Origin: Tubulanus polymorphus
Lineage: Eukaryota > Animalia > Nemertea
Assembly (NCBI RefSeq): GCF_964204645.1
Contig: NC_134035.1
Location: 9,456,451 to 9,520,450, forward strand
Direction: 5' to 3'
Length of the DNA: 64,000 bases
Shown here: in pieces, positions 1 to 64,000 of the stretch
Layout: every line of letters starts with the position of its first letter
Position numbering within the stretch: the first letter of the stretch is position 1
Made by a program: the position numbers and the translations under genes
Notes under the pieces: generated by a model
Databases searched by the model: none
Seen by the model: the letters and a program-made list of their open reading frames with translations, nothing else
What the model was told of the DNA's origin: nothing

Positions 1-580
1 AAAGCTTTTTATATCTTAAGATTTTCGAGGTGTTCAATTTCAGATTTTGGTATGAACTGTTTAGCCGTTGAAACTAAATTGAATTTATGAAGCGCCTGGT
101 ATATTGAAATAGAACGATAGTTCAAACAGCAGTTCGAGGTATTTTTCTTCTGCGCTGTGAAGCAATTTAGAAGATAAACAATTCGCATCGGTATACACGG
201 AACTGCAATTATGATATCCGGCGGTCGGTATACTGTACTCGAAGCAAAATGAGAAATCGCTCGTTCGAACCGTTCATTTAATTTCGCATACACACCCCGA
301 ATAGCCCGTACGGTCGGACGAGGAGAATAGATTAAAAGATTTCAAAAACCTACAATTAATTCGAAAAAAACGAGATTCGGTTACCAAGAATCAAAATCAA
401 AAATTAAAAAATACGATATGCTGATTGTATTTGCTCGAAATTGACCAATGAACATCGAGAATGAAGCTGAGTATGTTCACTAGCCAGCCAATCAGGAACT
501 GTGTCATTGCCGTGTACCAGAGTGCAAATATCTAACTGTAAATATGAAGAATCAGCTACGAATATATTCGCTACCAGTAT

Positions 581-788
581 ATTCGTAGCCGGCACTGGTG
601 ACAGAACCGAAAGTACGAGACTAGTGCATATTCGTAGCCGGCACTGGTGACATAACCGAAAGTTCGAGTATATTCGTAGCCGGCACTGGTAACAGAACCG
701 AAAGTACGAGACTAGTGCATTCGTAGCTGGCACTGGTGACATATCCGAAAGTACTTGTACATTCGTAGCCGGCACTGGTAACAGAACG
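581..788. repeat. minisatellite with alternating 47-49-bp and 42-bp units
   Basis: attcgtagc(c/t)ggcactggt starts at 581, 630, 672, 719 and 761. Confidence 0.9.
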
Positions 789-1399
789 TGTTAAATTTGT
801 GCGTAGCATATGTTTTAATGTTGTTACCCTGCACGAACTTTCTTATTTTCTTACAGATAAGCACGGCATGAGATTTCAAGTGTCACACGACACCGACTAT
901 TCGACCCAGATATCGCGTTGACAGATTTGTGCCGAATGTTGCTCGCGAGACTTACTGTGAATGACCTGAAAGTGGATTGTCGACGACCCTTTCTGTTGCA
1001 TCTGCTTTGAAATGCATATCGAATTAATTAATAATAACGATGTAACTAAAAAAAGAACCGCCTAAGCCTGTATCGCCTTTCAAAACGGGAAATCTACTCG
1101 ATATGACGACGGAATTCATATCATCGGTTGTTATCGAGTTTCACGATGCAGTTTATTTATAGTTCTCGCATGGCTGAAAGAGATCCATTCCCGCTGATGA
1201 AAAATCAAAATTCACAATCGCTCACCGGGAGATTTTCACTAAATTGTCAATAATATAAATTCAATGAAATTCGCGTCAATACTCGACGAATCTCGGCGCT
1301 ACAAGTTTTCAATAATTCAGCATTCAAATCTTAATGAAAAACCGTGCGAGTCCGTGTTGTACCATAATGTACGATCAAATCCTACAGTGTAAAAGAAAT

Positions 1400-1545
1400 G
1401 CAAGCCCGAAAAGGTTTCTTCTTTGAGCTAGTAGTTAATTTAAACGTTTCGGCCGTATCCTGATGATCATCGTCAGGAATACTGAAGTTAGGATATAGTC
1501 GGAACGTCGAAATAAACAACAGGCTGAAGCAAACCATTCGGACTC
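1400..1545. mobile_element. degenerate palindromic Penelope-like fragment (same family)
   Basis: Head-to-head decayed copies: aaacgtttcggccgtatcctgatgatcatcgtcaggaatact and taggatatagtcggaacgtcgaaataaac. Confidence 0.5.
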
Positions 1546-1679
1546 CCCAATCTTTTACCGATCGTTTATCGTATATCATTTATCAGCATTCAATTACGTA
1601 AGAGATTTGTTATTTTCATATCCTCTGCTTTGGCCATATACTGAACAAATTTCAATACACGCTCAATTGTAACGTTGAG

Positions 1680-1711
1680 CATGGACGTATAAACTAGTTT
1701 ATACGTCCATG
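1680..1711. repeat. perfect 32-bp palindrome CATGGACGTATAAACTAGTTTATACGTCCATG with a 7-bp flanking duplication
   Basis: Flanks cgttgag/tgttgag; related copies at 26559-26587 and 41197-41228. Confidence 0.8.
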
Positions 1712-2690
1712 TGTTGAGCCAATATCAGCGTTGCGACATTGCTAGGCATTAACCTGACTCGAGTTTCCTTATGCGGACAGAAAATGGCAAACGCCGTCTG
1801 CGCCTTATCTCACCACCGGTTGTACATCTAAACCCTTGTGAAGCGACACGACAATCATGACATTTCGCGTGTAATCTAGCGGAGAAATGCGCGTCCAATT
1901 CCGCTCTAAAAATGTGTACATCATTTATTTTATCTACTATTTTCCAGCGACCCCTTAATTTCCTATTCATTCCAGTAATGTTTAACGACGAGAGATGGAC
2001 GACCTTTTTTGCTGCGTTTCCATCCATCGTCGCGATGACGAACGAACGATCCATAATTCGATCAGAACACCAATTTGTCATACGCCACTGAACGGCGCTG
2101 TCTGTTCATGGATTTCTCTCATCCCGTCGAAGTGGTTGCTGATAGTGACGCTGGAAAAATTGGCGTCCAGAGTTTCGTTACCGCGGCCTTCGAAATGAAT
2201 TCGTCAGCGCGCTCGTTTACAGAGCAAGATAAAATCGACTCGCCGAACCTAAAAATTAGCCGCACGAAAAATCAACTCCAACTCTCAAAACTTGAAAGTA
2301 TACGTATACGAAACGACGATATCGCGAAAGATCCGCAGATCTTCAGTTTATAGCGATGTTACTAACTAAACTAGGGGATTTTCATACTGACATACAATAC
2401 GAAAAGATGTTCAAATATCTTTTAAGTTATAGACAGACAGAATGAGGCAATATCTAGTAGCATTTATTTATGTCCGCCCGTTTCTGATAGATCGAAGATA
2501 TTCGAAGATATATCCCTAATAATAAAGTATTTGAAATACTACCAAATTTCTATGCATACTGCATCAAACATCGGGCATTTTCAATAATCAAACGCTGCGC
2601 ATCGGTTGATGAAATGATTTTATTCTTGAGGAGAGAATCCCACAATGATAATAAAAAGTCCGAAAAAGAAACTTCGAGATAGTAGTTTAT

Positions 2691-2730
2691 TTCAACGTTT
2701 CGACTATATCCTAATAGTCATCTTCAGGAA
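2691..2730 (-). ncRNA. minimal hammerhead motif (CUGAAGA family) within a Penelope-like remnant spanning ~2631-3120
   Basis: On -: ttc-CTGAAGA-t-gactat-taggat-atagtc-GAAA-c-GTT-gaa. Confidence 0.65.
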
Positions 2731-5700
2731 TAATGAGATACTACAGAAATTATGAGATATATATACAATCCAGAGACAAAGAGACTAATTCAAGTAATCA
2801 GAGATGATACAAACTAAAGGAAAATTAACGTAGAAACAGTTACACGCTAAAATAGATTAAAGGGAAGCAAACTAAGGGGTGATTATAAACAACAATAGTG
2901 AGTATAAATATAAATGAAACTTAAAGTCAGTAGTAAAGTAGGGGAAATCAAGTGTTGAGTTGCCGCACGTATTTGTGGAAACAATGACGAATCGTAGATA
3001 AAAGATACAGCGGACAGTTTTAGCGATAACATCAGATTTTCGCCCGAATTTTAGTCTAACCAAGTTTCAACAGTGAACAGTTAATATAAACAAGTTCAGG
3101 GGCTAAAAGTCAACCAGTGGATTGACAATTACTATGGTATCCATCCGCCGGTTATCCTTGGCCAACTTTAGAAGAACAACTGGCCCCGGGCCTATTTTTA
3201 ATCTATCTTTATTTCTCCATTTTGATTGTAACAAAACAATACATAGCTCTACAAGAATAATGACGAAGAACACGAGATCACTATAATGGTATTGTATTGG
3301 TGATTGACAACAAGTTTTTGTTGCCTTGCATTACAAAAGAGGCAAAAAGTAGAATTATCGTTATGAAAAACTGATACTGGCTTTTTCATTTTCACCCGGC
3401 TGACCCGGGCCTGTTCTGAGAATATTGCACCTATGAGCTCCTAGCGATACTTTGAATATGTCTCCGAAACGGGGCCTGTACCAAACTTCAGCAGTGACGA
3501 AGCTTCATTTACCATCCGCGCTGCTTCCATCGCCAGTAATGCAACTTCGCCGAATTGATCGGATGTTGTCGCCTTTGGCGAGGTATTAAGCCAGAACCGC
3601 GGAACCCGGAAACTAGCGTAATACACAAGTCGAAGAGCGTAACTGATTGCATTGCGATACGGGCTTAATCAGAAACAGGGAGAAGAGAAAGTCTGGGAGA
3701 ATAGGAAATATAGAAGAAAACGATTCTAGAGAAAATGCAGTATAAGCTATTCAACACCACACCGAAATGCAATCTATCATAACGCTGCTCTTGGAGTCGT
3801 CAATGTTATCGGGGTTCACGGAGAAAATCTCCCCTGTAACGAAAATTATACAAGCTTCGCCATACAGATGAAAGGCGTTACAAGAAATACAATACAAATA
3901 CAGTCCTTCTATTTTCTTGGAAAATATAATCGTCAGAAATCAATTTGTGAAGGTAGCGACTTATACAGTTGTATAACTGTTTGGGGGAATTGGACCCTGG
4001 TTTTACTAGTTAAGAGGATAACAACATCATCCAAAAAGAAAAACAATGTGCACGTTGTGACATTGACCAATGTCAAGCAAACGGCCTTGAACAGAACAGA
4101 GAGGATCGGACAAAAACTTCCATCAATTTGTAAGTTAAAAGAAACATCATCAAGGGATTTGCGGTGAAGAGGGCTTTCTTTGAACCATGTTTCTGTTAAA
4201 ATACTAATTCTTACTCGTTGAACAAGCGTCTCATCGATAGCTCGGCGTTAAAAGAACAATGGCCGTATAGCACTCCAAGGATTCGAGTCCCGACGACTAA
4301 TACCTATTTTCGTTAATAAACTTAACTTTCATTGAAATCAAATTTAGTTTTTGTTGTTATCTATCACTAACAATATTGTCTGCGAAACTATTTTGAGCTT
4401 ATCAAAGACGGTTCTATTATTCTATGTATTGCATAAAATCTTAAGCCGATCACATCCTTATTACAACAAAGGTTGGGGCTTATTCTAAAGGAAAAGACCC
4501 AGACATATGCTCATTTGATAATTGGCTTTTTGAGCTTTTATTATTAAGGCGCGAGTGAAGAATGAACAAGCGAAACCGTATTATCAATGTTGTAAAGAGA
4601 AATAAGATATTAAGACGTTGACACAATGCCGCTACAGCTATCAGATACAGTTACAATAACGATAAGCACTCAGTGATACGGGGAGGAGCAGGAATTTTAT
4701 CAGGTAATCTAATATGTCGTTCAGTGTCTTTGAATGATGAGCCAATATACACCGGGGTTCGTTGCAGCTGTTGCGAATTATTGAGACATCGGTCGTGGCT
4801 TATCTAACGCTCTACCGTGCCAGTAAACTCTATCATCGACGATTAATCATAGCAGCCCCGGTTCTAACACGACGCCTCCTCGGTCGGCTGCCGTATAACG
4901 ACGCCTGCGCGAAATCAAAGTCGTCACGCCGTAATAAATATTCCATACGTTCGTTAACTCTGTCGTCGCCGTCGGCTATCGATGCATAGTCCCCTCGCAA
5001 CTCACGATATGAACTATTCATCCTAAAAGCCCATTCTAGGAAGTTGAATTGTTCCCACTGTTGATCTCCGTTGGTCTGCGATCCTATAGTGTACACGAGA
5101 CACTAAGATTCTTGGTGAAAGAAACGGGAGACATGTTTCCGAACGTTTCCTTGTGCCGTTTACGTTTACGAGAAACGGGAAACATGGTTTCGGGAAAAAC
5201 GTTTTTCATGTGTTTCCCTATTTCCCTGCGCTGTTTGCTTTGGGCTTGCGGGCTCAACTTCTGCCATTCAGTCACTCAGTTCAATGACTACATTTTTAAA
5301 GTGTCTACCCTGTAGTTGGGCAAAAGCTGAAAATTCTACTAGACTTAAGCTTGTGTACCAGAAAAGACTCAAGGTTTATTTCGCTACCGCTAAGAACAGA
5401 TTGTAACACGTTTTCTAATTGATAAATATCTCATTTTTGCCTGTCAGAATTGGTCTCTGTTGGTGGAATGTTGCTCCCTTGGTGCAGGGACACGTCATTA
5501 TATGAATATCCTGAAACTAGGCTGCGCGTAGGTGTCGTGTTTACTAATTACTCAGCTAACACTTCGATTTAAAAACTGCTGAATCAAAGATGGATGTATG
5601 AAAATAGATGCATAATATGCGCCGTTGTTATTTGGAGAGTATTACCGAATACAGACCGATCAAACATTGCCGAGTCTATTTCGAGTTAATTAAAACGAAA

Positions 5701-8700
5701 CCCTTGCTTTCTATAAACAACCGACTAACTAATAACGTATTGAAGAATCTTTCGCGTTCGTTATTTCGAAAGTAACAATAGAAATCCACCGGGTAATATG
5801 AATGTTCTGTCGTTAAGAAACAGATGAAAAAGAAAACAAACAAATCCATCTTCAAAAAGTCTAACTTTCAAAGGATATATTATTAGAACCGCTGAAACTG
5901 TTGTTTCTTTTCATCTTTAAAGAATATGCAAGAATGTCTTTATACTCTGATATTTGTGAATTTGAATATGATATCGCAAATTGAAGGCCCATTTTAAATA
6001 ATTGCTAATGAACTTCATTTAGAAAAAATTAAAACATATCTCAAATTCTATATTGTATAATAGGCTTCAGTAAATTCTATTCTTTTGATTCCTATCTAAA
6101 ATATGTTGAGATGAATTCTAAACTAATTCATTTGAAAAAGTCTCAGTTAGTTAAGATATTCCTATGATAGTATATTATTCTAGTTCCCACTCACCTTACG
6201 TAAAAATCAAACCCCAACCACGCTCGTTTGTTTTTATGCGTCGAAAAGGCGTCAAAACTACGATATGAATACCATTCGTCAATAAAGCGACGGAGAGGTC
6301 CGTAATCCAATTTCAGCGCGAACAGAGCGAGCGGGAGATAGAGAGTGTCGCACCGATGATGGCTACCGTGAAAATACAACTTCATCAGCGGCAGCAGCAG
6401 CAGCAGCAGCGGCGGCAGCAGTGTCAGCCGCTGCATCAGCGATCAACAGCTACACACAGCGACAAGCTGATCGAGGACAGTGAGCGCCGTGTTTGCGTGT
6501 GAGCCCCCTCCCCATCTTCCTCGTCGTCCGAATATCACGACTTGTAGGCATCGATAGCGATCAGACACGAAAACTAAACGTCGAAGGCTGTTTTCGAAAT
6601 GTGATCTGTACACGGAAACATAATCGATGATGTCACGTTATTCCTTCAAATGTTTAAAAAAAATAATAGTTTTACGAACGCCAAAACGTTTTTAATTTCT
6701 CAATACATACATAACCATATTCTTGTGAATATTTTGATTATTTCGACATGATATTTTTAAATGATCTAATTGATTTACGAATAACTACGTATCTTGATCA
6801 CGCGTTTTACTTGGCATCAGAAAATCAATTATGCGAGCTTTTGATGATCTTTTCTATTAAGGTACAGGCGGCAAAATCGAACTTTTTCGTGACCCATGGT
6901 ACATTTAATGAAAACTCTATTAGATCGGGCCCGTCGATGCGAAAGGAGTCACTGCTGCCCATAGGCGTACTGTCGGTGTGCCAATATATTGCAATATCGC
7001 ACTGAGTATATTTCTAACCCAGTTTCAGAGGATCGATAGACTTTGTTGTTATTCGCCACGGGGAAAGTCGTAGTCGATATTTACTTATTTACTTGTCTGC
7101 CAAGCGGAATTTTTCCGTCGGCAATGTCGACTTAGGTTCTGGACGAGTGCTTCCGTTATCCCGTGGGTGACCCACACAATCGACAAGAACAACTAATTAG
7201 ATACCGATTTATTCAAAACTCTCACGATGTAAACTATTTCCTCAGATTAAGGTGAGTTTTTGACAGGATAATAAGTTCTTTGAATATGAAATGACAACGC
7301 AAACACCTGTTTCCAGGACTACCAGTTTTTCCCCATTCCGTAACGTAGGCCTTTTCGTGGAAAAACTGTTTCTATACAATTCATAGTTTATTAATGAATG
7401 ATGTAGACGCGCAGTGGTAAATCTATAAACGGTTATAACGAAAATGAAATGCGAGACTAGTGATGAACACAAAAGAAAAAAAGAGAATTCGTGTATGCAA
7501 GGATATATATGAACAAAAAAACTAACTTGAAAGTTTATTGACACCTTGAAAACCAACACGACACATATTATACTTAATACTGTCGACAATAAAAGAAGAT
7601 GATATCAATTATATACACATGCAATATCGAAGATTAATAAAGTTATTTCAGATTTGAATATATCAATGATTGAATTGAATTGAATTGACCGGCAACCAGT
7701 CTAATCCCAATATATTGATGACGTAGCACACATCCTCTCAAAATTGATTATAAAAATTTATCAGGAATAAAATAAGAGTTATAAAATGTATTAAGCTACA
7801 AAATAAATGCCAAAATTCACAATCGTAATTTTTATTTTGAAATGCCAATAATGCCAGACAGGACCTCTCGAATAACGCGTACTAGGTATCAATGTATATA
7901 AACATTATTGCAACGGTTTTTACGGCGTCAAAAAGATGGCAAGAATGTCGTCTTGTAGCGCGTAGAATCGCTCAGCCTGCGGGTATGCAATCGACAATAC
8001 ATTTCTTGCTTTTCATTACCCCCGTTCGACGCAGCCGAGCCAATGCGACGAAACGAAGATATTGGTAAAATAATCGCTTTCGTTATTACGGTATAGAAAA
8101 TGGACGCCGATGGGTGTCGTCGTCGTTGTTGTTTTTTACGCGGTTCATTTCGCGAAAATATGACGTCTTCGCGGCGACGCAGGACGCCGGCTGCAGAAAA
8201 TCATACCCGCAGGACTAACCCTGGTTTAATAGAAAATATGTATATCAGGCATACAACTTTGGCGCGCTAATGATTCGAGCATTTTACCCGTTCGCCAGTA
8301 ACGAGTTATTGCCAACTTTGATGATTGGCTTTCGGTGTAAATTCGAGCGCGGTTTATATACTAGGAGATTAAACGACTCGTTCATTCGGGTTGCTTTCCT
8401 TCGCGATGCCAGAACTCGACAATTCGATTGCGTTTTTCTCTCTCCTATAACGCGGCAGCGGTAAGTGGCGTCCTTGAGGTTGGCTGCCGACTCGATTGCC
8501 GGCGAGATTTTATTATCAAATTCATTCGACCGTATACTAAATTTGCGATGAAATAAAATTAAGCATGAAAAGAAAGTAGGATCGAATAAGGGAACAGAAA
8601 TGTAAATTCCACAACTTGAAATCGTATATAAGAATCGGCTCAACGAAGTTGGTCGTTGAGGGCAGATGGATATTTTTCGTGCTAATACATTTTTGAATAG

Positions 8701-10003
8701 ATCTTCACAGCATCTTTTAACAAACGAACCAAACACACTACATACGTCGCCGAATCTCTTTTAACGTCGTCCCTAAAATGACCTGAGGCAAATGGAATCA
8801 ATCCAATCCACGGTAATTACGTTCTATCACGATTAACTAGTCTAAATCCCTTTTGATTAAACGTACAGCCCCAATCTCTCCCTCTCTCTCCCCCTCTCTC
8901 TCTCCCTCTCTTATTGAACCGCACGCAAAGTGGCGTTCATGTTAATTTTCTGACAAGGACGTGTCGACGGTGTAGCTGCTCTAAGTTTAATCCTCGCCAT
9001 GGCCAGAGTTACGACCGCTGAATTAACAACTGGAATAAATGCGCGCTCGCACGATGTCATATACTCGATACCGAACTATCTTTCAATCAAATCCCTAGCT
9101 TTCATTACTTAAGTCAAATGCAGGCCTTGGCTTATATAATCTCCGTATGCAAAATCCCATAATGAAGCGAAATCCATGGAAAAAAGCTCATAAAATGTTT
9201 TCAAGTCAAGCAATAGATTTTGTGCAAAAAATGACTTTTTCCATTTTCATGTCTCCTGGTTACATTTAATGTCAGACACAAAATCCCACAATCAATTATG
9301 ACATTACGACTCCCTCTTTCATCGATCCGCTGAAAATAGCTCGCTCGACCTAATAGACCTTTAAAAAGCGTTCTGCGTTTTGTAAACAAAAACACCAGGG
9401 AACTTCAATCTTATCATTAGACGTATCTTCAAAGGGGTACATTTTCATTTGCTTTCCGAGCGTTTGTTTGTGCAATCCGCGTAAGTGATGCTTTCAGGTG
9501 GGTTTCTGCTAAGTCTTCTGAAAACCGCGTGACGTCTACGGAGAGGTGACAACCGAATACCATTCCCCAGAGTCTGATGAAGGATTGATGAGTGCGTCGC
9601 CGCTCCTCGCGTTCAGGCGACTAATTGTTTGCACCGCCGATGTATCCATGGAGATTTTACAGTCAAAACCACCTGGGGTCCCGGCGGTGGCCGTTGTTAA
9701 CGACGAAATCGAGAGCGGGAAGTTCAGCCGGAAAAATCGTTGCCAAAGAATTAATGTTATGTTATTGATGGACGAAACGAAAACCATCAATATTCACCTA
9801 GCCAACTGTCACAGACATAACGATACCTTTGTGTATCGCTGCATATGAAGCACTTCCCCGGTTGTTTTTTTCTTATTGCGGCACTTCGAAACTATCGACA
9901 TTCATATTTTTCTCGCACCCAACCATCGATCATTTTGTCTACGCGTTAAGTGACGCGTTCAGGATAATTCCTATTCATATTAAATGAAAGCAACGGAAAT
10001 GAA

Positions 10004-10156
10004 TCTCCCTCTCCCTCTCCCTCTCCCTCTCCCTCTCCCTCTCCCTCTCCCTCTCCCTCTCCCTCTCCCTCTCCCTCTCCCTCTCCCTCTCCCTCTCCCT
10101 CTCCCTCTCCCTCTCCCTCTCCCTCTCCCTCTCCCTCTCCCTCTCCCTCTCCCTCT
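10004..10156. repeat. (CTCTCC)n hexamer microsatellite, ~25 copies
   Basis: Uninterrupted homopyrimidine tract. Confidence 0.95.
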
Positions 10157-11287
10157 GCTGAGCTCTCGAAACCCTAGACGGCAGAACTCGCGCGCATTCA
10201 TTGCAAAACGCTTCGGCGCGTGAATTATTGCGCATGGTTACAAGTTGACGACGTGTAGAAAGTTTAGACTCTGCTGACGAATATATCTGATGAAATCATC
10301 ACGTCTTCTCTTACGAGTTGATGATTAATAAACCACGGCTGCTGCTGCTGTTGCAGTCGTGCCCGTGTTTGTGTAAGAAGTATCAACCGGTTCCAATTAA
10401 AACTAATTCCACGTCGAGCACATTGCGTGTAGCAGGTATAGCGACGCAGAAGTCGTGACGTCATGATTCGTCGTTGTCGTTGGCGGTGGAGAATTTCCTC
10501 GCGAGCTGCAAAGAAACGCGATTGAAATTTACCGTTCGTACGGCCCGATGCACGCACTGGAACTAGACACGCCACCCTTATTGAACATTTCGCTTCAGCT
10601 TATCAAGATAAGATAAGATAAGATATAGATTTCTCCCAACTGAGAAATACAGTATAAAAAGTCAATCATATTCAACATACGTTAACAGAAATAGATGCAA
10701 CGAAAAGTATAAAAGATACAATGCTTTACGAAAAAAATATACAAACGTTTTACGAATGCAAACTTTGAATTGAATCGTCATGGCACAGGTGCCCGGGGGT
10801 AGTGATCGTGTCTCTGCCTTTTGAGCTACAGTTGCCCTTTTTCGAATGATAACTGATACTTTCTTCCTCATCAATTACGCTCAATATGCTCCAAACGTCA
10901 CACACCAATATCTAACCTGAGATTTATCAGTAATTTCTTTCATCTATAGAATCCCTTACGGCAGTGTGTGGAAGTAAGGATCTCGTGGTTTTGGCCCTCC
11001 CAGGGAAGGATTCCACTCCCAATCGTTGAAAAATCCCGGGACGCCCTATGCATAGTTTTACCGTTACTTACGATAAGAACAGATATCGCGGACGCAGTTT
11101 CACGCGATCGACTCAGTTTCGAACCGAAATTGTTCGGTTCCGTTGTTCTGAGGAGTCGTATCAGAACTACAAATGGTCGGATCTAATCAAATCAAATCAT
11201 TACATGGTTTGTCATCCGTTTTGATATTTCGTTTGTTTGTGAATGTTTGCTAAAGATGTGTACACAAATCTAGTGTGCATTATCAGA

Positions 11288-11424
11288 ACCAGGGGCCGGT
11301 TTCACAAAGCGTAATTAACTTAAATTATAATTAGGACCTTAATCATGATTAAATTTCATTAATCATGATTAGTGGTTTAATCATAATTAAGGGTTAATTA
11401 CGCTTTGTGAAACCGGCCCCTGGT
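11288..11424. mobile_element. fold-back MITE (GGGCCGGTTTCACAAAG ends, CWG flanks)
   Basis: ~32-bp perfect inverted ends, extended imperfectly to the centre. Confidence 0.8.
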
Positions 11425-12238
11425 GTTTTAAAACGGTCACTTTTCGGTAGTAGACTCTTTCAAACAGCAACTATAGAACACCAACCGAATTGAAGGGTAG
11501 ACTATTTCAGAGTGACTGTTTTGAAATGTATACTACTGGAAAAGTAGCCGATATTGTTAATTGCTTATTTTCCTCAAGTGGCTACTAAGTAAAAGTAGAG
11601 CTCAAAAGTGCGATAGACATGTTCTTGGATTCAGCCTTTCATTTGGACGTAACGCACAATATCCGCAACGTTCTGTATGTGCAGTTTTATGATACTGTGT
11701 ATGTCGAGGAAATTACACGCGGATGTCGAATGTCGAATGCCTCATATCTCCAATCGATTCGACGTTCGAGTTTTTCCTGATAAAGCAAATATTGATATTC
11801 GCCGGTAAACAGAAACGATGTACGACTCTCTGATCGGCGTTTATCTCGAGACTAATGGAAAACTCATTCATAATTGACGTTCGATCATTGATGGATGTGA
11901 CGAAGAACGATCGTAAATATCGTTCGGTATCACCGTGTCTTTCGAAACGACGATAACATTCACTTTAATTTATGTCCGGTCAGGTTTCCAATTCTTCGAC
12001 GGTAACGTCAGAATAGATCGTATAGAGATACACTTCTTGTCAGTTGTAACTTTGTGACATATTGTAGCGAGCGTCGTAATGAACGAAGATGAATTTGTTT
12101 CCTTCCCTAGTCAGGGGCGGATCTAGAAAACACTGTTGAAGTACAACTTATTAAAGACGGCATAATACACGATAAACGAGGGGTCAGAAAATCTTAGAAT
12201 TTTGGTGCAATTTCCAAGAAAAAAATGGATTCCTGGAC

Positions 12239-12349
12239 CCAGTTCCACAGTTCTGTGTTAAGATTTGACTAAGAGTTAACTCATTGAAAATTAACTAATT
12301 TTAACTCAGAGTTAACCCTAACTCAGAGTTAACCCAACTGTGGAACTGG
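12239..12349. mobile_element. fold-back MITE (CCAGTTCCACAG ends); second copy at 34993-35094
   Basis: ccagttccacagtt / aactgtggaactgg with internal agagttaact motifs. Confidence 0.7.
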
Positions 12350-12589
12350 ATGCTGATGCTTTCTATGAAATTTACTGCATTGAGATGTAGTTTGCAGGCA
12401 ACAAAGATAAAATCCGGTGTTGCCTTTTTGCTGAAAATTATCTGCCTCGTCTTGTAAAGTTGTGCTATTTTCTACTTTTGGGATTGATAGGGACGACTAA
12501 ATTCAAAAAAAGAAAAGGACGCGACAGTATTTTGTGCCTAGATGTTACCGATTACATGAAATGAGTCCACAGAGAAAATATCCTAGCAA

Positions 12590-12955
12590 ATGGCCGTTTC
12601 TTTCCTAGGAAAAAGTTCGTAGATACGAAATACCCTAGGAAAATTATTCCCGCAGTACTTAGTTGATCGTGGCCGTTTCTTTACTAGGAAAAGGTCGCAT
12701 ACGCGATATCTCCTGGGAAAAATATTTGAGAGGTTATAAGTAGCACAAAATTACCGTTTCTCCCGTAGGAAAAAAAGGTTAATAGCTAAACTGATGCTAG
12801 CCTTGGAACAAATTAATTTGTTCAAAATGACGGATTCTCACCTAGAAAAAAGTTCGTAGATGCAATAACTCTAATAGGAAAAACATTATTTCGTGGTCAT
12901 TATAGCAATACAACTAACATTGCCGTCTCCTTCCGGAAAAAGTTCCAGATTACTA
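12590..12955. repeat. degenerate ~80-bp tandem repeat, ~5 units
   Basis: Recurring gccgtttct..ctaggaaaaagttcgtagat near 12591, 12670, 12752, 12828 and 12921. Confidence 0.65.
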
Positions 12956-14140
12956 CGTCATAAAAGGTCGGTTTTGTAATTCATTAGACGTTCAACAAAA
13001 CCCGGCAGCAGCAGTAGTTCCCTATCCGTATAATTCTACACAAGAAAAAAAAACTAACGAAACCAATCTATCTTCCTACTCATTCATTTTTGTAGGCGTC
13101 GTATGAGGCTAATAACTAGCTTCCCAAATAAACGCGCCGCGCATTAAACTCGTACGATTTGTTGTCGTTTTATTGTCGTAAATATTCAGGTCAGGAAGCC
13201 TATAATACCGGCAACAGATTAAGACCGAGTGAGAGAGAGAGAGAGAGCGCGCGGCGCGGATATCGGGAATGTTCACTGTTTCTCTCAACGGGAATCGATA
13301 GCGCGAAAGACGTGTTCAGTTTTCAGTTGACGACTGTGAAAGCAAATCCGTTCCCCGTGGGATCCGTATTCTCTATCCCGATATAGGGTAACTCCGGAAA
13401 AATGGCATCGCGATGAAGTCGGTGTTTTAAATCCCCCAATAGGCGCGGGACCTCTTCCCACGCTGGTTAAAATGAGGATTTCCTGGCGAAGTTATCAGAT
13501 TTCAGAATTAAAATCGGAAAATCTAATATCGTAGTGACAATGAAAAACGACCTTAATTCATCGTTTTAATACATGGGATCGTTGCGGTATTTCTCTTTCA
13601 GTTCAAATATTCCAAATATGCTTCTGAGATGTAACTATCTCATTTGCTGTGATGAAGTAATTAATTTTGTATACGATTTCCGATTCAAGCAAAGTGTAGA
13701 TTGTCAAGAAATTATTGATCATATAGACGAAATTTTTTTTATCATACTAAAAACCTGCGCTTCGTGACAGATTTTCTATAGTTTTAAAATCCTTTTTATG
13801 TATACGTCGCAGTTTTTACAATGCAGAGTTTATATCAAACGATTAAGCAATTTCTTGTAGCATTTACTATCAGTGCTGATCAAGCGGGTTCGAGTCCTGC
13901 TGGCTGCTTAGTGACAAGCGGGCTCGAGTCCTGCTGGCTGTTTACTGTGCGGGCAACAATTTAAGGTGCAGTTCCGTCGTGAGTTTGAATGAATAATCTG
14001 AAAGGGCTTTCCTTGAGAAGCCAAGATCCAAATAACGTAAAGCAAAAAACAAACGGACAAACAAAACAACTAACAACAGGATAGGAAGTCAAACAGTCGT
14101 TTTTATGGTTAAGGATGATTTTAATTTGAAGCTAACTTAC

Positions 14141-14223
14141 CGGTAGGTGGCGGCTGGATCGATGACTATATCCGCATCCAAAGTCGAAGTTGTTGATGAG
14201 GAGGTTTCATTGACCGCTGCCAT
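14141..14223 (-). CDS. candidate first coding exon of an unidentified leftward gene (MAAVNETSSSTTSTLDADIVIDPAATYR)
   Basis: cttacag| acceptor with exon start at 14262, in-frame upstream stop, gaaaATGG start, consensus cg|GTAAGT donor (phase 2); no homology recognised. Confidence 0.35.
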
Positions 14224-17200
14224 TTTCAGCAAGCAGAATTTTCAGTTAATTGTAGAGTAAAACTGTAAGAGAAAGAAGCTGAATTGAAAGAGCATATATT
14301 CAAATTAGGGTCTGGTTTTATTCCGCGTGAGAAATCCCTGCGCAGATTTATCAGAATCAAATCATGCTTTATTCATGTCTCCCGTCGTTGCAAATGCCAG
14401 ACACAAAATCCCACAATCAATTATGACATAACGACTCCCTTCCATCGATCCAGTAAAAATAACCATAGAAGTGTATGCGAACACTTCTGTGAAAAAACTC
14501 ACTCGATCTAAAACGTAATGTTTGTGTTTTTTTGTTTTGTTTTGTGCAACGTTATCATAACTTGTGGAGGAATAAACTAAAACTGAAAACTGAAGAATTC
14601 TAATTCAAATTCTTTATTAACAAATTATTGCATCATAATCGATCGTAATATCCATTCGCTTTTCAATTATCGAATCTCAGGGTATGGTTCGCATACGCAA
14701 CGGCGCAGGACCAAGCAGCACCTTATTAAAGTTATAAAACGGACTCGTCACGCAATGTTGGGATACATCACGTATTTCTCTCGGCATTAATCCATCGACC
14801 TTGAGAATAGCTGTCCCCAGTGGCTCTCGTCTACACTCGAAAACAATCGAACAGTTCCGATCCGATACTGAAAATATTTTACAGCCAATAAAAGTGCGCA
14901 ACGATGCGCAATAGGTGACTCACGTCGAGCCAGACATACTGGAACCGGATCGACCCAGTACTAGAGGCTGATGCTGATGCTGCTGATTCATCAGTCGTAT
15001 ATCGGGGATACCGCGTCTGAGCAGCATCAGCAGGAGTTCCAGCCGCTCTCTAAGCGCGCTACATGCTGAAACAAGGTAATTAAACTTTAATGAATCAATT
15101 TGACTTTCATCGTGTCTATCGACGCGTCGGGAGTGACACACAAACATATACATTCGAGGGGAAGTTTAATTAAGCCAGTCATTTTATGTCACAGTTAACA
15201 TTTTCACAAAACTTGCGGCGAAAATGTTGTCATCCTAGTCCTAGAGGAAAGAATTCGCGAATTACATTCAAACCGTTTATTGTTTGTTTCAAATGATAGT
15301 AATTTTAAAACATAGCACTCATAAAGTGTCGACATAGTCAGGTGCCAAAAGCTCACGGTTTTGTTATGCCCATGGTTTTAACAGCATGGGGTATTTCTCG
15401 GGTTATTCGAATGATTACATCAAAATCGAGGTCTTCACAATATCATACCGCGTATTCAAACAGCGTGTAAAGTGTTTGTTTGTTAGCTGTTTGCCCGGCC
15501 CGTGAGATATTACGCATAAATATTAGTGCTATTCAGGCAACTGGCGGTAAATATTTAAGCAACCGAGGAAATTAGCGAATGATTCCCTCTCAATATGAAC
15601 TACTAACATTCCGATACGAGGACTGCTCTCACTGAGAGCAGCTGATGAGAGGATGCAGGCCGGGTGATTCCTGAGTTATACACCGCGAGGTGCGGCCGAA
15701 TTTTTTACTTTCTAATGCCCTCTTGTGATAGCAGAAACACTTGTTTTAGGTATGAGCCGCGTTTGGCTCGCGGTCGAAAAAATACCCGGAAAAAGGCAAC
15801 ACTGTTGTTTGCGATGATAATTACTTCGGTTGTAACCATTTTGGAATGAGTTGTTTTTCTCACGAATTTTTTTTTCGTGTGTGTGTGTGTGACTGACAAC
15901 GGCATACTTGTAAAATATTAGAGTTTGCACCCGAGGGTAAACTGTTTACACAAGCAGTGCTAGGAATTAATGAGTTTTACACTTCAACTTGACAAAATTC
16001 GCAACTGTTTTCTACGCTTCGTATACAGTTTAGCGCTCATAAACAGTTGCCCGTTAGAAAAACATTGAACGCTGTGTTTGGTTTAGTAAATTACGCTCTG
16101 GTTCGTGAATCCACGTAATGTATATACACAGCGCCGCAAATTGTGGGCGTAACTACCTTTTTTCCGGACGACATTTTATCGCACAACTATGGTTATCAAA
16201 TATGGTATAGAGCGTTAATACATGTATATCTATTACAACTGCGTCAACAATTTTTTTTTAACGCCGCAAAAACCTTACAATTATGTTTGTATACATTGAT
16301 ACCTAGTATGTGTCATTCAAAGGGTTCTGTATGAGTCGATGTGCACTACGTCATCAATAATTGTAATGATTCAAAATAACAAAATACAATTGTGAATTTA
16401 GGTGAGTATATTGAAAAATTACTCTTGTTTTATTTTTGATGAATTTTAATAATCATTTTTGAGAGGATGTGCACTACGTCATCAATATATCGGGCCTGGA
16501 CTGTTCAATTCAATCCAATTATCGATATATTCAAATTTAGAATAACTTTATCGATCCGTGATAATTATTCACTGTCGACAATGTTAAGTGTTATTTTTCA
16601 AGTAGTCAATAGACTTCCAAGTTAGTTTTCTTGTTCACAACTGGCTGCTTGATGTTTGAAAAGCATTAAGTTGTTGACACGCTCTCGATATACGCGAAGG
16701 CAATTAGTAATAATAGTACCAGAAATTGTGAAGCATTTGCCATCAGTTTTACAAGTCGTTACGCGATGTTAGCGCGATTATTGTCGGTGCGTTACTCATC
16801 TTGCCGCGACAAGACATCGCCATTAACGAAGCAAGACGCGCGAAACGATCTTTGTTTTAGAGGGCGACAAATCGAATCAGCCGCGCGCGCCGCCACGAAG
16901 AACAATAGCTTGCACTTTCATCTTAGACCGGTGCCGTGCGATAATTAGCTATACATCAATATCCAATTAACGAAAATCAATTGAAGATGATAAATCACTC
17001 TCTCAGACTCTCGTCTGTTGTTGGTTAGGTGACGCGAACAGATCATCAATTCATTCTTGTAGTCTAATACCCCGTGAAACGCTTTCAGATAAGACATCGA
17101 GGTTTGGTCGCATCTGCAGTAATTAACGACTGGTATCTTCTGCTAGTAAAGACACCCTTTGATATATTAGTATCGAAGTACATAATTAGCCGTAAAAATC

Positions 17201-20200
17201 AATTATTTTTTTTCTATATTTGATCCGTCGAGTAGAGTATCTTTTACCAATTATCAAAGCGCTTTGACTGAAGGGGATTTGTATAAAAAGCCAACGCCAT
17301 TATCTTTTCGTTTTTTCTTTGCTCGGCGAAAATATTGAGTTCAAGGGCAACGATGGAGTTTGGCATTTTATAGAACCTGAAGGTTTCCCAAAATATAAAC
17401 CGTATCGCTTCGTACACTAACGCGTCGACGTCGTCGTAGTTTATTTGCAAATTGAACCCGACGCGTATTGATTTAACAAACCGACGCTTCTATAACTACC
17501 TGAGACAGACAGAGAGAGAATAACGGTACCCCCGAGGCGCGCATATCCATTCGCGCGAATCCGAATCGAAATCGAAGTTGTTAGCACGGCGCGATGTTTC
17601 AGCGTTTCCAGTAGCGCGCACACACCGTCGACGTAAGGCGCGCAGTACTGACGCATAGATATTTTTCCTATCACACACATATACACGGTAGCGTTGATAA
17701 TGATCTCGTCGGATTGCTGATAAGATCAGATCGTCCTTCTCGGCTCAGAAGGTAAGAAGAAATATGGCTGTTTCAGTTACATATTCGCTTTGTTAACCGT
17801 CGAAACCGTCCCTTTCATGCTCGGTCTTTATTAGCTATCTATTTGAAGGTCTGTTTCATGCGCGATCCTTTATTCGCTTTCATAACTTCTCCTTTCAAAG
17901 GGATTAATTATCTTCTCTGTTGTCGAACAGACTGCATATGACTGCTTTTTATGATTCGCCGAGTTCATTGCTTCACTTGAAACCTCGGTAATTCTGGTTG
18001 CAGTATACGTACTTTGATGTTACGATCTAATATGGTCAAAGAGTCCGGATAAAAAAAAATTCCCCACGAATACGTCATCTGTATCTAATCAAAGAGAAGC
18101 TTATTGGATGGTGCAGTATATATATAAGGGGTATGCACTGAATGTAAAGGGTTAAACCCATCCAAACACGGTAATATAAGCCTCACCTGTGGGATCTCAG
18201 TTCTATCAAGAGTTGACGGCTATACTATCGCCGAGCCGTCTAGGGATATGTCGTGGTGATGATGAAATTCATAAATAATGCACAAGCCGTTTGACGTGAG
18301 AGACACGCCAAGTGGGGACTCAACGACTCGCTAACCATGTGCCAAGAGCCGACAGAGATGTATCATACGGCGAATATATGAATTTATTTACATCGGTGCT
18401 TACATTTTGTGTCATAACAACTAAAGGTTTCGTCGTTGAAGTCGGTGAAATCGAATTTGAAAACCCTCGTGCAACGAAGCACTGTGACGTCACTATAATT
18501 GATTGAAGATGAAAAAAATACGAAATATTCTTAGTACGGTTAGGTTAATTTCATTTGGCTGCGGTACGATTTCTTAATGGCGATCTTAGTCATTTTCTCT
18601 CATGGGCGGTTACGACGTTGGCGGAATGATAAATTTCGAATCGCGATAAACTAACTTAATCTCTCGCTTATTCAAGCAGTCGGTATATACGAAAATATTC
18701 GATCATTCGCCGGTAAGCGAATTTAACCGTAATTCTTTATTGGCATAAAACGCGCCACGAACATCAACAGACCGACCAGATGGGCCGTGTTTGTACAGGA
18801 AATACCCGAGTATCGCGTTATATATTTTGAGAATTCCACGCGCAATCTCTGAAAGATACACAACGCGCCAATGAAAACTCGCGCATAGTAGATGTAACGA
18901 TATGAAAAATAATATCAGATCTTATATTAGATACGGAGAACTCGATAGCGCAGGAAAGCAAGCGCGAATACTGGATATTTAAATAGACCCGCACGAAAAT
19001 CCGATATCAGCATTTCTGATGGTTCGGCTCTTAACGTCCGCCATAGTTCGATATCAGTTTCGGCGTCGTGTTCTCCGTGTACTGCAATTTCAAAGGGGCT
19101 ACATTCATCGATTTCGTGGCTGCTGAAGTAGCGAGGCTTTCGATTTCCAAAAGATACAGAAAAATATTCAGCTTAATTTTGGTGACATCTCACATTAGCT
19201 CTATGTATTTCAAAGCAGTTATCAACATTGATAGAATATCAACATCCACTCTAGTATGGGCGGCAGATATTCTATAAAGGGTGGCTGATTTTCAGAGGGG
19301 TGGATGTAAAAATGAAAGGGTTGGACACCCCTCTAAAACTCATTGTGTAGAACACTTGGCGTAAGGGGAACTAAACGCTGATATTGATAGGACATCTCAA
19401 TTAATGCTTCATAAAATATCAATGGTTGATACTGGCATCGCTGTGTATGACACTGTTAGTGATAGTATTCGTGGCGAGGATTTTCATTACTTTTCGCACC
19501 ATTTCGACCAGACACTTTTATGTACATTCAATAGAACGAATCCATTGATTTACGAGGGACGAAGATCGGGATTTAAGACGCGCGATATTTGGTTTTGCGA
19601 ATAGACGGATTTGCGAAAAACAGTCTCGAGTTTGGATCTAGAAATGCGCCATAAGTAACTGCATAGGGTCCTTTTAACCAGCTTTCAATGATTGTTGACA
19701 TTTTCGACAGAAAATGCGAACACTAGAGGCGAAGAAGACTTTACGATGACACCTATCCTACACCATTCGGTGTTGGTAAAAACCTTTTTTTTTTACACAT
19801 TCGAACTTGGGCTAGATACATTTCCATCCTTATTGTGTCAATGATAGACACGAAACTCATCTACGTCAAAAGGACGAATAATTGAAGTATGTTACGTGAA
19901 ACTTGTTTGACTTTGAAGAGATGTTTCAAGTAGCACTTAAGCGTGCCAATTACTAACGTATTTTCGGCCGCATTTCCTTCGATTTACATGTTGATATCGC
20001 GCGATATATCAAAGTCTTTGCGCGTGATGGCGTCTACGTTAACGCCGCGTCGGGGGACAATTTGCATTCCGAAGTCGTTGACTTCTGGTCCGTGATTTCC
20101 GTTGGGAATTTAGTCATAAAATACAACGCGAGAGACACGCGTGCAAAACGAGTTTGCCAATATCCGTATACAGATTCTTCTAGCAGGAATTAATTGCAAT

Positions 20201-20964
20201 CGGCCCTCTTCCGACGCGGAATCCCGATTCGAATTAAACCTTTCTTCAAAGAGAATGACGGATAAGGAGGCGTTTTGCAGTCAAGAGCAATGGCGCAGTT
20301 TTTCCAAAATTTTATGTCCCCACATCGTGATCTGCCTAAGATTGAAAAGGCGATTTACGCCGAGTTTAGTTTCATTTATCACGACGACATTCACAACAAA
20401 CTATTCTAATGCATTAGAGAGAAAGAGTGAGAGAGAGGGGGGAGAGAAAGAGGAAGAGAGAGGGGAGAGAGAGAGGGAAAGAGAGGGAGAGAGTACCACG
20501 GTGGTTCTAATCTTCTTAGTTCATTGAAGATATTTTTGCATAAGTCGCGTCTTACGAATCCATTGTAAACGCGTTTCAAGTTGCTTCCTTCCTTTCGTCC
20601 CAATTTCAGCCCTGCCGCTCACATTCATTCGACGGTGGAATTAATATTCTCGTTTCATGTCCGCTAATGTGTATACTGGTGTTATTGATATTTAGTTCTC
20701 AGCGATGGGAACGATATAAGGGACGCGCGGGCGCTCGCTGCTGCTAAAACGACAAGTAACAAAACTAGTCCATTAACCCGTGGAATATCCAAGAATAAAT
20801 CGAACTCGGGAACATAATGACATTCGCTAGTCAACGTTTCATTTACCAGTTCATTCGTCAGTGTAATACCATCGACTTTTCTCCTTGTTTTATAGAGTTT
20901 TTGTTGGCGAATGCCACCTTCCCAATAAATTGACTAAAATGTTCTTATTATGTAGTATAGGATT

Positions 20965-21370
20965 TTTTTGACGCCGTAAAACCGTTACAATAAATGTTTA
21001 CACTTTGATACTTTTAGTACGTGTTATTGGGTTCTAAATGAGTCGATGTGCACCACGTCATCAATATTGGCTTTTCAAATAACAATTACCGTACAATTGT
21101 GAATTTTGGCATTTATGTAATTAGATATATTTCGATATAGTCCTATCTTATTTTTGATAGATTTTAATGATTTTTTTGAGAGGATGATCATTATACTCGG
21201 GGCTAGACTGGTTGCCGGTCAATTCAATTCAATCGTCGATATATTCAAATCCAAAATAACTTACGACTTCTTACGATTTATGTTATATTATTGATTGTCG
21301 ACAATATTATTAAGCAATGTACGCGTTATATTACAGGGCGGGAATAAACTTCAAGTTACTTTTCTTGTTT
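20965..21370 (+). repeat. ~400-bp dispersed repeat; copies at ~16255-16640 (+) and ~7525-7935 (-)
   Basis: Shared blocks gacgccgtaaaaccgtt, gatgtgcac.acgtcatcaat, gagaggatg, caattcaattcaatc and gatatattcaaat. Confidence 0.75.
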
Positions 21371-24300
21371 TACGTTTTCGTCAACGAAGCCAAATCTAAT
21401 AAAACGCGTACAATGAATTGATATATCGTTGCAACAAGTAGATCTATTTACGTAACACTTAATGAGGTCTTGCCAGACAGTAGAGATAGGGATTCCTGTA
21501 TTAAGATAAAGACATCATCTTCCATCATAGTTATCAATGATTTCGACTGCGAACCCTTCTCTTAATGAGGTGCTATACACGCAATAGACGTAGTTACGTC
21601 ATATGGGATTATCTCGGTAGACAGATAATCTACTATACGGATTAATTAACAACTACTTGAATTATGCATTCGTTCGGATGCCCCGCATATATTTGGCGGA
21701 TTATACAATTTTAAACCGGGGTGGCTTAAACCTTAAGTGAATGATATACTTATGCACCACTTGTGTTCATAGCATTCCTGCGTTAATCCTAAATAATACC
21801 CCTCAGGGAGTGAAATCTGCAATGTAAGCCTTTCATACAGTTCGGAGAATTTTTCCTCGGAGAGAATACTTAAAGAGCCGAACTGGCATTTCTTCGCTTC
21901 ACGATTTGACATACGCGTATATCGGCGTTGTTAAAAACCTCCATCAAAAGTTGCGCTCCCGGCGTTCGACAGCGCCGGAAAAAAACCCCGACACGACGGC
22001 GATGATTTACCCGGTGAAAATGAATCCGAATCTTGGAAATATAAGACCGTATAGCGAGAATATTATGTTTTTGTCCGACGCAAAATCGACGATTCCGAGT
22101 AGCCGCGTTCGTAAAATTGTACAAGCGCGCACAGATTTAAACCGTGTTCCCGCCGATGTTAACACGCATCTTTAAACAAGATAAATACGCTCGGCCAACT
22201 CATCGCGTACGAGATAAACCAGCCCTACAGCAACTTGAGTCCATCATTTTCGAACGCGATGATGAATGCTTTTTAGTCGTCTCGATTTTCTATAATGCAT
22301 GTGGTCTGAGTGTTTGCTCTTAACTTCCAACCGAGTTCGATGCTTGTTTTTGTACTCGGTTTTCGATCGCTTTTCGCCATATAAAATAAATAGTCGGAAA
22401 GAGCGTTTGAAATGTAATTGATCGATCATTGTTTATAGATTCCAGTATTTGGTGTTAGTACATATATTTATACGTGAAACATGTTGTGTCCCGGTATATT
22501 TAGTATATACAATTGCCACCAGGGGATCATAAAGTGAACGGTATTGTATCTTCATTAACCCAAACCTATTTCGACCAAACTTGGTACGTGGATCGTTCCG
22601 CCTGTGTTGATTCACATATCGACCTCATTGGTGGCGCTTCATTCGAGCTACCACTGTCTCATGACCACTTCCAGGGGCGAGTCCGGGGGGAGGGAGGTTC
22701 CGAGTGTTCTGGAATACCATCGAGCTTTGTCTGTGCCCCTGGAGCGCACTCAATCGGCATGATTTGGCGTAGTAAGTGCCCCTGAAAAGTTTGATTTTAA
22801 GTGCCCTTTCTCGTGATTTGACATAGAAAGTGATGCTCTCCCCCATAATAGTGAGTGCCCTGATAGAATTCGGAACCCCCTCAAGATAGGACCCTGGATC
22901 CGCCCCTGACGTTGACTGAAAAATCGTCGTACAATACGAACTATGTAGCAGAAAACCCGTTATAGCTGATTTGCAGCAGTTTCTATCATGGTTGATTGAT
23001 TTATTGCACAATTTGAAGAATTACGAAGAGCTTTTGTTACATTTGCTAATGATACTAATGCTTTATATCGTGTTCCAATCCCGTCTATAAAATTGACAAA
23101 TGATTTGACGAAGTTCACGAGATAGAAATCTCATGGAAAAGTGTCTAACTGTGGACCATGTCTAACTGTGGTGGTGAATTTCACGGCTACACACCTCGCA
23201 GATACCGGACTCGCCAACCGAAGACGTTAATTGTCTGAGACTTCATTAATGGCCACGCGCATTGATTGGAAGTCGTCACCTCTGAGAGTTAGTTAACGAG
23301 AATTAACCGGACGAAAATCAATTAGTCGCTTTCCAATCAGCCGATGATATAAATCAACAATTAGCGCGAGCGAAGTGACGAGAGTAGCCATTGATTACGC
23401 ATGTACCGTGGAGATATTAGGTTTTGTCTCGGCATACTTTCTATAAATATGCACTTTTAAATGTCTTAGCTCCTCTTTCGTCAAGCGTAACTTAACGCTA
23501 TAATTACCGCATTATTTATACAAACTAATGAAAGCCTATAATTTGTGCGCGAATTCCGGTTTCGACTCGGTCACAATGAAAGCGGCAGTTTGCGAGTATT
23601 CTATAACGGTGTTTTTGACGCGGTAATCGCTTGCCCCCAGCGGTTCAAACGATAATTATAAATACAACTCTGCTCATGACAGAATGTCGATATATAGGCG
23701 ATTATTATTTATTCATAAACGCGTCCATGCTTTGACTGTTTCTGCGAGCTTGGAATTCGATATACCCGTGCGGTGTTATAATATCCGACAAGTAGGTGTT
23801 CAAGGGAAATGTCCTCGTGTCTCATGACGAGAACCAGCTCCGAGTGCAACTGTAGCCTAGAGACTTTCGACAACCGGGTAAACCTTGAGTCTACTGAAAT
23901 TAGCAAGTTTTCAAGCGCTTGAAAATATTTTGTCGTGACCTCTATAATAGCCTCGTCCACACTTGGTTCTTATACCCGGGTTACGCAAACACCGGCTCAA
24001 TGCAGAGTTTTATGCGAAAATCCGTGTTTTAGAAACCCTTCTTCAAAATGAAGGGTACACTCCGCGTTGAAACAGCATTAGAATCTGACTGCATTTTTTC
24101 TAGTGTAGACGGTAAACCCGCATTCAATGCAGTGTTCGAGCTCCACAATTGACCTTGAACTTGAACTACGGACGTGGATTCTATCTAGACTGGTTGCCAG
24201 TCTACCTTCAGTTCTATTCTGACTGCGAATGCAAGTGGTGCAGAATTGGACAGGCAACCAGTTTACGTGGATTCATACTTCCGAAGCTGGGCGTAGACGC

Positions 24301-26215
24301 TATAACTCGCCGCCAACGCGGGTTCGTCGAACCCGTGTACATCGAAACCCGGGTTCAACAGTGTAGATGTAGCTTATAATTCCGGGTTTCGAATATTCTG
24401 TCGAATAGCTTACGGGGCCAGTATTGGCGGCTTCGATCTGTTTTGGGTTGGTCGCCTATAATGAATTCATTTATCAAATGTCGATCTGTGAAGCCCTGAG
24501 AGATGAACACGTGTATTACCGCCACAGAGCCGTGTGTAATACTAGACACGGTTCAACAACCAATAATCAAACGATGAAACGTTCGGAACACTCGATTGCC
24601 AGAGGCGACACTCTGTGACGGACTATCCATCGTGTACATGAATTGATCGGCAACATTAAAACCTGATTAATGACAAGTAAATCCACCGCTATCTGCCGAT
24701 ATGATATTGACGGTTTGCCTGGCAAAATCTATACGACAGTCTAGCCGGAACAGACTGGTATCCATCAAAGCTGGGTCGTTATTGCCCTTATTTGATAAAC
24801 CTATAGAAAATGAAAGTTTGCAAGGATATTTTACACTTTAATAAAATTCATTTCTGCAAATGCTAAAAATACAACCAATAAACCAACTACAAATAGAAAC
24901 ACAAAATTCATTATCACATTTAATTCAACATAATCAACATGTTCGCCATTAGGAGCCAGAAAGTGACTTCATATTTGACGCTAATTCCCTAAATATTGAT
25001 ATGAATAAAACCTTAATCGATGTTGATTATGGCACCTGAAAGAAATATCCCCTGGATACGGTTAGCCCCTATTCCTCTGACTCCGTCTCCTGCCGACTGT
25101 GATGGGATTAAATAAACGACGCACGAACGGAGTCGCACAAAAGCTTCGTGTTGCGCGAGAGATACATCGGACATTCGACAAGAACGGCGCATAATGGAAA
25201 CATAGCTAGAGGTGCTATTTCATATTGCGACGACAACGACGCATCTGTCTCTTCCACATCAGACGCACAATAACCGTATACCTCGTCAACGTCAAACCAT
25301 TCACGAATAGTCGTTGTTCAACTCGTCAGTCAGTACAAGGGATATGGGATGACTGTTGGATTTACCTCCCGTAGCCGCTGTGAGATTTCATTTTTTCGGA
25401 CCACATATCACGTAAGTTTTGCAAAGATTATCAACCCATTTCGACGTCCAGTTAATCGAACGTGTTTTGGGCCCTTTAGAACCAGGGGCGGATCCAGAAA
25501 TTTTGAATAGGGGTTCCAAAATATCCGAGACATACAAGTAATTGGTACATGGACAGAGCGCTGTAGACGCAAAGTCTTGAGGGGGTTTGGGTGGACAAAA
25601 TGATTTGTAAAAATAGATCATTTTCGGCGAATCTATAGCGAGTGATTCTAGAAAAAAATGACCGACAATAATTTAACACTGTGTGTAACTTTCTTAAGCC
25701 CGGTTGTGGAAATGTTATCTTGGCAGGGGCGCTAAAGCCTCTGGACCCGCCGCTGAGAAAATTAGAATGATTTACTTCTCGACCAATTTATTCCCTATAA
25801 ACTGTTTTAGTCCCGAGAGCGTATTTAGATGTTTCGTACGCGAAAACGGCATCGGTGAGCATGTGGTTGAAATGTCAATTTTCCGTAACACGCATATTCG
25901 TCTCGTCAAGACGGTGTGTGCTCAACGTCGGCTCGGTAATTCAAACGGAGAAACAATACGGCTTATAGAAGCTAGAACAATATACCCGCGGAAGATCTTT
26001 ATAAACGGAGCTGACTCACGGGCAGTCTAAAGTAGATAATTGGCCGACGACGGACGAAAATTCCTACATCTCAAATAACGAGGTAAACGAAAGAAACGCC
26101 ATGATCACATTAACCGTGTAGATGTTTGGTTGTCATGCAAGCTCGCGGTTCTCATTTCATTCTCTTGTAAAATGAGGAAGGATTTCTACATCGAGTATGA
26201 ATTTAATTTTTATAA

Positions 26216-26420
26216 AGAGAATCCCGCGATAATAACGACAAAATCAAGTCCGAAAATATTTCCTTAAGCTGGTAATTTAGTCGACGTTTCCTATTCTAAT
26301 AGTCATACTGAGTTACAACAGAAAATAGATGACTAACTCAGTATTCCTGAAGATGATTATTGGATTATAGTCAGGAAACGTTGAATAAACTACTGGCTCA
26401 AGGAAACATTTTCGGACTTG
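26216..26420. mobile_element. degenerate palindromic Penelope-like fragment (CUGAAGA hammerhead family)
   Basis: Inverted arms caagtccgaaaa...gtttcc / ggaaacg...ttttcggacttg; contains gtattcCTGAAGAtgattat...atagtcagGAAACGTTgaata. Confidence 0.6.
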
Positions 26421-26558
26421 ACAACATGGATATAGTTTTTTTTTATGGACGGTTATCAGTTAGATTTTTTCGCCGCGGCAAATTCGTTCTAATGACTATT
26501 TCAACTTATCGGCTGGCCTAGCTCAATCAGTTTTGGTGGTACATTATGATGGTCCATT

Positions 26559-26587
26559 CATGGACGAATAAACAGTTTACGTCCACG
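26559..26587. repeat. 29-bp copy of the CATGGACG palindrome family
   Basis: Perfect 7-bp duplication gtccatt on both sides. Confidence 0.75.
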
Positions 26588-29500
26588 GTCCATTCTGGTC
26601 CCATTAAGACTTTTATTGTCAGGTATGTACTACCTTAACTGACTGAACAGACACCCGATATTCGTTCAAGTTATATCAAAATAGACATGAGACTGCGGGT
26701 ATTGCTAGATTAAGAAAATGCAATATACGCGTATATTGATTACTACTGGTTGGTAAATCGAGAATTTAATATTCGATGCCTAAAACCTTATTTTTCTATT
26801 TATCCATAGTTGTGCATGCTTTTAACCGGGGAAAAAATCGGCGAATTTTCTCGAGAGATCCATGCCATGAATAAGCGATGTCACGATCTTAATTTTCCTC
26901 TTTGATTAGTCGCCGGAACATCAAGTGAAATTCTTAAGTTTACTCGTGAAATATATGTAACCGCCAAAAGGCTAAGTGTTGAAAGACTCTTTGAAGGCTT
27001 ATACAAAATCAAACGTGATGATTGTAGTTAGCAGCGATATGCGCGCATATACGCAATTACTGATTTCAAAGGTGTTACTATTACCTAAAAGCGATCGGTT
27101 AAATGAGTAAATTAGGCGTGATGTTTTTACTATTATGTATCGGTGGTTGATCGTGCTGCCGGTGTTTGTGAGGTAACACCCGAGATGAATAACATAAACA
27201 CGAATATACCACGTCATCGACAATGATCACCAAACCGCGATAAATCATTCGCTGTATAAATATAACTTCTGGATCAGACCAAAAATGGCCATACCGCTGT
27301 TTGCTGTTCTTGGGAGTGGCTCCGTGTATTTTTGACGAGTTTTTTTTTTAACACTCGTCGAAAGAAAAAAAAAACAAAAGCAGAAATTGCTCGTGGACAT
27401 GTTCGTTATTTTCTAATTTTTTTTTCGCGAACATCCACCCAAATATTTGTAATCACATACCGTTCAAATATCTAAATGTCGAACGTACAAAATGATGAAT
27501 ATCCAGTGCCCGAAGCGTCGGCAATCGTCGTTTCATCAACGGATTTCCGATCGATTCGGAGCACACGCGAATATTTAGTCGTATTCGGTTTATTAGTGGT
27601 TCGGTGTTGTTCGCACGGGCGTAACATGTAAAACCGTTTGAGTTATTTCATTCACATGTGACATTTTCATTCACCAACGCGTAAATCAATCGGCTTCAAA
27701 AGATGCAAGAAAAGTCAGTAAATTTTGGCATTTGTCGAAGTGACTTTGTGTGTTTATACGACTGTCGGCGATTTTACCATTTACGATCAGATCGGTGATT
27801 TGTGTAGTCTAAAAACGAAATCGAAGCGCTACTAAAATTGATCTGTGTTTTGAGGAAAGCGTTGCTTTTGGTATCATCGACGTTAATAACATATTCTAAA
27901 GTTTATGGGTCACCATTGTCGTTTTCAAATTTCGTCGATTGTTCAAAACAGCAGCTTTCCATTTGGCGTTACCCATTTTTCTCTACACGTATTTCGTATT
28001 TCTCAACCTATGGCTACAGTGATGGCCTTGTCTTATTGACATCTAGGCATATTGTTGTCCAAGAATAAAATGGCATTCATATCTTCATAACTTAGTTGTG
28101 TCGGTGATACTTTATACACTCATCTCAAGATGGCCGCAACTTACAAACGGGCAACGCTAGCGAATATTCGATTTCCTAAATCCAATCACTCGTCGTGATC
28201 GTGTATAATCTCGCCCCGATTCGACCGTGAACGGAGAAAAAAGACGCGGCGATGATTCGCTTAATAATAAGAAAACGCTCGGCGCTGTTACAACTCAGAC
28301 CGGTGACTCACAGAACGGACCGCACTAAACACGCGTAATCCCTGAAAATACAGTTCGGCGCGCGACGATCGCCTAGCGCATCTCGGTGCCCTTTACCATT
28401 TCGTTTGAAATATTATCCGACTTCAATTACACCAACTACTAATTGAAAAACGCGGCAGCAGCGCGCGCACTCTCTCAGATTCAAAAGAGCCATTTCATTT
28501 CATCTTAATTACTCCGTTATAGTCACGACGTTTATTGAATATACTATATACAAATCTGAAGCGAGCGATGACTCAAAACGAATGAATGAATGAATTTGAT
28601 GATGAATCACCAGTAACGAATAACGGTGACTGTTATATAGGCTTTCCATAGAAATACTTGTGTGAATACTTGTTGAGATTTTGGCTGAATTAATAAGGGT
28701 CTCTAGGACTGCTTGATTCCTTTTAAAAACTCATTCTAAACAGAATGCTCTTTTGCTTGAAACTCTTTTAATTTGAGCAAATTGTCAGAATATCCTTCAG
28801 AACTCCTCCAATTTAGAGAAATAGGCAATAAGAAATTTTTTAATGTATGTAAATGAATGCCTAAATATGTACAGTTGGGACGAGGATTTTTTTAACCCTA
28901 TTAGGCGGTTACCGAATAAAAGAAATCGCGTTTAGTGCGCAAAGGATAAAAATTTGCTTACACAACCACCGAAATAACGGTTTACCAAGATAAACAGTAC
29001 TGATTTAGGAGAAAGCACAGTATGAGATATGATGTGATGCAGACACTTCTTCGAAATTTGAACTTTTTTCCCTTAACAACTTCTCAATATCCAGGCCCTG
29101 ACCGATCTGCAGCGGCCCTGTTCAAATGTTGTTTTAGAAATATGATAGATACGCACTGCATGTATAAGATACCGAGATTACCGCGGCAATTTCATCGTGA
29201 TGTCGAACTATTTATGAGAATCAAACTTTTGTTCGCCGTAATGAAATAATTAGTAAAATGCCGATGTCGAAACTGTGCCACTTGTCACTCGGGGTCGTCA
29301 ACGGATCCGCCTGCATTAATTAACTTCTGTTAATGACCCGTGTATATATTTGCATAATAACGAATAAATCAATTTGAAACATTACGACGCTGCTGCCCTT
29401 TTGGCGCTGATAACAACAGTTTGTAATGAATATCCAGGCGCCTATAGACATTTCACAAATACTCGTCAATCATTCGGCACGTACTTTACACCCATAAATA

Positions 29501-30400
29501 CATAAGAAGAAAGTAAAAATCGAGACCTTTTTAAGCCGAAGAAACAAATGTCTAATGTTACAGGCATTTAGTGTTTTTGTATAGTTCATAAAAACTCATC
29601 GAGTTAGAATAACCACATACATTGATTGATACATGATGCTATCCCGCTTCTATCGGTTGCAATAATTTAACCAGTTCAGTATCGGGAATTTGAATATCTT
29701 GAAAATGTTATCAAACTGATTTGACTCGACAGATTTACCAAGGCGTCTTCCACCTCGCTGTTCTCCAAGTTCGAAGAGCGAGGATATGGTTTAGTTCGTT
29801 CGGAATATTGCATCTTCGAACGTATTCGAACTATAGTGTATGACGTGATCAAACTATTTCGGCTAGTTTTTTCATCCCGCATTCTAAAGACGAAAATGTT
29901 TTTAACAATTTGTTTTTGAAAACGCGTTCACAACGACAACTCGTGTTCCTTTTAGAATCGGTTTTCAAACTTGTTATCTACAAAACGAACCTCGTCGGTG
30001 TGTTGTTCTTTGTGTCGGGTCACAATACGTGTTTGTGTCTGGAGAAAAATCTTTCGGTCGTCTATGCACGAAACGGTAAGAATAACAAAATGGGACATAT
30101 ACAGCTCCGGGACACATTTTGTATGATAAACGGAAAATAAGCCACAACAAAAACGTGCTATGGGCACAATTTATGCGGCGAAGCGATTATTTTTTTGTGA
30201 ACGCGGGCAGCTATTGTCAACGTCTCCTTAAACATCCGCTAAACCCAACAATCGGGTCATTGAGGAGAAAAGAGCGTAGCACACCTGAGCATAAATCTTA
30301 AATAGCGCTGACTTGAAAAACCGTTGTATCTATAGGATTTCAAATAAAACACCGCTTTTAATGAATCAGTTGTAGCTCACAACATCCGCGATAAAACGAT

Positions 30401-30532
30401 AATAGTAAAATCCTACATTGAATGAAGAATTGTCTAAAAAAAGTATCTTAGAAATACTATAAATATTTCGCGTGGTCACTACCACCCTTCTTCAGTCTAT
30501 CATTTCTTCATTTATTGTGGGATTTTACTATT
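30401..30532 (-). mobile_element. short inverted-end element with a decayed hammerhead-like motif, next to tRNA-Glu
   Basis: Ends aatagtaaaatcctaca..aatgaagaa / ttcttcatt..tgtgggattttactatt; internal on -: CTGAAGA-a-gggtggt-agtg-accacgc-GAAA-tatt. Confidence 0.45.
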
Positions 30533-30595
30533 ACCGCCCTTAATGCTGGGCAATGTTCTAAATTGTGAGTAGATTGGATTGGGTTGACACATATA

Positions 30596-30667
30596 TCCCA
30601 TTTGGTCTAGTGGTTAGGATACCTGGCTCTCACCCAGGTGGCCCGGGTTCGATTCCCGGAGTGGGAA
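30596..30667 (+). tRNA. trnE-CTC: tRNA-Glu (anticodon CTC)
   Basis: Full cloverleaf: acceptor TCCCATT/AGTGGGA, D-arm TGGTCTAGTGGTTAGGAT, anticodon arm CCTGG-CTCTCAC-CCAGG, T-arm CCGGG-TTCGATT-CCCGG; T5 Pol III terminator at 30672-30676. Confidence 0.95.
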
Positions 30668-32006
30668 TACATTTTTACATTCGCTGTACGCTTTACTTCA
30701 TTATGTCGAGACGGTCCCTATAGCCTATTTTTTTCTCACGTTGTCTCACACTATGGGCGAACGCGTCTTCAAAGAAAACTTTTCAACGTGTTTAGCGCGT
30801 CGCGAGGTAATTGAACAGACAAGCCTGCAGTGGCTTCGATTATAACGCGGTAATTTTACTGACTCGACCAAGCGTTAAATCGCGTACATACTCAAAACCG
30901 AGATCTATATCGGAAAGGGACGTGTTAGTGAGAGATTAACAAGATTGCAAACTTGTAGTAAATAATAACTTTCTCGAATAATACAGCGATTTGTTCAGCG
31001 TTGTGTTCAGAGTGGTCTCGATTTACAGTTATGGCTGAAATATGTATCTAAACAGGTTAGCTTTTATATTGTAAAATTTATTCCAAGTTATCGGTAGTTA
31101 TTGTCAAGCGCTGTATCTCCAGGTATAGAGATCATATACGTTTAATGGAAAACGATTAATTTTGAAATGGGTAATATTGCGTCGTAAAGGTCTCGGCGTC
31201 ATGCAAAGCTTATTACGATCGCAATATACCAGGGCGTGTTCGTTTTTCGCCGATGGACAAAAACAATCTTTCGATCGTTCTCCGGGGATGAATTATAGAG
31301 CGAAAATCGCTGATGACTATGTGATACGCGACGCACGATGACATTTCAACGACTTCCATCGGATGTGCCAGGTCCGCCGTTTTTAAACACGAGCGAAGAA
31401 CAAAGCGTTTATTCGCTGAATCAATACAAATACATTATGAACTATAATATATCGACAGTTTATTAGTTTCCAGCGTCTGTTAGTGCTGCGAGGGATTTTC
31501 TGTGCGTTTGAATTACGTCGAAATGGCGTTAATAAACGAAACGAGTAAGTTCATCGTTGTTTGAACAATACGACAGAAAGTGATGGGTGGTATAGGTAGG
31601 ATAACTGCGAGTAGAAACATATTGTAACTACTGCGAGTATAGAAACTATATCGTAAGAGGATTTGGCCTGGGCCAATGTTTTTGGTCCGGGGCTAAATTT
31701 GGTACCGGTCCCATTTCGGCACGGTTGTTCCGGGTCTACTTTGGCACGGGTAAAATTTGGCCCGGGCAAAAAGTGCACGTGTTATCACAGCTATTATATG
31801 TTCATTCACCAGGGCGAGCTTCCAACACCTAAAACGCAGCACGTTATTCTTCTAATGTTTTTCTTTTGTTTTTTAGGATATGACAAATGCTTAGCGAGTG
31901 ACAGGTCACGTGGCTGTGGACTCAACGACAATCATCGGCAATGACTTGCCGGACATAATTCTTGCGAGAGAAGAGAAGAGAGAGAGAGAGAGAGCTAGTC
32001 GTCACC

Positions 32007-41995
<9,989 letters not shown>

Positions 41996-43665
41996 CGCCT
42001 GGATAAGGTCCAAGGCGCTATACGCGTGAACTAGTCAGAATGTGGATATCGTGAGAAGAAGACTTGGCGTGGTTGTTTCAGAGTCTGGTGGAAATCCGGT
42101 GTTTGTGCAACGCGTGCAAAACGCTCAGCTCCGCCGTTTCACGTATAAATAACGAATAAACCACAGCGGAAACTATAATTGAACTACGTCAAAACAGCAA
42201 TGAACGTAAGGTTGAGGTTCGAGGTTGAGCCACATCCGTGTGATTACTCCAAGTGACGACGCCATATTGGGTCGATCCGCCATATTGATTGGCGATATAG
42301 TCATTAAATCAAATGATGAAATCAACACGCACGACCCCTATACAAAAAACACTGTCGACACTTCGATCTTTGACGCAATCATGACTTTTATTATCAGATA
42401 TTATGAAATTGTAAGCAGCATTTAAAACGAACCTCGCATATACGAGTTCGACGCGTCTGCGATTTCATACACCGAATTCTACAGCGAATTCATTCTTTCA
42501 AACCAGATTTGATTGTTCTAAATCGTTATTTGCTAGTCACGAGTTGCAATCTAATCAAATAAGATTTGCTCAAGAAGATTAATTTGATGATTAGATGAAC
42601 TACTGACAAGAAATAACTGCCCGAGGTTTCGACATAATATCTTCTACGTTTGAGTTTAAGTTTTACTTTGAGTTTTGACCAGATCAGTTTTCGAAAAGCT
42701 AGGTCGAGGTTTTTTTGCAATTCGATTACACTGATTATGGACTCTTAAAAACAAGTTCAGTGGATGGATTATTCCACGTGTATCGTGTTTACAAACACAG
42801 TAAAGAGCAGGTTAACTGCTAAGAAAATAGCGGAAACCTCGTATGGAATAAAAATGTTTAGTCCGCCATCTTTAAATCGTATCAAATCGTCATTAAAATC
42901 AAATCGCCTCATGATTTGTTAAATCGATGCCGCGTTAAAATCAATAAGAAAAGTTATTGACTCCCTGAAAAAAGATATGCGATCAAATTTGATTATGCCA
43001 GGATAGATACGGTTTTAGTTAAAATCAAATCTGATTTGACAGGATAATTCGCTGTGAATATCCCCGATGCGACGTCGTGTTTCTTTTGTCGCGTCTCAAT
43101 TTGCCATAAAAGAATGAAACGGGTTCTTTATCGATGAAAATAATTCTATAGACGCTACGTTTCCGTATAATCATCGTCGTTCAATATTACGTACACCAGT
43201 AAAGTTAGCGAATTGATTTTCTCATCCGATCCGTTTTTGCAATAGAACCATCTCGAATCTATGGAATCGTAGATGACGTCGTTGCCGTACGTAAACAGAG
43301 ATGCCAAAATGGCGAAATCATAGAACAATCGTTCAGACCCAAATCGAGTTAGATTTAATCATTTTGTATATAGGGCCTATAAATAAAATTGAAGCAATTT
43401 ACAGTTCTACTATGTGATGCTATTGATAAGTCAATGTTTCAAAGTCGATGCACTATACACTGCCACTTTCTTTTATAAGAGATACGCTGATTTTTAAAAT
43501 AATCCAACAAAGCAAGATTTTGAATGAAATTTAACTTAATTTATCGGTGAGGACTGAAACATCTTGTTGCAACTCACCGATGATAAATTCACTTTAGACA
43601 CCAAACTTTGTCACGTCACTATTATATTGTTCGTTCGTTGTACATGTATATTATTTATTTTATGA

Positions 43666-43671
43666 AATAAA
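43666..43671 (+). terminator. candidate poly(A) signal of four-jointed
   Basis: AATAAA preceded by TGTA and U-rich sequence, ~1.7 kb after the stop; other AATAAA hexamers occur in this UTR, so the choice is tentative. Confidence 0.35.
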
Positions 43672-44014
43672 GATGGATATATCAGATATGACGTTGTCAG
43701 GGTCGTCTTTATAATGTCTTATTACGAGTCTTGATCGCTATTCCGATCGTGCTGACTTCTAAACTTCTAAAACGGTCGCTTTTACCATTATTCATGAACG
43801 GAAAGAACGGTTTTCAAAGGAAGAACGTGATTCAAATAAACCTAAACAAATCGTTCGCCGAACAATACCAGAAACAGTTAGAATGATGATGACAATCTCG
43901 AGTTCGCAGATCGCAAATGGAATAGCGGTCGTCGCAAAGGAGTGATATATGGAGATTAGATGTGATAAGTATAACTAAGTAGGCACCGCTAAAGTTTTGA
44001 AACCTCCAGATATA

Positions 44015-44300
44015 TATCACTATCATTACGATTATCATTATCATTGTATTCATAGTGCCTGTATCCACAGGATGCGATCAAAGGCACCGCAGGTATATAA
44101 CCAGATTAAAAATACAAAAATGTGTTTTTAGACGTTGTTTGAAGATTGCTAAACCGTCTGATACCCTGGCAGAGAAGGGGAGCTTATTCCACGTGCGTGG
44201 AGCAGCATCTCTAGCGATCTTCAAGAACGACATCAGCCTGATTCGTTTGGACTGGAGTTCTCCGGAAAATCGTAATGAGCGGCTTGGTGTGTGTATAGTG
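44015..44300 (-). mobile_element. 5'-truncated L2/CR1-clade LINE remnant
   Basis: AAPRTWNKLPFSARVSDGLAIFKQRLKTHF matches the L2 ORF2 C-terminal pattern; (ATG/ATA)n tail. Confidence 0.75.
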
Positions 44301-47300
44301 CAAGTTAGTGTGACAGAGGTGACGTTGTTGAAGTTTGATAACTTTTTACAATTATAGTAAATATATCTTATGAAATTATTCAATTCAAGCTAAGATTGGA
44401 GCGTTATGTTCTCTTAAGTGTTGAGGATATCTAATTTGTTAGAAGTATTTCTGAGGTTTGCGACTCAGCCTCAAGCGACCATCACAAAACAGGACTCAGG
44501 CAGCCTTCTGTACAACGCAGATAAATCGGGTTCATTTTCGATTTCACCCACGTATACACACGGACCTTGATTGTCGACGCCGATCTCGTGACAACCGATG
44601 CACCTCAATAATTATTTTTCTGATCGAGTTTGTTAATCATCTACCAGAAATGAATAGGAGTTCGAAGGTTCAACGTATGAACACGGAGCGATAAGCCTGA
44701 AATGACTGTATATTTACTGTGACATGTAAGAAATATACGATCGTGACTTGAGATGACGCGAATCTGAAATATTACCTTTTAAAAGACTTTAAGGTCGGTG
44801 GTGGTTGACTTTTCTTCAAAAATCGAATTCCTTCCAATTTCCTAACGTCCAATTCAGACGGGTTGGGTCTAGCTTTTTGGAAAAGGGGGCGGGTACGCTT
44901 ACTTGGGTCACTACTTACATATGGGGTGGGGTCTGGGTATACAATGCCCCATCAGAAAACTTTGAAATATTAGATGCATTCGGAGAGCACTCTCCTGGTT
45001 GAAATTAGTAATGAAATATGTTCACAATTTCACCATTTACTAAACAAAAAGTATTGGGTAGAAAATTCCTGGGTCACTCTGCGGAAAAAGGGCACCCCTG
45101 GATCCGCAACTGAGTAATTTGTTATAACAGGCTCGTTATACCTTCACGTATTGGTCTCATCAATCCGGGTTCGTGAGTTCAATTCCTGGGAACGGCAGAT
45201 CTAAGCCAAGTTCTAATCATATGACCTCTCTCCCTAAACGGGCGGAAATGTCGAAAATCGTGAAAGCTGTATCTAATATCGTATGCGGTACTTTTTAGAA
45301 CCGCACAAACACGATGTAAGAGATGTCGAGACGGTCAGATCAGAGGATAATCCAATGTTTACATAGTTAGTTTGGAAACGTTCTTAGTTTACCCCTGTCA
45401 TCTCCCAAACCGAGTAAACTCACAGCGACGAGACACGCGGTATAGATCAAAGGCATAAAACCTGATATTTTTTCACTTCAGTTCTCGGGGAGAGGCAGGG
45501 AGAGGGAGAGAGATTACTGTCATCGATACACGAGTGTAAAACCTGTTAAAGACAGGTTGCGCGTACGTCGTATTTTTCGCGGCGCTGGTGAGCGCCCCGT
45601 GACGCCAGAGGCAAACATATGTACTTATTCCGACGCGTTCATAATAAATGCATACAAAATCTCGCGGGATTCTAAACGAACGGTGACAATCTATCATAGT
45701 CACCGGTTGACAAATGGCACAATACCTTGATAGTTATGCCGTGTGCGGTATCGCAAATTTGATTTGTAGCTTCGGCGTTATTCTTAGATTGAAAAATGAT
45801 AAAAATCTAAGCGAAAAACTACATAATGAAGAAAGTGATTTTCTAAGTAAAATCGCTATCGACGGGAAAACGCGATAATGGATTCGAAAATAGTAAAACG
45901 CGTTACAGGAACACGCCTCTTAGTAACCTCTGGCTCGCAAATGTCAATCAAAGCAGGACTGCAATATATATCATGTTTAGTCTAAAAATGGCACCAAAGA
46001 ACATGATTTGTGCAGAGGATGTGACAAGTCATAAATAGATGACTCAAAAGAAGAATCTGTCGGAAACGTAACTACAAGTAGTATTGATGAAAATGGAAGT
46101 AAATGTAGATTAAATTAGATTTTTTATGCAGTGGAAAAATGGCCGCGCTGACTTACACCAGGGCCCAGTTTCATAGGACCTTGGAGTTATCAGACTGATG
46201 TCTGATTATTCCAAGCAAAGATTGAGTATCAAAGCTAGCCATTATAGGGGTAAGTCCTCAATCACGGTGACAACCACTATAACATTGAGAAACCTGGATA
46301 TTTCAGGATATTTCCCCGGATATTTTTGCTTCCACATCTATGAAATCCTGCCCAGGATTCGAACATAGTCGCTTGCGTGGCGGCGAGTGATTTTTGGTCA
46401 CGGCGCCCATTAAACTATGACAAGATGATTCTTATAGGTTATTTCATCGATCTTAATCAGGCAAACTTCTTTCCAGACGAAAAGCCTTGATAAACTACAT
46501 GCTCCCACTGCCGTCTTGAAGGTTAATACCTATAATTAAGAGGATGACACAGTCTAGACCAGAACACGTGCGTGTCACCTTCGCATTCTGACACATTAAA
46601 CGCTTCCTCCGAGTTCTCGTCACACTTATCCCGTTCTCAGTAACACGATCAGACCCAACACGTCATACTTACGTGTGTGACTATCTTCTGACCAGCGTTG
46701 ATAACCGTAACGGGTGATTTTCTAATTTCTGATTTCACAGCTCTGGTGATCGATCTATTCATTCCTGTTTCCATAATATCAGCCAAGTATGTTTACACGA
46801 GATAAGATCGACCAAAAAATCATTCGTATACGAAAAACCCTCTATTCAGACGACGGTCAGAATCGTTAATTGCGATCAATTGATCAAAACGTCAGCTTCA
46901 GTGTGGCTCGATTTATTAGTATTATTGTCCAAAGTACTCGCTTTAATGCATACTTTAATGGCCACGACTTTGATCCCTTTGAAGAGAAATATGACTATAA
47001 TTGCGGTTAATTCGCGATATTATTAGAAAGGTAATCTATCAAGTTGAAATATGGCGAATGTATAATCATCACATCGCGAAATCCTACCGGAAATGAAATG
47101 AAATATAAAAGTAATAAGTATGTTTTGAACGCAACGGAATGATTAGATGCGAATTGTGCAGATATGGGAGACTGTTGTTTGCATCCCGGCAGCAGGGATT
47201 AATTCAAACCACCCGATGATATCGCCAGAGGTTCCGTCGCCGTACGAAAGGCCGGATGTGACGTAGCGAAAGCTTGTTTTCTTAATAAAATCAAGTTAAC

Positions 47301-49884
47301 CTTTTAAGATACATGAATATCTAATAGACATCTGTTGTTACGTTCGCTGATTTCACAACGGGCTAGCACGGTTCCTCAACAACTCCTTTCGCATGAAATA
47401 GAACAACAGATATATAATCATATCGGGTCCACATATCTTTAATGTGGCGCAAAAATACTTGAGCCGGCTTGGCTATGTTTGGCCCGGGGTCTGTGGGCAT
47501 TTTGGAGATGGTCACGTTCTAATCTCAGTCGAAAGGAGTATAGGATGCGCTTTGCACTCGGAAAGCGGGCGAATATCGTCGAAGAAAATAGACGTGTAAT
47601 ATCGACCATCTGCAGTCGTTGATTTCAATCGCCAGACGATTTGATGACATATTGCTCCCTCGTCGTTAACGTCTATCGTTTATATTATATATCGTTTCGA
47701 TAATCGACGTGAAACTACGGCAGACACGACACGCAATGAGCGGACAAAACAGGTTCAACGTGAAAAGCGTCGATTCAAAAGAGAATCTCACGAGATATAT
47801 GTCACTTTTTAATGATAGCATCGACCCGGTAAACGACCCTGTTGCCGCGCGCGATATTCACGACGAATGTTCGCCAATAAAAACCGAATCAATACCGAAA
47901 AGAAAACGTCGTGAGTTGTATTTGAAACTGGTAATTGATATCCGGGCTTATCGTCTATTGATTGGCAAAAAGATCGGGATGTTTTAAGAAGCGTGGAGCT
48001 CATCATCATCAACGTTAACAAACGAGCTCGAAGTAACAGACAAATCACCTCGTGTAGAACGGAGGTGGCACATCATTATTATCTTTTTTTTTCGTATAGT
48101 AGCTATGCGATGATTATGGTGATTTATTTTATGACCTTTTGAAAACGTATCCGGAAAACCAGCGAACGAGGCGGATCGCCACTCACAAATTGAGTAATGG
48201 CGATATGGTATGGGTATCCTTAGCCCAGAAGGGTGTATAAGCTTGACCGAAATCATGCGTATGTTTAGGTTTGGTAATTACCTAAAAGTCGATACTGAAA
48301 ACTAACGGGGCATGTACATCTTGAAGGATACTGCTAAACAAAAACCGCCTAAGATTCAGACTTTCATAATTTTCGCTCTGAATTTGATATCGGTTTGAGT
48401 TCGAATCAGTGGGACCTAACGCGGTTTGCAAGACGAATATTCTTAACTCGAACATAAATCTTAGAACCATCGCATTTATCGGTAAAAAATCTTTTAGCGA
48501 ATATGCACACATTATTACGACACTGTGGTCACCGCTGGTGGAAGGTAAAGTACCGTCTCGGTCACGTCAAGCTACCGGAAACATTTCTCCGACCTTCGAG
48601 AGCCAAACAAACTATAACAACTATCTTAAAGACTGCCGTTGATGCGCAACCCTTGGTTGAACCATTTTTTGAAAATTCTAGCGTGGTCATTCTTGCATAA
48701 GAATCCCGAAGAAAACCTATCAGAGAAGCTTCTCAATTTCAATTCATCACCTAAACATAATCAACGCATGATTTATGACAATTTTTCCTGAATGAGAATT
48801 CAATCGCATTTCTACGCTCGCGCAAACAACACAAAAAAGTAAAGAAATCTGACATCTGAAATATGGAACGCATTTGACGATCAAATCTTTCGCGACGAAA
48901 AATTGCAATTGAAAATTGAATTTTACTACAAGAACGAACAAGAACGACCACTAACACCAATTTTCGTAATGATGATATTATAATTTCGATATAAGCAAAG
49001 TATATCGTCTTACCTGGTTTATGCCTTGAATTCTTGAGAGATTTATAGATTCCAAGCCAGAAAGACGAAGCGTCTCTCACCGGCGTCAGATCAGTAACCG
49101 CACAGACGATCGACAAGTCTCTTCCCGCGCTCACGTACACTATAGATTTATAGTCGCATCTGGCGCAGACGACTTTTGCAGGTTTCGATTGCACCGTATT
49201 CTGGTTTAAGAATAGCGATTCCGGGGTTTACAAAACTATATTTCGGCCTTCCGTCGGGCTTTCTAGAGATTTGCTTCCGATTAATGATCAATAGATGCGA
49301 CATGAATATAGAATCGAACCTGTTGATACGTAGTTTGGTACGCAAGCGGTTGCCGATGTCTTCTTAAGCAAAATACCATTCCTTTTGCGAGACTAATGAC
49401 TTATTCAAAGCCTAAAGCGTTGTGCTACCCACGGTACGCTACCCAGATATAGTATAGTGTATATTGTATACCAAGGAGGTGGGTACCTCCCTGCAGGGTA
49501 TACTGACTTCAATCTATCCAGTATTATACTTGATTAACCGCTATTAATTTACCCTGTTACCACAATCAGTCCCCAGCCACAGTGATTTAATAATCGTACT
49601 GAATACGTTGAATTATTATACGTCTGGTGTCGTCGTTAGTTCTGTGGGTGTAGTTCGACCCTGGAGTTGGATCCGAAAAGGAATCGGGTATTTCGGCCCC
49701 TGGAGTTTCATCCGAAACACGAGGAAACACGAAAACACATAATGTGTTTCTCACGTGTTTCTCGTTTCTCGTAAACGCACGCGACACAAGGAAACGCTCG
49801 GAAACATGTTTCTGACTCCTGTTTTCCGCGTTTCTCGGCGTTGGACTCAATGGGCAGAGAAAAATACTCGATGCGTTGGAAGAA

Positions 49885-50036
49885 CGGTAGACTCCGCCCA
49901 AGTCGGATCCGATCAACTCGAACGTTTTTTGAAAATCTTTTTGTGACACTGTTCCTGAAATACATAATCGCCAACTCGGATATCGCTTCAAGTCGGACAC
50001 ATTTTCACGGTCCCAAAAGATCCGACTTGAGCGACT
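49885..50036. mobile_element. MITE family; second copy at ~51733-51890
   Basis: actccgccc.agtc.gatccg.tcaactc ... ggtccca.aagatccgacttgag shared by both copies. Confidence 0.65.
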
Positions 50037-50506
50037 GCATTTTACGAGACAAGAACTATAGTATAGTTACGTAGGTTGACACCACGCTTTACTGCGACAG
50101 CAATCTAGCGATACGGGTGATTATTAGATAACAGTGAATCCTTATGCCCCACGACTAACCTAATTTGCTCGCCTTATTCCCACTAACGAGGCCTGTTTCA
50201 ATTTTACAGAATCGACATTTCAAACAATTTTCTCTTCTCTCTCTCTCGACATCAGTCAACCGTTTGATGTGCCGCGCGCGCGCGCTGGTATTTTACAGCC
50301 GGTTTTGAGATGCACAAGAATCTGTTCATTATAGAATAGAAAATACGCATGTATCGTTCCATATTCACATTAGCTAAGATTGAAATTATGATAAAGATCT
50401 ATATAATTATCTAAAATATACATATACAGTCAGGGGCAGATGTAGGGAAATCGGAAGGCTGGGGAAGGGGATCCAGAAGAAAATCGAAGGTTTTTCTCGG
50501 ATAAAG

Positions 50507-50603
50507 CATCCTCGTGATCTAGGGATTCGAACCTGATGGAATCGCTACACTCAGCCACGGCAATCTCGATGCCATCGGGTTCGAATCCCTGCCGGTTGAG
50601 GAT
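50507..50603. mobile_element. internally deleted copy of the 62077-62400 MITE family
   Basis: Shares agggattcgaacctgatgg..tcgcta.actcagccacggca and the inverted end. Confidence 0.65.
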
Positions 50604-51407
50604 AAAGCAACAATGTCGAAGGCCACTAACAGGGGATGCCATCCTCGATTTTAACATGTTTCTTATAAATAGGTCCTGAAGGATGCATATTCCGATACGA
50701 TGAGCGTCAATTTGCCGGTTTCAACTATTTCTGTCTTGACGAAAAGGGCAACCTTAGTTATAGTGGGAAGGAAGGCAGGCAGGGTCCAAACTCCAGTTAC
50801 AGTCGAACTCGCCAAGTCATCAAAGCTGGGATGATCGTTACGTCGACCACAACCTTAATACATGTACATGTAAATTGAATTAGAAATTCACAGGGACTCG
50901 ATAATAGTGGTGACTTCAGTAATGTGACGACCTATAAATGTACTCATACATGTATTGTTTTCTGTTGCGAATACCATATATCAAATTCCGAAGGTCTGAT
51001 CCGCACAAATCAACTTAAGCAAACGCGAATTTATTTCTTTTTCCTAAGAAATAATTTTATTGTTTGACAGAGACATATTGAATAATTGTTTCAAACAAAC
51101 CTACGGAACATAATCTTCCCCCCGTTTTATTTCAGTTTAGAAAATTGTTGTAGAGGTTTCACTTAAACGTACCAAGCCCGCAGGGACGCAAGTCAGAGAG
51201 TTATTAACTGACGGGTGCGAAAATAAGTTTATTTTCAAACACACATGTACGACGAACTGTAAGTTAATCGTAACTATGTCTACTATACACTCTTAACTTT
51301 TAAGAAAATGTTCTCCTGATAAACCTGTAGTAGAATGAGAATAATATATCACCTGAACCGTGAAAATAAACCCATTATTTTTTATTGAGACTAGATACAA
51401 TTAATAA

Positions 51408-51627
51408 GGCTAAACAAAAATGATACCTTGTTTCTCCGCAGCGGCCGGGTCATTTTTGTAAAATATGATAAAATTTATAAACAGTTCATTTCTATAGCGG
51501 CCGGGTCTGTTATGGTGAAATTGATCACGATTTTAAAAATAGTAATGTATAGGGTAGATAGGCGGCCGGCCGGGTCAACATTTAAGCTCAGCAGAGCGGA
51601 GAAACAAGGTATCAATTTTTTTTGGCC
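51408..51627. mobile_element. PIF/Harbinger-type (Tourist-like) MITE
   Basis: TIR ggctaaacaaaaatgataccttgtttctccgc / gcggagaaacaaggtatcaattttttttggcc with TAA duplicated on both sides. Confidence 0.75.
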
Positions 51628-51913
51628 TAACATAGTAGCGTCTATATTTATTAGATAAGCTGTTTGTAAAACGAAACAGAAACAAGGATATACACATAAT
51701 GTATTTACATATAAAACCATACCCTAAAATAGTACAGTCGACTCCGCCCCAGTCAGATCCGTTCAACTCAGATATTTTGAAATATTTTTTGTAACACTAT
51801 ATGAAATGCCGCGACATCCAAGTTGTATATCGCTCAAATCGGGACACATTTTTATGGTCCCAGAAGATCCGACTTGAGTGAAGTCAAGCGTACTTTACTC
51901 GTTGTCGTTTTAA

Positions 51914-52281
51914 CAGGGTCCCTACAGATCAGTCATTCCTGGATATAAGGAGTTTTGAAGGAGAAAATTTCATATTTCAAGAAAGTGTCTGCAATACTTT
52001 CATATCCATATTACTGTAGACTCCTAAATCGGACTTAAGACTATCAAAACTTGGTTTCTAATTCAGTAACAACATGATTGGGTAAAACAAATCCCAACTG
52101 TATCGATTTAGGGGTAGTCTACTGTACAACTACAAACATTTTTAATTGCATTTCTCAAAATTGAAGGAGTGTTAAAGGAGTCTCAGGTATTTTGTTCATA
52201 TCAAAGGACTTTCAAGCAGCTTTAAAAGCATTTTCCGTTTCGAAGGGGTTTTTAAGAAACCAAGGCGTCGTAGGGACCCTG
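51914..52281. mobile_element. MITE with CAGGGTCCCTAC terminal inverted repeats
   Basis: cagggtccctac ... gtagggaccctg; no clear target duplication. Confidence 0.65.
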
Positions 52282-53232
52282 ATCAAGTAAAATCAAATGC
52301 AATAAGAAATTGCCAACTTATAACATTGCAGGCAGCCATATTGGAAAATCGTTATCAGTAACAAACTGAACCTATTTCTAAAAACATATCCTGAAAGAAT
52401 TTGTTGAACTTAAAATCGCTAAACTAAGGATTATCTTTCATCTCAATACGTACTGGGTAAACAGTAAACAAATCAAATCCAATTCTCAAAATTATAAAAT
52501 AGGAAAAATCAAGAGCATTCGGCAGCTCTGTATCGATAACAATTCGATTAGAAACGGGGCCCCCACCGAAGAATAACCACCTTGAAAAACCATTCTTAGG
52601 CCATCCCAAAATAATGGTCTGTTAACCGTAACCCGACCAACCCGACTTCAAAGGTAGCGAGTGAAAACTTTTTTTTGGGATTCATTGAAATAAATTCTAT
52701 TTTTGTGATATTGTTTCCATATAAAAATGGTAATAAATTAGTTTTTTTGCCACTAAAATTTTGCAAAAAAATATTTCTACCTACCTACCGACTCGTCCTG
52801 AAAACTTGAGTCGGTGTCTACAGCAAACAGACAATTATTTTGGGATGGTATTCTCCAAGACTAAGGGCATACGTTATTTTACGATAGATCTGAACAAAAA
52901 CTGGCAAAAATTTCAGGGAAAAATTCAAAGACTTCAATAATTTTCTTTTTGATTTCAACGCGCGAATAGATACAGTAGACTCGAACAGGGGTGAAGGAAA
53001 CATTTGTAGACGCGAAAAAATGAAATACTGTACACGTTTGTCACTACAGTGGAACCTCGTTACAGCGAACTTCACATGACCAGAAAATACCTTCGTTTTA
53101 ACCGACAGTTCAAAACAGTATGAAACTAATGAAATTTTCTTATTCTATATTTGTTATAGCCATAGAATCGTTAAATGAAGAAATCCCACACTTCGAATTT
53201 AAAATTATACGATCAAATTTATTATTATGAAA

Positions 53233-53275
53233 CCACAACGTTTCGGCTGTTGAATTAACAGCCATCATCAGGTGG
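53233..53275 (-). ncRNA. minimal type I hammerhead ribozyme motif (sense to ADAR1)
   Basis: On -: ccac-CTGATGA-t-ggctgtt-aattc-aacagcc-GAAA-c-GTT-gtgg. Confidence 0.7.
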
Positions 53276-53287
53276 AATGTAGACATT

Positions 53288-53329
53288 CCACCTGATGATG
53301 GCTGTTAGTCAACAGCCGAAACGTTGTGG
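53288..53329 (+). ncRNA. minimal type I hammerhead ribozyme motif
   Basis: ccac-CTGATGA-t-ggctgtt-agtc-aacagcc-GAAA-c-GTT-gtgg: stem I, core, stem II, GAAA and a GUU site. Confidence 0.7.
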
Positions 53330-53791
53330 TTTCATAATAATAAATTTGATCGTACAATTTTAAATTTGAAGTGTGGGATTTCTTCATTTATCTACAGTAC
53401 ACACGGATTATAGTGTTTATTCGACAACTACCATAGAATCGTTGTATCCGAGTTCGTTATAGCGATGGTTCCACTGTATATCATAAGGCTTATTATAGGC
53501 CTACGTCGTGTGCATTCATCATGTTCATATTGCCATTCTGCTTGTTAAGACCCCGCTTAAACTCGTCCAGCAAGTTTTGCCAAAGATTTACCAAAAACGT
53601 ATATAGGCCGGAGCCTACAGCGCTACATCGTCATACTGGCTACACCCCCGTTGAATGCTTTCAAGTCGAATAATCTCTGAACCTCGAACGCAAATCTCGG
53701 AACCATCGCCGAACTTGAACACAAATCACCGGTCGCGATTAATTCATGTTATGAATAGTCTACGCGTATACGACGCGAACGTATTCAACTC

Positions 53792-54023
53792 CTACGTGAA
53801 CATTTTTTCCTCGACCGGTTTCTGGACCCAGTCGCTGAGGTTGTTACGTTTGAAATGCGCGATCATGTCCGTTTTCAGTCGCTGGAAGTCGGCGGCGAGC
53901 TGTTTCGCCTGGTGGTACGTGCGTCCGTCGACCAGGTCGGGACGGTTGAACTTGCGACACACGCGCTCGAAACTCGCGTAGTAATTCATCTTCGCCAGTC
54001 TCGACACGCGACTGTCACACGAC
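53792..54023 (-). CDS. ADAR: ADAR1 terminal coding exon
   Basis: SRLAK...TYHQAKQ...[12 protein letters not shown] then stop. Confidence 0.92.
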
Positions 54024-57000
54024 CTGAAATACGAAGAAAACAAAGATACAGATATAACAGGTTACAACACTGAAATTCACTTGAGCCACAGCGAATATTT
54101 TAGTCAGCGTGATTGCAAAGGGATGCAGAAATAGATTGAAAAGTTTGATGACCAAAATGACAACCTACACTTAGTAAATTGCATTGAAAATACAATTTGG
54201 GACTCGAAATAGCGTTCAATGAGGAACGACGCTAGTTTTACTGAACACGAGTACACTTATCTGACTGTAAATATGAAGGACAGTAGACACCACTTGAAGG
54301 AGGAGTCTAAAATGATCCTAGGACAATTGCCCCCCCCCCTAAATACTTTACTTAGAAATTCATTGGTGTATTACTGAATATAGATTTATAAGATATAGAA
54401 TTACTGATGTTGTGTGAAGATCAAAACTTTAAATCAGTCCAAGAGTAATTAGCTAGAATTAGTTCACTTTGTCTAATTCATTTGAAGTAAACATCTGCGT
54501 TACTTTGAGATTAAAAAGATTTAATTTGGGGGGCAATTGTCCTAAGGGGCAATTGTCCTGATACCGTCTACAATACCACTCAATCAGATATTGCTCTCAA
54601 CTCTGACAATTTTCACGTGCTCAAAAAGATCCCGATTTGATCGCACTTACTTGTCGGTAGTCTGTCCGATAGTGCCGTCAGTCACTTCTACGTGTTTATC
54701 GCCGGCGCACCAGTTCAAACTGATGCTATTCGTTTTCTCGGTGCCTCGTTGAGGTTCGTATATCGTCACGCGTCCGAGGTGCGGATGATTCAAACGAAAC
54801 TTCGCCGGTACCGCATCGGAAAGCGGACGGTCGCCCAACGCCAGTCGACAGCACATCGCTCGAGACAAGTGTCCGTGATCGTAGAGATAACCTGCCGACA
54901 GAGAGAATGGAAACCGTTTAGATCGAGGGATGAATTCGATTGAAATAGCATTAGACTTTTACTTGATTGAAGAGAGATAGGCAAAATACTAAACAATGAA
55001 GAGGTTCTCAACCCAATGCATTCTCAACCCAATGCATACTCAACAACTTAGTACAGTAGACCCGTTTGATTCAGATAATTTTAATCCAGATTTTGATAAC
55101 TCGTACATAGATGCAGGGCTGCCAACCTCTGAAATGAACTATCAGTAACAAATTGAAATTTTTTCAGTAACGTTTCATCGAAATATGAAAGATATGTTCA
55201 AATTAATCGGTAATCAACAGTACGACCCTCAGTAAGATCTTTCATATTTCTGTATGCATCGAACAAATCAAATCAATATTCCTCACTATTGAACGAGTAA
55301 CAAATACTGAAAATCAGGAACAGTTGGCAGCTCTGTAGATGTACTTAAAATACGATGTTTAATTCGCATTTTTTCCAAAATTAGTTCTTTTGGGCCAAAG
55401 TGATCTGCCTTAAGCGGGGCCTACTGAAGACACTTTTGACCTACATAAAGAGATATGTACCAAGTAGGGAAGAGTAGACTGATATTTTCGGTACAAATTC
55501 GGAAATTTTTCTTTACCTAACGAAAGTGAGCTCAGGTATATTGGCTCTATGAATAGCGAGAGAAGCGCCCCCTGGAGGCCGAGTGTATTCCAGCGACAGA
55601 GTTTATCGCTGCACGACATCGTTCGTAATCGTTCGCCGCGTAGAATACCGTCCCACGTCTGAGGCGGTGAATCGGCTTCGATCGGAATCGTTCCTTCACC
55701 TACAAAATAAACAACATGAGTCACAAACCGGGCGGACATGACAACGGGTGAACAGAGCGGTTCAATAAATGTGCAGTGACCGAGTGGTTTTTAAGCCATC
55801 GGTCGCTGCAGTGGCGGATCTAGGAAATTTGGAAGGCCGGGATAAGAAATGAAAAGGAAGGGCATTCTGGGTCCCTACAGACTGGTGATTCCTGGATACG
55901 AGAAGTTTTCAAGGAGTTTTAAAGGTGAAAATTTCAAATTTCGAGGAAGCATCCGTATCACTTTCATATCGCAATTACAGTAGACTCCTCCGAACTGGTG
56001 ATTCCTGGATACAAGAAGTTTTTAAGGATTTTTAAAGGTGAAAATTTCAAATTTCGAGGAAGCGTCCGTATCACTTTCATATCGCAATTACAGTAGACTC
56101 CTCTGAACTGGTGATTCCTGGATACAAGAAGTTTTCAAGGAGTTTTAAAGGTGAAAATTTCAAATTTCGAGGAAGCGTCCGTATCACTTTCATATCGTAA
56201 TTACAGTAGACTCCTCCTCAATCAGACCGTCATTCGATGGTTTTGTAAGCAAAGTCTTATCCTGTACACTACCTAAGCTCGATTTCGAATTCAGTAACCA
56301 CCTAATTGGGTAAGAAAAATCCTGGCGCCAACTGTAGCTATTTAGGCATAATTTATCCATACAAACACAAACATTTCTAATAGCCTATTTCTACATAAAT
56401 GAAGGAGTTCTAAAGGAATCAAGGAGTCATGGGGACGCATTCCTCGCATAAAGCAGCCACACCGAAGGCTACTACTATCAGCATTCCACAATCGGTGTTG
56501 TGAGATATTTTTTGCGGAAATCCATCCAAAAAGACACAATATCTGAGAGGATTCATAGGTTTTAATATTAATCTCTCACATGACAAAAAGGCAACCTCGA
56601 TGAGAAGATGGGGGTCTTGATCCTCAAACCATCACCTAGATCCCACAGACTTAAACGAGAACTACGGCACTGGGTCTAAATTTACCTCCTTCGATCTTTG
56701 TACGTAGCACTCCTTGTACCGCATTTTGGAATGTCGGGTTATGGTCCTTGCGATTGTCCTCAGTTCCGGCGACTGATCCAGCTGCATCTCTATACAACAA
56801 AACAAAACCAACAACCATTAGCAGAAGAAAGGCATCTCATAACATACCGGTAAGCAACACTGAGATATGAGTACATTCGATCTTGACATCATCGGATAAG
56901 TGATTGTATTGCTTAAGTCATCTCTTTCTGTATTTCACTATTTGTATTTCAAATACATTTTGTTAGTGTAAGTCGGCATTTGGATAAGTCGTCCACATAT

Positions 57001-60000
57001 TGGGAGTTTTACGGGTCATGGCATCCAAAATGCTTTGATATTTCCTTGACCAGAAATTCTGATTGAACTCCAAGCACTCATCAGTGCGCCCTTCCTTCGC
57101 GAGAGGGGTTCTTGCGCCACTTACCACCAGCAAGGACAAGAAGGCACCAAAAATTGAAACATCCTGACAGACTAATCCCAGAATTTCGAGAAAAAAGTCA
57201 AAATTTCCTGATTTTTTCCGGGAGGGAAAAATCATCGGTAATTCTTTTATTTCCCTAGACTGTAAGACCCGCGACATAATCATTGTCCCAACTACAACGA
57301 CTTCAGTGAATATGACAGTATATGATTTGTTTACCTCGGTGAAAACAACGCTCCATCTCCGCACGGCGCTGTAGATATATACAGGTGGAAAGTAATTGCG
57401 GGTTTGATTCTGAATCGGCCGTCGCCCGTCGGTTCGATGATACAAGATTCGTCATCTTTCGATTGCGTGTTGTAGGATTCCAACTGTTTATATAGAAATC
57501 TGAAAATATAACCCGTAATCGTAAAGATATTTTCAACGGACAAGCGAACAATAGCCGCGTTCACATGGAGATGATTTGGTCCACGTGAAACTCCTCCTGA
57601 TCAGACCCGAATCAAATTTGGTCTGTGACTAATAAGAGAGAGCGTATTCACACGTAAATCCCTCACTCATTTGTAGAATGCTTTAAAAAAGATGCTGTGG
57701 CAAGTGATGTGAGTCACTTCCAGAACCAATCCGCATTCACATGCAATTATAATTTGACCTGTGCTAAAATAAGACACGGGTCTGGTCCAACGTTTTCGGC
57801 CAAACAGGCACGAACCAATCCGGTTCTAGTATGAATGGTTGGCCCAGCGGGTCACAAGACACTTGCGTAATTGTGGCTTATAATGGGAATAGTTTGGAGA
57901 CGACTGCAAGACTGATATTGATCTCAGTGTTTCAGAGTTAATGAACAAAACCAAACAATAATAATAATAAATAATAATTATTATTATTATTAGCATCACT
58001 ATTATTATTATTATTATTATTTTTATTAGCATCACTATTATCATTATTATTATTATTTTTATTAGCATCACTATTATCATTACCATTAATCTTCTTTTTT
58101 CTCTAGGGGGCCTGAACGTCCTAGCGATTGTAAAGCCTTTAAGGCTCTGTTCAGGTCCCTCATCATCAATCTACTTATTTGTTATACATTTTATTTGTAA
58201 TCATAATTGATGATGAAATAAATTACATTAAATAATAATGATTTAATTCATATAGCGTCCTATCCACTGTGAAACAATGTTCAACGGCGCTGTTAATACA
58301 TAAAGGGGTATTTTTTACAAAACCTGCAGTTGATGATTCAACAATTTATTCCCACAGTTTTGAAGATTTGAATGAACTTCATCATTTTCGTTTCTCCGAT
58401 GATGAATTTTAGTCAAAACTTCGAAACCGTCAGAAAATAAATCGTCAAAATTCGTCAACAGAGGGTTTCGTTCATTTGTTTAAATATTTCATATTCCGAC
58501 CTTAGAAAGCCTCGTCTAGTGATGATCTCGGCGTGCGAGTCGTTGACCGTGTGTCCTTCGAGACTCATCTGCGGACCGGTTATACATCGGTTACCGGTGC
58601 CCAGACAGATCACCGAACCTTCGTCGTTCGCGTCGCGTTTCATGATCAACGTCGCCAACACCTTTCGTCCGGACAGGTTTTCGGTGACGCGCGCGGCTAG
58701 CATATTCATCGCCTGGTGACTGAGCGCGGCCATACGATCGAAATGGGTCTCGGACTTGCCCAATGCTTGTAACGACGGTACATCCTAAACATAAATTTCA
58801 AATGTAGTCATTATTAAGACAGAATGCCGATCAGTGACATCTCTAATCGTCGCAAATATCTAATAACGAATCTCACAAAATATCAAGTTATATTTTTGCT
58901 TACAGGAGCGGCTTTTGATTGCGTATTATACTGTCCTTCCGACATCAACTGTCGCAACGCCGCGTCAGCCGCTTCACGTCGGCCATCTTTCTTATTACTA
59001 GCGATCAACGGAGCGAACCGCCGAGTGCCGATTGTCACCTGCATTTGGAACCTAATTGGAGATAAAATTGATAAATAATCTCTTCTAACTGCAGATTTGA
59101 ATGAATATAAATCAGGCTGGCCAGTTTCCGCCCATTTATAAATTCCCCGAGTTTTCCCTGATTTTTCCATGAGATTACACAAAATTCACTTAAGAAATTC
59201 TAATAGGTTTGAAATGTTACAATTCATCCATTCTACATTGAATAACGTACTGATAAAGAAACACGTGGTCAAGTTTACAGGTTTTTGAAAAAATCTGTAA
59301 AAAAAACCCCCGGTTTTCCCTAAATATCACCGGTTCCGTCATGATAAATAATAATTGAAGAAACACGAAGTACGAACCTCGGGTTATGCGACGGACCGGA
59401 ATGACCGATGACGCTGATATCCAGTTTCAGTCGACGCGATTGCGCGAATTCGGTTAAAGCGCTAATCGGACTCTTATTCATCAGATTGAACGTGTTCGAA
59501 TTCAACATCGCCGACGCGTTCGAACTGCCCATGTTATCGGAATTCAAACCCATCGCCGTGCTCGCGCGGAAACCTCCCGCAGACGATCCGTCGTCGCTAA
59601 CAGGCGGCGACACTCGTCGGTTCGGTGTCGGAACCGTTTGTCTAGGAAGCACGAACATACTACTCGTATTCGCCGTACTCGATGATGGACGCGAACTTGC
59701 CGACGATGTTCTCGATTTCGGCTGTAAACCGGCTAGAAATCGATTTTGATCTTCGAGCGTTTCCACGTCGTCGCGTTCGGCGGAAAACACCGAATTTCCT
59801 CGAAGCAAATCGAGAGGGCTCAGCGGAATCGTCCTGTTCGACGACGCGCTCGGTGTCTGTCCGATGGCGTCGTGAAATCGCGAGTAACCGGTCGACAGCG
59901 GCACGACGCGCGCCGACGGAGGCTTCGCGTCGGGAATCATGTCGTACGATTCGTTCTCGGGCAGACGATGCGGTTCGTTGTGTTCGGTCCGACTGAACGG

Positions 60001-63000
60001 AATCAACGACGCGTCGTACTGCGGATCGAGTTCGTCGTTTCGTTTGTAACTATTATACCGTCGTCCGCGGCCGTGACTGAGTTTCTGCCGCTGTCCGAGC
60101 AGCATATGCGGCGGCAACGGAGGCCCGTTTGCGCCACCCCGGCCACCAGGTGGAGCGCGTTCGTTTTCCGCCGCATATTTCATAATACCGCGACCGCGGC
60201 CCGGTCGCGCGATCATACGCGGTTCCGGGACGATGTCATCGGCGATCGTCGACGTACGATCGGAATCTCTCGTTAGATATCGTCCGGTGTTGTCGCGCTC
60301 GTCGGGCATGTCGAACGTCGGCGGTTTCGCTTTAATCGTTTTTTGTTCCATCGCCATCAGCACGGCGTTACCGATTATACCGCCTTTCTGCACTTTGATC
60401 ACCATTCCGTTCGACTTCTGCGCTGTTGTGTCCATCGCGCAACTTTCCGCACTCTCCTCACTAGAATTACTATTCGTTTCGACGGAACTAAGACTAATCG
60501 GCGAATGAGTCAAATTTTCCGGCTCGACTTTCACGTCGTAAGACCCATTATCTTGCGTAACATCTTCGTCCATGGCCTCCTCCGAATTCGGCTCAACTTC
60601 CATCTCATCTCTAATCGCGTTCGTCGTTTCCGGCCGAGATTCGGAAATTTCAACGCTCGACGTCGGTTCGGACAGTTCTTCTTCTTCTTGTGGAATCTTC
60701 GCCGCATCCGGGTCAATTTTCCAAAGAGGAGGCTGCTTCGAGTACTAAAATACAAAAGAATTTTCTTATTCATCATTTCTGATGAATTTTCTCAATTGGA
60801 AATTCCTTTGTGAATCGCAAATTTTTACACAAGGTTCTTACGGATCTTATATCCATGATAATTCACCAGACCCTTTTCAGTGAGAATTCCCCGATTTTCC
60901 CTACAGCAGGATAAATGAATCTGGAATTCCCTGATTTTCTTGAACTGCACCACCATGTTTTCAATCCTTCATTTTTTGTGAGATGAGACGTTGCGTAGCC
61001 TCGTCTGAAAACCGATCTAAAATTTACCTGAATAACCAACTTTTGCTTCTTCAGTTTGAAAAGTATGGGATTTATTTCTCGTTCGGATTTCTTCCCGACA
61101 CCCTGCGCGATAGTCATTGTGCGCACCGTTCGGCCGTCGGCCTCGCGCAATAGTGTCAGCACGTCGGCGGCAAGATTTTCATCAGCCAGCGACTTTCGCG
61201 GTAAGTTACACACGGGCGCTACCGAGAAATCTTCCGTGCTACTTGGAGGCAAATTCGGAAAACTGCGATGATTGTGAAATGAATTCTGAAAAAAGATTGA
61301 AGAAATTTTCAACTGTAAGCACAAATTTATCATTAAAGAAAAACCCACATTTATCAAGATAAATCAAGCGAGCCGAGTTGAGTCAAAATGTCACAACCCT
61401 CGTGGTTTTTCTTCATAATCGTGGGTTTTTCATCAATTCGATTATAGACAGTCGCTTTTCCAAGGTAAACCAAGTAAACACTTATTGAATTGATCCTTGA
61501 ATATCCAATTGATCATCATATTCAACGAAACAATCACGATTTAAACAAAACAACCAGAATTAATTCAAGTTTTACTAACAGGTTACTTGTTTCTGTCATG
61601 ACATGTATGTGTCAACTCTATTCACATCATCTGTAATCAATGTTTTCCATCGACTCATCAATTAACTCACTATAAACCCTTTCGTATTGCTATACCTGTA
61701 AAATCGGACTGATTTTTGGAGATTCTAAGCTCCCCGAAAACTGACCACTCGTATCTCTATCAGGACCTCCTCTTACACCTTCGTTCTGCCGAGGATGCGA
61801 GGGCGATTTGTGATTAGTTTCTACGGGTGAAACGGTAGCAGGAGGCTGCGCTGGTTGAGGCACCTGTACGCGGGACTCCTGTTCAATCTCGGCTTCCTCT
61901 TCCTCTAGTAGCGCGGCTATGGCTTCCGGAGTGGCGTTTGGATGGATTTTCCACGAAGGGGGAAACGTTGAGGCCTGGCGAAGAGACGAACGAATAAGAA
62001 AACAAAATAGTTTTTCGCACTACCATGGCAAACAGACGCGTAATGTGGTGATAGTGGGCTTTAGCAAGGTTTACTACATCCTCCCTCGGCAGGGATTCGA
62101 ACCTGATGGCATCGCTAAACTCAGCCACGGCATGAACCCCTGCCACAGTAGACCGGGTGCGCAGGTATGCGCAGCTTTGCCACACGAAAACTTGCGGCAC
62201 CAATCAGCTTGCTCGTTGTATAAGCGCCGAGGTAAATTTCACGGAAGAACTATAAATGGGAAATCCCGGGCTAAAATAAAATGGGATATCTGATTGGCTA
62301 ATAATGACATCATCTAAGCTGCGCGTGTAGCTGCGCACTCGGTCTAGTGTGGCAGGTTTCGTACCGTGCCATCAGGTTCTAATCCCTGCCGGGGAGGATG
62401 GGTTTACTAATGCGTTAGTTAATAATTTCTTCTAGACAATTCAGTTGAAATCAACTCAACTTTTCCAGTTAGTTTCAGTTTGATTATCAATGAAAAATCT
62501 TCCAAACACCTAACTGAAATACCGCCTTATCTGGTGTTGTAGCATGTATGATAATATACCGGTGTGTTTGGATTCCTGGGCATAAAAATTCAATTAAAAG
62601 TTGATGAAAGGATTTTAACAACCGACGTAAAACTGACCGTTACGCCATCTGGTGGTCTATGTCAATACGCTATTTAACTACTTTTTGTATTCGAAATGAT
62701 CAGGGTTCTTACTGATCAGGGAATCCAAAATCAAACCCTGATATTTCCCTGACCCGATCAAAAATTCCCCGATTAGAAACCTTGGTGGGATTCTGTTTTT
62801 TTTCTCAAGAAGTTCCTTGTGCCACACTCGACACCGGCGAAAACAAGAAACCAAATTTGTTGCATTTCCCTGATTTTCAGGAAAAGGGTAGGAATTCCTG
62901 GATTTTTCCTGATCTGTAAAGGAAACCACGAATGTCTGACCCAATTCTTTGAATATTTGAAATGACCCAACTATGCGACGTCGACGAAAATTAGTAAAGA

Positions 63001-63203
63001 ACCGAACAGAAAAATAGAAAATGCCGGAGATGACTTGAACTTACTTGGATAACGAGTTGTCGTCGCTTCAATTGGTTCAAAGTTCGATTGACCAAAGAAT
63101 GGTTCGTTTGACCGAGGGACGAGGCTATATAAGGAGTTTTATAAGGGCCTTTGCTTTTACCGAGGAATACCAAGATCTTTTCGCCCAAATCGCCGGTTCT
63201 GTC
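53792..63203 (-). CDS. ADAR: ADAR1-type double-stranded RNA-specific adenosine deaminase (5' end uncertain), at least 1139 aa; exons 63203-63045, 61974-61696, 61285-61028, 60744-59378, 59051-58904, 58784-58501, 57499-57335, 56789-56686, 55699-55517, 54891-54651, 54023-53792
   Basis: All 11 exons join with GT-AG boundaries and consistent phases (3420 nt including stop). Two Zalpha-like winged-helix domains ending PPSW/PPLW. One dsRBD ([12 protein letters not shown]...GPSHNPRF...[15 protein letters not shown]). Deaminase motifs [59 protein letters not shown]. Confidence 0.95.
54651..54891 (-). CDS. ADAR: ADAR1 deaminase exon
   Basis: [16 protein letters not shown]...FRLNHP...SLNW; phase 1-2. 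Confidence 0.92.
55517..55699 (-). CDS. ADAR: ADAR1 deaminase exon (SCSDK motif)
   Basis: EGTIP...[34 protein letters not shown]; phase 1-1. Confidence 0.95.
55881..56217. repeat. 3 x 113-bp tandem repeat inside a dispersed element, in an ADAR1 intron
   Basis: actggtgattcctggatac starts at 55881, 55994 and 56107; a single-unit relative lies at 51914-52281. Confidence 0.9.
56686..56789 (-). CDS. ADAR: ADAR1 deaminase exon (HNPTF...[10 protein letters not shown])
   Basis: gtatag| acceptor, |gtaaat donor, phase 2-1; absent from the ORF track. Confidence 0.9.
57335..57499 (-). CDS. ADAR: ADAR1 deaminase exon (PCGDG motif)
   Basis: [16 protein letters not shown]; phase 2-2. Confidence 0.95.
57955..58088. 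repeat. (TAA/TTA)n low-complexity tract with internal ~36-39-bp repeats, in an ADAR1 intron
   Basis: ttattagcatcactattat occurs three times. Confidence 0.85.
58501..58784 (-). CDS. ADAR: ADAR1 deaminase exon (HAE catalytic motif)
   Basis: GTGNRCITG...[15 protein letters not shown]; phase 0-2. Confidence 0.95.
58904..59051 (-). CDS. ADAR: ADAR1 exon, second half of dsRBD
   Basis: [35 protein letters not shown]; phase 2-0. Confidence 0.9.
59378..60744 (-). CDS. ADAR: ADAR1 large exon: Zalpha-2 wing (QPPLWKI), disordered linker, first half of dsRBD
   Basis: ttttag| acceptor in frame with ORF 59320..60603; |gttcgt donor, phase 2. Confidence 0.9.
61028..61285 (-). CDS. ADAR: ADAR1 exon, Zalpha-like domain 2 helices (...[17 protein letters not shown])
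   Basis: ttttcag| acceptor, |gtaaat donor, 258 nt, phase 0-0. Confidence 0.85.
61696..61974 (-). CDS. ADAR: ADAR1 exon, Zalpha-1 wing ([10 protein letters not shown]) plus linker
   Basis: cgccag| acceptor after a pyrimidine tract, |gtatag donor, 279 nt open frame, phase 0-0; absent from the ORF track. Confidence 0.8.
62077..62400. mobile_element. long-TIR MITE with a 9-bp target duplication (Mutator-like), in an ADAR1 intron
   Basis: catcctcc..ggcagggattcgaacctgatggca / tgccatcaggttctaatccctgccggggaggatg; ggtttacta on both flanks; deleted relative at 50507-50603. Confidence 0.8.
63045..63203 (-). CDS. ADAR: ADAR1 exon, Zalpha-like domain 1 helices ([15 protein letters not shown]...[16 protein letters not shown])
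   Basis: tttctag| acceptor, |gtaagt donor, 159 nt, phase 0-0. Confidence 0.85.
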
Positions 63204-63558
63204 CTAGAAAATAATCACAAATCAGCACTCACTCATTGACCGCGAATAAAATAAAAACCGTCACACTGATAAATCATTGAAAATTAAAACCCGATTGAAC
63301 TTAGAACTGCTGTAAGAATTGCCCTAGTTTTAGTTTACAAACTGTCTACAGTTACGGGAGTCTATACTATATCTACGTACGCGTTAGTGTGAAAGAATAG
63401 GGTTTTTTTAAGGTAAGGTAGGGCTATAAATGAATTAAATTACATCAAGCCTGCAGTTCTATGCTCTGCGGCTCAGTGGTTAAAAAAGCACAGGAATAAC
63501 ACCAGATATTTTTCCCTTGGTTTCGAATCTAAGGCAAGTCAGAATTCTACTTCTGCAT

Positions 63559-63905
63559 TGCGCATGCGCTAACCAGACTCCCGTAACTGTGGCTGTTGCA
63601 CTCCATTTACAGACTCCTGTAACCAAAGCCACGACCTTCCACATCTATCGAGCAATACGTGCGGATTCGAGCTCACTTTTATATAGGGCCTACCCGAGAT
63701 ATAACATATAGGCCTATGACATGAACACCTATTTTCGGATCAGTTTATCGCTATCAAAAGCAAAAAACCCCTTCTTCAGCACACCATGTCGATTAAAGCA
63801 ATATTTTGAATAATTTCGAACAACTTTAACTGGCTTCAAATTTTAAGGCACAGTTTACTTTCACTTTCGTTTTCAAATTGACTCATGATTTCCACTTTCC
63901 CTTTC
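63559..63905 (-). promoter_or_regulatory. candidate ADAR1 promoter: IRF-E/ISRE-like arrays, AP-1 site, TATA box, NRF1-like site
   Basis: On -: GAAAGGGAAAGTGGAAAT (63905-63888), TGAGTCA (63885-63879), GAAAACGAAAGTGAAAGT (63874-63857), TATATAAAA (63685-63677); TGCGCATGCGC at 63559-63569. Confidence 0.5.
63574..63606 (-). CDS. candidate first coding exon of ADAR1 (MECNSHSYGSL)
   Basis: gtaaATGG start ~70-80 nt downstream of a TATATAAAA; ends at a phase-0 ctg|GTTAGC donor compatible with the 63203 acceptor. Confidence 0.4.
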
Positions 63906-63926
63906 ATCATTTCTACGCTTTCATAC

Positions 63927-64000
63927 CTTGCTTTGGTGAAATTTCGGTCCATTATTTCGATTGGCGTACTGCATCGAACTATTCTGAGAAGGAGGAAAAC
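63927..64000 (-). CDS. candidate alternative upstream ADAR1 exon (..FPPSQNSSMQYANRNNGPKFHQSK), may extend beyond the window
   Basis: Frame open to the window edge; phase-0 aag|GTATGA donor compatible with the 63203 acceptor; possible internal acceptor ttctcag| with exon start at 63983. Confidence 0.4.

Follow-up and report, generated by a model that had tools for sequence, protein, structure and literature searches.

Introduction

Penelope-like retroelements (PLEs) carry minimal hammerhead ribozymes with a helix I of 4–5 bp and a helix II of 6–8 bp, for which self-cleavage at H17 in the dimeric form is proposed (Cervera and de la Pena 2014, PMC4209133). No cleavage of single PLE minimal hammerheads is detectable in vitro, and the dimers show little (PMC4209133). 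PLE insertions are characterized by 5' truncation, an adjacent inverted and 5'-truncated copy, a palindrome at the junction, a one-sided tail of 30–40 bp and short target duplications (PMC8557442, PMC3846280, PMC11167929). The tail is optional (PMC8557442, PMC11167929). Here we describe a 258-bp insertion downstream of an ADAR gene of the nemertean Tubulanus polymorphus. All positions refer to the window, which is the whole stretch of 64,000 nucleotides that was analysed. We consider the insertion a dead-on-arrival copy of an abundant Penelope-like retroelement and give this reading a probability of about 0.85.

The insert shares with the inverted pLTR insertions of PLEs (Arkhipova et al. 2013, PMC3846280; Craig et al. 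2021, PMC8557442) the 5' truncation, the head-to-head repeats with a junction palindrome, the 30–40-bp tail at one end only and the short target duplications. However, it is an extreme case, with no ORF or internal sequence, and consists of a hairpin of ~218 nt plus the tail. The mini-hairpins in this genome also differ from those insertions in that they cluster in size and have their junction beside the 5' edge of the hammerhead. Animal non-LTR retrozymes are likewise short, non-coding relatives of PLE terminal repeats with type I hammerheads, but they form tandem direct repeats that give rise to circular RNAs (PMC7229834; bioRxiv 10.64898/2026.07.22.740005). The copies at the ADAR locus are an inverted pair, no tandem array is found in 50000–54000, and the identity with an animal retrozyme was rejected.

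A long intramolecular duplex in a 3' UTR is a classic substrate of promiscuous editing, and mammalian ADAR2 is known to edit itself. The insert resembles the inverted-repeat substrates of ADAR in its long intramolecular pairing and its probable location in a 3' UTR. It also lies in the context of an ADAR gene, and self-directed editing of ADAR genes is described, as at the S>G site of insect Adar (PMC10486299). In contrast to the known auto-editing sites of ADAR genes, which are conserved and either coding or intronic, the duplex described here is a family-typical transposon insertion.

Insertion and palindrome at the ADAR locus

The ADAR exons were searched singly against Pfam. A_deamin matches lie on the minus-strand exon ORFs; the last exon matches positions 262–329 of the 329 positions of this domain (E 3.1e-11), and this final match ends at the stop codon. 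In RNA run X1 a spliced ADAR contig covers 53748–54021, then 54649–54889, then 55515–55697, and both introns between them are GT-AG on the minus strand. For the z-alpha domain there is one weak, sub-threshold Pfam match (E 0.028) in the exon ORF 60863–61357 and none in the exon ORF 62991–63188. The name 'ADAR1' used in the initial annotation is plausible for this gene.

The insertion occupies 53173–53430, which is 361–620 nt beyond the stop codon, with the palindrome 402–620 nt downstream. It sits within a MITE-like repeat and is flanked by a perfect 13-bp target duplication, CCATAGAATCGTT, identical at 53160–53172 and 53431–53443. The intact paralogue of the MITE-like repeat contains this sequence once. 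The alignment with the paralogue crosses the target without the 258-bp insert, so it can be used as an empty site. The initial annotation had described a near-perfect palindrome 3' of the ADAR stop, the 13-bp target duplication and a MITE host with an intact relative, and all of these were confirmed. An X1 joint 53162>53437 with 'ATA' between its two sides was considered as an empty allele and rejected. It differs from the expected empty-site sequence and most likely belongs to a different member of the host-repeat family, which is abundant.

The two arms of the palindrome are 96.3% alike over 108 nt, with three mismatches and one gap, mostly in loop II of the hammerhead. The outer parts (53172–53253 and 53309–53390) are 98% complementary and the inner parts (53256–53280 and 53283–53307) are 100% complementary, with a 2-nt tip between them. 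The predicted fold of the ADAR-strand RNA of the palindrome has an energy of -185.4 kcal/mol, compared with -57.3 ± 4.3 kcal/mol for shuffled sequences (z = -29.8). The features of the locus are collected in Table 1.

Table 1. Features of the ADAR-locus insertion and its surroundings (window positions)
Feature	Position	Strand	Basis or remark
Last ADAR exon, coding part	53792–54021	-	Stop codon 53792–53794; Pfam A_deamin and spliced RNA contig
Right target-site duplication copy	53431–53443		Exact repeat of 53160–53172
AATAAA	53416–53421	-	Antisense of PLE tail; first such hexamer after stop, 371 nt downstream
PLE 'tail', 40 nt, at one end only	53391–53430	+	Outside palindrome
Arm 2	53283–53390	+	PLE 3' end in element sense, antisense to ADAR
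PLE-type minimal hammerhead motif	53288–53329	+	Descriptor match; predicted cleavage between 53325 and 53326
Hairpin tip, 2 nt, head-to-head junction	53281–53282		Inverted-repeat boundaries; sequence varies between copies
Second minimal hammerhead motif	53233–53275	- (ADAR sense)	Descriptor match; predicted cleavage between 53237 and 53236
AATAAA	53218–53223	-	Inside arm 1
Arm 1	53173–53280	-	Inverted, 5'-truncated PLE 3' end; source of ADAR-sense hammerhead
Left target-site duplication copy, 13 bp	53160–53172		Exact direct repeat of 53431–53443
Host MITE-like repeat	53045–53478		12-nt terminal inverted repeats at 53045–53056 and 53467–53478
Intact paralogue of host repeat, empty site	35513–35678	-	Alignment continues through target without 258-bp insert

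Hammerhead motifs

Both motifs read CCAC / CUGAUGA / U / 7-bp helix II / GAAA / CG / UU / GUGG. Loop II of the minus-strand motif (53275–53233) is AAUUC in place of AGUC. The hammerhead core CUGANGA ... GAAA ... UH occurs in type I order in both. Helix I has 4 bp (CCAC/GUGG), and helix II has 7 bp (GGCUGUU/AACAGCC) and is closed by G10.1-C11.1. One nucleotide is unpaired between A9 and G10.1, and the U after CUGAUGA is present in 6 of 6 aligned motifs. In GAAA-CG-UU the stretch A-C-G-U is self-complementary, which makes 15.2-16.2 palindromic (C15.2-G16.2) and leaves no stable helix III. All of this is shared with the PLE minimal hammerheads (PMC4209133), as are the location in a PLE terminal repeat or at the 3' end and the presence in one genome of several sequence families whose helices have changed compensatorily. 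The extra U and the short stem III, which the initial annotation counted as caveats, are not defects: an extra U after CUGAUGA and a missing helix III are the published hallmarks of PLE minimal hammerheads (PMC4209133). The ADAR-locus motifs differ in lying on opposite strands of a palindrome.

A structural descriptor of the motif gave four matches in the real window, none in the reversed window and none in 30 shuffles. The fetched loci contain 57 occurrences of the 42-mer of 53288–53329. Two other PLE hammerhead families in the genome keep the core, which is invariant across all three, and have both helices changed compensatorily. Among the three families 9 of 12 helix pairs are changed on both sides and 94% of the cells are paired, a count that is partly circular, since the sequences were found by a descriptor that demands pairing.

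The Rfam hammerhead models expect helix III, which the PLE minimal variant does not have. A search with them, which had been proposed in the initial annotation, gave no match to any hammerhead model at E up to 10 in 52900–53700 or in 53278–53345. A scan of the whole window at gathering thresholds also gave no hammerhead match, and a genome-wide search with RF00163, which found nothing, is uninformative because its controls were equally silent. Matches of generic long-hairpin miRNA models in these scans were rejected; they score far below the gathering scores and are an artefact of any long hairpin.

The description of the insert as a 'double hammerhead' is correct for the DNA, which has one motif per strand, but any single transcript contains one sense motif plus its antisense. 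The sense dimer that has been proposed as the active form cannot arise from motifs on opposite strands. Self-cleavage of the hairpin transcript seems improbable, because in the predicted fold the single sense hammerhead is paired with the antisense copy in a duplex of -185 kcal/mol. We regard both as PLE-type minimal motifs by their sequence, with self-cleavage a prediction.

Parent element and family copies

Arm 2 with the tail is 97–98% identical to the 3' ends of three longer PLE copies (L031–L033). Half-copies that cover only arm 2 and the tail match the insert at 97–98% and extend upstream, with 97–99% identity, into a longer multi-copy element. The order in this parent is RT, GIY-YIG endonuclease, 3' UTR, hammerhead and tail. 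One copy (L054) is colinear over RT motifs (FDVASLFTNVP, YVDD), thumb, GIY-YIG, ~300 nt, hammerhead and tail. In L033 the GIY-YIG match lies above the Pfam cut-off (E 1.5e-5), while RVT_1 (E 1.2e-6) scores 28.8 bits, 0.8 bit under the gathering cut-off of 29.6. The same copy has the DKG motif (SDKGGKIVLMD), which is diagnostic for PLEs (PMC8557442). The parent thus has an RT, a GIY-YIG endonuclease downstream of it and the DKG motif within a single element, and tracing the insert to it supports the Penelope-type identity first suggested for the hammerheads. For the RT-EN linker a protein-atlas look-up gave no decisive name, the matches all being clusters labelled 'HTH_animal'. The parent copies seen carry frameshifts or truncations, and an intact full-length ORF was not found among them. 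The 40-nt tail is present in some of the parent copies and missing from others. Tandem and inverted arrangements occur in four further loci (L066–L069). L066 was rejected as a full parent element, being a 1455-bp tandem array with only the 3' 365 nt, and L070 was rejected because it has no long ORF.

A first look gave 775 candidates for the family of the insert, and at least 40 scored full-length copies match it with 85–94% identity. The arrangement seen in arm 1 is also present in 29 other copies. A search with exact 17-nt ends, with the inner distance covered by six gap windows, found at least 51 similar hairpins in the genome: 10 at an inner distance of 80–110, 7 at 111–128, 4 at 129–159, 23 at 160–190, 5 at 191–221 and 2 at 222–252. 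Reversed-pattern controls gave none. The target duplications of 29 hairpin copies are about 8 to 14 bp long. The family therefore shows the 5' truncation, the inverted or tandem repeats, the one-sided tail and the short, variable target duplications of PLE insertions.

The tip junctions vary among the hairpin copies, and an identical junction is found in several copies at different sites, so some hairpins may have spread as units rather than formed anew each time. The palindrome with its tail could accordingly be a non-autonomous retroelement, transcribed and copied as a whole, and we hold this possible but doubtful. Four copies (L010, L022, L027 and L029) have a common tip junction with different sites and different target duplications, a second set (L008, L011, L026 and L028) shares another junction, and the size peak at an inner distance of 160–190 is sharp (23 of 51). 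However, many other junctions are present, and the common ones hold microhomology (CATC or ATC), which makes independent recurrence possible. The subfamily substitutions are usually symmetric in both arms, as would be expected if one arm were re-synthesized on the other.

RNA evidence and the ADAR 3' end

X1 contigs 53600–53777 and 53402–53629 adjoin the spliced ADAR contig with short overlaps. The latter crosses the junction between flank and insert and ends inside the tail. Two more contigs (52355–52682 and 52055–52332) lie beyond the hairpin at similar depth (55–120). No assembled X1 contig bridges the hairpin repeat. Inclusion of the hairpin in the ADAR 3' UTR is plausible. A C>T difference at 53400 was rejected as an editing site; the base is carried by most other copies of the repeat.

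Both minus-strand AATAAA hexamers noted initially are present, at 53421–53416 and 53223–53218. The first of them might act as the polyadenylation signal: AAUAAA in the tail would end the main ADAR mRNA at ~53390–53400, the hairpin would be excluded, and a shortened 3' UTR would be the sole effect of the insertion. From the stop codon to the insert neither AATAAA nor ATTAAA occurs, the nearest further hexamers beyond the insert lie at 52146 and 51652, and the X1 3' UTR contig stops at 53402. A break at 53402 is nevertheless expected anyway, as the 31-mers from there on are common to other repeat copies. The X1 contigs over 52055–52682 have a depth of 55–120 while several intron bins have a depth of 0, which suggests read-through or a longer isoform. 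We thus see premature polyadenylation as a tentative alternative with the odds against it.

Discussion

The hairpin at the ADAR locus is an ordinary truncated, inverted insertion of an abundant PLE. We infer that it formed during integration. Target-primed reverse transcription would have been limited to the 3'-terminal ~147 nt of the element RNA, that is, the part of the 3' UTR with the hammerhead and the 40-nt tail. The integration intermediate would then have added a second, inverted copy head-to-head, a step attributed in the literature to self-priming or template switching. Such events would leave a palindrome with ~108-bp arms, a tail on one side only and a 13-bp target duplication at the flanks. 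The copy would have landed antisense in the ADAR 3' region, inside an older MITE-like repeat, with its hammerheads as passengers. At least 51 such by-products of PLE integration are dispersed through the genome, this insert among them, and its place at ADAR requires no functional explanation. From the copy number, it probably has no selected function. If the ADAR mRNA includes it, it would be a long near-perfect duplex on which ADAR or other dsRNA-binding factors could act as on any such substrate. It would not be a ribozyme there, with the sense hammerhead fully paired with its antisense copy.

The initial annotation had proposed a feedback loop, in which ADAR edits the hairpin in its own mRNA and the loosened duplex exposes or alters the hammerhead, changing mRNA stability. 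The RNA contigs do reach the tail at 53402, with transcription of similar depth past the hairpin, the duplex is long and nearly perfect, and auto-editing ADAR genes are known in insects (PMC10486299). However, the findings do not favour such a loop. Each transcript would have one sense hammerhead plus its antisense and no sense dimer in cis, which is the opposite of the required tandem sense dimer. The monomers of PLE minimal hammerheads are undetectably active in vitro and the dimers little active (PMC4209133), the insert is only one of at least 51 similar copies, and AAUAAA in the tail, upstream of the hairpin, could terminate the mRNA before the hairpin is reached. We consider this loop very improbable. 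A related case, a hairpin kept in the ADAR mRNA as a built-in long-dsRNA substrate that couples the fate of the mRNA to ADAR activity, is hardly more probable. If true, the coupling could run through nuclear retention, attack by Dicer or another dsRNA nuclease, or editing-dependent unwinding, and an ADAR1-like gene of an invertebrate would then be under an autoregulatory loop derived from a transposon.

A foldback DNA transposon or a MITE, with long inverted repeats at its termini and chance hammerhead-like words, would also be small, with near-perfect inverted arms and many copies, but the target duplication varies in length (about 8 to 14 bp) where a fixed length is expected, the termini are not symmetric, with a 40-nt tail on one side only, the tip junctions vary, and arm 2 and the tail align colinearly with the 3' terminus of an element with RT and GIY-YIG, all of which contradict this identity and make it the least credible of the explanations.

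The main value of the truncated PLE insertion is as a clean, annotated example, in which the extra U, the missing helix III, the one-sided tail and the palindrome together are the normal signature of a PLE insertion. It also illustrates that Rfam models miss the PLE minimal variants of the ribozyme. To the study of ADAR it adds a natural case open to testing, a near-perfect duplex of ~108 bp that probably lies in the 3' UTR of the very enzyme editing such duplexes. For the PLE family, dozens of copies have their junctions grouped next to the hammerhead. This clustering may point to a favoured 5' end or a switching site of the template RNA, and it bears on how PLEs integrate.

The insert and its target site

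The observation that a palindrome with hammerheads lies behind the ADAR gene is confirmed. Repeat search of the window recovers outer inverted arms with 98% complementarity and inner arms with 100%, separated by 2 bases, and the full arms are 96.3% identical over 108 nt, with differences mostly within hammerhead loop II. Beyond the palindrome, 40 nt have no partner at the opposite side. The exact 13-nt direct repeat CCATAGAATCGTT bears out the proposed target duplication. The host of the insertion is a MITE-like repeat bounded by terminal inverted repeats of 12 nt. The intact relative cited in the initial annotation (about 35513–35678) aligns through the target without the insert and so serves as an empty site. 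Palindrome, target duplication and empty site together define the inserted unit as 53173–53430, 258 bp. The ADAR-strand RNA of 53150–53450 folds into a single long hairpin of −185.4 kcal/mol, against −57.3 ± 4.3 kcal/mol for shuffled sequence (z = −29.8).

Positions of features in the window
Feature	Position	Strand	Remark
Outer inverted arms	53172–53253 / 53309–53390
Inner inverted arms	53256–53280 / 53283–53307
Unpaired tail	53391–53430
Target duplication	53160–53172 / 53431–53443
MITE-like terminal inverted repeats	53045–53056 / 53467–53478
Hammerhead	53288–53329	+	CCAC, CUGAUGA, U, GGCUGUU, AGUC, AACAGCC, GAAA, CG, UU, GUGG
Hammerhead	53275–53233	−	same, but loop II AAUUC
Hammerhead, different family	40411–40454	+	CUGAAGA core, helix II GACUAU/AUAGUC
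Hammerhead, different family	2730–2691	−	CUGAAGA core, helix II GACUAU/AUAGUC
Pfam A_deamin	58455–58763	−	ORF piece
Pfam A_deamin	57331–57564	−	ORF piece
Pfam A_deamin	55410–55739	−	ORF piece
Pfam A_deamin	53792–54043	−	ORF piece; profile positions 262–329 of 329; ends at stop codon 53792–53794
Pfam dsrm	58883–59182	−	ORF piece
Pfam dsrm	59320–60603	−	ORF pieces
Poly(A) hexamer	53421–53416	−	tail
Poly(A) hexamer	53223–53218	−	arm 1
Poly(A) hexamer	52146–52141	−
Poly(A) hexamer	51652–51647	−
tRNA gene	30596–30667	+	Rfam tRNA, 65 bits; apparently tRNA-Glu, anticodon CUC

Hammerhead motifs

Each strand of the insert carries one complete minimal type I hammerhead, as initially described. Cervera and de la Peña define the minimal hammerhead of Penelope-like elements (PLEs) by four traits, among them a helix I of 4–5 bp, a helix II of 7–8 bp with G10.1–C11.1, and an absent helix III with palindromic 15.2–16.2 (PMC4209133). 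All four are found in the insert motifs, and the extra U and short stem III, previously listed as caveats, are thus family hallmarks (PMC4209133). A structural descriptor encoding these traits matches four places in the window, the two insert motifs and those at 40411–40454 and 2730–2691; the reversed window and 30 shuffles give no match. The latter two motifs share the architecture of the insert motifs, including the extra U and GAAACGUU. Across three hammerhead sequence families the core, the extra U, G10.1–C11.1 and GAAACGU are invariant. Both helices vary compensatorily (9 of 12 pairs altered on both sides, 94% of cells paired), a count that is partly circular because the descriptor requires pairing. 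The suggested check with Rfam hammerhead models misses the motif at the insert; miRNA-family Rfam matches there are all far under gathering scores and typical of any long hairpin.

Family copies and the parent element

In a search of the 268-Mb genome with the 258 bp, scored full-length copies number at least 40, with 85–94% identity, among 775 first-look candidates. Three loci (L031, L032 and L033) match arm 2 plus tail only, at 97–98% identity. In L031 the half-copy is directly preceded by a 42-nt inverted arm fragment. L032 and L033 extend upstream into common sequence, found again in dozens of places at 97–99% identity, and walking upstream inside the fetched loci leads to a longer element. 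On one strand of locus L054 the reverse transcriptase (RT) motifs come first (FISFDVASLFTNVP before WRRYVDDILCLV), followed by a thumb or linker region, a GIY-YIG region and, after about 300 non-coding nt, the hammerhead, the repeat end and the 40-nt tail. In canonical EN+ PLEs the RT precedes a GIY-YIG endonuclease at the C-terminus (PMC8557442, PMC4209133). The corresponding L033 ORFs match RVT_1 with E = 1.2e-6, 0.8 bit short of the gathering score, and GIY-YIG with E = 1.5e-5, over the cut-off. They also carry SDKGGKIVLMD, and the DKG motif is cited as diagnostic of PLEs (PMC8557442). The earlier retroelement and hammerhead assignment is right and becomes much more specific. The parent copies seen are truncated or frameshifted. 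L066:1420–5150 consists of three tandem copies of a 1455-bp unit in which the PLE 3′ region, hammerhead included, makes up the final 365 nt. The remainder of the unit shows no relation to the PLE copies seen. This array could be a pseudo-LTR array of captured or composite origin.

Insertion signature

The insertion signature agrees point by point with published PLE behaviour. Arkhipova et al. attribute to self-priming the palindromes at the junctions of inverted PLE terminal repeats, in insertions whose tail measures 31 bp and whose target duplications span 8–10 bp (PMC3846280). For an anole PLE in vitro, the tail is tied to two alternative internal reverse-transcription start sites (PMC11167929), and parent copies here occur both with and without the tail. 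Target duplications of 29 extracted hairpin copies are about 8 to 14 bp, which favours target-primed reverse transcription over a transposase. AT or GAT ends most of these duplications in the left flanks of the 29 loci (L001–L030), abutting the element's first base, which suggests that the endonuclease has a weak preference in where it cleaves.

The hairpin tip varies among copies. Counted genome-wide by exact 17-nt ends, hairpins with inner distances of 80–110, 111–128, 129–159, 160–190, 191–221 and 222–252 nt number 10, 7, 4, 23, 5 and 2 (51 in total), against 0 in each bin for reversed-pattern controls. The PLE thus yields such hairpins recurrently, and their junction falls preferentially at the position immediately 5′ of the hammerhead. 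Certain tip junctions are common to copies at different sites, and some of the family may spread as hairpin units. At locus L056 a second PLE family likewise has its hammerhead in a head-to-head arrangement, so the hairpin habit is not confined to one family. The inverted motif at L056:1860–2030 (−), with helix II GAUCUC/GAGAUC and a spacer of about 65 nt, is from a third family of hammerheads. At G000:C4:21400999–21462198, four near-identical short hairpins of the insert's family have arms stopping exactly at GUGG after the predicted cleavage site, with about 10 nt of AT-rich filler at the tip. These ends might come from a ribozyme-cleaved template, but the four hairpins represent one event, duplicated afterwards.

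The ADAR gene and transcription around the insert

With Pfam searches run per exon ORF rather than on a joined protein, the stop codon closing the last A_deamin piece places the palindrome 402–620 nt downstream of it, as initially placed. Of the presumed Z-alpha exons, 60863–61357 (−) matches Pfam z-alpha only below cut-off (E = 0.028), and 62991–63188 (−) matches only generic winged-helix families and not Pfam z-alpha. 'ADAR1-like' is plausible but unproven.

A 2729-nt contig of run X1 maps to 53748–54021, 54649–54889 and 55515–55697; the two skipped stretches are minus-strand GT-AG introns after resolving a 2-nt alignment ambiguity. X1 depth is 0 in several intron bins covered by the DNA-like run X2; X1 must be an RNA run. 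Its contig 53402–53629 spans the flank/tail boundary 53430/53431, so the transcript includes 29 nt or more of the insert. A contig end at 53402 would be expected, since the 31-mers beyond are common to other copies. Past the hairpin, contigs 52355–52682 and 52055–52332 have depths of 55 and 120, comparable to the 54 of the exon contig, and no ORF of at least 90 aa is seen between 50001 and 53000, the nearest ending at 50000. Both AATAAA hexamers previously assigned to the insert are located, and the table lists every hexamer after the stop. Two ADAR isoforms, one stopping at the hairpin base and one reading through, are conceivable. No X1 contig bridges the hairpin, so its inclusion in ADAR mRNA is plausible but unproven. 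X1 contigs at 53600–53777 represent two haplotypes. In both runs a second haplotype at 53528–53893 carries several substitutions across the ADAR 3′ UTR and last exon, and editing calls there require matched DNA.

Expected behaviour of the RNA

With one hammerhead per strand, a single transcript contains the sense motif once, paired over about 108 bp with an exact antisense copy, which rules out the sense–sense dimer that PLE hammerheads require. In vitro, PLE minimal hammerheads cleave poorly as dimers and single motifs show no cleavage (PMC4209133). In the anole PLE, hammerhead-core mutations still allow insertion in vitro, and RNA ends at the cleavage site are not seen (PMC11167929). Given this pairing and weak cleavage, the RNA is expected to act as a long perfect duplex, not as a ribozyme. 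Editing of such a duplex would be biochemically plausible. Of the visible read differences, the C>T at 53400 reflects other repeat copies and the others are haplotypes also present in DNA. The proposed feedback regulation of ADAR is unsupported. The insert is typical of a class already known. With insertions in the hundreds, coincidence is the simplest account of its position at ADAR.
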